Shown here: in pieces, positions 1 through 64,000 of the stretch
Numbering within the stretch: position 1 is the stretch's first letter
Layout of the letters: each line of letters starts with the position of its first letter
Virus record (IMG/VR): IMGVR_UViG_3300015608_002132
Span: 32,001-96,000 of that record
Length of the DNA stretch: 64,000 nucleotides
Strand: one strand, 5' to 3'
From: a virus
Taxonomy: Duplodnaviria; Caudoviricetes
Translations under genes and position numbers: made by a program
The notes under the pieces: generated by a model
Seen by the model: the letters and a program-made list of their open reading frames with translations, nothing else
Database searches by the model: none
Told to the model about the DNA's origin: nothing

Positions 1-363
1 GATGCACATTGGCTTCGCTGTTGCAGCGACGGCGCTGTTGCTATGGTTGGCAAGTACAGCTTGCGCAAGCAAGCGTGCTGCACGTAAGCCAGCCGTACCG
101 TGAATCTCTCGCTTGCACCATCGATGGTTGTATTCGATCTGGCTATGAACCTCGTCGGCATGGGCCTGACAGTACACACCTCCGTCTTCGTCATGCGGGC
201 CTTTGATCTGGTGTGTGGCGCCTTCAGAACAGGTATACTCACCAGTCTCTTCATTATAGTTGTACGTACATTGGAGGAGATAACAGGTCTTGAGCACCTG
301 CTCGGCCAGTGCGCGCGGCTGGATGACGTCGTCAGTTGGTGGTGTTGATGATGATGTTGGCAT
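1..363 (-). CDS. hypothetical protein, runs off the left edge (Cys/His cluster, possible Zn binding)
   Basis: Manual translation from ATG 363 stays open to base 1 (MPTSSSTPPTDD...QCTYN...YTCSEG...VYCQAH). Absent from the ORF track because no stop lies in the window. Confidence 0.6.
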   Translation of the reverse strand, partial: MPTSSSTPPTDDVIQPRALAEQVLKTCYLLQCTYNYNEETGEYTCSEGATHQIKGPHDEDGGVYCQAHADEVHSQIEYNHRWCKREIHGTAGLRAARLLAQAVLANHSNSAVAATAKPMCI

Positions 364-384
364 TGGTTTTTATGTACCGTCCCT

Positions 385-867
385 CTATTGGCCAATACTA
401 ACTTCCGTTATCATATCACCAACGATTGGCCGAACGTAGTAGACGTCTACATCTCCGAGCAACAGGATCTTGATATACTCCGCGCGCTCTTTGATGGATT
501 GCGCTAATGGCTCACGACCGTTGATGTCACCATTCATGTTTTTAACGGCCTTAGCCACTTGCGCAACAGTATCATAACCCAGGTACATGAACGGCGTGCC
601 AGCATTCAGTAGTTTGTGATGGGGGAGCTGAATCAGATCGATGAAATACTCGCACTCGTTGCCTTTTGCTGTGCGGTAACGGCCTCGCGGCGTGTTGATC
701 TTGTAGAGCCCGCCAGGAACCATGAAAGCGTGGAGCCCATTAATGTCTGTACTCCAACGCGGGTCGGCGCCATGCACGCGGACGTGCTCTTGCGCAGACA
801 TGCTAGTGCTGTATGGGTGGGGTCCAACAATATATCGACGACCGTTGCTCATGCCCTCTTGTAGCAT
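385..867 (-). CDS. hypothetical protein
   Basis: 160-aa ORF packed co-directionally with its neighbours. Confidence 0.65.
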   Translation of the reverse strand: MLQEGMSNGRRYIVGPHPYSTSMSAQEHVRVHGADPRWSTDINGLHAFMVPGGLYKINTPRGRYRTAKGNECEYFIDLIQLPHHKLLNAGTPFMYLGYDTVAQVAKAVKNMNGDINGREPLAQSIKERAEYIKILLLGDVDVYYVRPIVGDMITEVSIGQ

Positions 868-882
868 GCCGTGATCTAGAAG

Positions 883-1260
883 TCAACCGCAGCGAACAAC
901 CTGAACTTTTGGCGTACGGCCGTTGTTTGGGTTTGTTACGGCGCCGATGGATATCCAACCATACAAGATGTCAGACGCGTCATCGGTGTTGGCGGTCATG
1001 ACTTTCAACCACATAAGTGGGCATTGGTCGTCGATATCATATTTCACGGCAACATCTAAAACCAGAAACTTTGTGCCAACATTGATCGCTGGCCACGATA
1101 GCCACGACTTTTCGCCCGGAAGGTCATCAAATCCTGGTGCGTCAATATCACTACACGTGAGTTTAATCAGCACTGATAGGTTTAGCGTGCACAGATGCCC
1201 TACGAGCGAAGCCAAGTGAGGCGGCACAACGTCATCGTCGCAATGATTGTCATCGACCAT
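883..1260 (-). CDS. hypothetical protein (small beta-barrel/SH3-like)
   Basis: ORF 883..1308, likely start MVDDNH at 1260; FLVLDV...WLKVMT...GWI pattern. Confidence 0.55.
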   Translation of the reverse strand: MVDDNHCDDDVVPPHLASLVGHLCTLNLSVLIKLTCSDIDAPGFDDLPGEKSWLSWPAINVGTKFLVLDVAVKYDIDDQCPLMWLKVMTANTDDASDILYGWISIGAVTNPNNGRTPKVQVVRCG

Positions 1261-1511
1261 ATGACCACCCAGCCATCTGTAATAACCTCCGCGTACGCTG
1301 GCACCCACCCAATGTCACCAAAGTCCGTTAATACTCTCATACACTCGCAGCCTGCACAGCAGCGAGTTTCCAGCACCAGCACCTTGGCGTTTGCCGCGAC
1401 TGATGGCAACTTACCAGAACTCAGTATGATACTAGCTCTGTCATTCAGAGCATATGTCTGCATGCGCAGCAGCTGCCCGACTTGCTTATGTGTGATTATC
1501 GCTGCTGTCAC
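1200..1511 (-). CDS. hypothetical protein (SH3-like)
   Basis: ORF 1200..1559 trimmed to GTG 1511 because its 5' part overlaps tRNA-Ser; VLVLET...MRVLTDFGDIGWV. Confidence 0.5.
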   Translation of the reverse strand: MTAAIITHKQVGQLLRMQTYALNDRASIILSSGKLPSVAANAKVLVLETRCCAGCECMRVLTDFGDIGWVPAYAEVITDGWVVIWSMTIIATMTLCRLTWLRS

Positions 1512-1532
1512 GTGATCGCTGCTTTGGCTGGG

Positions 1533-1622
1533 CGGAGGCGGCAGGAGTCGAACCTGCATGGCCGGGTCTTAACCGGCCCACTGTTTAGCAAACAGTTACC
1601 TTACCATTCGGAACACGCCTCC
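1533..1622 (-). tRNA. tRNA-Ser(GCT)
   Basis: Acceptor GGAGGCG/CGCCTCC, anticodon arm ACTGT-TTGCTAA-ACAGT, long variable arm, T loop TTCGACT, G73. Confidence 0.93.
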
Positions 1623-1626
1623 GAGG

Positions 1627-1684
1627 CTTCGACCGCAGGACTTGAACCTGCAACGGCGCCGCTCTACCATTGAGCTAGGTCGAA
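1627..1684 (-). ncRNA. tRNA-like RNA lacking the anticodon arm (58 nt)
   Basis: TTCGACC TA GCTC-AATGGTA-GAGC GGCGCCGTT GCAGG-TTCAAGT-CCTGC GGTCGAA G: perfect acceptor, D and T stems, with only 9 nt between D and T arms. Confidence 0.8.
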
Positions 1685-1801
1685 TTGGGTGGTGAGTTCA
1701 TGTTAACGGAACGAGCTCACCGAACTACCGGGAAGAATGACCTTTAGGCGCATCTCCTTCATCGCCCGCTCTTTGTTTACCCTCGGAACGGGACGAGGTT
1801 G

Positions 1802-1872
1802 CTCTGGGACTTGGATTTGAACCAAGATGACCTGAGTCAGAGTCAGGCATCCTACCATTGAATGATCCCAGA
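1802..1872 (-). tRNA. tRNA-Gln(CTG)
   Basis: Acceptor TCTGGGA/TCCCAGA, CCTGA-CTCTGAC-TCAGG, T arm CTTGG-TTCAAAT-CCAAG. Confidence 0.93.
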
Positions 1873-1946
1873 AACAGCGCAGCGGAAGCCGCGCTTAACA
1901 AAATATGTGCTTATGTGGGACAACCACCCCCTTTCACATTATTGTT

Positions 1947-2043
1947 TGGAGGAGAGTGTGAGATTCGAACTCACGGACGAGTGTTTTGCGCCCGCCTTCG
2001 GTTTTCAAAACCGACACCATAAACCTAACTCGGTCAACTCTCC
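1947..2043 (-). tRNA. tRNA-Ser(TGA)
   Basis: GGAGAGT/ACTCTCC, TCGGT-TTTGAAA-ACCGA, long variable arm, encoded CCA. Confidence 0.93.
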
Positions 2044-2099
2044 ATGTGTGCGTTATGGCTTGCTTACTTGACCGACCATACTATCTTCGGCCACGGGTG

Positions 2100-2495
2100 T
2101 CAAGGATAATAATTGTCGAGGTAGTACCGCATCCAAACCTCATATTCTGGCAACCACTGCTCCGGGCAGCCGGTGGCGCAAAACCCATGGGTTGATGCCC
2201 AAACCCACACAAAGGGGTTCCAACACCCACTGTCGTCAAGCAGCCCCATTGCTATCAGTCCATCGACTTCGTCGGCATCAAGATCACAGATATCAATCTG
2301 TCCTGTTGCCAGCTTGGCAATCAGATCACGGTCGACCGGCGACATATAGTCAAGCAACACAGCCAGGATGTGACCATATAGGCGAGCTGTTGTTCGGCAT
2401 GTCCGTGCAACAGAGCCAAGGTATTCCACATCGATTACCCGTTGCTTGAGCAAGTATATGGTAATCCGATCTAGGCAGTAGTTGTTGTCGGCCAT
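2100..2495 (-). CDS. hypothetical protein
   Basis: ORF 2100..2624 trimmed to MADNNY at 2495 because the upstream part is tRNA-Lys. Confidence 0.65.
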   Translation of the reverse strand: MADNNYCLDRITIYLLKQRVIDVEYLGSVARTCRTTARLYGHILAVLLDYMSPVDRDLIAKLATGQIDICDLDADEVDGLIAMGLLDDSGCWNPFVWVWASTHGFCATGCPEQWLPEYEVWMRYYLDNYYP

Positions 2496-2510
2496 GATAT
2501 GTGTTTGTTG

Positions 2511-2583
2511 TGGGTCCGGAGAGAATCGAACTCTCATTTCAGCAGGGTAAGAGCCTGGTGTGATACCATTATACCACGGACCC
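2511..2583 (-). tRNA. tRNA-Lys(CTT)
   Basis: GGGTCCG/CGGACCC, CAGG-CTCTTAC-CCTG, GAGAG-TTCGATT-CTCTC. Confidence 0.88.
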
Positions 2584-2591
2584 CATGGTCT

Positions 2592-2755
2592 GACGCATCT
2601 CCATGCGTCTTTGGTGTTTATCAACTATCTTGCCGGTCAAGAGAGCTATGAACGACCAACTTCACGCCCAGATGACCGGTTACGGTCGACAACACTGAGA
2701 CTGTGGCACTTACGCGCTAGAGTCTCCTGCAACCAGCGTCTCCGTCGGCTGCATC
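2592..2755 (-). ncRNA. candidate structured RNA/leader upstream of tRNA-Lys
   Basis: Four consecutive hairpins directly after a sigma70-type promoter, two capped by GNRA tetraloops (GAGA, GUAA). Confidence 0.5.
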
Positions 2756-2762
2756 GTAGAGG

Positions 2763-2791
2763 AGGATACGATGGCTCGTTGTGGTTGTCAA
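2763..2791 (-). promoter_or_regulatory. sigma70-type promoter
   Basis: TTGACA-N17-TATCCT. Confidence 0.7.
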
Positions 2792-2811
2792 GGGATTTGT
2801 TTTGTTGCCCG

Positions 2812-3144
2812 TCAATCAATCCACGTGATCTTGTTGCCGAGGCCGTCACACATCTTGCAGTTCGCAAGAACTGCACCAGTGCCTCGACACGCCTTGCATT
2901 CGGGGTCTGGGTTGTCCTCGCCACCACCACATGCTTTGCACCCGGTCCAGTGCCCAGGAACAACGCTTGGCCCACCAGCCAGATCACTTATGCACCAATT
3001 GCACTCCTCGACCGTAAACTTCCGCGGAGAAGGCAGATCACGTGGCATAACCGGATGTAGATTGCACCGGTCGCACGGCTTGTCTGACACCACACGCCGT
3101 ACGTGGAGTCCGGACGTACAAGAGCTGACAATGAAAAACATCAT
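2812..3144 (-). CDS. DnaJ-type cysteine-rich zinc finger protein
   Basis: CKACGGG, CKACRGTG, CKMCDGLG repeats plus further CxxC pairs. Confidence 0.7.
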   Translation of the reverse strand: MMFFIVSSCTSGLHVRRVVSDKPCDRCNLHPVMPRDLPSPRKFTVEECNWCISDLAGGPSVVPGHWTGCKACGGGEDNPDPECKACRGTGAVLANCKMCDGLGNKITWID

Positions 3145-3205
3145 TGTTTGACCCTAGCATGGCTAGCTGCCCAAAGTCAAGGGAGCAATAGTGCGACCTT
3201 GGTTG

Positions 3206-3649
3206 TTATTCAGCCACGGCGCTAGCGTTGTCTTGTGCGTGTTGGAGGTGTAGTCGGCGCAGCATTGCAATCTCTTCCTTTGCCTTCTGCCTCTTCTCCT
3301 TGCGATGTTTGGCCTTCAACTCCTGGGCTGCGTGGTAAGCTGCCCGCTCCTCTGTGCGCCGACGCTCAATCTCTTCTTCGGCGGCTATGATGTCTTTGCC
3401 TGCTTTGATCATAGCCGCCACGTCCTGTGGCTGTTTGATCTCCAGAACGGCAACCCACCGGTCATAGTATTTGGTTGACTCAGCATACCGCACCAGTGCA
3501 TTGTATTCGTCGTCGGTTACTTGCATACTACAGTGAGTCATAATGGCCGACAATGCCTTATGTGGCACAGAGCCATGGCTATATGAGTCGGTGCACTCGA
3601 CTACCAGCACGGTTCTTGTTGTTGGCTTGCTGTTATCTTCTGTTGGCAT
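3206..3649 (-). CDS. hypothetical protein with charged coiled-coil C-terminus
   Basis: 147-aa ORF; apparent paralog of the upstream gene. Confidence 0.7.
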   Translation of the reverse strand: MPTEDNSKPTTRTVLVVECTDSYSHGSVPHKALSAIMTHCSMQVTDDEYNALVRYAESTKYYDRWVAVLEIKQPQDVAAMIKAGKDIIAAEEEIERRRTEERAAYHAAQELKAKHRKEKRQKAKEEIAMLRRLHLQHAQDNASAVAE

Positions 3650-4067
3650 GTGTTTTACTTGCCGCTGTCTTGTTTTTCAAGATCTTCAATCTCACGGCGA
3701 AGTTTCTGAAGGCGCTTGGACTTTTTCTCCCGCTCAGCTTTGAGCCGTGCTTGTTGGAGCTTTTATCCAGCGCACGCTGGATTTCTAGGCACCGCATGCC
3801 ATCTTGCAGAAGTTGTTGAAACTCTTCTGTTTGCGGAGGGACCAGCACCAAAAGTCGAAGCGTGCTATCATTGTCACAAATCGCTTTAAGCCCAGCCAGC
3901 TGTTCGTCTGTGACAGTGTGCACTACTGTATCATCGCCTATGATTTTGGTTGGCAAGTATGTGCTAATTGTATCGTATTCACCGTCGATGTAATGTTTTT
4001 GTCCGCGGACTACAATAACCTTGTGCATTGTTTCTTGCTCAGGGTGGCTAGTCATATTGTTACTCAT
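3633..4067 (-). CDS. hypothetical protein, paralog of 3206..3649, probably frameshifted near 3761
   Basis: Start trimmed to 4067 (just after tRNA-Leu); the coiled-coil tail continues in another frame. Confidence 0.6.
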   Translation of the reverse strand: MSNNMTSHPEQETMHKVIVVRGQKHYIDGEYDTISTYLPTKIIGDDTVVHTVTDEQLAGLKAICDNDSTLRLLVLVPPQTEEFQQLLQDGMRCLEIQRALDKSSNKHGSKLSGRKSPSAFRNFAVRLKILKNKTAASKTHANRR

Positions 4068-4069
4068 AG

Positions 4070-4155
4070 TGCCCAGGGCGAGACTTGAACTCGCACGCGA
4101 CTCACGTCGCAAGAGGGTTTGAGCCTCTCGTGTCTGCCGATTCCACCACCAGGGC
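4070..4155 (-). tRNA. tRNA-Leu(CAA)
   Basis: GCCCTGG/CCTGGGC (one T-T mismatch), AGAGG-CTCAAAC-CCTCT, long variable arm. Confidence 0.92.
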
Positions 4156-4171
4156 TTGGGTGTATGTTCGT

Positions 4172-4200
4172 ACTGTACTTTATGGTTGCGTAAGTGTCAA
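4172..4200 (-). promoter_or_regulatory. sigma70-type promoter for tRNA-Leu
   Basis: TTGACA-N17-TACAGT. Confidence 0.7.
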
Positions 4201-4209
4201 GTGGTCTGG

Positions 4210-4686
4210 CTAAGACTTGGGTGGTTTGCTGGGGAGTGCCTTTTCCATCGAATATGCAATATCTTCGCTGCGCCTGATGACCTCGTAGACTGCTTGTGAC
4301 CATTGCTGGTCTGTTAGGCCAGCTGGTGCCTTCTCCATGTAGGACATTCTTGCCACTCTTTGAATCCATGAGGAAACGATATAGTACATTACCATTTCCG
4401 ATGGGGAGCGTTTGTCTTTTGAATGTGTTGTCCTGCTGCTTGGGCTATCTGTGGACATTCCAACATAAACCCTGGCGGCATATAGCTTGCAGCCTTGCGC
4501 GTGCCAGTTTCCATCGATGGGCTCATCAGTGTCCCACCAGCACTCGGAGCACTCTGGGCATTGAACAGTCTGATCACACGCCTCGTACGCGTACTGGAGC
4601 ACATGCTTGAGATGTTCCGTGAGCTTGGCGATATGTTTATCGGCGTCAATTGACTCGTTTGATAACGCTGCATCTGTGTTGTTCAT
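4210..4686 (-). CDS. hypothetical protein (CxxC...HxxxC)
   Basis: Start MNNTD at 4686 overlaps the upstream stop (ATGA). Confidence 0.6.
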   Translation of the reverse strand: MNNTDAALSNESIDADKHIAKLTEHLKHVLQYAYEACDQTVQCPECSECWWDTDEPIDGNWHAQGCKLYAARVYVGMSTDSPSSRTTHSKDKRSPSEMVMYYIVSSWIQRVARMSYMEKAPAGLTDQQWSQAVYEVIRRSEDIAYSMEKALPSKPPKS

Positions 4687-4910
4687 TGTTTTGTGCTTCT
4701 CACAAGGCTCCATACCCCTGTTATGATAGCCGCCGCCGAAGCCAATGCCAACGTCGCAACGCCAACAAAGTATATCTCGTTTATCAAGCCATACAGCCAG
4801 AGGTTTGCGCAAGTAATTGCAACCCCGGTCACCACAGCGCCGGTCGCAACCACTAGCGCCACAGCCAGCAAACAGCCTCTAGTAATCCTTGCCATGGCGT
4901 TGTTTTCCAC
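4683..4910 (-). CDS. small two-TM membrane protein
   Basis: Two long hydrophobic segments in 75 aa. Confidence 0.6.
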   Translation of the reverse strand: MENNAMARITRGCLLAVALVVATGAVVTGVAITCANLWLYGLINEIYFVGVATLALASAAAIITGVWSLVRSTKQ

Positions 4911-5598
4911 AAGGAAACGGCATGCGCATGTGTTCGAGCAGTGGTATCAGAGCTCTTGGTGTTGCGACAAGCGTGCATGACACGGTATATGGTGCGCCCG
5001 TAATGTTGAATCTCTCAGCCTGTTCAACACCGAAGTAAGTGCACGAGCAAACCTCCATCCACCCATACGCCTGGGTCATCACTTCGATGTCGGTCTTCTT
5101 GATGTGATATCCTGGGTCGTTTGTTGTGTCAACGTACCTAAGCTGCCCAACGTGTACACCAAGCAGTCCAAACACTTTGGTTGTGTTTGCTAAGCACTCG
5201 TCGAAGCTATATCTCGCTGCATCGTCGCTGGTAGCGAACACGAACTGCTCAATCTTCCGAAACTCAAGAAGACTCTTCCATCCGTCCAGCGTGTCTTCGT
5301 TTCTGAAACAACTGTTGTTTGCAAAATACCGGTATTGCTGTTCTGACGCGTCAAGCCGTGACCCCTCGAACAACTCCAAGATGCCTTGTTCGGCAGAACC
5401 GGCCAAAGCCAAGCTGTCGCTAATCTTGAACGTGTGTTCCCATGTCACGGCCGCTTGGCGCTCGATGGTTGAGCGTTTGACGAGTGAAGGGACCGACAAG
5501 TAAGTCCATCCACGTCCAAACAAGAAGTCTTCGCCGGTGCGTAAGACTCGGCGCTCAAGTTGAGCATATGCCGGGTCTCGTGGTTGAAATGTGGACAT
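4879..5598 (-). CDS. seryl-tRNA synthetase-like catalytic core lacking the N-terminal tRNA-binding arm
   Basis: Class II motifs: VPSLV (motif 1), GSAEQ (TxE loop), CFRNE...EFRKIEQF (motif 2), DIE, EVCSC, ATPRAL (motif 3); only 239 aa. Confidence 0.85.
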   Translation of the reverse strand: MSTFQPRDPAYAQLERRVLRTGEDFLFGRGWTYLSVPSLVKRSTIERQAAVTWEHTFKISDSLALAGSAEQGILELFEGSRLDASEQQYRYFANNSCFRNEDTLDGWKSLLEFRKIEQFVFATSDDAARYSFDECLANTTKVFGLLGVHVGQLRYVDTTNDPGYHIKKTDIEVMTQAYGWMEVCSCTYFGVEQAERFNITGAPYTVSCTLVATPRALIPLLEHMRMPFPCGKQRHGKDY

Positions 5599-5785
5599 GT
5601 GGTGTCAAGCCTCACGCTTTGGAATAACCGGACCAAGTACCATTGTGGGTGTTGCAACAGTCATCACCACCGATCGATCTGGCACTTCTAGTGAGCCGGG
5701 ACCGTCCGTGTTGCTATGACCGTTCGGTGGTGGTGTCCCGCCGCGAAGTAACCTCTGTTGCCGCTCCCCCAGAAGCGCGTCAGGA

Positions 5786-6149
5786 TCATCTGCGGCGCCG
5801 TTGTTTGGACGGGCGGCAGCAGTGTGCTGCTCGCGCCCAGCGCTCATTCAAACAGTGATCGAAGTATTCTAAAGCTAGCGATTTCCCATTTCCCGTTGGC
5901 GCCGACGCTTCTTCCTCCATTGCGACCTTAGAACGTAGCTGAGCAAACGCTACGAGATCATTGATCGACAGGCCATGGGCCATGCTTTGCCGCTACGCCA
6001 GCGCTGGCTCCAACAATATCTGCCAACTCGACAAGGAGCATGAGTGTCTGACCTTGCTGGATGGCATCCTCTGCCTCCTCAAGCTCCTCGCGTACCTTGG
6101 ATATCTCCCCGTAGACGCCGCGAGTAATGATGTTTTTGTGAAAGCCCAT
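5786..6149 (-). pseudogene. MazG-like/all-alpha NTP pyrophosphatase split by a 7-bp tandem duplication
   Basis: KVREELEEAEDA...VELADIVG motif; GGCCATG occurs twice at 5971-5984; removing one copy joins ...AKHG to LSINDLVAF. Confidence 0.7.
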
Positions 6150-6180
6150 GCGCGCATGGTATAGGCGCATGGACAGGAAG

Positions 6181-7437
6181 TCAAGCGCGCTTGCCGCCGA
6201 CCTTTTTGGCGCGCTTCTCTAGCTTGCCGAGAAGCGTTGATGTGACAAGGGCGACAATTTTGTCCTTGTCGCCATAGGTCCATGGTATCTGACGTGCCGA
6301 GTCGCTGTCGGCTTCCGTGCCACCGGCCTCATTATCGGCGCCGTTCTCGCCGTCATTGTTGTTTGCTGTCGCAGTTACGATTTCCTCGTCCGGGACGAAC
6401 TCGTACTGCTTCATGGTCTGGCCCATACCAGAACCGCCAAACGTTTTATTTGGCAAGTCTTTGTCGATGTCTTTGGGAAGGTACTTGACCTTCTTTTGTT
6501 GCTGTTGCTTCTTGGCGGTCATTGCTGCTTCCCTCAAATATCCGGTGCTGTTGCTGTAAATATCCACCGAATCCCCAGGCACGTGCTTGACAGGGTTTGC
6601 CAAGTTGCCCATGTGACCGACGTGAGTCGGTACGTCATCTGGTTCTTTCAATTTCTTTTTAACGTCTGTTTGTCCCCACTCTTTCTTGATCCAATTAACC
6701 GGCTTGACAATGTGGTTTGACACAAGATCACGGTTATCTTTGCCTCTGTTGCCTTGAGTGGTTTCCTTCCATCGGTTTTCGGTGCCTGCACGATCGTTGT
6801 TAAGTTTTAAGTCATTGCTGTCATCGAGTGACTTGTTGCGCGGGTCATCGATGTTCGTGTCTGTGTTATGACCGGAACTTAGTGAGAGATTGTGTTCATC
6901 ATCATACCTGCCAAAACCGAATGGCTTTCCCCTGTCGCCTTCTCTGGGCGACGGCAGGAGATTTGGGCTGACATATCTCTCCTCATCACCAGCGTCAACA
7001 TCACGGTCCTCGTCTTCTGGGACGTGATCCACTTTGTTAACCAAAGCGTTGTGGCGAGGGAGACCGGGAAGGTCGCGGTAGAGGATATCTGACGGCGCCC
7101 TCTCCTGAACATATGTGAAATAGGAGGGCTCACTCGTCTCGGTGTCGAGCAGCTCTTGGCGAATCTGATCTTCCAGCGGAAGTAGGTGCGGTTTGTCGTC
7201 AAACACACCTGGGGATTCCAGCGATCCGTACTGTTCGCGATCACTGTCTTGTTGGGCATCTATTGCCGGAAGTAGCGGGTCATCCTCGTCAGTTACGTCG
7301 GCCAGCCCTGGCCACATCTCTGAACTTGCCAACTGCTGTCTGCCACCAAACCCGTACGGGCCGCCATGGAATGTTCCAGCCCCAGAGAAGTCGCCCTTGT
7401 TTTCTTTGCGTACGCGCGCTCTACTTGAGAGTACCAC
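6181..7437 (-). CDS. acidic low-complexity protein, possibly internal head protein
   Basis: 418 aa, D/E/P/G-rich; TAGTTA lies 5 nt before the GTG start. Confidence 0.7.
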   Translation of the reverse strand: MVLSSRARVRKENKGDFSGAGTFHGGPYGFGGRQQLASSEMWPGLADVTDEDDPLLPAIDAQQDSDREQYGSLESPGVFDDKPHLLPLEDQIRQELLDTETSEPSYFTYVQERAPSDILYRDLPGLPRHNALVNKVDHVPEDEDRDVDAGDEERYVSPNLLPSPREGDRGKPFGFGRYDDEHNLSLSSGHNTDTNIDDPRNKSLDDSNDLKLNNDRAGTENRWKETTQGNRGKDNRDLVSNHIVKPVNWIKKEWGQTDVKKKLKEPDDVPTHVGHMGNLANPVKHVPGDSVDIYSNSTGYLREAAMTAKKQQQQKKVKYLPKDIDKDLPNKTFGGSGMGQTMKQYEFVPDEEIVTATANNNDGENGADNEAGGTEADSDSARQIPWTYGDKDKIVALVTSTLLGKLEKRAKKVGGKRA

Positions 7438-7445
7438 GCGGTTAA

Positions 7446-7730
7446 CTAGACAATTCGCTTGTTGGGCCTTGACTTGATCATGGAGTTGAAGTAGGAACCA
7501 GCCGAAGGTGCATTCACTAGAGCATCGTAGATGTCGCCGGTAATACCGGTATACTCGTACGTGCGGCCGTTCTTAAACGTCACTGTGAGCGTGTTCGTCA
7601 CCGTATCGTATGTCGTGGTTAGAATTGTTGATGAAGTTGTAAAGTCTGTGGTCTTTGTGCGCGGCCCACCGAGAAATGTCGTCATGTCCAGCTCCAGTTG
7701 CTTGTCCGGTTGCTTGTTTCCGTTAACCAT
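7446..7730 (-). CDS. KTSC domain protein
   Basis: SSTI...YD...LTVTFKNGRTYEY...YDALVNAPSAGSYFN. Confidence 0.92.
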   Translation of the reverse strand: MVNGNKQPDKQLELDMTTFLGGPRTKTTDFTTSSTILTTTYDTVTNTLTVTFKNGRTYEYTGITGDIYDALVNAPSAGSYFNSMIKSRPNKRIV

Positions 7731-7735
7731 GCCAT

Positions 7736-7764
7736 ACTGTACAGCGCGATGAAAAACCTGTCAA
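7736..7764 (-). promoter_or_regulatory. sigma70-type promoter for the KTSC gene
   Basis: TTGACA-N17-TACAGT. Confidence 0.7.
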
Positions 7765-7790
7765 GCTGTATGACATCACGGACATAATCG

Positions 7791-8153
7791 ATGGCGACGG
7801 ACATAGAACTCGGCAAACGATGCGAAATTGCTAGCAAAGCGCATCAGAACAATCATCATATACATGTCGTTGTTTATCATGATGACATCGAAAACATAAT
7901 CAAACTCCGTTCATCTATTGTCGGCGGGTTTCTTCCACCGACATTGACGACCTATAGTTTAATGACCCAGACTAGCCTACTGCCAAAAGGCACAACGGTC
8001 AGGTCGGCAAACGACAAGTTCGTGCTTATCGACAAGAAAATAGATGAGCACGGAAACTGGTATTATCAGTGTCTATATACTGACGACTATGGCTGGATCA
8101 TTGGTCAGCCTTCAGTTTACCAGATAACAGAATGCAAAGAGAACTTGGAGTAG
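7791..8153 (+). CDS. hypothetical protein (start may be 7962)
   Basis: ORF fills the gap; C-terminal half looks beta-rich. Confidence 0.5.
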   Translation: MATDIELGKRCEIASKAHQNNHHIHVVVYHDDIENIIKLRSSIVGGFLPPTLTTYSLMTQTSLLPKGTTVRSANDKFVLIDKKIDEHGNWYYQCLYTDDYGWIIGQPSVYQITECKENLE

Positions 8154-8166
8154 GAGTAACAACACA

Positions 8167-8385
8167 ATGGCATCAATGAACAATGAACGCGCCCTGCGCC
8201 GTCTGGTTGATCGACTTGAAGAGTTCGTGGAAGAGTTCCAGAACGACATGGAAGCCGACGAGGTTGCGGCTGTTCAGGATGTGATTGCGTTGGCCGACGT
8301 GTTCGCAGACAGACTTGTTGACGGGTCGGAAGATGAAGTCGACGGTGACCCGTCATCACTCTTTGACGGCAAACTAGACAACTGA
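8167..8385 (+). CDS. small highly acidic protein
   Basis: AGGAG SD upstream; D/E-rich 72 aa. Confidence 0.7.
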   Translation: MASMNNERALRRLVDRLEEFVEEFQNDMEADEVAAVQDVIALADVFADRLVDGSEDEVDGDPSSLFDGKLDN

Positions 8386-9029
8386 AACCACTTGTCAGGT
8401 GGTAGTTTGTACTTCTTGCCGGTGTTGCAACTCAATACAATAACGCTCTTTCTAGTCCAGCTGGTACTGCCGTAAAACTTTCGTCTGTTGACAACGTTGG
8501 ATTGTACCACCAGAGCACCGTGCTCTGAGCGTCTAAATTTCAACATGTCACCCGGCTTGACAGTGTTGTAACGATCTACAATCTCAAGGTCAATGATTTG
8601 GTTTGGCCTATAAAGCCATACGGCGCTGCCCGTCTCGCGCCACGGTGTCGACGCGGTCCTGTCTGCAAAGATCTTGACGCCAAACGCCATGATCCTAATA
8701 CGCCTACGCTTGGACTCGTACTGGTCGATCTCTTGTTTGGTGGCCAGATGTACGTACTTTCCGCCAGCAAACACCACGAGTGAAGTTATCTGTGCAACAT
8801 AGCTGTCGACAGACAGCGATCCAAACATTTCATCGAGTGACTTACCATAAGTCCCGACAATAGCGTCTTTCTTGTATGACTTTGAATGGCTGCTAAGTTT
8901 CATGACTCGCTTCCACCACTCGTCAAAGTCAACTTCTGCGTCTTGTGGTTTGTTGTATACAAACGCTTCAGTCAAGACTCTCAGCTTGACCAGCTTACCG
9001 AACGTGTTTTTGCTGTTTCGGATGGCCAC
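8274..9029 (-). CDS. hypothetical basic protein
   Basis: ORF 8274..9137; in-frame GTG at 9029 lies 6 nt after TACTTA (9036-9041). Confidence 0.65.
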   Translation of the reverse strand: MAIRNSKNTFGKLVKLRVLTEAFVYNKPQDAEVDFDEWWKRVMKLSSHSKSYKKDAIVGTYGKSLDEMFGSLSVDSYVAQITSLVVFAGGKYVHLATKQEIDQYESKRRRIRIMAFGVKIFADRTASTPWRETGSAVWLYRPNQIIDLEIVDRYNTVKPGDMLKFRRSEHGALVVQSNVVNRRKFYGSTSWTRKSVIVLSCNTGKKYKLPPDKWFQLSSLPSKSDDGSPSTSSSDPSTSLSANTSANAITS

Positions 9030-9072
9030 AGGCTTTAAGTATCCATCGGCCTGCGGGGCGTCGGAGGAGGTT

Positions 9073-9435
9073 TTATTCCGTTGTTGTCTTGGCTTTTGCT
9101 GGCTTCTTTTGCGCGGTTTTCGGCCGAACAACGGCAACAGGCGTGGCGACTTCCGTTGCGGTCGGTGCGGTGACCTCGGACTGTGCCGTGGAGATGTGGA
9201 TACCGGTGTTATCAGGTGCCACTAGAAACTCCCCCGCAGAAGCCTCTAGGAGTTTATTCTGTGCCAGTTCTATCTCCGCCAGTAGTTCCGGTGCCAAGAC
9301 CCAGTTGCCTGCCCGTATAAAGCCCTGGAGGGCCTCCGTGCTGCCATTAATGTTGTACCGCTCCAAGAACATTGGCACGGTGAGGCGCTTACGGGCCAGG
9401 AAGCTGCCTAGATCGATCTGCTGCGTAATAGTCAC
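9073..9435 (-). CDS. hypothetical protein with K/A/T-rich tail
   Basis: GTG 9435 overlaps the upstream stop (GTGA). Confidence 0.65.
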   Translation of the reverse strand: MTITQQIDLGSFLARKRLTVPMFLERYNINGSTEALQGFIRAGNWVLAPELLAEIELAQNKLLEASAGEFLVAPDNTGIHISTAQSEVTAPTATEVATPVAVVRPKTAQKKPAKAKTTTE

Positions 9436-9737
9436 TGCGACTGCTCCGTTGATGCTGAGGTTGTGGGTACGCCGAGATCCTGCGCGCACTTATACAGACA
9501 ATCCCCAACCATGTCATGTACGTCCTGTCTGGTCATGAGCGAGTCGGCCAAGTCCTTGGTCACTTCCGCCCCTGCGCGAGCAGCGATGTTACTCATGAGC
9601 TTCCGAATGCTGGTGATCGTGATGTTGCGTGCGGTGGCATGGTTCATTTGGTGGCCGCGTGCTGTTAGCTCTGATGCGATTGTACGAAAATCGGTACCAT
9701 CGATCGTGATATACTTGCCCTGTTTACTGTTCTTCAT
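9432..9737 (-). CDS. stand-alone sigma region-4.2-like HTH protein
   Basis: DGTDFRTIASELTARGHQMNHATARNITITSIRKL resembles the sigma 4.2 pattern (TLEEIGxxxxVSRERVRQIExKALRKL). Confidence 0.6.
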   Translation of the reverse strand: MKNSKQGKYITIDGTDFRTIASELTARGHQMNHATARNITITSIRKLMSNIAARAGAEVTKDLADSLMTRQDVHDMVGDCLYKCAQDLGVPTTSASTEQSQ

Positions 9738-9769
9738 TTGGATTGACTTGCTCTCTGGTTTGTATGTTG

Positions 9770-10726
9770 TTACGATTGTTGTGTGCCGTACTTGGCTCTA
9801 AGCGCATACACAAACTTATCCGGCGCGATCCCATATCGCAACAGGACAACGTACAGTTCACGATCTGACAGGTCTGCAAGAGCGCGCAGCATCAGTGTGT
9901 CCGTGTGCTTGTCTTGCACCGCGTCGTCCATTAGGCTGCGTCCATCAACATGCAAGTATGACGCGCCTGCGCGCGGTGACAGTTTACGCTCGACGGCAGC
10001 TATACCGCCGCGATTCTGTGATGTAGGAGTTGCAGGGTCCAAGTCAAGTGACACGGTCCTGTAATGCCTTACCATCTCGGATGCGCACACTGCGTCGAAC
10101 ATGTTTTCCGTGAGCCCAAGCTGCTTGATCATCTCTGGTGTTACATCGGACATCTTGTCAAGCTGATTGGCTGCCATTGTGTCCTTGATCTTATTGCTTG
10201 CGCTCCTCACGTGTGCTGGGACTGTGATCAGTGGATCGTCCGAGAGAAGGTACCGATTGATCGCCTGTCGAATCCACCACGTTGCATATGTTGAGAACTT
10301 GTACCCAAGCTCCGGCTTAAAGCCGTCAATCGCATCAAGAAGTCCGAAGTTGCCCTCTTGAATCAGATCTTGCTTGATGCTCGCCAGCCTCCGGTGCTTG
10401 CCGTAAAATCGACTAACAACAAACGTGACCAGCCGAGCATTTCGGACTGCCAGCTTGTTTCGCAGTGCCTTGTCTGATGATATCAAGTCACCATTCTCAT
10501 CAAACTTCTTTGTGGCTTGATAGGCCACAAACAGCTCCATGTCCGAGTCGGTGTTGTGTATTGTTGACAGCTTTGAAGTGCTGCCGTCAACCGACGCTGG
10601 CTTGCCGCCAACAAAGTCTTTTTGGCGTTTTTGTGATGGTGTCCTCAGCGCATGAAATATGTCATTCAAGCTGTTTTTTGATGTTTGCGTTTGTTCTTGT
10701 GAGTTGTTGGCGGTGGTGTTCATCAT
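9770..10726 (-). CDS. RpoD-family sigma factor truncated after region 4.1
   Basis: NARLV, DLIQEGNFGLLDAIDGF, GYKFSTYATWWIRQAI, ITVP; ends LSDRELYVVLLRYG plus 19 aa without the HTH. Confidence 0.92.
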   Translation of the reverse strand: MMNTTANNSQEQTQTSKNSLNDIFHALRTPSQKRQKDFVGGKPASVDGSTSKLSTIHNTDSDMELFVAYQATKKFDENGDLISSDKALRNKLAVRNARLVTFVVSRFYGKHRRLASIKQDLIQEGNFGLLDAIDGFKPELGYKFSTYATWWIRQAINRYLLSDDPLITVPAHVRSASNKIKDTMAANQLDKMSDVTPEMIKQLGLTENMFDAVCASEMVRHYRTVSLDLDPATPTSQNRGGIAAVERKLSPRAGASYLHVDGRSLMDDAVQDKHTDTLMLRALADLSDRELYVVLLRYGIAPDKFVYALRAKYGTQQS

Positions 10727-11232
10727 TTCGCTCGTTGCTGTTGTTGCCGTCGTTTATTGGTGCGTGTAGGATCCGGGTCACTATAGAGTGTTGAGTTTGC
10801 TTGCACGTAGCTTTTCAGACAACGCGCTTTCAAGGCATTGAAAGAGCGGTCATCGACAACCAGCTCGTTTTCTATGGCGGCAAGCTCTCCATAATGCCAT
10901 GCTAGCATCTCGCTTTCCAAAAGTGATACCTGTTTGCCAAGTGTGCTGCGTGGTGTGGTGTGCGCATCGTGCATGCGAGCATATATGTGTGCCCTTCTAC
11001 TGTCGTACTTGAAGGTACGGTCGACAATCGAGTGACCCAGCTCGTGCAACAGGTAATTGAACTGAGATCTCTTAGAGCGCGCGTTGTTGATTGTGATGGT
11101 GTTGCCGTCGATCTGATCTTCGGCTCCTCTCACAAATGCAACACTCAACCCTCTAGCCCCGCACAGCTCAACAAGGAGCTTCAGCTGATAAGCCCATAAG
11201 GTCTTGTTGGTTCTCCTATCCGTTGAAGGCAT
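10723..11232 (-). CDS. ImmA/IrrE-like HExxH zinc metallopeptidase
   Basis: LLHELGH...ESEMLAW; start MPSTD follows a promoter; stop overlaps the sigma ATG. Confidence 0.78.
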   Translation of the reverse strand: MPSTDRRTNKTLWAYQLKLLVELCGARGLSVAFVRGAEDQIDGNTITINNARSKRSQFNYLLHELGHSIVDRTFKYDSRRAHIYARMHDAHTTPRSTLGKQVSLLESEMLAWHYGELAAIENELVVDDRSFNALKARCLKSYVQANSTLYSDPDPTRTNKRRQQQQRAK

Positions 11233-11259
11233 GTTCCTGTATGTCCACCTGTATATGAC

Positions 11260-11288
11260 AAGGTAACACGCGGAAATGGCACTGTCAA
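11260..11288 (-). promoter_or_regulatory. sigma70-type promoter for the peptidase-sigma-HTH operon
   Basis: TTGACA-N17-TACCTT. Confidence 0.68.
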
Positions 11289-11314
11289 TGAGTGAAAGAT
11301 TGAAATGTGGACGT

Positions 11315-14300
11315 TTAATACACCCATCCAAACAAACGCCGCGTTTCCATCTCCATCTCGGCGGCCTCTTTTGATACGCCGTATGGCAGTTTCTTGCCAG
11401 CGACTTTTCGGTTTACATCATTGAAGCCGCGGCTCATTCCGGCCAACATTGACATGGCCAGCATTTTGTTGCTCTCTTGCATGTGAAGATAGCCGCCTTG
11501 GGATGCTGATGGCGTGAACATTTGTAGTCCAATGGCTGCGGCCATGATTAAATCATCATGTTTATGTTTTAGTGACTGTCCACGCTTACCAGTCCAGATA
11601 AAAGTTTCCATTTGCTCTACTAGACGCAATGAGTAGAACTTTATCTGTCGGTTCCGAATTACTTGCTCTAGGTTCTCAAGGATCTTCTCGCGATTTTTTT
11701 GAGAAACCGTATAACCAGGATATACCTCGGCCTTCTCTTCCGGTGTCATTCCAAGCATCTTCTCTAGTACCTCTGGGTCGTAATAAAGGTTTGGATACTC
11801 GGAGTTCCTGAGTTGTGTTGCTGTCGCAAGTCCAACAGAGTTCAATTCCGCAACAATGAGTGCGTTGTTATAGCGCCTACCGCACTCCACCATAAAATCA
11901 GCATACTTGTCCGGTGGAATCTTACCCATATACTCCGCTGCAACCTCCGACTCGTTCGTATCGAAGATATGGAATGCCGAGTAGTCGGCCGCATCTCCTC
12001 TTGCCACGTCAGCGGCCAAAACGTACTTGTGATCAGATTGCGGCGTACGCCAGATGTGCATATCGCGTTGAGCCTGTATCTTACCGGCCGGACCTGTAAA
12101 CCCAATAGCTGGGAACGAGAGCTGCCTGACGAAGTCAATGGAGTCTTGCGGGAAGAATGTTGCCGAGCTCCCCTCAAAACCACAGTTTAGTTCCTGTGCA
12201 ATACCTCTAGCGTCGAGAGCGCGGCACTGTTCCTCAAACCACTTGTCATCGCGCTCCGGGTGAACCGTCCAAGGCAGTTTAATTCCGTGGAATCCGTTCT
12301 TGCCAACGCCCTTGCAGTGCTGTCCTACCTTGCCCTGTTCCCATTCGCCGGTCTCTGCGCCTTGCCAAAGTTGATAAAAAAAGTTCTTTCCACTAGGGGT
12401 CTGATGGCCGAGAAACTGCTCGTATATTACCGAGTGGTCCCACTGCGGGTCCGACGGGTCATTTGGGAGTGAAAAATCCATTGTTTCTGACTCCGACTCC
12501 ACGATGGCTTTAATACGCTTCCATACAACATGTGTCGACAGAAGATAATCCGGTACGGTTGTACTTGCCAATTCAGCTAGCCGCTGCAATTCTGCACGAG
12601 TCGGGCTAACGTAACCGTTGGTTATCCGATGAATAGACCAGTTGTACTTCTTAGAAAAAGCAACCGCCGACATTCCAAAAGAGTTGAACGTTTCTCTAAA
12701 CCACACTTGAGCGTATGGCAATGAAACAAAACCATCATTGTTTGATCGTTTAAGCAGAGAAGTTTTTGCCGCGTGAGCCTGTTTGCGCGCAAATCCAAAT
12801 CCAATTTTCTCGAAGAATTTCTTAGCTTCCCAGTGCTCAGCGTGCAGTTGATATGAGTCGTGCCTAAAATAATTCTTCTTAAGATATTTGTTGAGATCAT
12901 TGATCTTACAGCATTGCAATCCGGTTAAGATGCCAAAATTACTCAGAATCGCTCTTGTTTGTTTTGCCAGCTCGGGACTTGATGTACACAAAGAAACGCG
13001 ATGCTTCGATGTAGCAGAGTGTGCCGTGCCATCGCCGTCATACATTCCGCGAACCAGTGCGGCAATCAGCTCTTGTGAGCACTCCAGCAAGCGATCCGGG
13101 ATGCGCTTCTCGTGTGCCTTAAGGCGCAGGTCGAATCCAAGCGACATCATAAACTTTACAAACGATACTGATGAGATGTAATAATGCAAGTTATCATAGG
13201 TTTTAATAGATAATCCATACTTTCTTGATAGATTACCAAGTATCTCAGATAAATCATCGCCACATGTTATTGTAAGCGTCGCACCAACAATTCTACCATC
13301 TTCATGATATTTTACATAGCATGAACCTTCAGCTATATAAAGACCAAAGAAATACATCAAGTCTTCTGTTAATTTCTGTGGTCTGATAAATTTCCGCTTT
13401 TCTTTCGCGGCATACTCGATCACAGGCAGATCGGCCAAGTCATCATTACTGCCCCATACGTCCTGTCCGTAGTATTGCGCGACGTAATGTCGACCTGGAA
13501 TCAAGTCTTTGGACTCGATCCATCTTGGTTTCTCCAGAGGAGTTGTCGTATCGTATGCAAACAGTTTGTGGTTCTGGCTGACCTCGATTGATCCAACAGT
13601 AGTCTCAATGATTCGCGTTGGAACACGACCGTTGTTCCAAACAACGGTGCCGGTTCGCAGCTTGTTCATCCCGCAAACGCTGTATGGAACATCGTGAGTG
13701 TGTGAAGTTTTCTGACTTTGGTTTGCCGCCAGAAACGATCCGATTTTCTTTATTCCACGGCTCGTGTATACCAATGTGTTTGGATTTACACACGAGAATA
13801 TAATAGCTCTGCCACCTGTAGATAATGTGCTGTACAAGCCAAGCCACAGCTCGGAGAGGTTATCAATATGGGCGGCCTCGTCGATAACAAGAAGGCTTAG
13901 AGCCTGGGAACGACCGGCGTCACCAGACGTAGGGATTGCCGTGATCGTTGATCCGTTGTTGAATTTGAGATACTTGACCGACTCGGCTTCTGGGTCGGTG
14001 AGGCCAAGCATTGACAGCATCCAGGCTGGCAGCATCTTAAAGGCGACGCGAATCTTTTGCAGCATCGCCTTGCCCGTCTCCAGCTTTGTGGCCATGAGAA
14101 GGATGTTGGCATCACGCTGAAACATCGCCATCCAAAGGCAATAGGCAGATGTCGTGGTTGACAGGCCAAGCTGCCTGGACTTCAAGACGATGTTCATCTT
14201 GTAGTCGAGGAACGACTCAATACACTCCTCCTGGAACGGGTACAACTCAAACGGCAGACGGCCTTTGGTTGGGTGCTGAATATACAGGTACTTCTTGATG

Positions 14301-14365
14301 AAGTAGATCGGGTTCTCCCCGCACTTAAGGATTTCTTCTAGTTGTTCTTTTTTGTTAAGGGCCAT
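11315..14365 (-). CDS. terL: terminase large subunit (T4 gp17-like) with intein
   Basis: KSRQLGLST Walker A, LLVIDEAAH Walker B, LAADVARG and HDDLIMA nuclease motifs; about 552 aa after splicing. Confidence 0.96.
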   Translation of the reverse strand: MALNKKEQLEEILKCGENPIYFIKKYLYIQHPTKGRLPFELYPFQEECIESFLDYKMNIVLKSRQLGLSTTTSAYCLWMAMFQRDANILLMATKLETGKAMLQKIRVAFKMLPAWMLSMLGLTDPEAESVKYLKFNNGSTITAIPTSGDAGRSQALSLLVIDEAAHIDNLSELWLGLYSTLSTGGRAIIFSCVNPNTLVYTSRGIKKIGSFLAANQSQKTSHTHDVPYSVCGMNKLRTGTVVWNNGRVPTRIIETTVGSIEVSQNHKLFAYDTTTPLEKPRWIESKDLIPGRHYVAQYYGQDVWGSNDDLADLPVIEYAAKEKRKFIRPQKLTEDLMYFFGLYIAEGSCYVKYHEDGRIVGATLTITCGDDLSEILGNLSRKYGLSIKTYDNLHYYISSVSFVKFMMSLGFDLRLKAHEKRIPDRLLECSQELIAALVRGMYDGDGTAHSATSKHRVSLCTSSPELAKQTRAILSNFGILTGLQCCKINDLNKYLKKNYFRHDSYQLHAEHWEAKKFFEKIGFGFARKQAHAAKTSLLKRSNNDGFVSLPYAQVWFRETFNSFGMSAVAFSKKYNWSIHRITNGYVSPTRAELQRLAELASTTVPDYLLSTHVVWKRIKAIVESESETMDFSLPNDPSDPQWDHSVIYEQFLGHQTPSGKNFFYQLWQGAETGEWEQGKVGQHCKGVGKNGFHGIKLPWTVHPERDDKWFEEQCRALDARGIAQELNCGFEGSSATFFPQDSIDFVRQLSFPAIGFTGPAGKIQAQRDMHIWRTPQSDHKYVLAADVARGDAADYSAFHIFDTNESEVAAEYMGKIPPDKYADFMVECGRRYNNALIVAELNSVGLATATQLRNSEYPNLYYDPEVLEKMLGMTPEEKAEVYPGYTVSQKNREKILENLEQVIRNRQIKFYSLRLVEQMETFIWTGKRGQSLKHKHDDLIMAAAIGLQMFTPSASQGGYLHMQESNKMLAMSMLAGMSRGFNDVNRKVAGKKLPYGVSKEAAEMEMETRRLFGWVY
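12401..13792 (-). mobile_element. LAGLIDADG intein (464 aa) ending in His-Gln
   Basis: IIFS|CVNPNT ... GLYIAEG ... RGMYDGDG ... FLGHQ|TPSG; locally more AT-rich. Confidence 0.93.
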
Positions 14366-14422
14366 GTGTTTACCGGTGTTGGTTGTAACTACCGGATCAC
14401 ATGTGTTTGGGACTGAGTCGCG

Positions 14423-14908
14423 TCAGTCGCCGTTGACTTCTGGTTCTTGGGACGGGGAAGTGTTGACGTTGGCCACGCACTCAAGATGATAAATGCATGT
14501 CTTGTTCGTTCGGTAGGCCGACATGCTTACATGCTCCAGCCACTCGCGAATGCTGCTACTATCAACAGTGAGTTTAACGGTTGCTGGCGCTGGCTCAACG
14601 TACGGCTGCTTAGTTCTGGTTGGCAGCTTCGACTCCTTGGCCACGGCATCTTTGTATTGTTGTGCGATGACCTTGAGTCGGTTGCCGATCATATCAAGGA
14701 GCTCCTCGCGATACTTTTTGCGCATCTCGTTGTAAACGTTGGCGCTCGCGATGTTGACGATGATCTGTGACTTGACGACGACGGTGCCTTCAAGTGGCAT
14801 TGTCATCTTGATAAAGTGGTTCGGGTATTGGCGCTCTGAAGATTTACCGAACGAGGTGTCTAGCAGGCCAGACAGAATTCGGTAGCGCTCTTTTTGCTGA
14901 ATTGGCAT
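14423..14908 (-). CDS. hypothetical protein
   Basis: 161-aa ORF with TAGTTA upstream. Confidence 0.75.
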   Translation of the reverse strand: MPIQQKERYRILSGLLDTSFGKSSERQYPNHFIKMTMPLEGTVVVKSQIIVNIASANVYNEMRKKYREELLDMIGNRLKVIAQQYKDAVAKESKLPTRTKQPYVEPAPATVKLTVDSSSIREWLEHVSMSAYRTNKTCIYHLECVANVNTSPSQEPEVNGD

Positions 14909-14937
14909 GGGTGTTACGGTTGGTAACTATCCAGGTG

Positions 14938-15858
14938 CTAAACGGGCGGTTCACAAAAGAGCTCGACGAGTGCGTCGCGTTCGCCAAGTGACTGACGCAT
15001 CATCTGAAGATGAGTTTCGTCCTTACTGCTGTCCACATACCACGGCATCTCTGCCAGTGTAAACGATTCCGGGAACTTAATCGGACTGTTGGTTTGCACT
15101 GGCTGTTGTTCTGACCGATGCCGCAATACATGTACGGCACTGTTGAACTCTTCACCAGCTCCGCCACCGCCGATATTTACCGTTGGTGTTGATGTAACGG
15201 CGATTAGCGTGTCGTTTGTTGGGCGGGTGGCAATTAAGATATCACTCACCGTGCTATTCCCGTATGCTGCCTCATCAACTAAAATCATTCCGGGTCGATA
15301 GCATGGCAGGCCGTTGAGCATCTTGTGGCTATTGACACATACCAAAATCATTTCACCACTCTGATCGCCGCCTTCTTGCGATATAGTGGTGCCTGGGCTG
15401 TGGGCGCGTAACACATTGGCGCCAGCCGACTGTACCCAGTTTATTGTTCTAGTTTGCCGGAGCCACAGTGGCAATTCGTTGTATTGACATATAATAGCAT
15501 CCGTAAACGCTCGGCTTTTCAATAGTGTTTCAATCACAACAATCGAGCGGCCCTGCAATGACTTGTGGCCAAACATCAGTCCCCACAATGCCAGACGCCT
15601 CAGTAGGGTGCTTACCCCCACCTGTCTCGCCTTGTTAATGACAAGGCGTCGCTCGGCGATAAGGCGCTCCACTGCAATCCTCTGATGTGACCTTGCCTGC
15701 ATGGGGGCGCGACCGGTTGGAGCGGTAGGGCTGTTAGTCGTGACGTACGTGGTCATAGTCATGACGTACGTGGTCATAAAATACCACGGATCTTTTGCGC
15801 AGCGGTCTAGTTCTGCCGATATGAGCAGATCGTCGTTGCAATCGGCGGCAAGCATCAC
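14938..15858 (-). CDS. terminase-like ATPase domain protein (no nuclease domain)
   Basis: RCAKDPWYF, KARQVGVST, ILVDEAAY, TSTP, MPWY, ELFCE all align in order with the terminase N-terminal half. Confidence 0.85.
   Translation of the reverse strand: MMLAADCNDDLLISAELDRCAKDPWYFMTTYVMTMTTYVTTNSPTAPTGRAPMQARSHQRIAVERLIAERRLVINKARQVGVSTLLRRLALWGLMFGHKSLQGRSIVVIETLLKSRAFTDAIICQYNELPLWLRQTRTINWVQSAGANVLRAHSPGTTISQEGGDQSGEMILVCVNSHKMLNGLPCYRPGMILVDEAAYGNSTVSDILIATRPTNDTLIAVTSTPTVNIGGGGAGEEFNSAVHVLRHRSEQQPVQTNSPIKFPESFTLAEMPWYVDSSKDETHLQMMRQSLGERDALVELFCEPPV
15735..15778. repeat. 21-bp in-frame tandem duplication
   Basis: tagtcgtgacgtacgtggtca / tagtcatgacgtacgtggtca. Confidence 0.85.
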
Positions 15859-16241
15859 GACCTACTCTCATTGGTGTCCTTAAAGCCAGACACCGTAACA
15901 CTTGGTCGCCAAGCAAGATGTCGCCGAGCAATATACTCACGCCATAAATCTGAGCTCTTGTCTGGTTGAATTCCGTGCAGTCTCCAGTGCAACAGGCACA
16001 TTGCGCAACACCCGTGCGTACGGTATGCCTCGGCGTCTTGTGCCTGTTTCATGGGGTACTCACACAGCCCGCAGATGAATGGCACGATGATGTTGTCGTG
16101 GTCTGAGACAGACGGTTTGATGACAATGAGCTTGCCATCAAGATGTGACGTTACCGTTTTGTCGCCGTGCGAAAACGTGACGCACTGTGGCGTTGCTGGT
16201 AGTGCTTCTGTGTGTTGAGATAATGCTGCCATTGACAGCAT
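15855..16241 (-). CDS. zinc-finger protein
   Basis: CGLC...GCCAMC. Confidence 0.7.
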   Translation of the reverse strand: MLSMAALSQHTEALPATPQCVTFSHGDKTVTSHLDGKLIVIKPSVSDHDNIIVPFICGLCEYPMKQAQDAEAYRTHGCCAMCLLHWRLHGIQPDKSSDLWREYIARRHLAWRPSVTVSGFKDTNESRS

Positions 16242-16258
16242 TGTAAGAACGGCGTGTG

Positions 16259-17617
16259 CTAGTCGATAGACCTGACCACCGCAACCTTGATTTCGTTTGG
16301 CAGGACCCCAGCAGAGGAGTTTCGCACCTCTGCCTTAAACACGGCCTTGGTCGTGTTGATCCAGATGCTCATTTGTTTAGATGACCCGGAGGCGGTGTGC
16401 CGTGGGTAGCTGCCAACGATTGACGTTACCTTTCCGATATGGCTTCTGACCTTGGCCTTTGTCGTAAGGTCCAGCACGTCCAGCGACCCGTCATTCAGCT
16501 GCTTGACGTAGTAGTAGCCGTGGCCAAACGCGGCTAGCAGATAATCAAGCACAACCTTACGACGACTGCGCAGCCTGAGCTCAATGGCTGGCGCCGCAGT
16601 ACGCGTCTGGTTGACGTAGCTCGCAATTCCGATGGCCATCTTGGACTTGTTCACTCCGCATCCACCGACAAGAAACTTGTCCAGTGGATGTGCCTTCGGC
16701 ACAAACTTCACACGGCCGTTGGCCTGCACGCGCTCTTGGAACGAGCCATCGTAACCGCCATTTGCGACCGTCATACCACGTCGGGCCTTGAGCGAAACCG
16801 GCACCGTTCTGCCGTCTCGCAGCACAAGGACAAAGTCGGCCACAAGTGCGCCAACGTTCATTGGCTTGTCTGACAGTGGGCGCCTAATCAGTTGACCATT
16901 GGCCGTGTAGCGATAGTCAACGATGTCTTTTGGTGTAAACGAACCAATCTTAGCTGCAAGCTCGTTGATAAACTTGCTGGATACTGTCCCCTTGCTTTCG
17001 ACTAGCCGCTGGAGCTGGTCGCGAATGTCGTCCTCGTACGTGTGTCCAGCATTTCTACCCTGGCCATACACGAACTTGAACTGTACTGGTCGACCGGTCG
17101 TGGGCTTGCCGCGAAGAACGTACGTGTTGAACTTGCTTGACGACGCGTCCTCAGCTCCGGGTGGAATAACCCGCACAACGCGCAGCCCCGCCGACCGGAT
17201 AAAGGACAAGACCATGTCCGGCGCCGGTGGGTTCTTGGCATCGACCGGCTGAATACGAAACGCTCCCTTGCGTTTCGTGTTGATGTTTTTGCTGCCAGAC
17301 CTGAGTGTTCCCTCGGAGTTTTCAATGATTGTGCGCACATAAGCGACAGCAATCTTGGAAAGCGCCCTGTGCTCAGTGAAGCTGGTAGAAGTATCAGTGA
17401 CACCCATCACAATTCTCTCGGTATCCTCTGCGAGCGACGCTGCGGCTTCGGCATCCGTAACGTCATCACGGACTGATACCACGTCTCGCCGTTGAAAGTC
17501 AAACGGATAATCGTCCTGGTCGACCAGTGGCCTGTCTGGTGGTGCTAGCGGTGGAAGGATTGACGGCAACTCGATCATCTCAGAAAAGATGATCGACGAA
17601 AGTTTCACGTGCGACAT
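16259..17617 (-). CDS. PD-(D/E)XK restriction-endonuclease-fold protein
   Basis: NAGHTYE ... VADFVL ... VPVSLK pattern. Confidence 0.6.
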   Translation of the reverse strand: MSHVKLSSIIFSEMIELPSILPPLAPPDRPLVDQDDYPFDFQRRDVVSVRDDVTDAEAAASLAEDTERIVMGVTDTSTSFTEHRALSKIAVAYVRTIIENSEGTLRSGSKNINTKRKGAFRIQPVDAKNPPAPDMVLSFIRSAGLRVVRVIPPGAEDASSSKFNTYVLRGKPTTGRPVQFKFVYGQGRNAGHTYEDDIRDQLQRLVESKGTVSSKFINELAAKIGSFTPKDIVDYRYTANGQLIRRPLSDKPMNVGALVADFVLVLRDGRTVPVSLKARRGMTVANGGYDGSFQERVQANGRVKFVPKAHPLDKFLVGGCGVNKSKMAIGIASYVNQTRTAAPAIELRLRSRRKVVLDYLLAAFGHGYYYVKQLNDGSLDVLDLTTKAKVRSHIGKVTSIVGSYPRHTASGSSKQMSIWINTTKAVFKAEVRNSSAGVLPNEIKVAVVRSID

Positions 17618-17620
17618 ATA

Positions 17621-18286
17621 TCAAGGCGTAAATAGCCTTTTGGATTGCCGCTGCATGAGCCAGAGACATCGCCTTACGTCCGCTTCGGCCCGATGTGATG
17701 GCAGCTCTGGCCCGCCCGTAGCGGCGTAGATCTCGTGCAACGAGAATGATTTCAGCGGCTTGTCGGTGTGCACAAACTCATACGCACACAACGTACGCGT
17801 ATCTACCCAGCGTTTATCCCACGCCGGGACGAGGTCACCGAACTCGCTTGGGTTGGAGTTCTTGATTGCGGCAAGTTCGCTCTCAACAAAGTCGCGATCA
17901 AACGAACCACCTTGCGCACACATGGTCCTGCCAGCGGTCATTGCAACGATATCGCGCCATTGGTAAGCCGCGTTGTACCACGTGGTTGTGCGTGCGTTCT
18001 CCTGATCATAAGCCCTTGGCGTGTTGGCCCAATCAGGATGCTTCTCGTGGTAACCATTAATCTTCAGCGCCTCAAGCTCGTAGTTTGAGTCATCAGGGCC
18101 ATTACAGTACAGCTCTACCAACTGTCGAAAGACTCGCACGTCACCCTCACAATGAAGGCCGGACGCGTTAAGTGTCGCCAACTGAATGGCCACCTCAACA
18201 ACTCGGTGCTTTTGTGGATCTACCCCAGTCGTTTCGGTGTCGATGACTGCAAGGCGCAGCTCGTTTTTGTTGCCGTGACTTGTCAT
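17621..18286 (-). CDS. DEDDh 3'-5' exonuclease (DnaQ-like)
   Basis: IDTETTG, SFDRDF, HRAEADV. Confidence 0.92.
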   Translation of the reverse strand: MTSHGNKNELRLAVIDTETTGVDPQKHRVVEVAIQLATLNASGLHCEGDVRVFRQLVELYCNGPDDSNYELEALKINGYHEKHPDWANTPRAYDQENARTTTWYNAAYQWRDIVAMTAGRTMCAQGGSFDRDFVESELAAIKNSNPSEFGDLVPAWDKRWVDTRTLCAYEFVHTDKPLKSFSLHEIYAATGGPELPSHRAEADVRRCLWLMQRQSKRLFTP

Positions 18287-18543
18287 ATGTGATGTTTATC
18301 TTTCTGTTCATACGCCCTATCGCAACACCCAATAAAATGCATAATGTCGCGGCCCTCTGACGTATGACAGATACAGCTGCAACTAAGCGTTTTGTTGGTG
18401 TTGGCATAGCGCCCGCTGTATGGTGGCGCTTGCTCGAACCCAAGACTACCACTAGCGGTACGCCAAGTGTCTGGTTGAATTTCGTAACATGTCACCGTCT
18501 CTTTGGTCGGCTGACGTGGTGACTTGTTATCTTGGTTGTTCAT
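18283..18543 (-). CDS. hypothetical protein
   Basis: 86 aa, starts 4 nt after tRNA-Arg. Confidence 0.55.
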   Translation of the reverse strand: MNNQDNKSPRQPTKETVTCYEIQPDTWRTASGSLGFEQAPPYSGRYANTNKTLSCSCICHTSEGRDIMHFIGCCDRAYEQKDKHHI

Positions 18544-18547
18544 ATCT

Positions 18548-18624
18548 TGGCGTCCTCGTCCGGGCTCGAACCGGAAACCTGCGACTTAGGAGGTCGCCGC
18601 TCTATCCAATTGAGCTACGAGAAC
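18548..18624 (-). tRNA. tRNA-Arg(CCT)
   Basis: GTTCTCG/CGAGGAC, GCGAC-CTCCTAA-GTCGC, encoded CCA. Confidence 0.95.
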
Positions 18625-18663
18625 AGCTGGCAGGCAACGCCAGTTACACGACAACGTCGTGTC

Positions 18664-18966
18664 TCAGAACGTGATCAGGTCTTCGTCGATACGACGAACG
18701 ATGTTGTTGTAAGCGGCCTTGAGCGGTACCGGGTCGTTGTCCTCGCGAAGACAAGACCAGCCATTAACAAGCCCAAGGTACTCGTGGAACGTGATGTTCG
18801 GACTGATCACTTCGCGAAGCAGGTAAGCCGCGTCAGTCTCGTTCTCGTGGCTGAGGACGTCTGCGGAGGTATGGTTGGCATGGATCACGAACTTGCCGAG
18901 CGCTTCCATGAGCCGGTTGTTCGTGTTGGCGTAACGGTCATAGGAGGATGCGTTGCTGTTTGCCAT
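18664..18966 (-). CDS. hypothetical protein
   Basis: 100-aa ORF downstream of a promoter. Confidence 0.7.
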   Translation of the reverse strand: MANSNASSYDRYANTNNRLMEALGKFVIHANHTSADVLSHENETDAAYLLREVISPNITFHEYLGLVNGWSCLREDNDPVPLKAAYNNIVRRIDEDLITF

Positions 18967-19053
18967 AATGCTATGTGTTGTTCTTGTGCTAGGTGTTGAT
19001 CGGTGGTTTTTGGTTTACGTGTTGTCGTGGTGCGTTGCCTGACCACGAAAGAC

Positions 19054-19082
19054 AAGGTACAGCGCTCGGCATACGTTGTCAA
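19054..19082 (-). promoter_or_regulatory. sigma70-type promoter
   Basis: TTGACA-N17-TACCTT. Confidence 0.68.
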
Positions 19083-19087
19083 GCACA

Positions 19088-22000
19088 TTAGCATACGACG
19101 TAGGATTCCCCGTCATTATCGACGACCGTGATGAACGCATCGGCCGCTTCCTTCATGGCCGTAACGTGTGAAACGATCAAGATCGTACGAAAACGGTTTT
19201 TCAATGTTTGAAGAAGTTCAATTGCTTTATTACAATTGATTTCATCAAGCATGTCCCAGCCTTCGTCAGCAATGAAAATGTCTGGCTTAGGCAAGCTGGA
19301 TACGTTGATCAGTGCTACTCTGAGTGCAAGGCTTGCAATCATCTTTTCCATGCCGGACGCCAACTCGATTACGCGTCTGGAGTTCCGGTCTTCGATATAG
19401 ACCTCAAGACTGTTGGCGCCGACCTCCGTCTCAAGCAAGACACGGAATGGTACAATACCGGCCAAAATGTGGTCGAGCTCTGCATTGATCTGTGGCAGTC
19501 TTTCCTTGAGAACGTAAGCTGGTATACCAGTTTTGCAGAATGCCCTACAAACGGCGTCCAAACTCTTTTGTTCCTCGATGATTACTGCTGCCTCGGCAGC
19601 GTCCTTCGCCAGTTGTTCCAGCTTGTTCTCATCTGCTCCGAGCTGTTGGTACGACTGCTTGAGTGCTGCTTCTAGCGCTGTAATCTCCCTGGTGAGAGAC
19701 GCATCCCTATCCGTGTTGGCTTTAATACTCTCCTGGTCGGTTGACGCGGACAGTGCTGCATTCACAGAGTCGAGCTCATCGATAAGCGACGCCAGCGTTG
19801 ACCTGTTGCTGTTAATGTGCGAATTCAGCAGGCTAGCCTCCGCCGTTGCCGACTGGTTCTGAGCATGTAGCGCTGCAATCTTGTTTACCAACAGCTTACG
19901 TTCATCCAGCACCTTTTGCGCTTTCTGGCTTTGCAACTGCTCCAACTCTGTAGCGTACTTGTCATACGTTGACTTGAGTTCGGATACCAAACGCCTCTGT
20001 GACTCTAGCTCTGCCTTGTCATTGTGACTGTCCTTGATATAGTGGCACGTTGGAAACATATCGCCACACGGTACAAGGTCCAGTTTGCGAACTGACTTTG
20101 TTTGAGCGTCCAGTTTGTGTGTTGCGCCTTGCAACTTGAGATTAAGCTCTGTTACGTTTCGGTTTAGCGACTCAAGTTCCGCCTTTCGTGCAAGTAGTTC
20201 ATCCTCCGATGGCAATGCCGCCAACCTCATGTCAAGCTCGGCTATATCCGGGGAGAATGACGTGAGCCTTGTGTTGGTTTGTTCAAGCATTTTAAGCCGT
20301 TTGGCAATCTCAGATTGCAACGTGTCGACTTGAGACGACAGCTTGGCTTTCTTTGCCAACAGCTCGTTTGATTTTTCTGCACCGTTTGACCTGAGCCAGT
20401 CCCGTACCTTCTCTCGCTCTGACTTGAGTGTTTCTAGGTTGAGCTGGCACGTGTTGATCTTCTCTTCATTGCTGCGTACCGACAACTGTATGGCCTTCTT
20501 GGTTTCTGACCAGTTGACATTACGGAACCGCTGCCCCTTGATCGTCCACGCGCTCAAGTCGTCATTGGCCAGCTTGAAGATTTTCTCGAAAATATCAAGG
20601 TCAAGAAACCGGTTGAGAATGGCCTTGCGCTGCGTTGCCCCTTCCTCAATGAACCGGTTCATTCCACCCTGACTGGACAGGGCCGTCAGCAGAAAATCCT
20701 GCGATGTCCCAATCAGCTTCCGGATGACCTTGTCGGTATCGGTGCGCGTCTCTAAATTCTCGTTGATGAGTTCCGTGCTGGTTCCGTCTTGCTCTACCTT
20801 GTAAAGCATGAGTGTAGTACCGGCCTTCTCGTCATCTACCTTGCCGCCGCGGCGTGTTGCCTTGACGATGTCTCTCTGAATAACATAATCCGTTCCAGAG
20901 ACGTTCAGAACGACCCGAGACATCCCGGCCGACTTGTTCCTGTTGACAATATGAGCGCTCTTTACTGGCCCTCTGTCTGTTGTGTTGAACAGACCAAACA
21001 TCAGCGCGCCGATGATTGAGCTTTTACCAACGGCATTTCCGCCGAACAATCCGGTAATACCAGACATTTTCTCAAAGCTGAGACTGTTTCCTTCGCCGTA
21101 ACGGTAAAGGTTGTCAAACTCCAAGCTGCGAATTGTCCACACGACATCACGTGGAGAATCCGCGCCTTCTCGAACCCTGTCCATGTACTTTCCGATATGA
21201 TCCTTGGCCTTGGCCTCTTGGTCGTCTGAGAGCTTGAGCGCACCCTTGTTGTTCTTGTCAAGGTGATCCAAGAACAAATGCAGAACGCTGGCCGTGTCGT
21301 TCCTCAGGCTCTTATGCTGACTGGCCTGCTTGTATGTCAGGCTGTTCTCTTGGCTGATAACTGATGGTTTTGACTTGAACACTACCTCGGATACGCGGTG
21401 TATGTCCTTGAACTCATCGTACAGCTCTTTCATCTGTAGGTGAAAGATTGTTTGAGTGCTTGACACCCGCACACGCTTTTGTGCGAGCTCGCCGTGACAA
21501 ATCTCCGAAGCTGCAACGATCGTGCTGGCCACGTCGCCTTGCCATTCGACCGTGATAAACTGGCAGCTGTTGCGGATTGGCCTGAAAGCAACATCCCAAT
21601 CGTCCGCCGAACAGACATCCCAGACAAGATAGCCCTTTACAGTCTCTTCGCCGTAGTTCTGCTGGATAAAGCTGCCAGGATACGCAATCCATGGCTTGCT
21701 GACGCCATTCAAATCCGGCCTGTAGCTCAGGAACTGTGTTTTGTGAATGTCCCCAAGCATTGCAAAGTCGAACCGGTCGAAAATGCTAGCTTCTTCCTCA
21801 CCACCAGACATAACCCAATCGTTGTCGACCTTGCAACCACTAACAGACCCGTGGTACAACGCCACGTTGATCAAGTCTTCATCGGCAACCACCCGTCCCC
21901 AACCACGCTTGTCGAAACAAGAAAGGATACACAGGTTGATTGTTGTGTTTGGAATGATATGGTTGCCGCTGTTCTTGAACAGAACGATGCGTGGGTCATT

Positions 22001-22306
22001 CATTGCGTCGATGATCGGACTAATGGTGTCTTGGCGGTCATCGTTGGTCAAGTTACCGTCGTGGTTGCCAAGGATCGCATAAACCGGTGCAATGGACGCA
22101 AGTTCGCGAAACATCCACGTTAGTTTCTCAATGGCTTCTGGCGTGATGCCTTGTGTTTTTGTGTGCCAGTAATCGCCGGTCGTAATGATGTAGTCGGGCT
22201 TTACTTCGCTGCGGAGTTCGGCAAACAGGCGCTCAAAGCAGCTCGTATATTCCTCGTGCCTGGAGATCCCGCGCCAATGAATGTCGGATAGTTGAACGAT
22301 GCGCAT
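19088..22306 (-). CDS. fused SbcD/Mre11 nuclease + SbcC/Rad50 ATPase (T4 gp47-gp46-like)
   Basis: SDIH, TGD, GNHD, LGDIH phosphoesterase motifs; GGNAVGKSS, coiled coil, ASGME, IADEG, VSH. Confidence 0.94.
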   Translation of the reverse strand: MRIVQLSDIHWRGISRHEEYTSCFERLFAELRSEVKPDYIITTGDYWHTKTQGITPEAIEKLTWMFRELASIAPVYAILGNHDGNLTNDDRQDTISPIIDAMNDPRIVLFKNSGNHIIPNTTINLCILSCFDKRGWGRVVADEDLINVALYHGSVSGCKVDNDWVMSGGEEEASIFDRFDFAMLGDIHKTQFLSYRPDLNGVSKPWIAYPGSFIQQNYGEETVKGYLVWDVCSADDWDVAFRPIRNSCQFITVEWQGDVASTIVAASEICHGELAQKRVRVSSTQTIFHLQMKELYDEFKDIHRVSEVVFKSKPSVISQENSLTYKQASQHKSLRNDTASVLHLFLDHLDKNNKGALKLSDDQEAKAKDHIGKYMDRVREGADSPRDVVWTIRSLEFDNLYRYGEGNSLSFEKMSGITGLFGGNAVGKSSIIGALMFGLFNTTDRGPVKSAHIVNRNKSAGMSRVVLNVSGTDYVIQRDIVKATRRGGKVDDEKAGTTLMLYKVEQDGTSTELINENLETRTDTDKVIRKLIGTSQDFLLTALSSQGGMNRFIEEGATQRKAILNRFLDLDIFEKIFKLANDDLSAWTIKGQRFRNVNWSETKKAIQLSVRSNEEKINTCQLNLETLKSEREKVRDWLRSNGAEKSNELLAKKAKLSSQVDTLQSEIAKRLKMLEQTNTRLTSFSPDIAELDMRLAALPSEDELLARKAELESLNRNVTELNLKLQGATHKLDAQTKSVRKLDLVPCGDMFPTCHYIKDSHNDKAELESQRRLVSELKSTYDKYATELEQLQSQKAQKVLDERKLLVNKIAALHAQNQSATAEASLLNSHINSNRSTLASLIDELDSVNAALSASTDQESIKANTDRDASLTREITALEAALKQSYQQLGADENKLEQLAKDAAEAAVIIEEQKSLDAVCRAFCKTGIPAYVLKERLPQINAELDHILAGIVPFRVLLETEVGANSLEVYIEDRNSRRVIELASGMEKMIASLALRVALINVSSLPKPDIFIADEGWDMLDEINCNKAIELLQTLKNRFRTILIVSHVTAMKEAADAFITVVDNDGESYVVC

Positions 22307-22324
22307 GTTATCGTAACATGCATC

Positions 22325-23347
22325 TTACACCGCGTCGATAATGCTTTTCAAGTAGTATATGTCGTCGAACTCACGGCTGTTGGTTTTTGCAACCGTTGCA
22401 AACTGTTCCCTTGACATTTCACCGGGATCCTTATATGGCCGCGGCAGATTAACCATGCGGACGTCGACACCATAATCGTAGAGCAGCTTTGCCGCCTCTA
22501 GATTTTCCTTCGGGGCGTCAGAGTCCAAGCATATGACAACAGGAGTGTTGTTAAGAACTATTTTCTCAAACAGCGCACATGAACTGGTGATTTGTTTCCC
22601 AAGCAAACATGTTGCATTATCATCGACTTTCATCAAATCAAACACCCCTTCAACGATCGTCAATTCCTCCGACCAGTCAATGTTAAGCTCATTGAAGATC
22701 AGTTTTGTTCGATGAATTGTTGGATTCAGGTAGTGCGGCTTGATGTATTTGTTGTATGATCTGCCGACAAAGAAGTTCAACTTTCCATCGGCGTCGTGCG
22801 ACGGAACAATGATGCGCCCTTTGTAGTCAGGATCGACATTTGTGACGCCGATCTTGAAGTACCACAACTCCCTGGTACCTATTCCTCTGCCTTTAAGGTA
22901 CCTGAGCGCATCAAGTATATGTCTGGGTTGTCGGGTCGAGTCCTCTTCGGCGATGGGCGCCAACAACTGGAACCCGACTGGTAATTCCGGACATGCCCCT
23001 GGATCGAATATAACGGCCCCTTCCGGGCTGTTCCCGATGAGGGACGAGGTATTGAACGTCGTGACCCATTCGGGGGCTAGAATCGGCTTATAGGAGCTCA
23101 GCAGGTGATAAATTGATCTGGCCTTGTAGCCGCACCTCCAACAGTGCGTCAACCAGTTGTCCGTACGGATTGCCAGCTTGCGTTTGCCGCTGTTATCTGC
23201 ATGTTTAGAAGCACAAACGGGGCATGCAACATTGGCATTTAGGCCGCCGTTCGTCAACTTGGCAGGGCCAAAGCAAGCCTCAATAAAGGTGATCGCTTGG
23301 CCTAACGTGTGTTGGTGGTTGCTCGACATGGATGGTTGCGTACGCAT
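22325..23347 (-). CDS. DNA primase (CHC2 zinc finger + TOPRIM)
   Basis: CPVC...HCWRC, GRIIVP, IVEGVFD, CLDSD, YKDPGE. Confidence 0.92.
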   Translation of the reverse strand: MRTQPSMSSNHQHTLGQAITFIEACFGPAKLTNGGLNANVACPVCASKHADNSGKRKLAIRTDNWLTHCWRCGYKARSIYHLLSSYKPILAPEWVTTFNTSSLIGNSPEGAVIFDPGACPELPVGFQLLAPIAEEDSTRQPRHILDALRYLKGRGIGTRELWYFKIGVTNVDPDYKGRIIVPSHDADGKLNFFVGRSYNKYIKPHYLNPTIHRTKLIFNELNIDWSEELTIVEGVFDLMKVDDNATCLLGKQITSSCALFEKIVLNNTPVVICLDSDAPKENLEAAKLLYDYGVDVRMVNLPRPYKDPGEMSREQFATVAKTNSREFDDIYYLKSIIDAV

Positions 23348-23382
23348 GCAATTTTACTGCTACGCTCGCAACAGTCAAGCTG

Positions 23383-23652
23383 TTAGCTGATCTTCTTGCA
23401 GCCTTTGCCTTGCTGGACATGGAAACGCGCGCCGCCCGGTGGTACAGCCGCTTTGAAACCCGACACCTTTTCCGATTTCACTTCCATTGTAATCTTGTTT
23501 GTTCGTTGATCTACTGAAAATATCGGGTAGATATCAACCGTGCCATTAAATCCATCACTGTAAATTTCATACAGCAATTCCTCGACAGCTTTCTGAAAGT
23601 TATGCTTTATCGTAAACGTAGCCTTTTCGTGCTCGGTGACCGGTTTAAGCAT
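23383..23652 (-). CDS. hypothetical protein
   Basis: 89-aa ORF. Confidence 0.6.
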   Translation of the reverse strand: MLKPVTEHEKATFTIKHNFQKAVEELLYEIYSDGFNGTVDIYPIFSVDQRTNKITMEVKSEKVSGFKAAVPPGGARFHVQQGKGCKKIS

Positions 23653-23744
23653 CTGATTTTACTTGCGTGTTCTGGATCTATGGTTGAGCTAGTGGAACAT
23701 AACCAAGAAGAGGGGGAAGGGGGAGGAAAAGTAGACGCACTTAT

Positions 23745-24095
23745 TCAAGTCAACTTACCATGAACAACGTGTACGTGGTCTTGAAGAACAAACGCCACGC
23801 GTTGGTAATACTCGAACTCCACCGGAAACAGCATCACATAATCAGTGCCACCGTGGCTCCTCACGCCGTCTGCCTGTTGAACAAGGCTGCGATGTACCCG
23901 AATCGGATCACCGGCAACCTTGCCAACAGACCTACCCTTGACGCCACCGACCTGTTTCGGCCATGCACAGCCATTTTGGTCATAACGGATGTTGCCATGC
24001 TCGTCGCGTTCTAGATCATATACCGCTACCGTGGCGTCTGCAACTCCGTGTACGCCGTTTCCATATCCAACCTTTACAGTGTCTCCATGTGCCAT
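23745..24095 (-). CDS. hypothetical protein
   Basis: 116-aa ORF with AAGGGA SD. Confidence 0.7.
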   Translation of the reverse strand: MAHGDTVKVGYGNGVHGVADATVAVYDLERDEHGNIRYDQNGCAWPKQVGGVKGRSVGKVAGDPIRVHRSLVQQADGVRSHGGTDYVMLFPVEFEYYQRVAFVLQDHVHVVHGKLT

Positions 24096-24146
24096 GATGT
24101 TGATGTCCCTTGGTGTGTAGTTGATGAAGTTTCAGTAATATCGCAA

Positions 24147-25841
24147 TCAAGGCAACTGTCTTGCTTGTGTGTCTGCCGTAGAACACACGACACAGTTCGT
24201 TGTCAACAATAGCCCGATTACCGAGCTTGCGTGCAGAACTGCTGCACGTTCCACCTTCAGCGGATCGATGATCCCAGCCTGGATCAGCTCACAGAAGACA
24301 TGTTTGTTGGCATCGTAGCCGTACTGGAATGAAGCGCCGCGTTGAAACGCACTTGTGAGCTCGTGCATCACAACGTCTGCGCTCTTGCCGGTGTTTTCTA
24401 CAATGACCCGAAGTGGCATTTTGCACGACTCAATTACAACGCGTACGCCAGCTAGCTCGTCGTCGGATAGCTCGACGCCAAACTCCTTTGCTTGCACTGA
24501 CTTTTCCAGCATGCTCGCGGCAGTAAACAGGGCGGTGCCACCTCCTGGCAAGATGCCCTCCTGCACTGCGGCAACGGTGGCATTTAGTGCGTCCTCGACT
24601 CGATCTTTCTTTTCAAAGATTTCGACTTCAGTTGAGCCACCAACCTTGATTACGGCTACACCACCGGCCAATTTAGCCAGACGTTTGCGTGTGTTTTCGC
24701 GTTTAAGGTCGTCCGTCAAGATGCCGCTGTCCATCAGTGACTTGAGCTGCGCGGCACGTTCTTGTACGAGCTGCTTACGGCTGCCATCTTCACTTACGAG
24801 TGTTGTGGTACCGCGGCCAACAATCGCCTTCTTGCACGTGCCAAGGTCTGATAGCGTAACGTTTTCAAGGTGCTTGGCAGATCCACTGTCGATCACTGTG
24901 CCGCCAGTAACAAGTGCGATATCCGACAGCAAATCTGAACGGTTTTCACCGTAACTCGGCGCCTTCACTGCGCATGAGTACAGGACTCCCTTCATCTTGT
25001 TAACGAGCAAGGTGTGCAGCGCCTCGCCTTCGATCTCGTCGGCGATCACTAGAAGAGGCTTGTTGGTGTTGGCTACCTGCTCCATCACCTTCAGGATCTC
25101 CTTGATGGATGTGATCTTCCGATCGGTGATTAGAACGTATGGGTCATTGAGTTCGGCAACCAGCTTCTCTTGGTTTGTCACAAAGTAAGGCGACACGTAG
25201 CCAGATTCAAACTGCATGCCTTCAACGACATCAAGTGTTGTTTTTACACTCTTGGCTGGCTCAATCGTAATGATGCCATCGGGGCCTACTTTTGATATGG
25301 CTTCTGACAGTAGCTCGCCGATTGATCGATCACCATTTGCCGACACAGTGCCGACGTTAATGATGTCATCCGTATTGCTAACCGGTGTCGCATGATCCTT
25401 GACGAGACAGACGATCTGATTGGCAGCGACATCCATGCCGCGTTTGATGCCAATAGATGAACGTCCAGTGGCAATCATCTTGACACCCTGCGCCAGCATT
25501 GAGTGTCCAAGCACCACGGAAGTTGTTGTACCATCCCCAGCCAGTTCGTTCGTCTTGGCGGCAATTTCTTTCAACAGCTCTGCACCGATTGATGGCAGCC
25601 GATCCTTGAGATTAATTGCTTTCGCAACCGTGACGCCGTCCTTTGTGATCAGCGGTGCGGTCACGCCATTGTCGATGATGACGTTATGGCCAGATGGCCC
25701 CATTGTTGACTTTACAGCCTTGAAGAGTATCTCAGCACCCCTCAGCAGGCCGCTGTGGGCTTCTTCGTCGAATACCACATCATCGTGCCTGTCTGTTGTT
25801 GCAGTGCTGGAAAGACCCTTACCATTATTGTTGTCTGACAT
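24147..25841 (-). CDS. groEL: chaperonin GroEL
   Basis: TMGPSG, ITKDGVTVAK, AGDGTTT, LAGGVAVIKVG, KKDRVEDALNAT, PGGG. Confidence 0.97.
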   Translation of the reverse strand: MSDNNNGKGLSSTATTDRHDDVVFDEEAHSGLLRGAEILFKAVKSTMGPSGHNVIIDNGVTAPLITKDGVTVAKAINLKDRLPSIGAELLKEIAAKTNELAGDGTTTSVVLGHSMLAQGVKMIATGRSSIGIKRGMDVAANQIVCLVKDHATPVSNTDDIINVGTVSANGDRSIGELLSEAISKVGPDGIITIEPAKSVKTTLDVVEGMQFESGYVSPYFVTNQEKLVAELNDPYVLITDRKITSIKEILKVMEQVANTNKPLLVIADEIEGEALHTLLVNKMKGVLYSCAVKAPSYGENRSDLLSDIALVTGGTVIDSGSAKHLENVTLSDLGTCKKAIVGRGTTTLVSEDGSRKQLVQERAAQLKSLMDSGILTDDLKRENTRKRLAKLAGGVAVIKVGGSTEVEIFEKKDRVEDALNATVAAVQEGILPGGGTALFTAASMLEKSVQAKEFGVELSDDELAGVRVVIESCKMPLRVIVENTGKSADVVMHELTSAFQRGASFQYGYDANKHVFCELIQAGIIDPLKVERAAVLHASSVIGLLLTTNCVVCSTADTQARQLP

Positions 25842-25858
25842 GCCGCGGCCGTGCTTCC

Positions 25859-26395
25859 TTATTGTGGCTGACCTGTGAGATTGAATGTGACTTTTCTGAT
25901 TGTTCCGTCCGGCATCACGACTTCATTGGAATTCGCGGCCTCTTGGAAGCGGCTTGGAGCGTTACCGGTACCGAGACCAGCGGCGTTTCCACTGTGCATG
26001 CCAACTTCACTGAGAAGCGCTCCTGGGTCAATTCTTTCAGTGTTTGGAGCGGTGCCTTGGCCGTTTAATGGCGTGTTTTGATCTCCGTACCACAAGTTGA
26101 CACGCTGAGACGTTTCCTCAAGAAGATTGTCAAGGAAACCTGTGAGCCTTGCGCTGATTACTTCACGTATTTCACCAAGGCTGCCATACACTTCACCATC
26201 GACCCTGGAGAGATCAACGATCTTTTGCCTACCGGCCGGGCCAATGGCAATCTTATAGGTGGTCATCTCACCGTTGAGGCTTTTGTGACGCGTCTCCTCC
26301 GTCACAATTCCAGGCAACACCGTAGTAGCGTTGCTGCTTAAAACGTAGATTATCTGGCCGATTGTATATTGCATGGCGAGATCACCGTGCGACAA
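25859..26395 (-). CDS. hypothetical protein
   Basis: 178-aa ORF in the operon. Confidence 0.75.
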   Translation of the reverse strand: MSHGDLAMQYTIGQIIYVLSSNATTVLPGIVTEETRHKSLNGEMTTYKIAIGPAGRQKIVDLSRVDGEVYGSLGEIREVISARLTGFLDNLLEETSQRVNLWYGDQNTPLNGQGTAPNTERIDPGALLSEVGMHSGNAAGLGTGNAPSRFQEAANSNEVVMPDGTIRKVTFNLTGQPQ

Positions 26396-26810
26396 ACGTC
26401 TTGATGGCGTTGTTTTGGTTGAGTGTCTTGGCGTAGTCTTCTGTCAGAACCAGAACAGTTTCGCTGCCATTGATCTTGCGTTGGTAAGGCGTAAAGTCCA
26501 TGGTGTTCAAGCAATTACGCAGCTTGCCTTCGCTGTCATAACCAGCGTACAAGTCGAAATAGTACATGAGCCGCTCAAAGGCAGACACATGCAATGACAT
26601 CGGAATGATGTTGGATGTGGGCATATGTCTGGCGACGGCCTCAGCGATATATTGTTCGGCATCAACCAGGACCATGTCCTGGCGATCACCCACGTAGACC
26701 GCGTAACGCTTGGCCAGCAGCTTCTCACGAAGTTTACGTTCTGATGCGTGGCCACCAAAGTTGCGGCAGTCGCGAATGATCGCCTCAACGACAGACGGAT
26801 GAAATCTCAC
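26382..26810 (-). CDS. hypothetical protein
   Basis: 142 aa, overlapping start/stop. Confidence 0.7.
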   Translation of the reverse strand: MRFHPSVVEAIIRDCRNFGGHASERKLREKLLAKRYAVYVGDRQDMVLVDAEQYIAEAVARHMPTSNIIPMSLHVSAFERLMYYFDLYAGYDSEGKLRNCLNTMDFTPYQRKINGSETVLVLTEDYAKTLNQNNAIKTFVAR

Positions 26811-27319
26811 TGTACGTCGCCTTTCTTATCGGTGCCCTGTACGGCCCCCATCTTGACAAGTTGTTCGTAGATCTTTGCGCGTTCTTCTTGCGTTTTAAGG
26901 GCATCTGCCGCCATCTTGTTGGCATTTTCTACAACACGATTCAGCATGTCCGTACCGTCCTTGCGCGCCTTGTCAATTGGTTTCAGCCCAAGCCCTTCAC
27001 GGATCTTGTCAACCGCGACCTTCATGTCGAGCTCTGGGAATTGTTCGGCAAGTACCTCCTCGATGTACTTGAAGTCGACGTACATGTGAGGATGTGGACC
27101 ATCCATTATCTCCTCTGGTCTACCACGGTCCCCGACCTCGTATTCCCCAGTCGACTTGTATTCCATCAAGAACAGACCAACTGGCATATCCTTGTCCTTT
27201 GGAATGTTGACGTATGGAATCGGAGACACACGTTCACCCGGATAGTTTGGTGACTCGTAAAGGATTTCAGGAATTGACGATAGCTTCCTGTTTGCTTTCA
27301 CTTTTGCGTTGACTGTCAT
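26807..27319 (-). CDS. hypothetical protein
   Basis: 170 aa with AGGA SD. Confidence 0.75.
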   Translation of the reverse strand: MTVNAKVKANRKLSSIPEILYESPNYPGERVSPIPYVNIPKDKDMPVGLFLMEYKSTGEYEVGDRGRPEEIMDGPHPHMYVDFKYIEEVLAEQFPELDMKVAVDKIREGLGLKPIDKARKDGTDMLNRVVENANKMAADALKTQEERAKIYEQLVKMGAVQGTDKKGDVQ

Positions 27320-27349
27320 GTTGTATCCTGCGTATCCTTCTTATCTTGT

Positions 27350-27565
27350 TTAGTCGTTGCCCAGGTTGATCACTGTGGATTTAATGCTTGTTGGAATACC
27401 GCGCACTGGGATAAACCATCGTCGTTCTACCACGTGCGGTGGCAAGGCTTGCTTGTCTGTTTCGGTAATACCAAGAGCCTGTCGCACGCTAGCGATATAC
27501 TCGCCTACATCTTGCGTTGGGATGCCATCAACGTTGACATAAAACGTTGTTTGCAAGAGCCTCAC
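27350..27565 (-). CDS. hypothetical protein
   Basis: 71 aa, coupled to the upstream gene. Confidence 0.6.
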   Translation of the reverse strand: MRLLQTTFYVNVDGIPTQDVGEYIASVRQALGITETDKQALPPHVVERRWFIPVRGIPTSIKSTVINLGND

Positions 27566-27861
27566 ATGTCCTCGCTTACGTCACCTTCAAGGACGCGAAG
27601 AAACAGGTCGAAGTAGTGCTTGTGCTGGACTTTCTTTTTGAGATCGACCAGTTTAAGCGCCAGCTTCAGGGTCTTGGTGTCGAGCTTTTTTGAGTATTCG
27701 TCGACCAGCTCCTTCTTTTGCTCACGAAGCTCGGCCTCTTCGTTTTCGAGCTGCCTCATCCTGTCAACAAACTCAACCACGATTGGTTTAAGGTCGTTGA
27801 TGTTCTCCGGCATTGCGTCGGCATCGTCGAGTTCCGCTTGCTTCTTGTTGTACCTTGCCAT
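27562..27861 (-). CDS. GapR/DUF2312/T4 DsbA-like dsDNA-binding protein
   Basis: EFVDRMRQLENEEAELREQKKELVDEY...LDTKTLKLALKL. Confidence 0.75.
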   Translation of the reverse strand: MARYNKKQAELDDADAMPENINDLKPIVVEFVDRMRQLENEEAELREQKKELVDEYSKKLDTKTLKLALKLVDLKKKVQHKHYFDLFLRVLEGDVSEDM

Positions 27862-28005
27862 GATGTGCTCCGTGTTGCTTTGTGCTGTTCCTCTCTTCGT
27901 AGTTGATCGAAGTGAGAAAACACAGCTAGCAGCATGGTCTGTGGGGCAACGGTATATTGTATAGCATCACACAGCCGAACGGCTGGTCGTGATTGTCGTT
28001 AAAGT

Positions 28006-29160
28006 CTACTGTAGCTTGGCAGCCGACGCTGTTGCCACAGATGAAATCTTGGCTTGTGCGGTCTTGCTTGCCGAACTGGTCGCGAGCTTTTTGGTACGCA
28101 TGATCTGGTTCATGCTCGCCGATGCCATCTTACCAGCGTTCGTCCTGTAAGCCGCCAACTCTTGTTGTGTAACTGGCAGTTTTCCAGTCTTAACACCGCT
28201 GGCAATGTCATTGTTGATGCGTGTAAAGATCGACGCCGCCGCTGGTAGTGACCTCTCCATAAAAGACTTTTCACCAGCAAGGCCGTCGTCGGATGAAGCG
28301 GCGCCAACCATGATCTCACGAGCAGCAGAGGCGAAGTCGTTGCCATACTTTTGCTGCAACCTGTCGATCAGTTCCTTGTCGAGCTTCGGAACGCCGCCGC
28401 CAAGGCCCTCCATAATCGATTTTGGGGCGGTGCTGCGATAGATGGCAGAAAACCCAGGAACACCACCAACACGCCTTAGATAATCCTTATGGCGAACATA
28501 GTCACCAAGAGTGCCTGGGTCTCTTATGTCTGGTTCTTCAATCAGCCGGTTGATGACGTGTCCAACGACGCCGCCAGATATAACGTTGGCAATAGACAAG
28601 GCTGCATCAATTCCACGCCCGGCCGCAATTGAGTTTGTTAGCACACTATAAGGAGCCAAGAAGAACCCAAACCCCATCAGGTCTGGCTTGATCGCGTTCC
28701 ACCCGGAATCAAACCCTGACAGCTCGGCTTCAAACTGTTGGTTGATAGCCTTCATCGCCGTCTGTTCCCAGTGCAACATCTTCTTGCCGATGTACTCGAC
28801 GGCAACCGGGTTGTTAAACGGCAGCATGGCTGCGAACGTGCCACCAATCAGTGTGCCAACGGTGGATACCAGCTGGGTACCGAGCTTCGCTGCGCCGCGC
28901 TTTAAGATGTTCCAGATGTCCCGCATTGCGGTAAATCCCATTGCACCGAACAGGCCCTTGCGATCCCACATGCTGCCAGTCGGTCCAGTGTTATAGCCAC
29001 CACCGCCTGACCCATAGTTCGGATCAACGCCGTAGCCATCCTCATATCCAGGATCGCCACCAAACTGTTCAACCAACGCCATGTCAATCTCTTCCGAGAT
29101 CAGTGCTTTGAGCACGTTGGCGCGGGCCTCTCTTAGCTTTTCGGCGTTACTTCTTGTCAT
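28006..29160 (-). CDS. hypothetical virion-associated protein
   Basis: LKALISEEI N-terminal helix, Gly-rich linker, hydrophobic helices. Confidence 0.7.
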   Translation of the reverse strand: MTRSNAEKLREARANVLKALISEEIDMALVEQFGGDPGYEDGYGVDPNYGSGGGGYNTGPTGSMWDRKGLFGAMGFTAMRDIWNILKRGAAKLGTQLVSTVGTLIGGTFAAMLPFNNPVAVEYIGKKMLHWEQTAMKAINQQFEAELSGFDSGWNAIKPDLMGFGFFLAPYSVLTNSIAAGRGIDAALSIANVISGGVVGHVINRLIEEPDIRDPGTLGDYVRHKDYLRRVGGVPGFSAIYRSTAPKSIMEGLGGGVPKLDKELIDRLQQKYGNDFASAAREIMVGAASSDDGLAGEKSFMERSLPAAASIFTRINNDIASGVKTGKLPVTQQELAAYRTNAGKMASASMNQIMRTKKLATSSASKTAQAKISSVATASAAKLQ

Positions 29161-29513
29161 TTGGCAGCCATTGTCTTCTTTTGTGCTTCAAGCTCTTGCT
29201 GTACGCGCTGTTTACCGCCGTTGAGCCCCCAGCCACGTGGTCTGTGAACCCACTCCGGGTTGTGCAGTTTCTTCGGGTCAACGGTCAGCCGTACTCCAGT
29301 TATTGAGTACCAATAGTTCATCACCTCATTGTCAAACGCGTTGATTATGATTTTTAGTGTATGACTGTGTCGTCTGCCAAGGCCAACGTTGTTTTTGCCA
29401 ACTGGTAGTGTACGAAGGATCTCCATCTTGACACGAAGCCAATCATTGGTGGCTGTACCAACATATTCAGCAACATAGTCTATGCGTTCCTTCATAAAAT
29501 CAGGGATCGCCAT
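29157..29513 (-). CDS. hypothetical protein
   Basis: 118 aa; TACTTA 6 nt before ATG. Confidence 0.7.
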   Translation of the reverse strand: MAIPDFMKERIDYVAEYVGTATNDWLRVKMEILRTLPVGKNNVGLGRRHSHTLKIIINAFDNEVMNYWYSITGVRLTVDPKKLHNPEWVHRPRGWGLNGGKQRVQQELEAQKKTMAAK

Positions 29514-29519
29514 GATTGC

Positions 29520-29525
29520 TAAGTA
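29520..29525. promoter_or_regulatory. TAnnTA late-promoter box shared by divergent genes
   Basis: TAAGTA/TACTTA in the 38-nt gap between 29513(-) and 29552(+). Confidence 0.55.
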
Positions 29526-29551
29526 TCCAAGAGAGAAGCGCTGACAGATAT

Positions 29552-32152
29552 ATGGCTGACCTACCGGACAATCGTGAACGTACGTTTTATCAGAGACTCA
29601 ATCGACTGTTCAGGTCTGGCCCGGCAATTAGGCGAAAGATCAAAGGGCAAGACTACAAGAACTTCTATGACAATCAGGTAGTCCAGAACAACCTTGGTTA
29701 TTATGGGGCCTCCGCGTTCAAGCGCGAAGCGTCGCCATTCTCCACGATGGGCGCGTATGGAATGCTCGATAGAATGAGCAGGTACGCAGAGTTTTCCGAG
29801 ATGGACTCAAGCTGTGCTGAAGTCGCCTCAGCACTGAACGTCTACGCTGACGAGAGCTGTGCGTCGGACGAGAACGGCAAAGTGTTTCATGTCTTCTCAG
29901 AGAACCCACAGGTCCAGAAGGCGCTTGAAGAACTGTTTTTTGATGTTCTGGACATCGAGTTCAATGGCAGGAGGATGATCCGGAACCTTGTCAAGAATGG
30001 TGATTATTTCTGTTACGTTGAGGTTGTTCCTGATTATGGAGTGATCAACGTTGAGCCTCTACCCGTCAATGAAGTTGAACGCGAGGAAGGGTTCGATAAA
30101 CACGACCCTTACGCTGTGAGGTTCAGGCTCATGAGTCGCGGCGGCAAGTACCTTGAGAACTGGCAAATGATGCACATGCGGATCTTGGGCAACGACATGT
30201 TCCTACCGTATGGAATGTCGTTCCTTGAGTCTGCCAGGAGACCATGGAGACAACTATGTCATCTTTCTGGTACACGTGTGTTAATGGCAGATGGCAGCCA
30301 TAAAAATATCGAAGATGTCGTAGCTGGAGATACCGTGTGGACCCACATACCGGATCTGGCTCATTCTATTACAACGACAGTAAAACGTGTGTTGCCAATG
30401 GGAGTTCAGCCGATCGTCGAGGTAAGAGCTGGCAGTCGCTCGATCAAGGTAACACCAAATCACGGCCTGCTTGTCAAGACACCGGAAGGCAAGTTCATAT
30501 ACAAACAGGCAAGCAAGATTGTTGTCGGTTCTGATTGTCTGGTAGCACCGATCATTGATATACCACGACCTTTTATCATGATTGATTGTATGCGCAACTG
30601 CGCCGAATACCCGGTGGTTGATTCTATCACAGAATCAGATCGCGGTCAGACGTGGGATCTTGAGGTCGAACACACCGAACACAACTTTGTTGCGAATGGC
30701 ATTGTGACACACAACACAATGCTCGAAGACTCCATGCTCGTTTATCGTCTTGTAAGGTCGCCGGAGCGTCGTGTGTTCTATGTTGACGTTTCAGCCGTGC
30801 ACCCAAACGATATTCCATCTTATATGGAAGCCGTCAAGGAGTCGATGAGAGGCACATCGATTATCGAGCAACAAACAGGGCGGCAAGACTACCGGTATAA
30901 CCCCATGGCCGTTCTCGATGACTACTTCATCCCGTCCAGGCCCAACGGTCAAACAAAGATCGAGTCACTGGCCGGTGGTCAAAACATAACAGCCACAGAA
31001 GATGTTGAGTATATTCTCCGGAAGTTGATTGCCGCCTTGATGGTACCCAAGGCTTACCTGACATACGACGAGGCCATCAGCTCAAAGTCTACGCTAGCCC
31101 AGGAAGACATCAGGTTCTCAAGAACAATTGCCACCGTGCAGAAGATTGTCGTGGCAGAGCTTAACAAGCTGGCCATGATTCACCTGTTTGCTTTGGGATT
31201 CTCAGGAGAAGACCTGATCAACTTCAACTTGTCGTTCTCAAACCCCTCGACCGTAGCGGTGCAGCAAAAACTGGCGCTGATCTCATCCAAGATTGAAATA
31301 GCTGGTAAGGCATGGGATCTGGGCAAGGAGACAGGAATGGTTTCTATGCCTTACATCCAAAAGGAGATTCTTGGGTTCAGGCCAGAACAGATTGCTCAGA
31401 TAAGAAGCGAAGCTCGACAAGACCAGATTGACATTGCAGAGCTGGCAGCCTTGGCCGAGAACCCGCCGTACGACAATTCACAAGACTCGGCCGTGGACAT
31501 ATTCGACAAGTCAAACTACCAAGTACCGACGTCTCCGTATGCGCCTGATCCAAAGGGACTAGCCGACGTTGAAAGACAGAACCAGGACTCTGAACGTTCC
31601 ATCATGGCCGCAAGAGCCAAAGAACGCGCTGAGCGCGAAGGTAGAACGAGCAAGTCACCGGCAACTTTGGGTGGTAGAACGACTCCTATCAAGTTCAACG
31701 CAACGCCATCACGTAATCGGTCCAAAGAGTTTACTGGGGCACGCGCTTTGGCTATGCCAGACTTCAAGGCAATGCTTGATCCTGCCAACAAGTACAACCG
31801 TGACGTGTTTGGTGGTGTCGGCGGCAAGATCCTTGAAGAGAAGGACATTGCAGCTGGGCTTGGTGTTGCTGTGAGTGATGGTGTTAGCAACGGTGTTATT
31901 CCGTATGGAATAAACAGGTCAATGCAGTCGACTTTCAAGAGAATGCACGAGTCTTTCCGCAGGCAGTCTGATGCGGCAAAAGTCACGGCACTGACCAGCG
32001 AGAAACAAAGGATGGTCCTTGAGCAGTTCGACGTGACCGAAGAAGAAGGTGCCGACAGCGTTGCCGGTGTTGATGTCGACTTGTCGAACGATGATGACTC
32101 ATCGATCGTGTCTGTTGACTTGATCGCCGAATCTATCCTGGGCGATGACTGA
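29552..32152 (+). CDS. portal protein (T4 gp20-like) with mini-intein and long C-terminal tail
   Basis: ALNVYADE, PYGMSFLESARRPWRQL, MLEDSMLVYRLVRSPERRVFYVDV, DDYFIP, EDIRFSRTI. Confidence 0.95.
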   Translation: MADLPDNRERTFYQRLNRLFRSGPAIRRKIKGQDYKNFYDNQVVQNNLGYYGASAFKREASPFSTMGAYGMLDRMSRYAEFSEMDSSCAEVASALNVYADESCASDENGKVFHVFSENPQVQKALEELFFDVLDIEFNGRRMIRNLVKNGDYFCYVEVVPDYGVINVEPLPVNEVEREEGFDKHDPYAVRFRLMSRGGKYLENWQMMHMRILGNDMFLPYGMSFLESARRPWRQLCHLSGTRVLMADGSHKNIEDVVAGDTVWTHIPDLAHSITTTVKRVLPMGVQPIVEVRAGSRSIKVTPNHGLLVKTPEGKFIYKQASKIVVGSDCLVAPIIDIPRPFIMIDCMRNCAEYPVVDSITESDRGQTWDLEVEHTEHNFVANGIVTHNTMLEDSMLVYRLVRSPERRVFYVDVSAVHPNDIPSYMEAVKESMRGTSIIEQQTGRQDYRYNPMAVLDDYFIPSRPNGQTKIESLAGGQNITATEDVEYILRKLIAALMVPKAYLTYDEAISSKSTLAQEDIRFSRTIATVQKIVVAELNKLAMIHLFALGFSGEDLINFNLSFSNPSTVAVQQKLALISSKIEIAGKAWDLGKETGMVSMPYIQKEILGFRPEQIAQIRSEARQDQIDIAELAALAENPPYDNSQDSAVDIFDKSNYQVPTSPYAPDPKGLADVERQNQDSERSIMAARAKERAEREGRTSKSPATLGGRTTPIKFNATPSRNRSKEFTGARALAMPDFKAMLDPANKYNRDVFGGVGGKILEEKDIAAGLGVAVSDGVSNGVIPYGINRSMQSTFKRMHESFRRQSDAAKVTALTSEKQRMVLEQFDVTEEEGADSVAGVDVDLSNDDDSSIVSVDLIAESILGDD
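30257..30715 (+). mobile_element. mini-intein (153 aa, no endonuclease)
   Basis: WRQL|CHLSGTRVLMADG ... VTPNH ... HNFVANGIVTHN|TMLED. Confidence 0.94.
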
Positions 32153-32235
32153 TACTTAAAAATCAGGCCGTGCGCAGGCAGATATCTTGAATATAGCTGT
32201 GATGCGGGTAGCAAAGTCAAAGTCAGTCAAACACC

Positions 32236-33219
32236 ATGCACCAGTACACGACTACAGTTCCGAAGCAACACCAGCTCAAACACAACAAGAAGAGGAACGT
32301 TGGGCTCTTATATGAGTTCTTTGCCAGATATATCGGCAAAGCCATATTGGACAGCAACGACTCTGATATCGTTAAAAGCAAGGCGTTGCTTCGCAAGCAC
32401 TTCAACAAGAGCACTGACATCTACAAGGAATTGAGGTTGTTCAAGGCCCTGTCGGAAGCTCGTGTGTCAAGTCGCGACCAAGCCGTTCACTTGATTAATC
32501 GTGTCCGTGAGGCCGTTAAGACGCAAAGCCAAGCGCGTCTTGACATGGAAAAGACATCACTAATCAGAGAAGTGTCCGAGACGCTGAATGCCGAGCGGTT
32601 CTTCTCGGAAAACATCCAGGACTACAAGAGACTGGCCACAATCCAGTGCCTGCTCAACACGTGGAGAGATGAGGCTTTAAAGGAGTCCGTCGCGGAAACG
32701 GTGTTTCTTGAAGAGAGACTGATTGAGTCGATGATGGTTGGCTCTGGTGCAAATATCGACGGCAAGCACTCAACGGCTCTGATGTCCTCTGACACGGCCA
32801 TGTCAATGACCACAGAAGACGTAGACAGATTGGTGGTCAACATCATGACTGAGAAAGTGAACGAGCGCTATGCCGACCTATCTCGTGAACAAAAAGACCT
32901 GATACGCCTGTACGTGTTCAGTCAAAACAACGATAACACAACCGGTAACTCCGAGCTGTCCAACAAGCTCCAAGAGATCAGGGACAGAGTCAACACGAAC
33001 ATCAAGAGACGGTCTTATGAGTTCAGCGAAGACAAGGCGCTGACAGGCAAACTGGACGAGGTCAAATCACTTATCTCATCGCCAGACGCAGAGTATTACG
33101 ACACCTCTTCTGTTAACGACGAGAAGATTGGTTTCTATCTTGGTCTGCTCAAGCTCAACGAGGAGATAACAGCACCGTCGCACAATGCTCATCAACGGAA
33201 CAGCAACAGCAGGCAGTGA
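32236..33219 (+). CDS. hypothetical head-morphogenesis-region protein
   Basis: 327 aa between portal and protease; TACTTA upstream. Confidence 0.8.
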   Translation: MHQYTTTVPKQHQLKHNKKRNVGLLYEFFARYIGKAILDSNDSDIVKSKALLRKHFNKSTDIYKELRLFKALSEARVSSRDQAVHLINRVREAVKTQSQARLDMEKTSLIREVSETLNAERFFSENIQDYKRLATIQCLLNTWRDEALKESVAETVFLEERLIESMMVGSGANIDGKHSTALMSSDTAMSMTTEDVDRLVVNIMTEKVNERYADLSREQKDLIRLYVFSQNNDNTTGNSELSNKLQEIRDRVNTNIKRRSYEFSEDKALTGKLDEVKSLISSPDAEYYDTSSVNDEKIGFYLGLLKLNEEITAPSHNAHQRNSNSRQ

Positions 33220-33235
33220 GGCTAGCACAAACATT

Positions 33236-33880
33236 ATGTCAGACGATAACACCAACAACAAGAAGCTGCTCCTGCTTAAAGAGTTTGCCACGTTCGAGTA
33301 CGACGAGGACGACGTAAAGAAGTTGGAGCCAGACAAGCCAATGATCCTCAAAGGGATCTTGCAGCGCGCCGACGCTCTCAATCAGAACGGCAGGGTATAC
33401 CCAAAGCACATCCTTGAGAGAGAAGTTCGGAACTACGAGAAGTTGATCAGGGAACGCCGTGCGTTCGGAGAGCTTGACCATGCCAACGAGGCCATTGTAA
33501 ACATGAAGAACGTGTGCCACATGGTCGAAGAGATATGGATGGATGGCGACACGGTATACGGCAAAGTTCAGATTCTTGATACGCCATGTGGCAACATCAT
33601 CAAAGCGATCATCAAGGCCGGTGGCAAGCCTGGGATTTCGTCACGGGCACTCGGGTCGCTCCGTGAGGAAAGGGGCGTAAAAGTAGTGCAAGACGACCTA
33701 CAGATTGTCTGTTGGGATTTTGTCTCTGAGCCCTCAACAAGCCTGGCTTTTATGCAATTAGAATCTAAACAGGTTAACGCAAGCCAGATCCGGTCGACAA
33801 TGTCGAAAAGTGACCTTGTAGACAGGGCTACGAACGATTTGCTTTGGCTCGTGAGACAAGCGCGAACCAGAGCTGCATAG
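33236..33880 (+). CDS. prohead core protease (T4 gp21-like)
   Basis: NQNGRVYP, GELDH, GISSRALGS, WDFVSEPS. Confidence 0.95.
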   Translation: MSDDNTNNKKLLLLKEFATFEYDEDDVKKLEPDKPMILKGILQRADALNQNGRVYPKHILEREVRNYEKLIRERRAFGELDHANEAIVNMKNVCHMVEEIWMDGDTVYGKVQILDTPCGNIIKAIIKAGGKPGISSRALGSLREERGVKVVQDDLQIVCWDFVSEPSTSLAFMQLESKQVNASQIRSTMSKSDLVDRATNDLLWLVRQARTRAA

Positions 33881-33932
33881 TTACATCTGTACCAACTACC
33901 ACCCCGCTACCACCCCTGGCGCACCCTGGCAG

Positions 33933-34865
33933 TTGATGCAGAAAGAACAAACGCGGCAATTCATGCAATTCTTCTATCAAGGCTTCTCAAACACGCCAGC
34001 AATCTACGAAATTCGCAACACAGTCACCAATCGTCGGTACGTTGGCCAAGCCAAGCAACCGAAAAACAGATGGGTGCGTGGCCACAAGCAATCGCTCTTG
34101 AACGGCAGACACTACAATCGATATTTGCAGAACGACTTTAACAAGTGTTTCATTGAAGAAGGGCATACTGATTTCCTTGAGTTTCATATCATTGAGCCAC
34201 TCCCTGGCGCCACAAGAGCATTGATGAATGAGAGGGAGTGTTACTGGATCAAGGAGAGAGCCAAGGAATTTGCTCTTTACAATGGAGTTGGCGGTGGATC
34301 GGCGCATGAAGTCGGCAGGGAGACCAGGGCAAAGATCAGTGAAGCCAAGAAGTCGTACTACAAAACATCCGAAGGCAAAGCCTTGATTGACAAGCTGGCA
34401 AGCGCCAAGGCCGGTAAAACCTACGAGCAACTATACGGCGATGACAAGGCCGCTGAGATCCGTCAGAAGATATCAGAGAACAAGCTCGTCGAGATGAACA
34501 GACCAGAGGTAAAAGCGAACCTCTCAAAGCTGCTCAAGGGAAAGACAGACGTTGAGCGGTTTGGTGCCGAGAAGGCTGCTATTGTTGCTGCGAAGAGGAG
34601 CCTGAAGCGGAAGGGCAAGTACACCGGTAAGGACAACTCCAGGTTTGTTGTGATCGAGAACGTGCGGCTCGTGTCACCTGACGGCACCGTATATACCAAG
34701 ATCGAAGGTATCAAGGAGTTTGCACTGGAGCATGGGCTCAGACCGAACCACCTTTGCGAGCTGCTTCACCACAAGAGGAAAACCCACGCAGGATGGGCGG
34801 TGTGTACGTCGGAAAACGAACAGGAACAGCAACACACAAAGGACCCGGTCGCCGTCGCCTGCTGA
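33933..34865 (+). CDS. GIY-YIG homing endonuclease, free-standing
   Basis: AIYEIRN...RYVGQA, R...H, ERE, YN; NUMOD-like repeats. Confidence 0.9.
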   Translation: MMQKEQTRQFMQFFYQGFSNTPAIYEIRNTVTNRRYVGQAKQPKNRWVRGHKQSLLNGRHYNRYLQNDFNKCFIEEGHTDFLEFHIIEPLPGATRALMNERECYWIKERAKEFALYNGVGGGSAHEVGRETRAKISEAKKSYYKTSEGKALIDKLASAKAGKTYEQLYGDDKAAEIRQKISENKLVEMNRPEVKANLSKLLKGKTDVERFGAEKAAIVAAKRSLKRKGKYTGKDNSRFVVIENVRLVSPDGTVYTKIEGIKEFALEHGLRPNHLCELLHHKRKTHAGWAVCTSENEQEQQHTKDPVAVAC

Positions 34866-34970
34866 CCGCACTGCGTTGGTATATTATTTCGTGACTGATT
34901 TCAATCGCCGGGCGGCTTACCTATAATCATCGTTGTCCTCACACAAAGTCAGTAGTTGAAGAAAGCCATC

Positions 34971-35567
34971 ATGAAAGTTACCAAGTCTGACCTGAAAAAC
35001 ATCATCAAGGAATGCCTGACAGAGATGATCTCTGATGGCTCTTTGAACTCCGCAATCTCTGCCGTGATCACTGAACAGGTCGCCATGCAAAACCCAGTGA
35101 TTCGTTCGGCTGCCATGGCCGCTGGCGGTGGTAACCCACAACAGACGAGCATCATGGGTCAGATCTTCGCTGATACGGCGATGAATCATGGCAACGATGA
35201 AGCTGTTGCAATGTCACGCCTCTCAAACACCATGGCAATTCAACAGCAGATGGCGTTCCCAGCCCAGCAGCAGGTAATGATGGGCATGCCACAACAGCAA
35301 ATGCTAATGCAAGAAGGCATGCCCGGCTTTGGTCTGAGTATGCCGAGAAATCAACTGCCGCCAGCGGACCCAAACGCCATGGCACAGTTCCAAGCACAAC
35401 AAAACATGGCGGTTCAACACCACCAGCAGCAGAGCCCGTTTGTTAGCAACTGGGCTAGACTGGCGTTCAACTCACCAATTTCCAATCGTCCCAAGTCTGG
35501 TGCCGCTGGCGGGTCTGGTGGGTTCTTGCCGGGACAACGTACCGGTGGCCAGTTTGGCAATCTCTGA
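34971..35567 (+). CDS. Q/M-rich protein with capsid-targeting-like N-terminus
   Basis: MKVTKSDLKNIIKECLTE followed by low-complexity Q/M/P sequence. Confidence 0.75.
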   Translation: MKVTKSDLKNIIKECLTEMISDGSLNSAISAVITEQVAMQNPVIRSAAMAAGGGNPQQTSIMGQIFADTAMNHGNDEAVAMSRLSNTMAIQQQMAFPAQQQVMMGMPQQQMLMQEGMPGFGLSMPRNQLPPADPNAMAQFQAQQNMAVQHHQQQSPFVSNWARLAFNSPISNRPKSGAAGGSGGFLPGQRTGGQFGNL

Positions 35568-35635
35568 ACCCGATACACACACGTTCTTCACGACATAATG
35601 GTGGCTTCTAGTTATACCGCAGAGGTATAGCTGAT

Positions 35636-36214
35636 ATGTCTTCCACTGTCACGTACGAGATTTTTTCAAACAACGGCGAGGCGTTTGGTGACCGCGCCTA
35701 CTCAAGCAACCGAGAAGGTGGCATGGGGAGGGCAAACACTCCAAGCCTTAACCGAGCTTATAGCACATCTCCTATCTACAGCGGCCAGTACACGATCGAC
35801 GCGGCTCGTCGCGTGTTTGCTGCCTATAACGGTGAGAACGTCCAGTACGGTATGCAGATGTATCGCAGGAACTTTATCCCGTCAGGTGACAGCAGACCGG
35901 AGTACCAGGACCCGCGCAACAAACTAGCTACACCAACCGGTGCCGGTGGTCTGCCCGCAACACCATACTCTCCTAACGTCGTATCTCCAGGTGAAGGCAA
36001 CGGCAACGAGGCATCCCTTATCGCCACCGTCGATACCGGTACGCGTCCAGTAGGCGCCAGGACAAACGAACAGCTTAACCCCGCCTTGCCGCTTTACGAG
36101 AACCATGGTTCGGACGGCATAGGCAGTCAGGGTACTGGGGCGGTAACCGGCACAGTCCGGACGTTCAGGCTCGGTGTTGGGTCTGCATACCCACGTGACA
36201 ACAGCAATCCCTGA
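35636..36214 (+). CDS. hypothetical virion protein
   Basis: 192 aa, GAGG SD, TAGTTA upstream. Confidence 0.75.
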   Translation: MSSTVTYEIFSNNGEAFGDRAYSSNREGGMGRANTPSLNRAYSTSPIYSGQYTIDAARRVFAAYNGENVQYGMQMYRRNFIPSGDSRPEYQDPRNKLATPTGAGGLPATPYSPNVVSPGEGNGNEASLIATVDTGTRPVGARTNEQLNPALPLYENHGSDGIGSQGTGAVTGTVRTFRLGVGSAYPRDNSNP

Positions 36215-36261
36215 TTTTGGCGTCCTATATAAATTCAACACAAGAAGAGACGCGGAGAAAC

Positions 36262-38328
36262 ATGTCCACACCCATTTACCAGGAAGCTCTGATTGAGGCC
36301 AAGAAGCTGCGTGAAGCAGCAACAGCAGAAGCAAAGAACGCTGTCCTTGAGGCTGTGTCTCCAATCATCAAGCAAATGATCGACAGGGAGATTGCTAGCG
36401 TTGATGTGATCCTGGAGCAGCAAGAGCCCACAGCTGATGGTGTTGATATGTCAGCACCCCCGACAGCGCCAGCGACTCCAAGCCCCGATGCGGGAACTGT
36501 TCCTCCGATCCAACCGGCACCAGCACCCGGAGCAGAGGTTGCGCCATCACAACAACCAGCCGCTCCTGCCGTTGCTGCCGCTTCACCGCCCATTGTTCCT
36601 GCCGGTGGCCAAGTGCTCGGGAAGATCGAGACGAGCCCAACAGGCGAACAGGAGTTGGTGGTCCCGATCGCATCACTGTTTCAGCCAGCATCGCCTGCGG
36701 TTGACACGGCGATTGCTGGGGATCCACTCCAGGCCCAGGGCGAGCCACCCGTTCCACCATCGGACGTTGCACCGCCTTCGGCCGCTCCTGGCACGCCCGA
36801 CCTCACGCCTCCTCCTCCGGCCGAAGAGGAGCCAGCGCCTGCGCAACCGGCAGGTCTTGCTGAGGTTTACAGGCTTGTGAGCAAGTTGCTAGCCGAGCAG
36901 ACTATTGTGCCCGGTTCAACGGACAGTGCAAACGTACCCGGTCCTGGTGAAGTGACCAAGTCCGTAGCGTCAATGGTGTCACCAGCCACCGTGGCCGAGT
37001 CTTACGGTGCGTTCAAGGCAGAGCTTGAACTGTGTGAGAACGCCGTCAGGTCGGCACGTGACAACCGGAAAGTCGATGCGCTACCAGCAAAAGACAAGGT
37101 GGTCGCGCTGTATGAAAACCTGCTCGATCTCAAGGCGAACAAAGGTATCACCGACAGGCTCTTTACGCTCAACGAAAGCCGTTTGGAGCTGTTGCATGAA
37201 AATCTGGCCGCAGTGTATAGTTATCTCGGAAATTCAGCAGAAACAAGGGTTAAGGATATTCAAGTCATGAAGAAGCAGCGCAAGGATTCACTCAAGGAGT
37301 TTGCTCTCGCACTTTTCGAGGGTGCAGAGGGTTTCGAGAAGCAGGTTGGTAAAGTCGAACCTGCCGGTGATTCTAAGGGCATTAAAGATGAGCATGCCAA
37401 GAGCACGTCTGGTAATCCGAAGGGCGTAAAGGCAGAAGCCGAGAAGGCTCCTTTTGCAACCAAGAAGGAAGAGGGCGATCAGGGCAAGGCGCTTCTTGAG
37501 CAGCTTGAGGAAGAGATCAACGAGCTCATGTCTCAGGTGTCGGCTGATGAAGGTGACGACCTTGTGCTCGAACTCAGTGGTTCTGAAGATGAGTCATCTG
37601 AGTCGGACGAGAGCGAGGATGTCCTGGTTGATGACACGGACTCCGAAGACGTTGGTGCTTCCGATGGGGTTGGTGAGATTGATGACAATCTCACGCTCAC
37701 CATCGATCTTGAGGGCGTGTCCGGTGACAGCGTCGAAAATGTCAATGTGTCAATCGATGGCACGGACATGAGCGCTGGCGCGGCACCCGAAGAGGAGATG
37801 CCTGTTGATGACATGGTCGGCGCAGGCGGTGGCGAGGACGATGCTGATGCGGCTCTCCAAGAGGTACGCAAGCTCGTTCGTGAGCAGCTTGAGCAGCTTG
37901 GCTTCAAGCCCAAGGCAGCTGTCGCCAACAAGCCACAAGCCAAAGCCACTCCAAAGGCACCAGCGCAGACAAAGCCTGCCGTGGTGGCCGAGAGCGTGCT
38001 TGTCAAGGAGAACCAGAACCTCGCGAAGCAGCTTGATGAAACACGGCTGCTCACAGCAAGGTCTCTGTACCTTAACAAGATCTTTGTATCCGAAGCGAAA
38101 TTGTCAGAGGTCCAAAAGCGGAAAGTCGTTGAGTACCTGGACACAGCTAAGACTGTTTCTGAAGCCAAGGAGATCTTCAACCGAATCGTGCGTGTTCTGA
38201 ACAACGCACAAAAGAAGGGTGTTGTCTCCGAATCAGCCAATCAGCCCGTAGTGATTGCGGAATCGGCTGAGCCGAGTTTTGACACCTCAAGATGGTCGAA
38301 GCTCGCTGGTATCAAGAAATCTGGCTGA
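36262..38328 (+). CDS. prohead scaffold/core protein
   Basis: EALIEAKKLREAA N-terminus, P/A-rich and acidic tracts, RWSKLAGI end, directly before the MCP; many (L/I/V)xE sites. Confidence 0.85.
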   Translation: MSTPIYQEALIEAKKLREAATAEAKNAVLEAVSPIIKQMIDREIASVDVILEQQEPTADGVDMSAPPTAPATPSPDAGTVPPIQPAPAPGAEVAPSQQPAAPAVAAASPPIVPAGGQVLGKIETSPTGEQELVVPIASLFQPASPAVDTAIAGDPLQAQGEPPVPPSDVAPPSAAPGTPDLTPPPPAEEEPAPAQPAGLAEVYRLVSKLLAEQTIVPGSTDSANVPGPGEVTKSVASMVSPATVAESYGAFKAELELCENAVRSARDNRKVDALPAKDKVVALYENLLDLKANKGITDRLFTLNESRLELLHENLAAVYSYLGNSAETRVKDIQVMKKQRKDSLKEFALALFEGAEGFEKQVGKVEPAGDSKGIKDEHAKSTSGNPKGVKAEAEKAPFATKKEEGDQGKALLEQLEEEINELMSQVSADEGDDLVLELSGSEDESSESDESEDVLVDDTDSEDVGASDGVGEIDDNLTLTIDLEGVSGDSVENVNVSIDGTDMSAGAAPEEEMPVDDMVGAGGGEDDADAALQEVRKLVREQLEQLGFKPKAAVANKPQAKATPKAPAQTKPAVVAESVLVKENQNLAKQLDETRLLTARSLYLNKIFVSEAKLSEVQKRKVVEYLDTAKTVSEAKEIFNRIVRVLNNAQKKGVVSESANQPVVIAESAEPSFDTSRWSKLAGIKKSG

Positions 38329-38336
38329 TGCGAGAA

Positions 38337-38342
38337 TAGTTA
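38337..38342 (+). promoter_or_regulatory. TAGTTA late-promoter box before the MCP
   Basis: Same hexamer precedes about 20 starts. Confidence 0.65.
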
Positions 38343-38400
38343 ACGATCAATCAAGTCTGAAGAAACAACAAACATACAGGAATTCAGGAGACAAACGACA

Positions 38401-40374
38401 ATGTCCAGGACTCTAACACTCTCACAGCTCGCGGAAGGTATTCAGCGTACAACCGCTACCGCAGGCAACGACCGGCTCGTCAACAAGTGGACGAAGACCC
38501 AGCTGCTTGATGGGCTCTCTCCCCTTGGGAAAGAGAAGATGGCTCGCCTTCTCGAAAACCAGGCCGTGGAAGTTCTCCGCGGTGGTACTTCGATGCTTAA
38601 CGAGTCTCTCTCACTGTCGACAGGCGGTGCAGGGCTTGCATCTTCGGGTCAGGTTGCCGGGTTTACGAACGTCGCGTTTCCAATCGTGCGTCGGGTCTTT
38701 GCGGGCCTGATCGCGAACGAGATCGTCAGCGTTCAACCAATGAGCCTCCCATCGGGACTCTTGTTCTATCTCGATTACACGTACGGCTCGTACGTGGGTG
38801 GTGATGCGGGCACCGCTGCGAACAAGTTCGCGACCGGCACAGACCCCGGCGCAGCGACCTACGGCCGTTCACAGTCTGTGTACACGAACCCACCAGGTTC
38901 GGCAATCCGTACATCGGGTTCTCTGATGGCCGGTGGTCAGTACAACCTGATCGGGTCTGGTTACTCGAAGGTGCACGTGCAGGGCCAGCTCGCTGCTGAG
39001 GCAGTGGTTGTTGGTGCTTGGACCGACGGTACAACTTGGCTTACTGGTTCTAGCGTCTCTGCCTCGGCAGGGTTCTCTGGCTATAACGCACGGTTCGTCG
39101 ATTACAACCCAACACTCTCGACTGACGTTGAGACTGGCGTGATTGACTACTGCTTCCTCGTTGTGTCCGCTTCGGCACTGTCGACAGCGATCAACGGCGC
39201 AGACCTCAACTCACTTGACCAGATCGCGGTGACCGGCCTCGGCGTGTCCGGGTCGATCTTCACGTCGGTTCCTGCGACCTACCAGCAGGGCGAGGCAGTG
39301 CTGAACTTCCGTCAGTTCACCAAGCGTGGCAACTGGCTGGACTCCGGCACAAGCTCGACCTTCACGGTCAAGCCCTTTGACGGCACTCACCTGATGTTTG
39401 CGATGGCGCTCCCGAACGGCTCGTCCGGTCCAAGCACCGCGCAGCTTCCAGGCACCGGTATCGGCGCCGCTGTGTCAAGAGTGACCGCGTCTACCGTGAT
39501 CGCAGACCAGCTCTCCGTGAACGCTGATGGTAGCGTTCTTACGATTCCATCGTTCGAGTCGAACTCCGACGTTGATTCGTCTCCGCGGATCCCAGACGTT
39601 GACATCAAGATCGACAGCGTTGCCGTGACAGCAACAACCCGCAAGCTGCGCGCCCGGTGGTCACCTGAGATGGCTCAGGACCTTACGGCGTACTACTCGA
39701 TGGACGTTGAGGCTGAGCTCACAAACATCCTGTCTGAGATGATCACGCTCGATATCGACCGTGAGATCCTCAACGACCTGCTTACCCAGGCAGGCGCTGC
39801 GAACTACTTCTGGAGCCGTGCTCCAGGTAGGTTCGTGAACAAGCTCACCGGTACCGAAGTGGCACGGACAAGCACCGCTTATCCTGGCCCCAACTTCACC
39901 GGGACTGTTCGGGAGTGGTACGAGACGCTCATTGAGACGATCACTGATGCGGCAAACATCATCCACAAGAAGACCCTTCGTGGGTCCGGTAACTTCATCG
40001 TCTGCTCGCCAGAGGTGGGGACCATCCTTGAGGCCACTGTTGCGTACCGCGCAAATTACAAGGTTGACTCGGATGGTCAAGTCCGGGATAACATGAGCAT
40101 CGGCGCTGAGGCTGTTGGCACTGTCAACGGTCGCTACTCGGTGTTCGTCGATCCCTACTTCCCTGGGAACAAGATCCTGATCGGGCTCAAGGGCTCGACC
40201 TTCCTTGAGAGCGGGTACATCTACGCGCCATACGTGCCGCTGATCCTCACTCCCGTCATCTACGGCCAGGAGGATTTCACTCCACGCAAGGGTATCATGA
40301 CCCGGTACGGCAAGAAGCTCGTGAGAGCTGACTTCTATGCCACGATCACAGTGCTCGACATGTCAATTATATAA
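38401..40374 (+). CDS. major capsid protein (T4 gp23-like)
   Basis: LLENQ, FPIVRRVF, VQPMSLPSGLLFYLD, TRKLRARWSPEMAQDL, YAPYVPL, TPRKGIMTRYG. Confidence 0.97.
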   Translation: MSRTLTLSQLAEGIQRTTATAGNDRLVNKWTKTQLLDGLSPLGKEKMARLLENQAVEVLRGGTSMLNESLSLSTGGAGLASSGQVAGFTNVAFPIVRRVFAGLIANEIVSVQPMSLPSGLLFYLDYTYGSYVGGDAGTAANKFATGTDPGAATYGRSQSVYTNPPGSAIRTSGSLMAGGQYNLIGSGYSKVHVQGQLAAEAVVVGAWTDGTTWLTGSSVSASAGFSGYNARFVDYNPTLSTDVETGVIDYCFLVVSASALSTAINGADLNSLDQIAVTGLGVSGSIFTSVPATYQQGEAVLNFRQFTKRGNWLDSGTSSTFTVKPFDGTHLMFAMALPNGSSGPSTAQLPGTGIGAAVSRVTASTVIADQLSVNADGSVLTIPSFESNSDVDSSPRIPDVDIKIDSVAVTATTRKLRARWSPEMAQDLTAYYSMDVEAELTNILSEMITLDIDREILNDLLTQAGAANYFWSRAPGRFVNKLTGTEVARTSTAYPGPNFTGTVREWYETLIETITDAANIIHKKTLRGSGNFIVCSPEVGTILEATVAYRANYKVDSDGQVRDNMSIGAEAVGTVNGRYSVFVDPYFPGNKILIGLKGSTFLESGYIYAPYVPLILTPVIYGQEDFTPRKGIMTRYGKKLVRADFYATITVLDMSII

Positions 40375-40419
40375 ATGACTAACTTCCACTAAAAAGGAAG
40401 TAATCATTTAACCAACAAC

Positions 40420-40450
40420 AAAAGGAGGAACAGTGACTGTTCCTCCTTTT
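40420..40450 (+). terminator. intrinsic terminator after the MCP
   Basis: Perfect 14-bp inverted repeat aaaaggaggaacag-tga-ctgttcctcctttt followed by T-rich sequence. Confidence 0.88.
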
Positions 40451-40551
40451 GCTTTTGATGTGAAGCGCACCAAATAACCCGATCGGAACATTGGACAAAT
40501 TTGTCTGTTGCATGAGATACTTTATGGTGGCCATCGTGACGCCGCTTAAAA

Positions 40552-41505
40552 ATGAAAGGTATGTCAGCAATGGAAATGAATGTGCCGGGTCCGGGTGTTG
40601 GCAATTGCGGCGGTGTTTACCGCATATTGAATAAGCTAAACGGTCGCATTTACATTGGATCTACCAGCAGGTTCAAGGAGCGCGTAAGGCAACACACAAA
40701 CGATCTCAAAGCCAACAGACATCAGAATGCGTTTATGCAGAACGACTTCAACAAGTGTGGCGAAGACTCTTTTGTGTTTGAGGTTGTCGAAGTTGTTGCT
40801 AGTGGTATTAAAGAAGATCGTTTGCTCTGCGAACAACAGTTGATTGATCAGTTCTACGACGGTCAGAAGAACTGCTACAATATCGCTCCCTGCGCCAACG
40901 ACACTAGAGGCCCACGCAACCACAAGCTCATCAACCCTGAAACAGATCGCCGTTGCAGACCAAAATCAGAAGCACACAAACAAGCTATTGGCGAAGGTAG
41001 CAAAGCGGCCTGGGAAGACCCGACGTATCGTGCAACCGTTGTTGAAAAGATCAAGAGGTCATGGTCAGAGCGGTTGGAAGTTGTCGAGCGAGGCCCAGTC
41101 ACTGTGACCAACATAAAGACCGGCGAGAGCGTAACCATCGAAGGCAGTTTTAGGGGCTTCTGCACCGAGAGAAACTTGTCATATAAGGCGTTTCATCAGA
41201 TGATCGGTGGAAAGATCAAAACGTCCGGTGGTTGGTATGTCGGTACTGCCGACAACAGGCCGGAGTACGTCAGCCAAGTGGGCCAGAAGCGCAAGCCGTT
41301 GTCTGCTGAGCATCGAAACAAGATAGCCGGTGGCAAGTTTCGTGGTGTTGAGCTGCTGCACGAGCCAACGGGTGAAGTTTGCAAGCTCGGGGACAACGTA
41401 AAGGCGCGGGCGTTGTCAAAGGGGCTGCACTATACCACAGTGATCAAGGTTCTTGGTGGCAAGTGTAAGTCATGTGGTGGATGGGTCAGACGAGCCGTTG
41501 GTTGA
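40552..41505 (+). CDS. GIY-YIG homing endonuclease
   Basis: GVYRILN...IYIGST, QNDFNKC, EQQLID, YN. Confidence 0.92.
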   Translation: MKGMSAMEMNVPGPGVGNCGGVYRILNKLNGRIYIGSTSRFKERVRQHTNDLKANRHQNAFMQNDFNKCGEDSFVFEVVEVVASGIKEDRLLCEQQLIDQFYDGQKNCYNIAPCANDTRGPRNHKLINPETDRRCRPKSEAHKQAIGEGSKAAWEDPTYRATVVEKIKRSWSERLEVVERGPVTVTNIKTGESVTIEGSFRGFCTERNLSYKAFHQMIGGKIKTSGGWYVGTADNRPEYVSQVGQKRKPLSAEHRNKIAGGKFRGVELLHEPTGEVCKLGDNVKARALSKGLHYTTVIKVLGGKCKSCGGWVRRAVG

Positions 41506-41545
41506 CAATAAAAGCAGTGGCCATGTAAGCTGTTCACAACCAGTC

Positions 41546-43252
41546 ATGGTATCACCTACCAACCACAACATAAAAAAGTCAATCGTGTCAATCGACCCAA
41601 AAGTCACCGACAAAGCAGCGGTTGTCGTGACAGGAACGTGGCCGTCAAAGCAGACGGCAATCGAGGCAGGATATGTCGGTGTCAAGAGGTCGATCACAGA
41701 CCTTCAAGAACGGTCCAGATTGACTTATACGGGCGGCAAACTGTTTGTTGAGACAGAGTGGCTTGCGAACAATTCGGATCGACTGCTCGGCATTCTGGGA
41801 GCTTCTGTGCCGTGTCTTGTGTGTGGTTTGAGGTTCGACAACGACAAGCGCAAGCTCGCAGCACATATCCAGGTAAGTCATGCGATGACAAGCCAGGACT
41901 ACACGGTCAGGTATGTACTTGGCGGCGTAAAGCCAGTGTGTGCGTTCGATGGATGTGACAATACTCCCAGGTACGCATCATTTGAGTTCAATCAGTATTG
42001 CAAAGAGCATGCAACCGTTGCAATGGCGAATGGCGGTTCTGTTGGAGGAAAAGCCGCCTCGTGGAACAAGGGCAAGACCAAAGCCACCGACGACAGGATT
42101 ATGCGGCATGCCATGTCGGTGACGGGCATAGGTAACCCATTCTATGGAAAGAAACACACGCCAAAGGTCGTAGAACAGCTCTCAGCCAAGAGAAGGCTAA
42201 CCGAACAAGAGGTTAGATTTAGGTTGTCTGCTCGCGGTAATGACTTTACCTACCCAGGCTTTTCATATGAGGAGTACGCGTCTAGACAGTTCGACAAGGT
42301 CCTTGTTGAATGCGTTGTGTGTCATAACCAAGAGTTTAAGACTCTACAAGTGATCGAGAGAGGGTCGCTGTGTAAGGTATGTCATCCGTTCTTTGTATCA
42401 CAAGATGAGATAAAGATTGGTGACTACATTCAGAACGAGCTAATGCTAACAGTGGTAAGGAATGACAGGTCTGTCATCTCTCCACTGGAACTAGACGTAT
42501 ATGTTCCAGACAAGGCGTTTGCTGTTGAGTTTAACGGCTTATACTGGCATTCACAAACCCAAACTGACAAGAACACACACAAGACCAAGACTGACAGGTG
42601 CAAGGCCAAAGGCATATCGCTGTTTCATGTGTTCTCTGACGAGTGGGACAAGAACCAGTCGTTGATTAAATCGATGATTGCCGCCAAACTCGGCTTGACA
42701 CCAAACCGGATTGGCGCCAGAGAGCTTGATGTTTCTGATGTTGCTTTTCCTGTCAAGCTGCGAGAGTTTTTTGATGCGTCTCACATATCCGGCTATGTCA
42801 AGTCGACTCATGGGTTCGCTTTGACAGACCCAAACAACAACAATGATGTGGTGTGCGCCTTGATGTTGCGCAAGCCCATCATTGGAAAGAAGTACAATGG
42901 GCTCGTTGAGATCTCAAGGTTTGCCACCAAGCCTTTCACTCACGTATCCGGTGGGTTCGGAAAGCTGCTCAAGGCGGCAGAGCAGTGGTGCAAGCAGCAA
43001 GGGTTTGATGGGCTCTTGTCCTACTGCGACCTGAGGTTCGGTGGCGAAGGTTCCTTGTATGAGAAGACAGGGTTCGACAGGGAACGTGATACTGGCTTGA
43101 ACTACTGGTACACGGACGGACGTGTCAGGTACGACCGCTTTAAGTTCCGTGCCAGAGATGGAAAGTCTGAGAACGAAGTTGCCACGGAAGCCGGTGTGCG
43201 CCGCGTATACGGGTGCGGCAATGCAGTGTATATCAAGAGGCTCGCCGTCTAG
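41546..43252 (+). CDS. Hef-like homing endonuclease: Zn finger + NUMOD3 + Vsr/PD-(D/E)XK + GNAT-like C-terminal domain
   Basis: CLVC..HIQVSH, GNPFYGKKHT, ELDVYVP..AVEFNGLYWHS, EISRFA..GGFGKLLK..SYCDLR..LYEKTGF; TTGACA-N18-TAAGCT upstream. Confidence 0.82.
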   Translation: MVSPTNHNIKKSIVSIDPKVTDKAAVVVTGTWPSKQTAIEAGYVGVKRSITDLQERSRLTYTGGKLFVETEWLANNSDRLLGILGASVPCLVCGLRFDNDKRKLAAHIQVSHAMTSQDYTVRYVLGGVKPVCAFDGCDNTPRYASFEFNQYCKEHATVAMANGGSVGGKAASWNKGKTKATDDRIMRHAMSVTGIGNPFYGKKHTPKVVEQLSAKRRLTEQEVRFRLSARGNDFTYPGFSYEEYASRQFDKVLVECVVCHNQEFKTLQVIERGSLCKVCHPFFVSQDEIKIGDYIQNELMLTVVRNDRSVISPLELDVYVPDKAFAVEFNGLYWHSQTQTDKNTHKTKTDRCKAKGISLFHVFSDEWDKNQSLIKSMIAAKLGLTPNRIGARELDVSDVAFPVKLREFFDASHISGYVKSTHGFALTDPNNNNDVVCALMLRKPIIGKKYNGLVEISRFATKPFTHVSGGFGKLLKAAEQWCKQQGFDGLLSYCDLRFGGEGSLYEKTGFDRERDTGLNYWYTDGRVRYDRFKFRARDGKSENEVATEAGVRRVYGCGNAVYIKRLAV

Positions 43253-43270
43253 CCTAGCAGCCCGTTTTAA

Positions 43271-43320
43271 GCCCGCAAATAAACCGGACGCACGATCCTA
43301 CGTCCAAACCATTTACGGGC
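43271..43320. terminator. imperfect hairpin between convergent genes
   Basis: gcccgcaaat...ggacg / cgtcc...atttacgggc. Confidence 0.45.
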
Positions 43321-43331
43321 ACAGGACGGCC

Positions 43332-43811
43332 TTATAGGAGCTCTATGAGCCTGTCCACGAACGCGCCTTGTGACGGGTTCAGCTTTTGCTTGGCAACGTC
43401 CGGGCTGCACCAAGCGATCCGATCAATTTCAGGGTATTGACGCACGATCCCTGAATTCGGCGGGTACTCAAGCTCGAACATGTTGCTTCTGAACACGTCC
43501 GTATCGATGTCACCCTCAGCAGCCCAGGCATGAATGGTCTTGCCAGACTTCAACACTACGGTCCCAAGCGGCAGCATGACGGAACAGTCGCCGGTATATC
43601 CGGTCTCTTCCCTAAGCTCCCTCACCGCAGCGTCAGCAGGCGCTTCGCCGTCGTTCAGTCCACCCTTCGGAATGGACCAGTGCCCGTTATCCTTGTTCGG
43701 CCCGTAGAATGGGCCTCCTGGATGAGCGACCAGGACTTCCACCTCACCATTGCACGTGCGACGGTACAGGAGAACCCCAGCAGACGTCTTGCCTTTGTTT
43801 CTGGATCCCAT
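43332..43811 (-). CDS. NUDIX hydrolase
   Basis: AHPGGP, WSIPKGG..GE...AAVRELREETG, PEIDR. Confidence 0.95.
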   Translation of the reverse strand: MGSRNKGKTSAGVLLYRRTCNGEVEVLVAHPGGPFYGPNKDNGHWSIPKGGLNDGEAPADAAVRELREETGYTGDCSVMLPLGTVVLKSGKTIHAWAAEGDIDTDVFRSNMFELEYPPNSGIVRQYPEIDRIAWCSPDVAKQKLNPSQGAFVDRLIELL

Positions 43812-43833
43812 AAAACCCTAGTTACCACGTAAC

Positions 43834-46197
43834 ATGCGGATAGTCAAGGAACTAGCTCACCGGCCGTTCAACCATCGGCAACAAAGGGCACTGCTGACGG
43901 TTTTGCTGGAGGGTGGTCTGGCTGGTCACCTCCAGCACCTGTACGAGAACACGTCCCTTACCTTTGGCGAGCTCAAGGCCGTCTTGTCCGACGCCGCGGC
44001 TGGGCGTTTGGAGCACGTGTCTGAGAAGCTCGACGGCCAGAACATCTTCTTTGGGTTTGACCCGACTGCAAAGGTCACCAAGTTCGCCAGAAACAAGGGA
44101 GATATCAAGCGTGGTGGAATGGCAAGGGATGAAGTGTCAAGAAAGTGGCTTGACAAACCGGCCGTTCAGAACGCGTTTCTTGGTGCTTATGACGTTATCC
44201 ATCACGCAATCTCTTCACTGACCAATGAGCAACAGTCCGTTGTCTTTGGAGAGCAAGGAGATGTTTGGTATTCTGCCGAGATCATATCAACCGACAATCC
44301 GAACGTCATCAACTACGACCAGAACGTCATCAGCCCTCACGCGTTTGGAGCTCATCGGTTTGATGCGGTGACTGGTAGCTCAGACGAGTCTTTTGACAGT
44401 GAGGCCGCGCTAGACAAACTAAAGCAAGTCGTCAACCAACTACAAACCAAGGCGTCGGAGAAGGGCTGGAAGTTTATCGCACCACAGATCTATCCGCTGG
44501 TTCGCATGAACAAGCAGCTTCCGCTAAAGACTGCGCTTGGATCTATCGATGCCATCCTGGCGGAGTCCGGCTTAACTGATAGCAGCACCATCGGAGATTT
44601 CATCAAGGTCAAGCTCACGTCGTTCATGGACCGCTATGGCATTCCAAGCGGCGTAGCGGACTTGCTTGGTAAACGAATGCTGGATGCACCGGACAAGCCA
44701 GCACGGATCAGCTCTCTTCGTGCCTTGCTGCCAACAGAAGCTGACTATGTGAAGGTGGTGGCCCTTGATCGCAACAAGGCAAAGATCTTCAAATCGATTG
44801 TCAAGCCGATTGAGCTCCTTATCTCCGAGTTTGCCACCGAGCTCTTGGCCGAAGCACAGAGTCTTATTGCTGTTAACCCCGGCAAAGCAATCCAGTCCAT
44901 GCGACGTGAGGTTCAAGCGGCGATCGACAAGATCAAGACGAACCCAAGCAGCTTGGAGTTTTTGGAGTCTCAGCTGGAAAAGCTCAGAGGCGTTGACAAG
45001 ATCACTTCCTCAATGGAAGGCATTGTGTTTCGGTTCAAGGGCCAAAGCTACAAGTTCACTGGCCAGTTTGCTCCGGTTAACCAGCTCATTGGGGCTTTGA
45101 GGTACGGTGGACGTGGGTTTGATGACGAGGAAGGATTTGTTCTAGGGGGCGGCAATGTACCGGAAGGCGATAGCAAGGTTGCTATCTTCCCTGGTGCATT
45201 TAAGCCGTACCACCGCGGACATGACCGGGTCATACGCTTAGCCGCCGCACAAGTTGAGAAGCTATACCTGTTGATCTCCACCGGTGACCGTATAAAGCCT
45301 GGGGAGGTGCCGCTGCTTGGTTCAACCATGCAAGAGGTCTGGCAGAGGTATATCCTCCAGACGCTGCCGAGCAACGTTGAGGCTTCGTTCGTAGAGAACC
45401 CGGTCACTGCTGCGTTTGTGAGGCTGCACGAGATCGATGCGTCTGGTCAGAACGTCAACGTGTACATGATTGCCGGTGAAGAAGACGTTGGCAGGTTCAG
45501 CCAAGCTGGGCTGTCACAAGAAGCCCCGAGACTAACGGCGCAAGGAATGGTTACGGTTGCAACCGTGCCGCGGTTTGGAAACGTTTCTGGCACTGACATG
45601 AGATCGTTTATTGCAATAAACGACAAGGAACAGTTTCGAGGCGGCTTACCAAAAGAGCTTAACGCCGTGTCAGACCAAATCTTTGATATAATTTACAACA
45701 GCGGCATGAATGCAATTGCGTCTTCCACGCCTCAAAAGCCAAAGAAGATTAACAAGAAGCAAGAACAACTAAGTGAGACGGCGATGAAAACGAAAGAAAC
45801 AACAGACAAATTCGCTATGTCGACCACCGGTCGCGACCTTTTGAGACAACTCATCAAAGAGGCCGTGGTTGATGCAATGATGGAGATGTTAAGCCCGGAG
45901 GAGGTGGAATGGCACCAGTCGATGAATGGGGATGCTGACAAGCCTAAGGCTGCTAGAAGTGGATCCGCTGGTGTTGGCGCCAAACCACAGCAACCTCCAA
46001 TGGGCTTGCCACTGGCAAAACAACTGGTTCAGCTAGCCGTTCAACGCCTCAGTAGACACCCTGCGCTTGGCAGACATGTCGGCATCCTGGCCAACCAGTT
46101 TAACGATGCCATCAAGTTGCCGCAGACCGAAGAGAACACAAAGAGAGCGCTGGCACTGGCTTCGCAAATAATATCACTCTCAAGATCTGTCTGCTGA
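43834..46197 (+). CDS. ATP-dependent ligase-fold domain fused to a HIGH-type cytidylyltransferase-like domain
   Basis: EKLDG, MEGIVF, YKFTG; FPGAFKPYHRGH, VSGTDMR; C-terminal LLRQLIKEAV. Confidence 0.8.
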   Translation: MRIVKELAHRPFNHRQQRALLTVLLEGGLAGHLQHLYENTSLTFGELKAVLSDAAAGRLEHVSEKLDGQNIFFGFDPTAKVTKFARNKGDIKRGGMARDEVSRKWLDKPAVQNAFLGAYDVIHHAISSLTNEQQSVVFGEQGDVWYSAEIISTDNPNVINYDQNVISPHAFGAHRFDAVTGSSDESFDSEAALDKLKQVVNQLQTKASEKGWKFIAPQIYPLVRMNKQLPLKTALGSIDAILAESGLTDSSTIGDFIKVKLTSFMDRYGIPSGVADLLGKRMLDAPDKPARISSLRALLPTEADYVKVVALDRNKAKIFKSIVKPIELLISEFATELLAEAQSLIAVNPGKAIQSMRREVQAAIDKIKTNPSSLEFLESQLEKLRGVDKITSSMEGIVFRFKGQSYKFTGQFAPVNQLIGALRYGGRGFDDEEGFVLGGGNVPEGDSKVAIFPGAFKPYHRGHDRVIRLAAAQVEKLYLLISTGDRIKPGEVPLLGSTMQEVWQRYILQTLPSNVEASFVENPVTAAFVRLHEIDASGQNVNVYMIAGEEDVGRFSQAGLSQEAPRLTAQGMVTVATVPRFGNVSGTDMRSFIAINDKEQFRGGLPKELNAVSDQIFDIIYNSGMNAIASSTPQKPKKINKKQEQLSETAMKTKETTDKFAMSTTGRDLLRQLIKEAVVDAMMEMLSPEEVEWHQSMNGDADKPKAARSGSAGVGAKPQQPPMGLPLAKQLVQLAVQRLSRHPALGRHVGILANQFNDAIKLPQTEENTKRALALASQIISLSRSVC

Positions 46198-46272
46198 AGC
46201 AGTAGTTAATGTGACTGGCGCCATGACTGTTGGCACAAAACGCAACAAACAGAGAGAGAAGAAGCCCGACAA

Positions 46273-46485
46273 ATGAAGATTACAGTAAGAGAGCTCAAGC
46301 AACTGATTCGCGAGTCTGTAGAAGAGACGATGGCAGAGCTTGAAGGGGCGCCTGAAGTTGAGGTGCAAGCTGAAGAGAAGGCCATGGAGGAGCAGCTCCA
46401 AGAGGCGGTCGTGGCTGCTTACCGGGCTGGTATGAAGCGTGGATTGGCCAGGAATAAAGCCCAGCTGATTGGATGTGACCCATGA
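46273..46485 (+). CDS. small probable internal head protein
   Basis: MKITVRELKQLIRESVEE; TAGTTA upstream. Confidence 0.75.
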   Translation: MKITVRELKQLIRESVEETMAELEGAPEVEVQAEEKAMEEQLQEAVVAAYRAGMKRGLARNKAQLIGCDP

Positions 46486-47357
46486 AAATAACCATCACGC
46501 AACTCACACATCTCGTTTCCGAAGCGGTGCTCGATATTTTGGAGCAGGCACCACAGGCACCACAGGCAGCCAGCGCGCACACAACCACGCTGTCTGGCTT
46601 AACTGGTGGTACATATCGCGGCGACGGCGCCGGTGGCGGCGCGATAGACTCACCCATCAACAGATCGCTAAAGCCACTACAGGAGTACCTGAATTTACTG
46701 AACCAGCTGGCGCACGTAGCGGGCATTAGTGTTCGCGAATATACCGGCATAGAAAACGCCCTCGCAGCGGCTGATTTAGCAGACGAAATGGACGATCCTG
46801 GCGCCGGGGCGATTGTGCATGCAGTCACCGAGCAGTACAGGCGGTTACAGCCGTTTCAGAACGACTACCAAGTTCACCTAGACAGTATTACAACCAAGTC
46901 GCTGCAAGATATCATTAATAACCACAAGCAGATGATAGCTGCGGTGGAGACCAAGATACGGAGACTACAGCCATCAATCGATGAACAAGTAGCCAGGCTA
47001 AACACGCTAAAGACACACCATAATAAAAATGTGGCGCAAAAGGCTACCAAGCTATTATCCGCCCAGTTCAACGCCATGATCGGACAGTTGAAGAAATCGT
47101 TGCAGCAGATTACTGATCTTTTCAACACCGCAAAACCTAAGCTGGAATTGGCAATCAACAACTTTGTTGGCACACTACGCCAAGGCGCCACCAGCAAACA
47201 GACAACACTTAACGTGGTGCAGCCAAGTGGCGATATCACAAATCGTGCATTGCGCGGAACGGTCGGAAGATTGCCAGAACAACTTCAGGAGACTATCGTA
47301 GCGGCTTACCGGGCTGGCATGAAGCGTGGACAAGAGCGCGCCAAGGCCAAGCGCTGA
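46482..47357 (+). CDS. probable internal head protein, expanded paralog of 46273..46485
   Basis: MKITITQLTHLVSEAV ... EQLQETIVAAYRAGMKRG. Confidence 0.75.
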   Translation: MKITITQLTHLVSEAVLDILEQAPQAPQAASAHTTTLSGLTGGTYRGDGAGGGAIDSPINRSLKPLQEYLNLLNQLAHVAGISVREYTGIENALAAADLADEMDDPGAGAIVHAVTEQYRRLQPFQNDYQVHLDSITTKSLQDIINNHKQMIAAVETKIRRLQPSIDEQVARLNTLKTHHNKNVAQKATKLLSAQFNAMIGQLKKSLQQITDLFNTAKPKLELAINNFVGTLRQGATSKQTTLNVVQPSGDITNRALRGTVGRLPEQLQETIVAAYRAGMKRGQERAKAKR

Positions 47358-47363
47358 TCGCGA

Positions 47364-48125
47364 TCAGCCAGAGACGGCTGAACCAACACTGTCAAAGTGA
47401 ACAGTATCCACCGCACCGTGCTTTCTAACCACATCTAACATGAACGGCACCGGGTTCTTACCGCTTGGCCGGTCAAACCGTGCATAGACCAACTTCTCTG
47501 CCAACATGGGGCCTGCCGTGAGAATTTCCTTCTGGTAGTTTCTCGCGCCAACGTTCAGATATTTGGCGGCAGCATCCATGTTGAACACTATCGCATCTCT
47601 GTTGGGCTCTATATCACAGATGCAAACAACACAATATCCCAGCACACCATCGCCCTCAAAACGAGCCTGTTCAAACAATCTCTCTAGTGCCGCGATGTCA
47701 TAAGTCCAACCGGTAAACGAGTCCTTTTGGAGAGGACGCACCTCAATGTTGCTGGCGATTCCTATCTTAGATGGTTTGGCTCCGATGAGGTTAGCCGCCG
47801 CTGACTCGTTCAGTCCTATGAGAATTCTGTATAGTTTGGTTGCTTCTGCCGGTGCTGCTGTGAACCGCTTGTACCAACCATTGCGACCAACCGTTATGAG
47901 GTCTGGTATTAGGTCGTTCATCTCTACTTTTCTGTTGAACATCAAGTAGTTGGCCAGCGCCGCGTAGAGGTGCTTCTCCTCTTTGGTGTCCGGTTCGCGT
48001 GGGATTGGCTCACTAAACACGTCATGCCGTATCTCACCAAACAGGTAAGAGCCATACGGTGCGTCCGGTGGTGCTTCGACGGTTGTTGAATCCGACTCGT
48101 ATAGCAGCTGAAAAATATCGATCAT
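47364..48125 (-). CDS. probable ADP-ribosyltransferase (R-S-E class)
   Basis: KLYR, SFTGWT, YQKEI in the correct order and spacing. Confidence 0.6.
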   Translation of the reverse strand: MIDIFQLLYESDSTTVEAPPDAPYGSYLFGEIRHDVFSEPIPREPDTKEEKHLYAALANYLMFNRKVEMNDLIPDLITVGRNGWYKRFTAAPAEATKLYRILIGLNESAAANLIGAKPSKIGIASNIEVRPLQKDSFTGWTYDIAALERLFEQARFEGDGVLGYCVVCICDIEPNRDAIVFNMDAAAKYLNVGARNYQKEILTAGPMLAEKLVYARFDRPSGKNPVPFMLDVVRKHGAVDTVHFDSVGSAVSG

Positions 48126-48148
48126 GCCGAAAGATACCTATAGCAGAC

Positions 48149-49417
48149 ATGCCGACACCCTCAGCCACATTCAATACCACGCTAAGGCCAACACCGTTTG
48201 GTTTTTATGACCGATATACGCTGTTCCAGCAAGATGCTGACAACATGACGACATTCGTCCTTAGAATGCTCGGCGAAGACGTGCTTGGTGTCGAGTTAAC
48301 GAAGCCCATGATCTGGTCTTGTTTTGAATCGGCCACCCGTGAGTTCAACGGGATGATGATCGAGTATCAAAACAAGTCAAACCTTGCTTCGCTACTGGGC
48401 ATGCCAACCGGCAGCCTTGATGCAAACGGCAACAACAGCATCAACGTCACCAACATGTACGTGCAGCAGAACCTTGAGTTTCTCAGTGCGCTCGCCGCAC
48501 CATATGCTGGTATTGTCGGTTATTCCCAAGCGGAGCAAACGTATACTGGCTACATCTCACTAACCTCAGGCCAACAAGAGTACGACATCTACGACAGCCT
48601 CGTCGATGTTAGTGGCTCAAACCTGTTCGCCCAACAGCCTAGCGGCTCTGTGGGCGGGATGGAGGTTGTCGAGGTGTTTCACTCGGCCCCCGCACAATAT
48701 CTCTTCAACAGCAACCTTGCTTCAAACTTTGTGGCCACAGGGCTGCCTGTCGAGTCGTATATCCCTGATACGCGATTTTACGTTCTGCCGTTGTTTGAGG
48801 ATGTTCTGCGTGGAGAGATGCTGAAGGAGGCGCAGAAGGTCAGGCGCTCACACTTCAGCTACAAGATCTCCGGTAGGAAGATACGGATCTACCCGACGCC
48901 GAACAACCTGAGGCCAGGGTACAACGACCGACTGTGGCTCAGGGTCAGGTTTGCTTCGTCACCGTTTCCTTCTATTGCCTCAACGATTGTCAATTCGGGA
49001 TCGTCGTATAGCCCATCTGGGACAGGGTCTGGCGCGTCGTATCAGGAAGATAAGATATATGGCGCCAACAGCCCATTCAACACCCCATATGGGCCTCTGA
49101 ACTACAATTCATTGAACATGTGGAGCCGTAACTGGATAGCTCAATACACACTGGCCCTAAGCACGGAATTGCTTGGCAAGGTGCGAAGCAAGTTTACCAA
49201 CATTCCGATCCCGAATGCTGAGTTGCAGCTTGATGGTGACAACCTGCGAACTCAAGGCCGAGAAGACAAGGAAAAGCTGATCACGGCGCTACGAGAAACA
49301 CTGGAGGGTTTGACATATGACAAACTGGCCGAGATGGAGGCATCAAAAGCCGAGCAGATGGTCAAACAGCTGTCATACGTACCGATTCCGCCGAAATACA
49401 GTATTGGCATATTCTGA
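48149..49417 (+). CDS. neck/head-tail adaptor (gp13-like)
   Basis: MLGEDVLGVEL, WIAQYTLALSTELLGKVRSKF..IPIP..ELQLDG. Confidence 0.88.
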   Translation: MPTPSATFNTTLRPTPFGFYDRYTLFQQDADNMTTFVLRMLGEDVLGVELTKPMIWSCFESATREFNGMMIEYQNKSNLASLLGMPTGSLDANGNNSINVTNMYVQQNLEFLSALAAPYAGIVGYSQAEQTYTGYISLTSGQQEYDIYDSLVDVSGSNLFAQQPSGSVGGMEVVEVFHSAPAQYLFNSNLASNFVATGLPVESYIPDTRFYVLPLFEDVLRGEMLKEAQKVRRSHFSYKISGRKIRIYPTPNNLRPGYNDRLWLRVRFASSPFPSIASTIVNSGSSYSPSGTGSGASYQEDKIYGANSPFNTPYGPLNYNSLNMWSRNWIAQYTLALSTELLGKVRSKFTNIPIPNAELQLDGDNLRTQGREDKEKLITALRETLEGLTYDKLAEMEASKAEQMVKQLSYVPIPPKYSIGIF

Positions 49418-49438
49418 TTGCCGAGATGAGGTAACCAA

Positions 49439-50161
49439 ATGGCTAGACTGTTCATAGGACGACGTGAAATTCAGTTCATCAACGACCTGACAAAAGAGTT
49501 TATCAAGGATGTTGTCGGGCAAGTGATTCATTATTTCCCTGTGTCCGTTATCAAAAGCAGGGTGCACGGGCTGTACAACGAGTCAACAGAGAAGGTGTTT
49601 GACAACCCAATCAAAGTGCCAGCTTTGGTAGGACAACCGGAATGGTCAAGCAAGACAACGTCATTTGGCCCAGACCTGGAATCCCGTCTTGAGGTTATGA
49701 TTCAAGCAAGAGACCTTGCCGATAAAGGCATCAAGCTATCGGAAGGCGACATGTTCACGTTCGACGATGTGCTGTATGAGATTTTGACGTACGTCAACAT
49801 GAACAACATATTCGGCATGGCCGAGTACGACGTGTCATGGAAGATAACGGCCAAGTCTGCACGCCTCGGTCAGATGGATCCAGCATCGATTCCACTACCC
49901 AGAAAAGCACCAGATGGCGAACAGGTCGTGTTCGAGCAACAGAGAGGGTTGCCCATCACGAGTGATGGGGAAGCCACTGGCGATATCAGAGAAATGCGCC
50001 AACGTCTATCAAAAGACATGGCGCCCGTTGCTCTTGGTACCGGCGCTAGAAGGGTTGAGCCAAACACCGGCGATGATGGTGACTTCATCCAGGGCTCTGA
50101 TGCATCTTCATTTAACAATGACCCTCCTCCTCCAAAGAAGGGCATATATGACGACGAGTAG
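49439..50161 (+). CDS. head closure/neck protein (gp14-like)
   Basis: KEFIKDVVGQVIHYF...GLYNES; position after the gp13-like gene. Confidence 0.75.
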   Translation: MARLFIGRREIQFINDLTKEFIKDVVGQVIHYFPVSVIKSRVHGLYNESTEKVFDNPIKVPALVGQPEWSSKTTSFGPDLESRLEVMIQARDLADKGIKLSEGDMFTFDDVLYEILTYVNMNNIFGMAEYDVSWKITAKSARLGQMDPASIPLPRKAPDGEQVVFEQQRGLPITSDGEATGDIREMRQRLSKDMAPVALGTGARRVEPNTGDDGDFIQGSDASSFNNDPPPPKKGIYDDE

Positions 50162-50193
50162 TATGTTTGCTAGTTAACACATGACAAAACGCC

Positions 50194-51423
50194 ATGCCTG
50201 ATAGCAACTCCAACAATTCTACGAGGCAAAGCGTACCACTACAACCAGAAGGCGTCGAGCAGCTACCCACCGGATATGCCGTTGATGGCAACGACCCGTC
50301 AACGTTCTATATTCCTGCTTGTGGTTTAGAAGATGTCGACACGGCAGTTCGTGACTTGTTCGACAAGGACATGAAGTTTCGTGATTACCAGTCAGTAGCT
50401 GGAGCCCAAAAACAGATCAACCTCAAAAAGCCACCGGTGATCTTCGCGGCCGGTGAGAGGTTTGCTCTTGCTAAGGCATTGAAGCCGTTCCGTGATAGAA
50501 ACGGCGTGCTGACTCCACCGATAATCTCTATTCGACGCACCGGGCTCGAACAGCAATCGTCTGACACCTTCCTTGGAGAACTTACTATCAAGAAGCGATT
50601 AGATGGCGGCGACAAGGATTACCAACAGCTGCTTAATCGTCTTCTATTGAAACACGGGCCTACTCCTGTGCCAAGCAGTCTAAGGACATCTGTGGGCGCC
50701 AGTGCCGGGTTACCATCAATTCGCGCCGGTATGCTTCTTGATGACACCGACCCACGACTCATGTCAGACCACGTTTACGAGGTCATCAAGATACCATTTC
50801 CTCAATTTTTTACAGCAACGTACGAGATAACCTATTGGACCAGCTATACGTCGCACATGAACTATCTCGTGCAGACAACCCTGGCCAACCAGATGGCTCC
50901 TGGCAAGGGGTTCTATCTCAAATCTGATAAGGGATACTGGTTTACAGGCATTTTGGACGAGGCAATCAACTACAACGACAACTTTGATGATATGACCGAC
51001 GAGGAGCGCATCATCAAAAACACGTTCACTATGAAGGTGCGAGGTTTCCTTTTGGCTTCTCAAGGGCCTGGGCAACGTGTGCCATTCAAACGATACCTTT
51101 CGGCCGTAAACATATCATTTGAGACTGTGTCATACGATGGTGATGTGCAGGAGCTGGCCGATTCCGAACGGTATCAAGGTACCAAATCGGGCAAAACTAG
51201 CACAAGCGCGTTTGTCCTGTCAGATATTGAACAGGCATCGACCAAACAGAAACCAACCGTGAAAGACAGGTTCTTGTTTCGTCGTGAGACGATCGACCGT
51301 ACCACAGGTGCGCGCAGTACCCAATATGTTCGTCAGACGGATTCAAACGAGAAACAGGGCGAGACCGTATACACGGCCTCCGATGAGATAGCTCTGGCCC
51401 AGTTCTTCCTCGATCGAAAATAG
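50194..51423 (+). CDS. tail terminator/sheath stabilizer (gp15-like)
   Basis: PVIFAAGERF, PIISIRR, TATYEITYWT, FTMKVRGFLL; precedes the sheath genes. Confidence 0.75.
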   Translation: MPDSNSNNSTRQSVPLQPEGVEQLPTGYAVDGNDPSTFYIPACGLEDVDTAVRDLFDKDMKFRDYQSVAGAQKQINLKKPPVIFAAGERFALAKALKPFRDRNGVLTPPIISIRRTGLEQQSSDTFLGELTIKKRLDGGDKDYQQLLNRLLLKHGPTPVPSSLRTSVGASAGLPSIRAGMLLDDTDPRLMSDHVYEVIKIPFPQFFTATYEITYWTSYTSHMNYLVQTTLANQMAPGKGFYLKSDKGYWFTGILDEAINYNDNFDDMTDEERIIKNTFTMKVRGFLLASQGPGQRVPFKRYLSAVNISFETVSYDGDVQELADSERYQGTKSGKTSTSAFVLSDIEQASTKQKPTVKDRFLFRRETIDRTTGARSTQYVRQTDSNEKQGETVYTASDEIALAQFFLDRK

Positions 51424-51532
51424 ACCGGTCGAGTAAGTATAGCGTCGCACAAATCCGACGACTTTGGATTACGGGTCCTTTCCTCTACTTAATCCGTAGA
51501 CCTTTCTACGGCTATAAGCAAGGAAACCCATC

Positions 51533-54500
51533 ATGCCAGAAACAGTTCTGAAGGCCCCGAATTACTTTGACCGCGAGTTCGATCTGACAGAGAGGACCAC
51601 GCCAGTTGGTGGAGTTCCAATTACCATCATTGGCGCTGCACAGAAGGGGCCTGCATTCGTTCCCGTGACTGTCGGCAGCTATTCTGACTTTGAGGACAAG
51701 TTCGGCCCAGTGGATCCTAAAATGGCCGGAACTTACGGCGTCCAAAAGTTCCTAGAGGCCAAAGGCCAGGAGATCGCGTCGGTCAACTATATTCGCGTAC
51801 TCGGCTGTGGTGCGAACAGTAGCTCTGTCGAAATTTCCGATGCAAAGCAATATGGCATTGTCACAAATGCTGGTATGCTCGTTAACTGGCCGCGCACAGG
51901 AGCCACCACGTTCCTATCCGGTGCGCGTCAAGGTACGGTACAGTTCCTCGTTGCCAAACATGAGGTCGCGACAAACGAGGCGTTTGGTTACCCAGACTTC
52001 ACAAACAACAACAGCTATCAAGTCGGCGGTGTGGCTTCTGATCAGGTCAACTTGGTTCGCGCTGTGCTGTTCACCACATCGGATGCCCGATTCATGGTGC
52101 TGAGTGGTGCGGTTGGTTCAATCTTCGATCGTGCCACATTTGACGCAGGCACGGAGAACTATGAGTCGGCCAAGGTCGGTACGGAAGGCTTACTGGTAAA
52201 CAAGTTCAAGCTGATCTTGTCGTCATCGGACGGTTCTAGCTTTGCGTCGGACGACGGTCTTGCTGGACTCAAGGTCTTCACGGCCAGCCTCGATCCAAGC
52301 TCCAACCAGTACATCAGCAAGATCCTGAACACAAACCCAGAGAACTTTGCCAGCAAGAAGCACCTCTTGTACTTGCATTACCCAGTTGACAATGAGGTGG
52401 CAGCGCTGAGTGCCAGCAACTCTACTCCTACTGTGGCCGTGCTGTCTGGTTCAGCCAACACGAACAGCCTGGACGTGACGTGGAGCGACGCGTTTGGCTG
52501 GTATAACACGAGGTATACCGCGGCCAAGAGCCCTTACTTTATTTCGCAGCCGTTTGGTAATGTAGAGTATGACCTGTTCTACGCGGAAGCACTTGATGAT
52601 GGTGAGTATGCAAACTCTCGGTACAAGCTGAGCATCTCAAACCTGCTGGCGTCGACTAACCCGAACACAAAGTACGGCACGTTTAGCCTGCTTGTAAGGG
52701 CGTTCAACGACAGCGATACGGACCCGCAAGTCCTTGAAGTGTTCAACAACCTGAGCTTGGATCCGACCAGCGACAACTATGTCATCAAGGTGGTCGGCGA
52801 CAAGAAGGCCGTGTTTAACTTCGACGCAACCGACAGCTCTGACCGCGGTATACGTGTCACTGGCCGGTACAACAACAGGTCCCGGTTCATTCGACTTGTG
52901 CCGAGCGCACAACTGGAATCTGGCGAAGTTCCAGAGAAGGCGTTGCCTTTCGGTTTCCGTGGGCCTCGCGTACCGCTGACCAACGTCGCGCTAACAGACA
53001 AGACCGGCAGCGTTGCCTTGACACTTTCGCGCATCACTGGTGTGTCGTCAAGCGCTGCTGGCGGCGGTGCTGCTATGTCTGGTGCAATTGTACCACCAGT
53101 TCCATTCCGATTCACCGTCACGCGCAACAGCTTGGCAACGGCTGGTATGGCCGGTGCGCCAGGAACGCAAACCATCACAGATGGCAGGCTGTACTGGGGT
53201 GTTAAGTTTGAGCGCAATGACAATAGCGTTCTGAACGTTAACGCGAATGAGGAAATCAACCAGATCGTTGAGAACTTTGCTAAGTTCTCCGGAATTGAGT
53301 CCTTTGATGTGTTGGCTACCGGCTCTAACGCCGACTCACTCAACAACAACAAGTTCTCACTCGGCAATGTTGCCTTGTCGGTGACTAGCTTGGCCAACAT
53401 CACAGGCTCCGTTTCGCAGCATATGCGTGAGGCCGCATACCTTCGTAATGCCACACTCGATCCAACCTCATATGTTGCGACAAACTACAGCAACCGCATT
53501 ACATTTGCTACGCTCCTGAACTCTGGCAGCGTTACGCAGTTCAATGGATTCTCACCATTTGCCAAGTTCACAACCTTCATGCAAGGCGGTTGGGATGGCA
53601 CAAACATCTTCGACAAGAACGCGGCCAAGTTCACCGACCGGTCAACTTCTACAGAGACCGGTGATTCTGGCTATGGCGTTGCCAACACAAGCTACTCATC
53701 TCCCGGTGCAGTAACCGGTACCAACTATACCGGCACAGGAGAGTCTAACAGCAACGTGGTTGCATATCGAACAGCAGTTGATATTGCCACGAACCCCTCC
53801 ATCGCCAACTGCAACATCTTGGCAATTCCAGGTCAGCGCGATCCGCTGGTCACAGATTATGCCTTGGAAAAGAACCTTGAGTACGGCCTGTCTTTCTATC
53901 TGATGGACATTCAACAGTATACGTCAGACGGAACCGCAACTGGTCGTATATTCGACGGCGACACGTCCCTAGTGCCATCGATCACACAGACCGCAAACGC
54001 GTTCACAAACCGTGCACTTGACAACAATGCCGCGGCGGCCTACTTCCCAAACTTCAGCATGGAAGATACAGTCAACACGCGTCGCGTAACGGTTCCAGCA
54101 TCGATCGCGGCGATCTCGGCGTTGTCGTATAACGATCGCGTCAAGTTCCCTTCGTGGGCGCCTGCCGGGTTTGACCGTGGATCTCTTGGGTTTGTCGCCC
54201 AGACGGCCGTGAAGATCAACCAGACAGAGCGTAACGCCCTGTTTGACGCAAACATCAACCCGATCGTCAAGTTCCCAGGCGCCAGCTACGTGTTTATGTC
54301 GCAGAACACGCTACAGCAAGCCGAAACAGCGCTTGAGTCGATCAATGTGAAGCGCATGGTTCTCGATATCAAGCGGCAGATTGTTGAAATTGGTAACCGG
54401 TTGATGTTCGACCAGAACACACCGGCAGCCAGGAAGCGGTTTGTCGATGAGGCAAGCCTTGTGTTGGCAGCGGTTCAGACACAACAGGGTATTGAGAAGT

Positions 54501-54649
54501 TTGCGGTGATTTGCGATGAGCGCAACAACACTGCGAACGATGTCAACAGCAACAGACTCAACGCACAGATACGCGTTCTGCCGACGCGTGCAATCGAATA
54601 CGTGATCATGGACTTCGTGGTCCTACCTTCCGGTGTTCTCATTCCCTGA
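51533..54649 (+). CDS. tail sheath protein 1
   Basis: REFDLT, AQKGPAFVP, WAPAGFDRG, NINPI, INVKR, ICDERNN. Confidence 0.94.
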   Translation: MPETVLKAPNYFDREFDLTERTTPVGGVPITIIGAAQKGPAFVPVTVGSYSDFEDKFGPVDPKMAGTYGVQKFLEAKGQEIASVNYIRVLGCGANSSSVEISDAKQYGIVTNAGMLVNWPRTGATTFLSGARQGTVQFLVAKHEVATNEAFGYPDFTNNNSYQVGGVASDQVNLVRAVLFTTSDARFMVLSGAVGSIFDRATFDAGTENYESAKVGTEGLLVNKFKLILSSSDGSSFASDDGLAGLKVFTASLDPSSNQYISKILNTNPENFASKKHLLYLHYPVDNEVAALSASNSTPTVAVLSGSANTNSLDVTWSDAFGWYNTRYTAAKSPYFISQPFGNVEYDLFYAEALDDGEYANSRYKLSISNLLASTNPNTKYGTFSLLVRAFNDSDTDPQVLEVFNNLSLDPTSDNYVIKVVGDKKAVFNFDATDSSDRGIRVTGRYNNRSRFIRLVPSAQLESGEVPEKALPFGFRGPRVPLTNVALTDKTGSVALTLSRITGVSSSAAGGGAAMSGAIVPPVPFRFTVTRNSLATAGMAGAPGTQTITDGRLYWGVKFERNDNSVLNVNANEEINQIVENFAKFSGIESFDVLATGSNADSLNNNKFSLGNVALSVTSLANITGSVSQHMREAAYLRNATLDPTSYVATNYSNRITFATLLNSGSVTQFNGFSPFAKFTTFMQGGWDGTNIFDKNAAKFTDRSTSTETGDSGYGVANTSYSSPGAVTGTNYTGTGESNSNVVAYRTAVDIATNPSIANCNILAIPGQRDPLVTDYALEKNLEYGLSFYLMDIQQYTSDGTATGRIFDGDTSLVPSITQTANAFTNRALDNNAAAAYFPNFSMEDTVNTRRVTVPASIAAISALSYNDRVKFPSWAPAGFDRGSLGFVAQTAVKINQTERNALFDANINPIVKFPGASYVFMSQNTLQQAETALESINVKRMVLDIKRQIVEIGNRLMFDQNTPAARKRFVDEASLVLAAVQTQQGIEKFAVICDERNNTANDVNSNRLNAQIRVLPTRAIEYVIMDFVVLPSGVLIP

Positions 54650-54731
54650 CCATATAGCAGTTTTCAGCTCCGGTTCTACTTAATGGTAATCTTGCGACCC
54701 CCGCTAGGTTAGCCGGAGCTAGAAAACACAA

Positions 54732-57700
54732 ATGCCTATCTTCCAAAGCCCAGGCGTCAACGCCAGCGAAATCGATTCGAGTGCTCCAGCCGTAAGGACA
54801 CCTTCTGGTGTGCCATCATGTGTTATTTCGCCAACAGCCAAAGGGCCTGCGTTTATCCCGACACAAGTCACAACACTGTCTGATTACGCGTCCGTGTTTG
54901 GTGGCATTAATAGCAACACACCACACGGATACCTTACGGCCAGGGAATGGTTCACCAACACGGCTGTACCTTTGGTTCAGGTAAGAGTGCTCGGCGCCGG
55001 TGATGGTAAGACGCGCAATGCCGATGGGACAGTAACAAACGCTGGGTTTGTTGTTGGTTCGCAGCAGCCGGTCGAGAGCAGCGATGGCATTCTCGGCAAC
55101 AACCAATACGCAAACTCTACCGGCGTAACCGGCAGCGTTTATTTCCTTGGCTGTTTCATGTCGCAATCTGCTGGGTCTACGGTGTTTTCTGACGCCGGTC
55201 TGCAAAGTTCAACTACCGCAGTACCGATCGTTCGTGGTGTTCTATTTGCCCCTTCTGGTGTTGTGATTCGCCTTTCGTCTGCGGCGCAGCTAAGCCATGC
55301 GCCAGATGCCGACTTCGTTGCAACAGAAACAGCGTTTTCTGGTGGTTTTACCGGCTCTGTAGACCTCGGCACCGGCAACCAGACGTTCGTGCTCATATTG
55401 AACGGTCACAAGGGAACTGATTCACGCTATCCAAACACTGTCACAGCCAGCTTTGACCCACAAGCGGCCAACTACTTCAGCTCCGTGTTCAACACTGACC
55501 CGCTTAAGACTCAAGAGGCTGGTCACTTGCTCTATGGGCACTTTGACATCTTCTCGTCGTTCGCAGTGCCAACTGGCTCTGGCGTTGTTGTAGCTGCTTC
55601 CGGGTCCACGTACGGCAACAAACAAAACATTGCGTTCGTTGTTCCGGGATCCGGATCCGGTGGTGTTCACACGTCCAATACGGGTTCAACCATTACGCCG
55701 AACTACGAGGGCTTCCGTGATCGTTACGCCACGGCTGTTTCGCCCTGGGTGATATCGCAAGGGTTTGGTGGTTCGTACAGCAACCTGTTTAGGTTCCATC
55801 ACCTGTCGGATGGTGAGTCTGGCAACATGGCCGTCAAGATATCCATCCTGAACATTCAGCCGGGAACAGCAACTCAGCCATATGGCGTGTTTGATGTTCT
55901 CATTCGTGATGCGAATGACCGGGACGAGTCCGGCACAATGAAGATCCTTGAGGCGTTCACGAACTGTTCGTTGAACCCATCAAACCCGAACTACATTGGC
56001 AAGAAGATCGGCACGACTCACAACCGATTTGAGTTTGATGCATCCGAGGCCGAACAGAAGATTCAAACGACGGGTGATTATCCGAACCGTTCGCGGTATG
56101 TGCGCGTTGAGATAGCCGCCGATGTAGACGCAGCCGAGCTAGATTCGAGTGCGGTACCGTTCGGCTTCAGAGGTCCGCAGCACCTCGTCACCGCAGGCTC
56201 ATCGTCACTATACAACATCAAGCATGGGGACTTGCTGAACCCGTCATTCCCATACTTTGACACCGGTTTGGGCAACGTACCTCTGTACAAGGCCGTACAA
56301 CCACCTGTGCCGATGAGACTGAACCTTAAGAAGTCCGCGGCGTCGTCTGGCGTAGACACGAACCTGTTTTGGGGCGTTCAGTTCCAGAACCAAGTCACGG
56401 TTTCAGACCCCAACGGCAGCTCGACCGCGAACGACAGCCTGAGTGGTTATACCAAGTTCTATCCTAACTTCGACCTGTCATCGAACGTGCAGTTTGCTGT
56501 TTTTGATAACACGGGGGTCGTTGACACCACAAGCTCCTGGGTTCTTGATAGTGATCGATTCAACAACAACCTGTTCTCGCTAGAGAAGGTAAAGGTTGTC
56601 ACAGGCAGCAACGCACTCCCGTCCGTCACCAGCACGGCACTGCTTAGCTGGTCTTACGTACGCAGCGGTAGCATCCCAAGTGACGAGGCCACGAAGACAC
56701 GAGCGCTGGCTGTTTCAGACCTTGACGGCAACGCATCGGTCCAAGCACTTGCCAAGTTCTCGTTCTATCTGGAGCGTGGGTTTGATGGTGTCAACGTCTT
56801 TGATGCCAACACACGGTACATGAAGAATGCCGCGGCGGCACAAGAGATTGCGCAAGCAACTCGCGGCCTCACAGACGGCCCGACCGTGCAAGGGTACATG
56901 AAGTCGCTTGGCTTGATTGCAGATGTCAATGATGTCGACGTGCAACTCCTCAGTGTGCCTGGGATTCGAGTGCCATATATCACGGACAACGCGATATCAA
57001 CCGTTGAGCAATCACGGTTTGACTGCTTCTACGTCATGGACTCAGAGCAGTATGACACTCTTGGGAACAACATCACGGGTTCTTATAGTGATGTAAGCGT
57101 TACACAGACGGCACTGAACTTCGTTACTCGTGGTGTAAACAGCAGCTTTGCCGCAACGTACTTTCCGGACGTCAACATCCGGATGGACAACGGCGTTGTA
57201 TACGAGAAAATGCCGCCATCCGTGGCCGTGTTTGGGGCATATGGGAGGAACGATGCGGTGGCCCAGCCGTTTAATGCGCCAGCCGGTTATACGCGTGGCA
57301 GACTTGGGAACGTTACGGACTTCGCCGTCAACCTCGACAAGAGGGCAGCAGACACGCTCTACGTGGCACGAATCAACCCTCTGATGAGCAAAGCCGGGGT
57401 TGGTCCTGTCGTGTGGGGTCAAAAGACACTTCTCAACAAGGAGTCACTGCTCAACCGCGTCAACGTTCGTCGTCTCCTCATAGCAGTCCGTAGGGAAGTG
57501 AGGAAGGTTGGCAACAAGTTCATCTTCGAGCCTGCAAGGGAAGCGACGCTCAAGTCGTTCAATGCAGCCGTGCAGCCGATCCTACAACGTTATCAGGCTG
57601 CTGGTGGTGTCGAGAAATACAAGATTGCAATCGACACATCAACAACATCCCAGGCAGACCTCGATAACAAGACGATCCGTGGGAAGATTTTCATCGTCCC

Positions 57701-57770
57701 AACGACAACGATCGAGTTCGTTGGTATCGACTTCGTCGTGACCAACCGCGATAACTTCGTAACAGGTTGA
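54732..57770 (+). CDS. tail sheath protein 2
   Basis: SPGVNASEID, KGPAFIP, APAGYTRG, WGQKTL, RVNVRRLL. Confidence 0.95.
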   Translation: MPIFQSPGVNASEIDSSAPAVRTPSGVPSCVISPTAKGPAFIPTQVTTLSDYASVFGGINSNTPHGYLTAREWFTNTAVPLVQVRVLGAGDGKTRNADGTVTNAGFVVGSQQPVESSDGILGNNQYANSTGVTGSVYFLGCFMSQSAGSTVFSDAGLQSSTTAVPIVRGVLFAPSGVVIRLSSAAQLSHAPDADFVATETAFSGGFTGSVDLGTGNQTFVLILNGHKGTDSRYPNTVTASFDPQAANYFSSVFNTDPLKTQEAGHLLYGHFDIFSSFAVPTGSGVVVAASGSTYGNKQNIAFVVPGSGSGGVHTSNTGSTITPNYEGFRDRYATAVSPWVISQGFGGSYSNLFRFHHLSDGESGNMAVKISILNIQPGTATQPYGVFDVLIRDANDRDESGTMKILEAFTNCSLNPSNPNYIGKKIGTTHNRFEFDASEAEQKIQTTGDYPNRSRYVRVEIAADVDAAELDSSAVPFGFRGPQHLVTAGSSSLYNIKHGDLLNPSFPYFDTGLGNVPLYKAVQPPVPMRLNLKKSAASSGVDTNLFWGVQFQNQVTVSDPNGSSTANDSLSGYTKFYPNFDLSSNVQFAVFDNTGVVDTTSSWVLDSDRFNNNLFSLEKVKVVTGSNALPSVTSTALLSWSYVRSGSIPSDEATKTRALAVSDLDGNASVQALAKFSFYLERGFDGVNVFDANTRYMKNAAAAQEIAQATRGLTDGPTVQGYMKSLGLIADVNDVDVQLLSVPGIRVPYITDNAISTVEQSRFDCFYVMDSEQYDTLGNNITGSYSDVSVTQTALNFVTRGVNSSFAATYFPDVNIRMDNGVVYEKMPPSVAVFGAYGRNDAVAQPFNAPAGYTRGRLGNVTDFAVNLDKRAADTLYVARINPLMSKAGVGPVVWGQKTLLNKESLLNRVNVRRLLIAVRREVRKVGNKFIFEPAREATLKSFNAAVQPILQRYQAAGGVEKYKIAIDTSTTSQADLDNKTIRGKIFIVPTTTIEFVGIDFVVTNRDNFVTG

Positions 57771-57825
57771 TGACTTAACGGTTGTTCCTAGTTAATCAGC
57801 ACAAGGAGACTAAGAAAGAAACGTC

Positions 57826-58317
57826 ATGGCCCAAACACTAACAGTACCCGAAATGCTACCGGCCAACTTCATGCCGAACATGAAGAACCGGTTCATTTTT
57901 GCTATTGAAGGCATCGATGCCTTCATGATCAAAACCGCCGCACGGCCGGAGATTACGACTGAAGAGGTCGTGCTTAACTGGCTGAACTCGACCCGGTACG
58001 TGGCCGGAAAGACGACCTTCAACCCGATCTCTGTTACGCTCTACGACCCAATCTCACCATCTGGTGCGCAACAGGTCATGGAGTGGTCACGCCTCAAGTT
58101 CGAGCCAGTGTCTGGCAGGTCTGGTTACCCAGACTTCTACAAACGGGACATCCAGCTAAAGATGGTCGACCCGGTGGGCACAGTGGTCCAGCTGTGGGAT
58201 ATCAAGGGTGCTTGGTGCACAAGCGAGAACTTTGGTGACTTGTCCATGGACGATGGTGCCGCTGCCGCCGAGATCTCATTGACAATCAGGTTTGATATAG
58301 CTGTGCTACAGTATTGA
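57826..58317 (+). CDS. tail tube protein (gp19-like)
   Basis: MKNRF, YVAGKTTFNPISVTLYD, WDIKGAW, ISLTIRFD. Confidence 0.92.
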   Translation: MAQTLTVPEMLPANFMPNMKNRFIFAIEGIDAFMIKTAARPEITTEEVVLNWLNSTRYVAGKTTFNPISVTLYDPISPSGAQQVMEWSRLKFEPVSGRSGYPDFYKRDIQLKMVDPVGTVVQLWDIKGAWCTSENFGDLSMDDGAAAAEISLTIRFDIAVLQY

Positions 58318-58381
58318 AGTATTTATTAAATAAAATCTTCTACTGTTGACTCTCCAAGGCCCATGTGCTAGCGACAGACAC

Positions 58382-58723
58382 ATGAGCAATCACAATCACC
58401 ACCTCCATCCACAAGCCGTTACCATCGACCTGAACGAGTTTCAGTTTGAGTCCTTCTCCACGTACGAGATCGTCCTGGAAAAGATTGTCAGACTGGCACG
58501 CAAAGCCGCCTGCTTGGCTTTTAACTGCCACTCCTGGGCCTTGACGATAATTCCCCGCGACGAGTGGGGAGCGGGCTCAATTCGGGCGTATAGGAGCTTT
58601 TGTGCCAGGGAATTAACATGCAGCTGTTGTGGCGTTGTTTCGCACGTGTCAGATGCGCGCATGAGCCAACACGAGCTAGAACAGTACAACTGGTCGACGC
58701 TGGTGGCCTACGAGAACCAGTGA
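58382..58723 (+). CDS. hypothetical protein
   Basis: ORF, start MSNHNH; Cys cluster. Confidence 0.5.
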   Translation: MSNHNHHLHPQAVTIDLNEFQFESFSTYEIVLEKIVRLARKAACLAFNCHSWALTIIPRDEWGAGSIRAYRSFCARELTCSCCGVVSHVSDARMSQHELEQYNWSTLVAYENQ

Positions 58724-58794
58724 AGCACGAAACGATCGATGTGCGATAGTTATCCTCGCGCAAAACCATCAACAGGAGAGGATAACTTTCATCA

Positions 58795-59775
58795 ATGTCG
58801 ACAACAAAACCTTCCAAGTCGAGTACCACAGCTGCTAGCGGCAACAAGGTAAGCCTTGCAGAGATCAGCCGTCGCAACGTCATCAAGCAGCTTAACGAGT
58901 CCCTCAGCGAACTTGAAGCTGTATCAAAGTCATTGAATGAGTCAGCTAGTCCAATTGGCTCACATGTCAGGGCGTTGACCATTCTGGAACGTTGCAACGG
59001 CCTTCTAAACAGGCACACGGGGCATGTTGTGCTCCTGGAGTTTGTGTCGCGCGAAGACCAGACAAAGTTCAAGGCGTTTAGGAACGCGATCGGCGCGGTC
59101 TTGAGTGCTAACAAGGGCAACGAAATTGAACGCTGGATGAAGGAAGATCTACAAATCGGTCTTGTTGCCTCTGCGATCGATCGGCTCCAGAAGCTGATGG
59201 TCGGTCAGACCGGTGCCAAGCAACAGCCCGGAGTTGCTCTTACAGGTGATGAACGGACGCGCCGAGCTGTAACAGGTGGTACGATGGCCAGCCGCTCCAG
59301 GGCTGGTGGGATGTTCCTTGAGGAACAACTCGGACATATTGATAATACCGAGCAACTGATCAACGTTGTCTCGGACCGACTCGGTCAGGCCACTGCGTTC
59401 TTTCAGGCGTACCAAGAACTGTTCGGGAGTGAAGACAAGGTTGCAAGCCTCAAGTCCATGATTCAATCAAAGCCGGGGCTTCTTGGTAGGGCTTTTGGTA
59501 AAACAGCGCTGTCAACACTCGCTGCAAGACTTAAGAAGTTGTTCCGGCCCGTTCGCGGCTTTGACGCGGACGTGTTTGCCGCAGAGCTGACGCCGGAAGT
59601 GATCGCCGCAAACGAGCGGGTGCAGGCGAACGTGTTTAGCGCGCTCGGTGACGTACCAGAGATTGCACGCACCGCACAGAAAAACCTCAAGGCCAGCTTG
59701 GGCCAACGGCTTTCCGGCTTCTTTGCTGGCCAGAGCGCAGGCGGTGGACCGCTTGGCGCCCCACCTCGCGGCTGA
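58795..59775 (+). CDS. hypothetical virion-associated protein
   Basis: 326 aa, AGGAGAGG SD, TAGTTA upstream, QLNES/SLNES/LLE sites. Confidence 0.75.
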   Translation: MSTTKPSKSSTTAASGNKVSLAEISRRNVIKQLNESLSELEAVSKSLNESASPIGSHVRALTILERCNGLLNRHTGHVVLLEFVSREDQTKFKAFRNAIGAVLSANKGNEIERWMKEDLQIGLVASAIDRLQKLMVGQTGAKQQPGVALTGDERTRRAVTGGTMASRSRAGGMFLEEQLGHIDNTEQLINVVSDRLGQATAFFQAYQELFGSEDKVASLKSMIQSKPGLLGRAFGKTALSTLAARLKKLFRPVRGFDADVFAAELTPEVIAANERVQANVFSALGDVPEIARTAQKNLKASLGQRLSGFFAGQSAGGGPLGAPPRG

Positions 59776-59850
59776 GCGCGCCTTCGCATTAAATCACTTT
59801 ACACTTCAAGTCTGACGTGTTATGGATCATTATAGCAATGAGGTCGTAAC

Positions 59851-60726
59851 ATGCCATCTCCGCCATCAATAGCAAACAACACACCAAAGCTGCCGGTCTT
59901 TTACAACGACAACCAGACAGTACGAGACAACGTCTCATTTTCTCAGAGTGCCAGGAAGCCAGAGCAGTTCGTAGCTCGTCACCGAGACAACTCCAAGGTG
60001 GAGATCATCAGTGACTGGCAACCGTTAACACCTGATGAATTGGCGTCAGTGCATGACCCTGCGCACGTCAATGCCGTCTTGGCTGGCACGGCCAGGAATG
60101 GGTTTGGCAACACGCTGGCCTCGGTCGCCGCTAGTCTGCCTTGGACAAACGGCAGCTTCTACCGCGCAGCCCAGCATGCCTTCAAGCATCGCACAGTGGC
60201 CATGTCTCCAACGTCCGGCTTTCATCACGCCGGATATAGGACATCGGAGGGTTTCTGCACGTTCAACGGGCTCATGGTTGCCGCGGCACTGTTGCATAAG
60301 AACGAGGGCGTCAGACGCGTCGGTATCATCGATTTCGATGCGCATTATGGCAATGGCACCGACGACATCATCGACACGCTCAAGATCGACTACATCGAAC
60401 ATGAGTCTTTTGGTGCGTATGCCGGGCCTAAGATGGTGTTTTATTTCTGGCTCGTCGAGCTGGAGAACCGACTGATGGACAAGTTTAAGAACTGCGACAT
60501 CTTGTTCTATCAGGCTGGTGCCGACCCACACATCAACGATATTCTTGGTGGGTTTCTGACCACCTTACAGATGGAACTCAGAGACCGGATCGTGTTTATG
60601 GTCGCCAAGCGGCTGAACCTCCCGATCGTCTGGAACTTGGCCGGTGGTTACCAGAGCCCGTTCGAGGATACCATGCGCCTGCATGATAACACGATGGACG
60701 CTTGCCTCATGACGTTCTATCGCTGA
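59851..60726 (+). CDS. histone deacetylase-family Zn-dependent deacylase
   Basis: GFHHA, GFCTFN, IIDFDAHYGNGT, YQAGADPH, LAGGY. Confidence 0.95.
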   Translation: MPSPPSIANNTPKLPVFYNDNQTVRDNVSFSQSARKPEQFVARHRDNSKVEIISDWQPLTPDELASVHDPAHVNAVLAGTARNGFGNTLASVAASLPWTNGSFYRAAQHAFKHRTVAMSPTSGFHHAGYRTSEGFCTFNGLMVAAALLHKNEGVRRVGIIDFDAHYGNGTDDIIDTLKIDYIEHESFGAYAGPKMVFYFWLVELENRLMDKFKNCDILFYQAGADPHINDILGGFLTTLQMELRDRIVFMVAKRLNLPIVWNLAGGYQSPFEDTMRLHDNTMDACLMTFYR

Positions 60727-60783
60727 TATTGTTCCGTATCGACAAGGGCCTAGTTAATCCAAACACTGGATTGCACTAGAGCC

Positions 60784-61137
60784 ATGTCGATAACCAAAAA
60801 TTCCAACAACAAGTCAAAGCCTATCACCAGAGCACGGCAGCTTGGTCAGGTCAAACAGGCAATTAAAGAGGCCGTTGACCTGAACGCTGTCATGCTAACC
60901 GCTGGTGACCGCGGCGAACTCAGTGAGTACAACAAGAAAATTGAGACCTTCCTGAATGAAACGTTCAAGCAGGCAGATGAGCTAGCCGAGGAGGGCGAAA
61001 CACTTTTGCGGGAAAACTTCCTGCATAGCCCGGTAGCCGAGGAGCGCAAGCGCATCGTCACCGTGATGATCGGATACTTGCGCGAAACAAGGAACAGCAT
61101 CGGCAATGTCCTGCGCCTCAGGTACCTGATTGGCTAA
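60784..61137 (+). CDS. hypothetical protein
   Basis: VKQAIKEAV helix; TAGTTA upstream. Confidence 0.72.
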   Translation: MSITKNSNNKSKPITRARQLGQVKQAIKEAVDLNAVMLTAGDRGELSEYNKKIETFLNETFKQADELAEEGETLLRENFLHSPVAEERKRIVTVMIGYLRETRNSIGNVLRLRYLIG

Positions 61138-61187
61138 TTGTCACCGGTCGACAACTATTAACTGTTGTGCTATGTTGTTGATGTATT

Positions 61188-61478
61188 ATGTCGGACGACC
61201 ACAACATACAATTCGAGGACGACGACGTCGTCATACGAAGCTGTCTAGGAAAGCTGTATCAAAAATCGAACAGCCCTGTCTGGGGCGACAGCCCAGATGA
61301 CCGCCTTTACATGTTCGTCGCATATGAACTCACCCGTGATGCTTATCACTACCAACAGGATAAACCGGGGCGAATGTACATAACAACGAGCATATGCAGC
61401 GATGGTATGCTGTATCGGTGGGCTCTGTCAGCCAAATCATTCATTAATGGCTATCTCGTAGAGGTCAGGCAGCCATGA
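61188..61478 (+). CDS. hypothetical protein
   Basis: 96-aa ORF. Confidence 0.6.
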   Translation: MSDDHNIQFEDDDVVIRSCLGKLYQKSNSPVWGDSPDDRLYMFVAYELTRDAYHYQQDKPGRMYITTSICSDGMLYRWALSAKSFINGYLVEVRQP

Positions 61479-61584
61479 TTCATCCATCGCTTGTGATTGT
61501 GCCAGCACTCATGTCACTGGCGCTGTTAGTCGGTACGCTCTCAATTGGACGTGTGCGCAACAAACGCTAGTTAACAGCAATCCT

Positions 61585-61896
61585 ATGTCCACAATGAATA
61601 AACGGTTCGCTAGCGGGTACGGCAACTCAAACGAAATGAGTGACGCGTCAGTGTCAGAGCTGCGTCAGATGTACGTGAAGAGATATCCGAACTTCTTCAA
61701 GCGCGATGACGTGCGCGATGACTTTGTGGCCATCCAGCGTGAGCTACGTTCGCTTGTACCGACAGCTCGTGTCATCAAGGAAGACCTGGATACTCTTGAT
61801 GCGCGGGTGCAGTTTGACGTACCAAAGGTCGATGAGGTCTTGCTGGAGAAGGTACTGGCCAAACGCGGCTATGTTCCGATGATCCGTCGCCAATAA
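61585..61896 (+). CDS. hypothetical protein
   Basis: 103 aa; TAGTTA upstream. Confidence 0.72.
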   Translation: MSTMNKRFASGYGNSNEMSDASVSELRQMYVKRYPNFFKRDDVRDDFVAIQRELRSLVPTARVIKEDLDTLDARVQFDVPKVDEVLLEKVLAKRGYVPMIRRQ

Positions 61897-61934
61897 GCAC
61901 TAACGTAGTTACAATGTGGAGCAGTAGCATCCAC

Positions 61935-62924
61935 ATGTCAAATTTTCAATCAGACGACGGCAGCCAGCAGTTCTTTGATACGTTGCTAGAACAACGTATG
62001 CGCGTAGCCAAGGCTCACCAGCAACGGCGCAGCCCAGCGCCACAACAACACCAGCAACGCGGCAGGCCCGGTTATGACCCGTACCTAGACCGCCGCGTCA
62101 CCACCCCGGCCCAGCACCAACAACAGACCATCTCGGAAGTACACGACCCTTACGCTAAGAGCGTGATCGAAAAGTACCAGTCGCAGCCGCATTACGGTCC
62201 GGCCCACGCTGGCCTGTCAACCAACAGGGAAGTGGCATCGAATTACGAGGTCGAAGTTGACATGGCCGCGATGCAACGGCAAATACTTCAACGCCAAATG
62301 GAGATGCAACGATCAAACGGGAACGTCGGTATGTCGGTAGACGAGGAGCTCGCCAAGCTCCCAGCACATCTCCGCGCACAGTTCGCCTCGTTGGCTGGCG
62401 GTGAGATACCAGCGTTCATGCAACCACAACGGCAACAGCCACAGCAGCAGTTCCTACCAGGGCAGCAACAACAGCCTCAATACCAACAGCCACAGCAGCA
62501 AATGACGCAAGGCCACGTCACGTTGATGGAAGGCCACCCGGTCTATAGGGCGATCGAAGCGAATGGTTTTGGTGGGACGGTTATTTTGGCCAGGGAGATT
62601 GGCGTTGTCAACGCCAACATTGCGCAGGTGCCAATGGTCCTAGGATCGCAAGCCGCGGTTGGTGTCTATGTGATCCCGCAACATCAAACAACGGTTAATC
62701 TCCAGGAGATCCAAAGTAACCCGTCAATGCTTAAACGATTGGTAATCGTCAAGCCACCTCCAATGGCTGGTATTGGTGCCAGCTTGCTTGTTATGCCAGA
62801 ATCGATCAGGGCAAGCGGTGTCAATGGTGGTCGACAGGTAATAACTGATGCAAGACAGCGCATGGTTCCGCAACACTACAACAACCAAACACCACCCGGC
62901 GCGCGCACAATCCTCAGAGGATGA
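61935..62924 (+). CDS. Q/P-rich hypothetical protein
   Basis: Poly-Q tracts; likely start MSNFQ. Confidence 0.75.
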   Translation: MSNFQSDDGSQQFFDTLLEQRMRVAKAHQQRRSPAPQQHQQRGRPGYDPYLDRRVTTPAQHQQQTISEVHDPYAKSVIEKYQSQPHYGPAHAGLSTNREVASNYEVEVDMAAMQRQILQRQMEMQRSNGNVGMSVDEELAKLPAHLRAQFASLAGGEIPAFMQPQRQQPQQQFLPGQQQQPQYQQPQQQMTQGHVTLMEGHPVYRAIEANGFGGTVILAREIGVVNANIAQVPMVLGSQAAVGVYVIPQHQTTVNLQEIQSNPSMLKRLVIVKPPPMAGIGASLLVMPESIRASGVNGGRQVITDARQRMVPQHYNNQTPPGARTILRG

Positions 62925-63424
62925 CCGCCGTAGTATTAAAAACTGACAGCTCGAACACGATCGATCTCGATAACAGCATATCGCTGTCGGCTGATATGAC
63001 TGTGCGCGTGTTATTGTCAGATGAAGCTGGTTACGGTACGTGTTTGCCAGCGGCCGTTGTCGGTGAACGGTCGATCTCGGTTATGTTACCGGACGCGCTA
63101 GCGCCGTTTGTACCAGACTTGCCGTACGTGTGTAGGGTCGAGGTTGTGAGTGATGACCAGCTCTCAGCCCAGGCCATACATGCATGCACAGTAACCGTTG
63201 TGCGCGATAGTGTCGTTGAGGAGCACAAGGCCCAGGAGTTAGCTCGGGAAGAAGACCCGGCAATTGCACTGATCGATCTGGTTATTATGAAGGAAGGCAC
63301 TCAGTCGAGTGCCACCAGGAAGACTTCAACCGGGCCGAGTGTTGCTGTCACTCAGCCAACGGTGTCTATAGATGACTTGGTCAGGGAAATTGATAGCTTG
63401 TTTGCGACGGTCAGACGTCGTTGA
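62921..63424 (+). CDS. hypothetical protein
   Basis: ATGA overlap with the upstream gene. Confidence 0.7.
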   Translation: MTAVVLKTDSSNTIDLDNSISLSADMTVRVLLSDEAGYGTCLPAAVVGERSISVMLPDALAPFVPDLPYVCRVEVVSDDQLSAQAIHACTVTVVRDSVVEEHKAQELAREEDPAIALIDLVIMKEGTQSSATRKTSTGPSVAVTQPTVSIDDLVREIDSLFATVRRR

Positions 63425-64000
63425 CGATGTCAACCTCACGCACTTGTTGAGCGTGAGCAGCTGCGTTGAACGTGAACGTTCGGGTTGGGTTGTCGATGTC
63501 AGTGAGCTCCATGATCAGCTTCTCGTTGTCAGTGAACCGGTACTCGTTCACAACCCAGTCTCCGTTCATGTGTGAGTTGGCCGAGAAAGCCTGAAGCCTG
63601 ATGACAGTCGCTGAACCGGTCGCTAGCGGGCCTTTGAGGCTATCAGCCAGCTTCTCGGCCGGGGTGGCCAAGCCGCGTCGAGCCCTGTTTGCAGCGATTG
63701 TGCGCTTGCCTGGGTTTGTCGCAGACTTGCCGACAAGGGCGCGAACGGGCGCAAGCTCCGTGGCAAGGGATCGGATGGTGCTGCCCCTGGTAGCCTTTTG
63801 ACCGGCCTTGGTGTCATCCGCTTCGCTGGCTGTGCGTTTGTTGTCGCGGCCTGCGATATCGGCGTACGTCACACTATCAATCTCGATCGAGTCGAAGTAT
63901 TCGCTGACCGCTGTGCCAATCAGCTTGTCCTTCCCGTCCACGTAGAAGGAAGTGAGACGCAGGCCGCTGTCCGCGGCTTGAAGCTCAATCACGCGGCTAC
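63411..64000 (-). CDS. hypothetical protein, probably 5'-truncated by the window edge
   Basis: Frame stays open to the right edge. Confidence 0.6.
   Translation of the reverse strand, partial: SRVIELQAADSGLRLTSFYVDGKDKLIGTAVSEYFDSIEIDSVTYADIAGRDNKRTASEADDTKAGQKATRGSTIRSLATELAPVRALVGKSATNPGKRTIAANRARRGLATPAEKLADSLKGPLATGSATVIRLQAFSANSHMNGDWVVNEYRFTDNEKLIMELTDIDNPTRTFTFNAAAHAQQVREVDIVNDV

Follow-up and report, generated by a model that had tools for sequence, protein, structure and literature searches.

A 58-nt tRNA-like element without an anticodon arm in a phage tRNA cluster: a probable recent deletion pseudogene of tRNA-Asn(GUU) at a putative HNH homing-endonuclease target locus

Is a well-folded tRNA-like sequence that has no anticodon arm a new kind of RNA, or is it what remains of an ordinary tRNA gene? 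The question is raised by a 58-nt element in a phage tRNA cluster. The stretch of DNA analyzed here (the window, 64,000 nt) comprises bases 32001-96000 of a 113-kb IMG/VR virus contig, for which CheckV estimated a completeness of 33%. Among the products encoded in the window are a T4-type major capsid protein, two sheath-like proteins, a GroEL, an intein-bearing portal protein and a terminase that has a LAGLIDADG insert, and this gene content identifies the source as a T4-like jumbo phage. Related sequence was found mainly in wastewater runs.

The element and its place in the tRNA cluster

The original prediction had described a 58-nt element with perfect acceptor, D and T helices, a 9-nt linker and a position 4 nt before tRNA-Ser(GCT). 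This description was confirmed by the sequence, by the fold and by other assemblies, and the anticodon-arm-less tRNA shape at 1627-1684 is real. Read on the minus strand from 1684 to 1627, the element is UUCGACC-UA-GCUC-AAUGGUA-GAGC-GGCGCCGUU-GCAGG-UUCAAGU-CCUGC-GGUCGAA-G, and its parts are as follows.

1627..1684, minus: probable tRNA-Asn(GUU) remnant, 58 nt (sequence, fold, alignment with phage tRNA-Asn genes, identical copies elsewhere)
1684-1678 (5' strand) and 1634-1628 (3' strand), minus: acceptor stem, 7 bp
1677-1676, minus: U8/A9
1675-1661, minus: D arm
1660-1652, minus: linker GGCGCCGUU, 9 nt
1651-1635, minus: T arm
1627, minus: discriminator G

The features of a canonical tRNA that are present are the 7-bp acceptor stem, the D arm and the T arm with its conserved T loop. 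The 5-bp anticodon stem and 7-nt loop are absent, the D stem being separated from the T stem by no more than the 9-nt linker. Pairing is Watson-Crick at 16 of 16 positions (the element has U1-A72, C3-G70 and G73), and both motifs that form the tRNA elbow, the D-loop GG and the T-loop UUCRA, are in place. The minimum free energy structure (-21.5 kcal/mol) consists of exactly the acceptor, D and T helices. By itself this fold energy is unremarkable, because its z-score against shuffled sequences is only -1.9.

The element was not called by ARAGORN, nor was it matched by Rfam RF00005 on the minus strand, even at E<=10. A tmRNA was likewise sought, with a negative ARAGORN search and no Rfam match in the window. 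A custom scanner was also applied, with its own criteria (acceptor stem 7/7, T stem 5/5, TTCRA loop, D stem, linker <=16 nt). It gave one match in the 113-kb contig, which is this element, and none in 100 shuffled 113-kb contigs on both strands. No further anticodon-less element was found by the scanner in ~0.4 Mb of fetched loci.

Stacks of acceptor and T arm without a working anticodon are found in the tRNA-like domain of tmRNA, in mascRNA and in the t-elements of plant mitochondria, and such stacks could be acted on by RNase P and by the CCA-adding enzyme. In the tmRNA domain, position 3 pairs as G3-U70, the D stem is missing, and an mRNA-like module with a tag ORF is attached, whereas the element has C3-G70, a complete D arm and nothing attached.

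On the minus strand between 4155 and 1529, ARAGORN called tRNA-Leu(CAA), tRNA-Lys(CTT), tRNA-Ser(TGA), tRNA-Gln(CTG) and tRNA-Ser(GCT). The features closest to the element are listed below in the direction of reading.

2075..2103, minus: sigma-70-like promoter, TTGACA-17 nt-TATGGT (a consensus match only), ~30 nt upstream of tRNA-Ser(TGA)
1947..2043, minus: tRNA-Ser(TGA) (ARAGORN, Rfam), first gene of the Ser-Gln-remnant-Ser run
1801..1872, minus: tRNA-Gln(CTG) (ARAGORN, Rfam), upstream of the element in the same tRNA run
1691..1721, minus: hairpin GGUGAG-C-UCGU, 9-nt loop, AUGA-A-CUCACC (alignment), 6 nt upstream of the element
1529..1623, minus: tRNA-Ser(GCT) (ARAGORN; Rfam 47.2 bits), 4 nt downstream of the element

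Between G73 of the element and G1 of tRNA-Ser(GCT) (1622 in the Rfam alignment) lie the 4 nt CCUC. The promoter-like sequence at 2103-2075 is likely to be the start of a Ser-Gln-remnant-Ser transcript. The sole terminator-like match on the minus strand before 1529, at 1848-1830 within tRNA-Gln, was discounted because it is the anticodon arm of that tRNA. Given the promoter match and no credible terminator before 1529, the element is probably co-transcribed with its neighbors and freed by the enzymes that process them. Promoter-like sites with a perfect TTGACA -35 and 17-nt spacing occur on the minus strand at 2075-2103, 2763-2791 and 4172-4200, and two of the three precede a tRNA gene, Ser-TGA or Leu-CAA, by 20-30 nt. 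Because such sites sit ahead of tRNA genes, their presence suggests that the host sigma-70 transcribes the cluster.

The stem of the hairpin at 1691-1721 is kept in L008 and L013, two related contigs introduced below, with a change from G-U to G-C, while the loop varies. The hairpin is not an intrinsic terminator, as it has no U-tract. Within the tRNA precursor it may act as a signal for processing or for the binding of a protein. It was also considered as a displaced anticodon arm (loop CCGUUAA). This was rejected: the three lineages read GUU, GUC and GCC while keeping the stem.

Kinship with tRNA-Asn and the HNH insert of sister lineages

Which tRNA gene does the element come from? From U1-A72 and G73 the original prediction had guessed an Asn or Gln type, and alignment with phage tRNA-Asn genes settled this in favor of Asn. 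Both halves of the element align with these genes, with one gap of 14 columns. The element shares U1-A72, G73, the D arm UAGCUCAAUGGUAGAGC and the GUU end of the variable loop with the tRNA-Asn genes of Pseudomonas phage vB_Pae_Kat (ON361135.1, 22033-22108) and of the IMG/VR contigs L002 and L006, and its T arm is also identical to that of L002 and L006. Compared with an intact tRNA-Asn, it is 14 nt shorter, has neither the anticodon loop nor the 3' strand of the anticodon stem, and is negative with ARAGORN and RF00005. In our reading, the linker GGCGCCGUU consists of G26, positions 27-31 (GCGCC) and positions 46-48 (GUU). The 14 missing nucleotides would then be positions 32-45, that is, the anticodon loop, the 3' anticodon-stem strand and two bases of the variable loop.

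The same site is occupied by something else in relatives of the phage. A 620-bp insert with an HNH endonuclease gene was found in three contigs from two sister lineages, L008/L030 and L013. L008 was found via the neighboring SerRS-like protein; it is 95% identical over that gene and has the same order of tRNAs. L030 is a JGI contig of the L008 lineage, and L013 represents a further lineage that is ~78% identical to the window. In all three, homology to the window runs up to G26 and resumes at GTT and the T arm, with the 620 bp in between.

1652..1660, minus: deletion junction (blastn homology break at window 1660/1654 against L008, L030 and L013)

The open reading frame of the insert encodes 184 aa with the motif CHNCHxEVH and matches PHROG 35854, an HNH endonuclease family (E 1.5e-35). 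This reading frame takes up all of the insert except 58 + 7 nt.

After the insert, the HNH lineages continue with GTTAA-CGTGC-GGGTT and then the T arm. This stretch corresponds to tRNA-Asn positions 34-48, and its spacing is that expected for GUU as the anticodon, followed by positions 37-38, by the 3' strand of the stem and by a variable loop of 5 nt. Among isolate phages, its best long BLAST matches were annotated tRNA-Asn genes of Pakpunavirus phages. GCGCC of the window can be paired with CGTGC of the HNH lineages at four of five positions, 31-39 being C-C. As a thought experiment, a composite was made of window positions 1-31, two filler bases and L008 positions 34-73, and it was called by ARAGORN as tRNA-Asn(gtt). 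The window thus has no positions 32-45, whereas the HNH lineages have no positions 27-33, which are replaced by the insert, and keep 34-73. These reciprocal losses argue that the two alleles are complementary remnants of one tRNA-Asn gene. From them we infer the ancestral gene, since no recovered relative carries an intact tRNA-Asn at this locus. The deletion in the window (32-45) spans the 3' insertion junction (33/34). Its exact path cannot be derived, because a simple slip between GUU/GUU direct repeats predicts a linker of 11 nt and the observed linker has 9.

How mobile is the insert? Over the block formed by the 5' half, the insert and the 3' half, L008 and L013 are identical at 686 of 687 positions (99.9%), against 763 of 844 (90%) in the sequence upstream. 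This difference argues that the insert moved horizontally in recent time, and the pattern is the one left by a homing-endonuclease gene that has been mobile recently and has co-converted its flanks. Near-identity of the block across diverged backgrounds is as expected for homing with co-conversion of flanks. A comparable case is SegB of T4, a homing endonuclease that resides in a tRNA cluster and recognizes the DNA of a tRNA gene (PMC2330249). In both, a nuclease gene in the tRNA cluster of a T4-like phage is near-identical across diverged backgrounds. SegB differs in that it is of the GIY-YIG type and lies between tRNA genes, whereas the enzyme described here is predicted to be of the HNH type and its gene lies inside the anticodon arm of a tRNA gene, destroying the tRNA.

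Group I introns are known from bacterial tRNA-Leu, fMet, Arg and Ile genes (reviewed in PMC3984707). The sister alleles resemble these in that a homing endonuclease accompanies an insertion into the anticodon arm. They differ in the tiny part of the insert outside the reading frame and in the lack of any RF00028 match in L008 5000-6500 at E<=10. A group I intron in the sister alleles was rejected on this negative Rfam result and on ARAGORN in intron mode, whose sole solution was a forced tRNA(tta) with 15 nt in the variable loop. Splicing could not restore the tRNA in any case, because positions 27-33 are missing in the HNH lineages.

The phage group is heavily colonized by selfish nucleases, in the form of HNH genes, a LAGLIDADG domain and an intein. 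In the window, the large terminase gene with the LAGLIDADG domain was located at 11315-14365 on the minus strand, and the portal gene with the intein (Hint and splicing domains) at 29516-32152 on the plus strand. A paralogue of the HNH protein (45% identity over the HNH domain) is encoded in the other tRNA cluster of the same contig, 30 kb before the window (locus L034, cluster 900-1750), together with altered tRNA genes.

G000:C1 985-1464: HNH paralogue
G000:C1 1455-1745: tRNA gene directly after the paralogue, interrupted by 214 nt of group-I-like sequence (29 bits with RF00028, which is under the gathering score; anticodon UUA according to ARAGORN)
G000:C1 925-960: duplicated 5' tRNA fragment

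Two further genes of L034 were noted, an 89-nt tRNA-like gene with a 26-nt anticodon region (G000:C1 1772-1860; Rfam 29.0 bits) and a tRNA called by ARAGORN with a 4-base anticodon, acaa (G000:C1 2454-2527). Among isolates, the closest homologues of the HNH protein belong to the Sinorhizobium phages phiM7, phiM12 and phiM19, at 40% identity and within a tRNA cluster. In phiM7 (L033, NC_041929.1, 92505-92627), an annotated 123-nt tRNA-Thr adjoins the HNH homologue and has ~46-50 extra nt in its anticodon loop. This segment is too short for a group I intron and may be an endonuclease-associated lesion or a new type of intron.

Occurrence, age and exchange of the short allele

The same 58 nt were found, letter for letter, in the independent assemblies L014 (ENA) and L016 and L017 (Logan), and the junction is bridged by contigs from the runs X7, X11 and X15 of other studies. 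Run X14 was left out of the bridging count, as its contigs reach the junction only with their ends (<31 nt on one side). With identical sequence in independent assemblies and contigs that bridge the junction, an assembly artifact was ruled out. The short allele is the commoner form and occurs in wastewater and freshwater runs of several studies from 2018 to 2025. One wastewater sequencing run contained both forms, the HNH allele (L013) and the short allele (L017). X15 is a run of an RNA library, and its contig covers 1543-1713, across the element. This contig attests presence in an RNA library, not maturation, and its source could be DNA or unprocessed precursor.

The short form is known from one narrow clade only. 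It is invariant in all copies seen, in surroundings whose sampled local divergence is at most 3%, and it has no compensatory changes. An allele that is identical wherever it is seen does not look like one that has been maintained independently for long. When the element or its 3' half was searched as an exact or gapped DNA pattern, only unrelated normal tRNAs were retrieved from IMG/VR and the JGI metagenomes, collections from which near relatives may be missing. Searches for related loci with the SerRS core (see below), the 141-aa neighbor and an alignment of the 160-aa neighbor found no loci. Among isolate phages, the 58 nt matched no more than parts of tRNAs in a BLAST search; one of these matches, 23 nt of the T arm shared with a pseudo-tRNA in T5-like Klebsiella phages, was judged unrelated.

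The age of the lesion can be approached through the identity of the window to L008, which differs between parts of the locus as follows.

Two halves of the element: 51/53
Real tRNAs nearby: 84-99%
Adjacent spacer: 80-87%
Neighboring ORF: 78%

The halves differ from the HNH lineages at two positions, by an A-to-G change at position 5, which makes a G-U pair, and by another at position 57 in the T loop; both are compatible with the structure. Halves that are this similar beside a far more divergent spacer and ORF argue that the gene was under tRNA-like constraint until recently. Such recent constraint would fit two young lesions and is also compatible with selection on a short RNA.

A mosaic of divergence was seen between window 1200-2600 and the X11 contig, in which 1231-1502 has 23 differences, 1764-1989 has one and 1990-2192 has 14, while 1503-1763 is free of them. 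All 38 of the 38 differences thus lie outside 1503-1763, and that tract, which contains the element, is 100% identical. The neighboring 160-aa protein of the X11 lineage (P0098) is 79% identical by BLASTP and 83% in a MAFFT alignment. More divergent lineages are represented by P0101 and P0102, versions of this protein with 64% and 58% identity that are encoded on Logan contigs of 19 and 35 kb. An identical tract beside a diverged protein indicates that the locus lies in a recently exchanged tract, and the segment with tRNA-Gln, the remnant and tRNA-Ser(GCT) looks as if it has recently been swapped between lineages. The 100% identity of 1503-1763 could reflect selection instead of hitch-hiking.

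Origin of the short allele and fate of its RNA

What, then, is the element? We consider it probable that a phage tRNA-Asn(GUU) gene recently became a pseudogene here, through an internal deletion of 14 nt at the target locus of an HNH homing endonuclease. Of the possibilities named in the original prediction, a recent deletion pseudogene is the one that has held up: the halves match tRNA-Asn, the sister lineages keep GUU and the 3' stem strand beside the HNH gene, and the short form is confined to a narrow clade. The homing endonuclease, which that prediction did not anticipate, is the key to the locus. The proposed course of events begins with a tRNA-Asn(GUU) gene from which the anticodon loop, the 3' stem strand and two variable-loop bases would have been lost. 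The locus would be one that a mobile HNH homing-endonuclease gene targets, and in the sister lineages this gene sits at exactly that point. As the short allele is without the segment where the endonuclease gene sits, it may be a repair scar or an escape allele after attack by the endonuclease, or an independent deletion. Selection may possibly have acted on it at the level of DNA, since an allele without the putative nuclease site would escape the endonuclease. Fragments and pseudogenes of tRNA genes left by mobile elements have been described in prokaryotes (PMC9897764). The element is like these in being a partial, non-canonical tRNA gene tied to a mobile genetic element, and unlike them in being an internal deletion that keeps both ends, which is why it still folds like the top half of a tRNA.

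The remnant would be transcribed with its neighbors from 2103-2075, and RNase P and 3' trimming would release an RNA of ~58-62 nt, the RNase P cut at the 5' end of tRNA-Ser(GCT) setting its 3' end. The released RNA may receive CCA. It cannot decode, because it has no anticodon. Recognition by AsnRS depends on the anticodon, and for this reason the RNA should not be charged or should at best be a very poor substrate. It is most likely an inert by-product, and the element most likely an ordinary casualty of mobile-element traffic rather than a new kind of RNA. Against the deletion reading, the 16 perfect pairs and the structure-compatible nature of both differences fit ongoing selection on the RNA as well.

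A functional non-decoding RNA under selection, processed by RNase P and CCA-tailed, could serve as a decoy for host factors that bind tRNA, as an aid to the processing of tRNA-Ser or as an amino-acid carrier. The intact stems and elbow motifs speak for such a role, as do the position within what appears to be a transcription unit of tRNAs, the contig across the element from the RNA library of X15, and the prevalence of the short allele in an identical tract common to a more diverged lineage. The halves are also conserved between lineages like real tRNAs, but a recently inactivated tRNA explains this equally well, and the X15 contig could be DNA or unprocessed precursor. The short form occurs among near-identical sequences only and shows no covariation, and in close relatives the element is split by the 620-bp nuclease gene with no detectable intron, so that it is dispensable there. 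Neither 10 distant related records nor ~0.4 Mb of loci yielded a second example. The suggestion of a functional carrier or decoy RNA in the original prediction therefore found no support, given the lack of compensatory changes and the split element of the relatives, and we regard this reading as unlikely.

Could the short allele be older than the HNH insertion? It would then be an empty homing site, an old pseudogene or neutral spacer, and the Asn anticodon piece of the sister lineages would be flank brought in from the donor. Since flanking sequence of the donor is copied during homing, what flanks the insert in L008 and L013 need not show the prior state of the recipient, and the whole block including both halves is indeed 99.9% identical between the two. 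An old pseudogene should decay, however, and the halves differ from the HNH-lineage copy at just 2 of 53 positions, whereas the adjacent spacer differs by 13-20%. Moreover, the GCGCC of the window (5 nt) was not seen flanking the insert in L008, as a simple insertion would need. An older short allele is accordingly given a low probability.

There is also a slim chance that the RNA was retained after the endonuclease target had been lost, as a matured, CCA-tailed top-half tRNA that titrates a host factor which binds or senses tRNA, or that is an acceptor-end substrate for a phage enzyme. If true, this would explain the 16 perfect pairs, the prevalence of the short allele and the recently exchanged, 100%-identical tract.

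A SerRS-like enzyme is encoded nearby.

4879-5598, minus: SerRS catalytic-core paralogue, 239 aa (Pfam tRNA-synt_2b), without the N-terminal tRNA-binding arm

The protein matches residues 168-397 of the T. thermophilus SerRS, the catalytic domain only. Its family, with 92 homologues of ~225 aa, is widespread in jumbo phages. Many of these homologues come from contigs of 100-485 kb, and Bacillus phage vB_BpuM-BpSp has one. The original prediction had proposed the element as a substrate of this arm-less paralogue, and had called for a covariance-model search of related genomes for the same deletion with compensatory stem changes. A covariance model of the element was run on its own contig and on 10 distant jumbo-phage records with a SerRS-core gene. 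It matched normal-length tRNAs and one weak, uninspected 43-nt segment (E 0.04, 18 bits). With the model and the scanner together, no convincing second anticodon-less element was found in the 10 SerRS-core records and the 10-kb flanks of 11 loci. G73 is a feature of tRNA-Ser, one that the element shares. That the element is a dedicated substrate charged through its acceptor end alone is nevertheless very improbable: although the enzyme is only a catalytic domain encoded 3.2 kb upstream on the same strand, enzyme and element do not co-occur in this common family, L008 has an enzyme 97% identical to this one and an element interrupted by the HNH gene, and the element derives from tRNA-Asn, not tRNA-Ser.

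To return to the probable deletion pseudogene, the locus presents two natural alleles of one phage tRNA gene, one with a recently mobile HNH gene and one with a 14-nt deletion over the insertion point. This pair is a testable case of how pressure from homing endonucleases shapes the tRNA repertoires of phages. It is also a caution that a tRNA-like remnant in a phage tRNA cluster, however well it folds, is best compared with sister genomes before any function is assigned to it.

Follow-up and report, generated by a model that had tools for sequence, protein, structure and literature searches.

Among synthetase cores that have lost the tRNA-selection domain, GluQRS/YadB, EpmA/PoxA and AsnA keep the activation step and HisZ keeps only binding; to our knowledge, none of them is derived from seryl-tRNA synthetase (SerRS) or has an NTP pyrophosphohydrolase as its obligate partner. 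Amino acid:[carrier-protein] ligases are of methanogen-type SerRS origin, and their acceptor is a carrier protein, acylated on its phosphopantetheine arm. They are reportedly SerRS homologues of Bradyrhizobium and Agrobacterium, a description said to go back to Mocibob et al. 2010. Each of these truncated synthetase paralogues (GluQRS, EpmA, HisZ, AsnA and the amino acid:carrier-protein ligases) has revealed unexpected chemistry. Closer to SerRS proper, the arm-less catalytic subunit SerRS2α of metazoan mitochondria is inactive alone and is active together with a paralogue, SLIMP, which supplies the coiled coil (PMC10570016).

The locus described here lies in a window of 64,000 nucleotides from a virus of the Caudoviricetes (positions 32,001 to 96,000 of IMG/VR record IMGVR_UViG_3300015608_002132). 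It holds a minimal SerRS-type core and, upstream on the same strand, the gene of a small partner protein, which is broken in this genome:

5958..6170, minus strand: truncated 5' part of the partner gene (phrog_6408), 70 codons, with helices 1-2 and the EExxE...ExxD residues kept
5971..5984, minus strand: 7-bp tandem duplication (CATGGCC x2 on this strand) that shifts the frame to a stop at 5958-5960
5605..5957, minus strand: out-of-frame rest of the partner gene, with helix 3 and a low-complexity C-terminal tail (HMM 2.5e-5 in the shifted frame)
4879..5598, minus strand: minimal SerRS-type class II catalytic core, 239 aa, long form of the phrog_4806 family

All the motifs that the preliminary description had quoted for the 239-aa reading frame (GSAEQ, CFRNE, EFRKIEQF, DIE, EVCSC and ATPR) are present in the core. 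The protein matches Pfam PF00587 at 1e-10 and the phrog_4806 profile at an E-value of 1.5e-24, over positions 4-186 of the 190 in the profile. In the PDB, every leading match by sequence or by fold is the catalytic domain of a SerRS (residues ~168-397 in T. thermophilus SerRS); by sequence, SerRS accounts for 24 out of 24 hits, and the top NCBIfam match is serS. The comparison of a predicted structure with SerRS, proposed earlier as a check, led to the same family: the AF2 model (pLDDT 94.3) superposes on SerRS structures with a TM of about 0.8 at a Foldseek E-value of 1e-17. The label 'histidyl tRNA synthetase' carried by phrog_4806 suggested a HisRS or HisZ identity, which was rejected on these same matches; the names HisRS and SerRS given to the core family in databases are both mislabels. 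A megablast search of the nucleotide sequence against the phage collection gave no match.

Class II motifs 1 (P37), 2 (C97-F-R99-x-E101) and 3 (P214-R215), with the catalytic arginines, show no variation among 40 family members and line up with those of canonical SerRS. The TxE-type motif reads G67-S68-A-E70, Ser replacing Thr, and E117, E182, S185 and T209 are the counterparts of the serine/ATP residues of the canonical enzyme. Serine-pocket residues (G67-S68-A-E70, E117 and T209) are all invariant in the family, and the catalytic residues stay invariant over the 40 members even after addition of the 190-aa short forms. The core is under strong purifying selection, with a dN/dS of 0.07 in comparison with relative L016. 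By its residues and its predicted fold, the core is a bacterial-type SerRS catalytic centre with motifs and serine/ATP residues intact.

The N-terminal ~165 residues of SerRS, comprising the coiled-coil arm plus ~65 further residues, are absent, in agreement with the earlier remark on the missing coiled coil, and so is the C-terminal tail; one β-hairpin is shorter, the motif-2 loop carries a 5-residue deletion as compared to canonical SerRS, and the position of T. thermophilus R271 is occupied by a variable residue in the core family. The score against the serS equivalog TIGR00414 is 52.9 bits, short of the cut-off of 301.65 bits. Without the arm and the long motif-2 loop for selection of tRNA-Ser, the core cannot be a stand-alone housekeeping SerRS, and the view that it is no ordinary SerRS therefore stands. 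PDB entry 9qof is an arm-deleted E. coli SerRS. The preliminary description had also considered that a separate gene might supply the arm; a search of the 113-kb record and of five complete carrier phage genomes gave no PF02403 arm scoring above cut-off. Matches to PF02403 below the cut-off (13-17 bits, of coiled-coil type) occur in four phage genomes, and two of the weak matches, muut gp079 and BpSp gp021, lying 3-5 kb from the module, were regarded as noise.

The gene upstream of the core had been described as MazG-like. The assignment probably holds, as the reading frame at 5958-6170 matches phrog_6408 at 1.3e-19, but this frame is only the 5' part of a frameshifted 177-aa gene, and in Pfam it reaches PRA-PH/MazG at sub-threshold level only. 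Family members are about 75-90 aa long, typically ~85 aa, and their PRA-PH scores of 15-18.6 bits (best E-value 0.002) stay below the gathering cut-off of 21.3 bits, which is never reached; the match is sub-threshold in nine of ten members. An AF2 model of the partner folds into three helices (pLDDT 86.5), for which the top Foldseek hits are the HisE structures 2a7w and 1yvw (probability 0.99 and 0.94; rmsd 1.4-2.0 Å over 55-57 columns), followed by MazG, all at E-values of 0.6 or worse, which are poor because the protein is small. The acidic residues of the EExxE...ExxD pattern (numbered E22, E23, E26, D29, E42 and D45 in phage G) do not vary across the alignment, nor do a GELSK motif and, in the same numbering, the residues His5, Ser18 and Lys19. 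The partner is probably a homologue of the HisE/MazG-type small NTP pyrophosphohydrolases in which the predicted metal-binding residues are kept.

In three 95%-identical relatives (e.g. P0232) the partner gene is intact at 177 aa. Besides the 7-bp duplication, the gene in the window carries a 1-bp insertion, an extra G at 5836-5838 (GGG), which causes a second frameshift, and a 3-bp insertion. Independent read assemblies contain the duplication, the allele being carried by contigs of runs X2 (78x) and X5 (26x) and by a contig of run X6 that has further indels downstream only; a contig of run X9 is without it. The 1-bp insertion is likewise confirmed by independent read assemblies, and the truncation of the partner in this genome is genuine. 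All six acidic residues remain in the 70-aa stump. As the core is conserved despite the truncation, either the stump still works or the core has a value independent of the partner, and the combination offers a natural experiment on the core's need for its partner.

Co-occurrence of the core with the MazG-like gene, which the preliminary description had suggested examining, proved to be the rule: each locus examined has the two side by side. In 11 of 11 viral loci the partner gene is upstream of the core in the same orientation, and core and partner are the sole genes common to the neighbourhoods; this order is repeated in all six metagenome loci and in 6/6 loci of the genome collection, and among the non-redundant long-form loci, with the window's own excluded, the core sits just downstream of the partner in 23 of 23. 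The same pairing recurs in four divergent short-form lineages, namely phi92-like coliphages, Caulobacter giant phages, and Erwinia and Citromicrobium phages. The short forms (190 aa) are only ~25% identical to the long forms and come from phages whose hosts are very different. Homologues of the phrog_4806 type form 92 clusters at 90% identity, with lengths of 170-261 aa and on contigs of up to 471 kb. Natural fusions were found among metagenomic proteins in opposite orders, partner-core in P0124 and core-partner in P0216, and their existence in both orders makes a physical complex of the two proteins likely. A search for fused relatives of at least 420 aa at E<=1e-10 found none, and most of the 280-350-aa matches of the representative search, considered as fused relatives, turned out to be ordinary SerRS or fragments. 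The prediction of a 2:2 complex for the phage G pair scored 0.00 in a run without controls and is evidence neither way.

Other neighbours vary with lineage. A gene for a YqeY tRNA-binding domain adjoins the core in phi92-like coliphages, and the CcrColossus core carries a fused RNAP α-CTD helix-hairpin-helix domain. Together with the tRNA genes, these give hints of a nucleic-acid or tRNA substrate; they are lineage-specific and missing from most loci. Genes of nucleotide metabolism (for RNR, NAD salvage or thymidylate synthase) are present in many neighbourhoods, and in L022 the core directly adjoins a PurA/PurZ-like gene. One gut-phage subclade adds a radical SAM enzyme, whose gene is inserted between those of partner and core in L008-L010 and joined to that of the partner as a fusion in L030-L033. 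Radical SAM was discarded as a third partner of universal occurrence, being absent from five complete carrier genomes (phage G, BpSp, muut, CcrColossus and RXM) and from the present record. With nucleotide-metabolism genes and radical SAM as neighbours, a small-molecule product fits at least as well.

Downstream of the core, on the same strand, lies the following tRNA cluster, which after its first member occupies 1529..2583:

4069..4155, minus strand: tRNA-Leu(caa), first of the downstream same-strand cluster
2510-2583, minus strand: tRNA-Lys(ctt)
1947-2043, minus strand: tRNA-Ser(tga)
1801-1872, minus strand: tRNA-Gln(ctg)
1627-1684, minus strand: 58-nt tRNA-like element, a probable remnant, with acceptor, D and T arms and no anticodon arm
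1529-1623, minus strand: tRNA-Ser(gct)

The two tRNA-Ser genes noted earlier are real, but a bias towards serine is not, since they are two of five (Leu, Lys, Ser, Gln, Ser). Similarly, the supposed armless tRNA exists as a 58-nt element without anticodon arm, but it is not called by ARAGORN or Infernal: neither ARAGORN in bacterial and mitochondrial modes nor Infernal at E<=1 gave a sixth tRNA within positions 1-8000. Permissive thresholds, which gave 97 calls in 8 kb, were dismissed as noise. The folding energy of the element is not significant on its own (MFE z = -1.35), and its acceptor stem begins with U1-A72, whereas tRNA-Ser(gct) of the same phage has a stem rich in G-C (GGAGGCG...). 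In the close relative L029 the tRNA-like element occurs in two halves ~640 nt apart, and no group I intron was found in this insertion in Rfam. The 58-nt element probably represents what is left of a tRNA gene that had been interrupted. Genes for tRNA are close to the module in the window and in L007, L011, L021 and L028, with tRNA-Ser directly upstream of the module in L021; most loci have none nearby, the complete phage BpSp lacks tRNA genes altogether and RXM has tRNA-Trp only. Phage tRNA-Ser is thus no constant companion across loci, and the proposed tie between the core and a Ser-biased or armless tRNA set found no support; we do not regard the tRNA cluster as a conserved part of the core-partner module.

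The explanation that we favour, and consider probable, is a conserved two-part viral enzyme in which a serine-activating core works with a partner of predicted HisE/MazG fold, and which would serve the maintenance or modification of tRNA or nucleotides and not bulk translation. Most likely, the core would condense serine and ATP to seryl-adenylate, as we infer because all ATP- and serine-binding residues are kept; both the serine specificity and the formation of the adenylate are read from conserved residues only. The core would preferably pass the serine to the ribose hydroxyl at the 3' end of an RNA or tRNA, a free nucleotide being a less likely acceptor, and the partner would meanwhile hydrolyse a tri- or pyrophosphate carried by that substrate, or else clear a competing NTP. 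An invariable partner that is itself an enzyme would imply a coupled two-step reaction that has hitherto not been described. It is unlikely that core and partner constitute a single viral enzyme which serylates something other than an arm-chosen tRNA-Ser. Serine might then be attached to tRNAs that are damaged or have been modified by a toxin, at their 3' end, where the partner would strip off a pyrophosphate or additional nucleotide that blocks it, as a form of counter-defence; or the product might be a seryl-nucleotide, elaborated further by the radical SAM enzyme in some gut phages. With either acceptor, if true, a class II synthetase core would be carrying out a reaction of a new class.

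An auxiliary role in ordinary serylation has a small chance of being right. Here the arm-less core would dimerise with an arm-bearing subunit, most plausibly the full-length SerRS of the host, which would deliver tRNA-Ser across the dimer into the active site of the phage protein. For tRNA-Ser, both its own and the host's, the phage would thereby obtain capacity for serylation or resistance to host shut-off. Retention of the motif-1 dimer-interface proline with all catalytic residues, the binding of tRNA across the dimer in SerRS, and the tRNA-Ser genes downstream of the core here and next to the module in L021 would agree with such a role. The obligate HisE/MazG-like partner and the fusions would be left unexplained, and five residues are missing from the motif-2 loop, the part that in the SerRS of T. 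thermophilus touches the acceptor stem. The resulting heterodimer would mirror that of SerRS2α and SLIMP (PMC10570016), yet the absence of tRNA genes in BpSp also argues against it, and the low identity between short and long forms from such different hosts makes a conserved interface with each host SerRS a demanding assumption. Direct modification of nucleotides or small molecules is quite unlikely in our estimate: the partner would convert an NTP or dNTP to the monophosphate, and the core would ligate serine to the nucleotide or another metabolite, giving a seryl-nucleotide, a modified-base precursor or a signal or decoy molecule. Precedents are MazZ, which serves PurZ, and HisE, which acts on PR-ATP, both as NTP pyrophosphohydrolases, and the predicted fold of the partner with its intact acidic residues, the neighbourhoods rich in nucleotide-metabolism genes, the dedicated radical SAM enzyme of one subclade and the PurA/PurZ-like gene of L022 are consistent with it. 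Against it count the lack of a radical SAM gene in the six genomes named above and the fact that we know of no characterised truncated synthetase paralogue that acylates a free nucleotide and of no modified base in the cultured phages that carry the pair.

A protein-directed ligase, comparable to EpmA/PoxA acting on EF-P or to the amino acid:carrier-protein ligases, is very unlikely. The core would in this case serylate a protein, possibly its partner, with the invariant His5, Ser18 or Lys19 as possible acceptor, and the gene layout, a SerRS homologue without tRNA-binding domain beside a small helical protein of ~85 aa, and the invariant GELSK motif would suit such a role; however, the core is of bacterial SerRS type whereas those ligases derive from the methanogen type, and the partner is probably homologous to HisE/MazG and not to carrier proteins, with metal-binding residues that a mere acceptor would not need. 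Scarcely credible is the view that the core is a non-catalytic or decaying remnant, a piece of SerRS once captured that would only regulate or bind, as HisZ does, or would have no function here. The broken partner gene, the frameshift that divides the core gene of the 485-kb phage L013, and in-frame deletion chimeras of the two genes in metagenomes (P0115, P0116 and P0123) might be taken as signs of decay, but the low dN/dS, the catalytic residues invariant over very divergent members and the breadth of the family speak against it.

A literature search found no study of the core-partner pair; the core appears only under routine 'SerRS' annotation (PMC8953757), and a survey of jumbo phages (PMC7824862) makes no mention of the pair. 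At 190-240 aa, the members of the core family, which is spread over many large phages of unrelated hosts, rank among the smallest class II cores whose features still suggest activity. As phi92-like coliphages of E. coli K-12 carry the pair, its function is directly testable by genetics and biochemistry.

With the bacterial-type SerRS (class IIa; T. thermophilus 1ser/1sry/9qrp, E. coli 6r1m) the core has in common the catalytic fold and motifs 1-3, the TxE-type motif and the aligned Glu and Thr that hold the serine, and it differs in the loss of the arm, the next ~65 residues and the C-terminal tail and in the shorter motif-2 loop and β-hairpin; only the viral core is always paired with a HisE/MazG-like protein. 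SerRS2α resembles the core in being an arm-less SerRS subunit, catalytically intact as the core is predicted to be, and cannot charge tRNA by itself. In mitochondria, however, the arm comes from a SerRS paralogue with a dead active site, whereas no arm-bearing paralogue was found in the phages, whose constant partner is an unrelated acidic three-helix protein of HisE/MazG type. The amino acid:carrier-protein ligases provide the same arrangement of a truncated SerRS homologue, devoid of the tRNA-binding domain, beside a small helical protein of ~85 aa; in the phages, the core matches SerRS of the bacterial, organellar or eukaryal type, and its neighbour matches HisE/MazG and no carrier-protein family. 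The predicted three helices and the EExxE...ExxD pattern of the partner resemble those of HisE (PRA-PH, 2a7w and 1yvw) and of MazG, including phage MazZ, although the partner is shorter, at about 75-90 aa, and scores below the Pfam thresholds (15-18.6 vs 21.3 bits). MazZ-PurZ and HisZ/HisG-HisE likewise combine an NTP pyrophosphohydrolase with an ATP-using, amino-acid-related enzyme; there the second enzyme is PurZ or HisG, whereas in the phage pair it is a class II synthetase core.

The SerRS-type class II catalytic ORF considered here (the core) and the small HisE/MazG-like protein encoded just upstream of it (the partner) are placed in the window as follows:

7446-7730 (-): KTSC-domain gene (Pfam 8e-18), two genes upstream of the core/partner module
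6181-7437 (-): 418-aa ORF of no known family, between the KTSC gene and the partner
5605-6170 (-): partner gene, between the 418-aa ORF and the core
4879-5598 (-): core ORF, followed by two small ORFs and then the tRNA cluster
(-): tRNA cluster downstream of the two small ORFs, in the order Leu, Lys, Ser(tga), Gln, 58-nt tRNA-like element, Ser(gct)

The KTSC domain is described as an RNA-binding domain of lysyl-tRNA synthetase in a survey of jumbo phages (PMC7824862). The parent IMG/VR viral record, of which the window is bases 32001-96000, measures 113 kb, and its completeness of ~33% (CheckV) suggests that it covers just part of a far larger (jumbo) phage genome; wastewater metagenomes form the majority of the public runs containing the window. 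Elsewhere in the window, a terminase-large-subunit-like ORF (11315-14365, -) reaches 1016 aa, far above the usual length, and its mid-part resembles an inserted intein or homing-endonuclease segment when the translation is judged by eye. Outside the window, the same record carries a tRNA with a four-base anticodon (acaa; G000:C1:2454-2527, ARAGORN) beside tRNA-Ala and tRNA-Thr.

All the SerRS motifs quoted in the preliminary description are present in the 239-aa product of the core ORF, which matched Pfam tRNA-synt_2b over the cut-off (1.1e-10) and phrog_4806, labelled 'histidyl tRNA synthetase' (1.5e-24), and scored 52.9 bits against NCBIfam serS, for which the equivalog cut-off is 301.65 bits. 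A PDB sequence search gave 24 matches, every one a SerRS, and the best of them covers residues 168-397 of the T. thermophilus enzyme. The structural comparison with SerRS proposed earlier bore this out, as the best 50 Foldseek matches to the AF2 model (40-sequence alignment, pLDDT 94.3) were all SerRS catalytic domains (TM ~0.8, E ~1e-17). On alignment with full-length SerRS sequences, the core was found to begin at the motif-1 helix, and the N-terminal coiled coil is indeed absent, together with ~65 more N-terminal residues. The motif-2 loop is 5 residues shorter, a hairpin of 8-9 residues is missing and so are the C-terminal ~25 residues; the core family also does not conserve an arginine at the position of T. 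thermophilus R271. All other ATP/serine binders, namely P37 (motif 1), R99 and E101 (motif 2), F113, K115, E117, D170, E172, E182, S185, T209 and R215 (motif 3), are family-invariant, and most stay so after addition of the much more divergent 190-aa forms; the 239-aa long form is the closest to true SerRS. Comparison with a relative of 95% identity gave a dN/dS of 0.07 (26 synonymous, 7 non-synonymous changes). Because of these invariant residues and the low dN/dS, the core is very probably a functional enzyme that still forms seryl-adenylate. In a 485-kb phage contig (L013, 5921-6513) the core is frameshifted into two overlapping ORFs beside an intact partner gene.

ORF 5958-6170 (-) matched phrog_6408 (1.3e-19) over just positions 2-58 of the 83 in the profile. 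Partner homologues in other phages are 75-105 aa long and have in common an invariant H, a GELSK motif, EExxEAxDA and ELxDxxGA; nine of ten aligned members are acidic (pI ~4.5-5.5), the remaining one having a pI of 9.3. Pfam PRA-PH (HisE) was detected below threshold in 9 of 10 members and MazG, likewise sub-threshold, in 3, while a PDB profile search ranked HisE 2a7w first (E 0.076). The AF2 model (three helices, pLDDT 86.5) gave HisE 2a7w (probability 0.99) and 1yvw (0.94) as best Foldseek matches, followed by MazG structures, with weak E-values of the kind to be expected of such a small protein. Each of these lines is weak alone, and they are mutually consistent; on the sequence matches, fold matches and acidic metal-binding motifs taken together, the partner probably belongs to the all-alpha NTP pyrophosphohydrolase superfamily, closer to HisE than to MazG.

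The MazG-like gene reported upstream of the core is this HisE/MazG-like partner, but the gene is frameshifted and ORF 5958-6170 is only its 5' part. Three contigs from different samples, with cores 97% identical, carry an intact, C-terminally extended partner gene of 177 aa that ends 6 nt before the core. Compared with these, a 7-bp tandem duplication in the window (CATGGCC twice, 5971-5984) leads to a premature stop at 5958, and there are also one additional G (5836-5838) and a 3-bp insertion; helix 3 carries on in a different frame (HMM match 2.5e-5). The truncation is genuine and has been maintained: independent Logan assemblies of runs X2 (78x) and X5 (26x), from two studies, match the window exactly, and the duplication is also present in a wastewater strain of 2024 (X6). 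A seawater strain (X9) is without both frameshifts. In X6, added indels and dense substitutions occur only 3' of the premature stop, and the sequence beyond it appears to be decaying, whereas the first 70 partner codons, with both acidic motifs, and the core are still conserved.

The co-occurrence of the two genes, raised as a check in the preliminary description, was borne out widely. In an all-against-all ORF comparison of 11 non-redundant viral loci (the window, Bacillus phages G and BpSp, and 8 IMG/VR contigs), only the core and the partner were common to all 11, and in each locus the partner lies upstream of the core on the same strand. The same arrangement was seen in 6 additional metagenome loci and in 6 loci that turned up when 185,579 species genomes were scanned; as all of the latter six are MAG or phage-like contigs, the long-form core is essentially viral. 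The genes abut or overlap in most loci; elsewhere they are separated by an HNH endonuclease gene (L011), a pair of small ORFs (L021) or a radical SAM gene (L008-L010). Using tblastn with the phage G partner (gp286), 108 phage records were matched, including 51 Escherichia phages (phi92-like Justusliebigvirus), Caulobacter giant phages, Erwinia Henunavirus, and Brevundimonas, Xanthomonas XacN1 and Citromicrobium RXM phages. At every such locus examined, the partner is followed by a very divergent core of 190 aa (or a fused 284 aa), annotated as 'histidyl tRNA synthetase' or 'seryl-tRNA synthetase'. Natural fusions of the two, in opposite order, occur in two metagenomic proteins (P0124, partner-core; P0216, core-partner). 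Adjacency conserved in otherwise unrelated neighbourhoods and the fusions in either order together argue strongly that core and partner act jointly, probably as a complex. Three further metagenomic gene calls (P0115, P0116 and P0123, of which P0116 belongs to the window's own lineage) run in frame from the N-terminal half of the partner into the C-terminal third of the core, and are deletion variants or assembly chimeras.

The proposed tie between this module and a phage tRNA-Ser set did not hold, since BpSp, whose genome is complete, lacks tRNA genes altogether and tRNA-Trp is the only one in RXM. Within the fetched flanks (3-6 kb) a minority of loci have tRNA genes, and tRNA-Ser lies near the module only in the window and L021. 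The element described as an armless tRNA with G73 (1627-1684, -) does possess G73, an acceptor stem of 7 bp and D and T arms of canonical form; 9 nt stand in place of the anticodon and variable arms. In a 95%-identical relative (L029) the 5' half (acceptor + D arm) and the 3' half (T arm + acceptor) both occur, in the stretches 5480-5510 and 6125-6160, and lie ~640 nt apart, the spacer holding a 278-aa ORF with weak HNH/HTH signals and no group I intron detectable with Rfam. The 58-nt element is probably what a deletion left of an interrupted tRNA gene.

Some lineages add companions to the module. In phi92-like coliphages a YqeY-domain gene (Pfam 4e-8) directly follows the core; the YqeY domain also occurs in GatB and some GlnRS, where it binds tRNA. 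Caulobacter phage CcrColossus gp133 (L025 3233-4084) joins a short-form core to an N-terminal RNAP alpha-CTD-like helix-hairpin-helix domain (Pfam 3e-6). The module gains a third member, an uncharacterised radical SAM enzyme of ~250 aa (CX3CX2C motif), in one subclade of gut phages:

L008 5157-5935 (divided into two ORFs), L009 5130-5927, L010 5136-5927: stand-alone gene between partner and core
L030 2010-3005, L031, L032, L033: fused to the partner N-terminus

Fused and stand-alone forms share 39% identity, and no such enzyme was found in five complete carrier genomes or the window's record. Other neighbours are mostly of nucleotide metabolism (RNR, NAD salvage, ThyX, dNMP kinase, a PurA/PurZ-like gene), and RtcB lies ~3.5 kb upstream of the core in L019. 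Immediately downstream of the core are a convergent PurA/PurZ-like adenylosuccinate-synthetase gene in a 350-kb contig (L022 5684-6997, -) and an Apyc1-type anti-Pycsar gene in L023 (5698-6483).

The analysis establishes the fold, the conserved active-site residues, the loss of tRNA-selection parts, the obligate HisE/MazG-like coupling and purifying selection. In the proposed mechanism the core would form seryl-adenylate, core and partner would join in a physical complex, and serine would pass to a non-canonical acceptor. In general terms, we rank first, and regard as reasonably probable, a two-part enzyme with such an acceptor, probably of RNA/tRNA 3'-end or nucleotide type. Ligation to a nucleotide or small molecule, taken as a reading of its own, agrees with the family of the partner, with the radical SAM accessory and with the gene neighbourhoods; however, it is not known to have a precedent among characterised synthetase paralogues, and we place it third, as unlikely. 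Modification of a protein acceptor follows as improbable, and an inactive remnant comes last, as very improbable. A literature search found no paper treating the pair; one genome paper labels the core SerRS and the partner MazG, nothing more (PMC8953757).

A SerRS subunit that naturally lacks the arm has no activity by itself and requires the coiled coil of its partner (PMC10570016). By this analogy a stand-alone housekeeping role for the core is unlikely, in line with the preliminary description. The same precedent of rescue by a partner's coiled coil leaves some room for the reading ranked second, in which the core would borrow the arm of host SerRS through a heterodimer as an auxiliary SerRS, a reading we consider unlikely. 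The HisE/MazG-like partner itself shows no resemblance to the SerRS arm.
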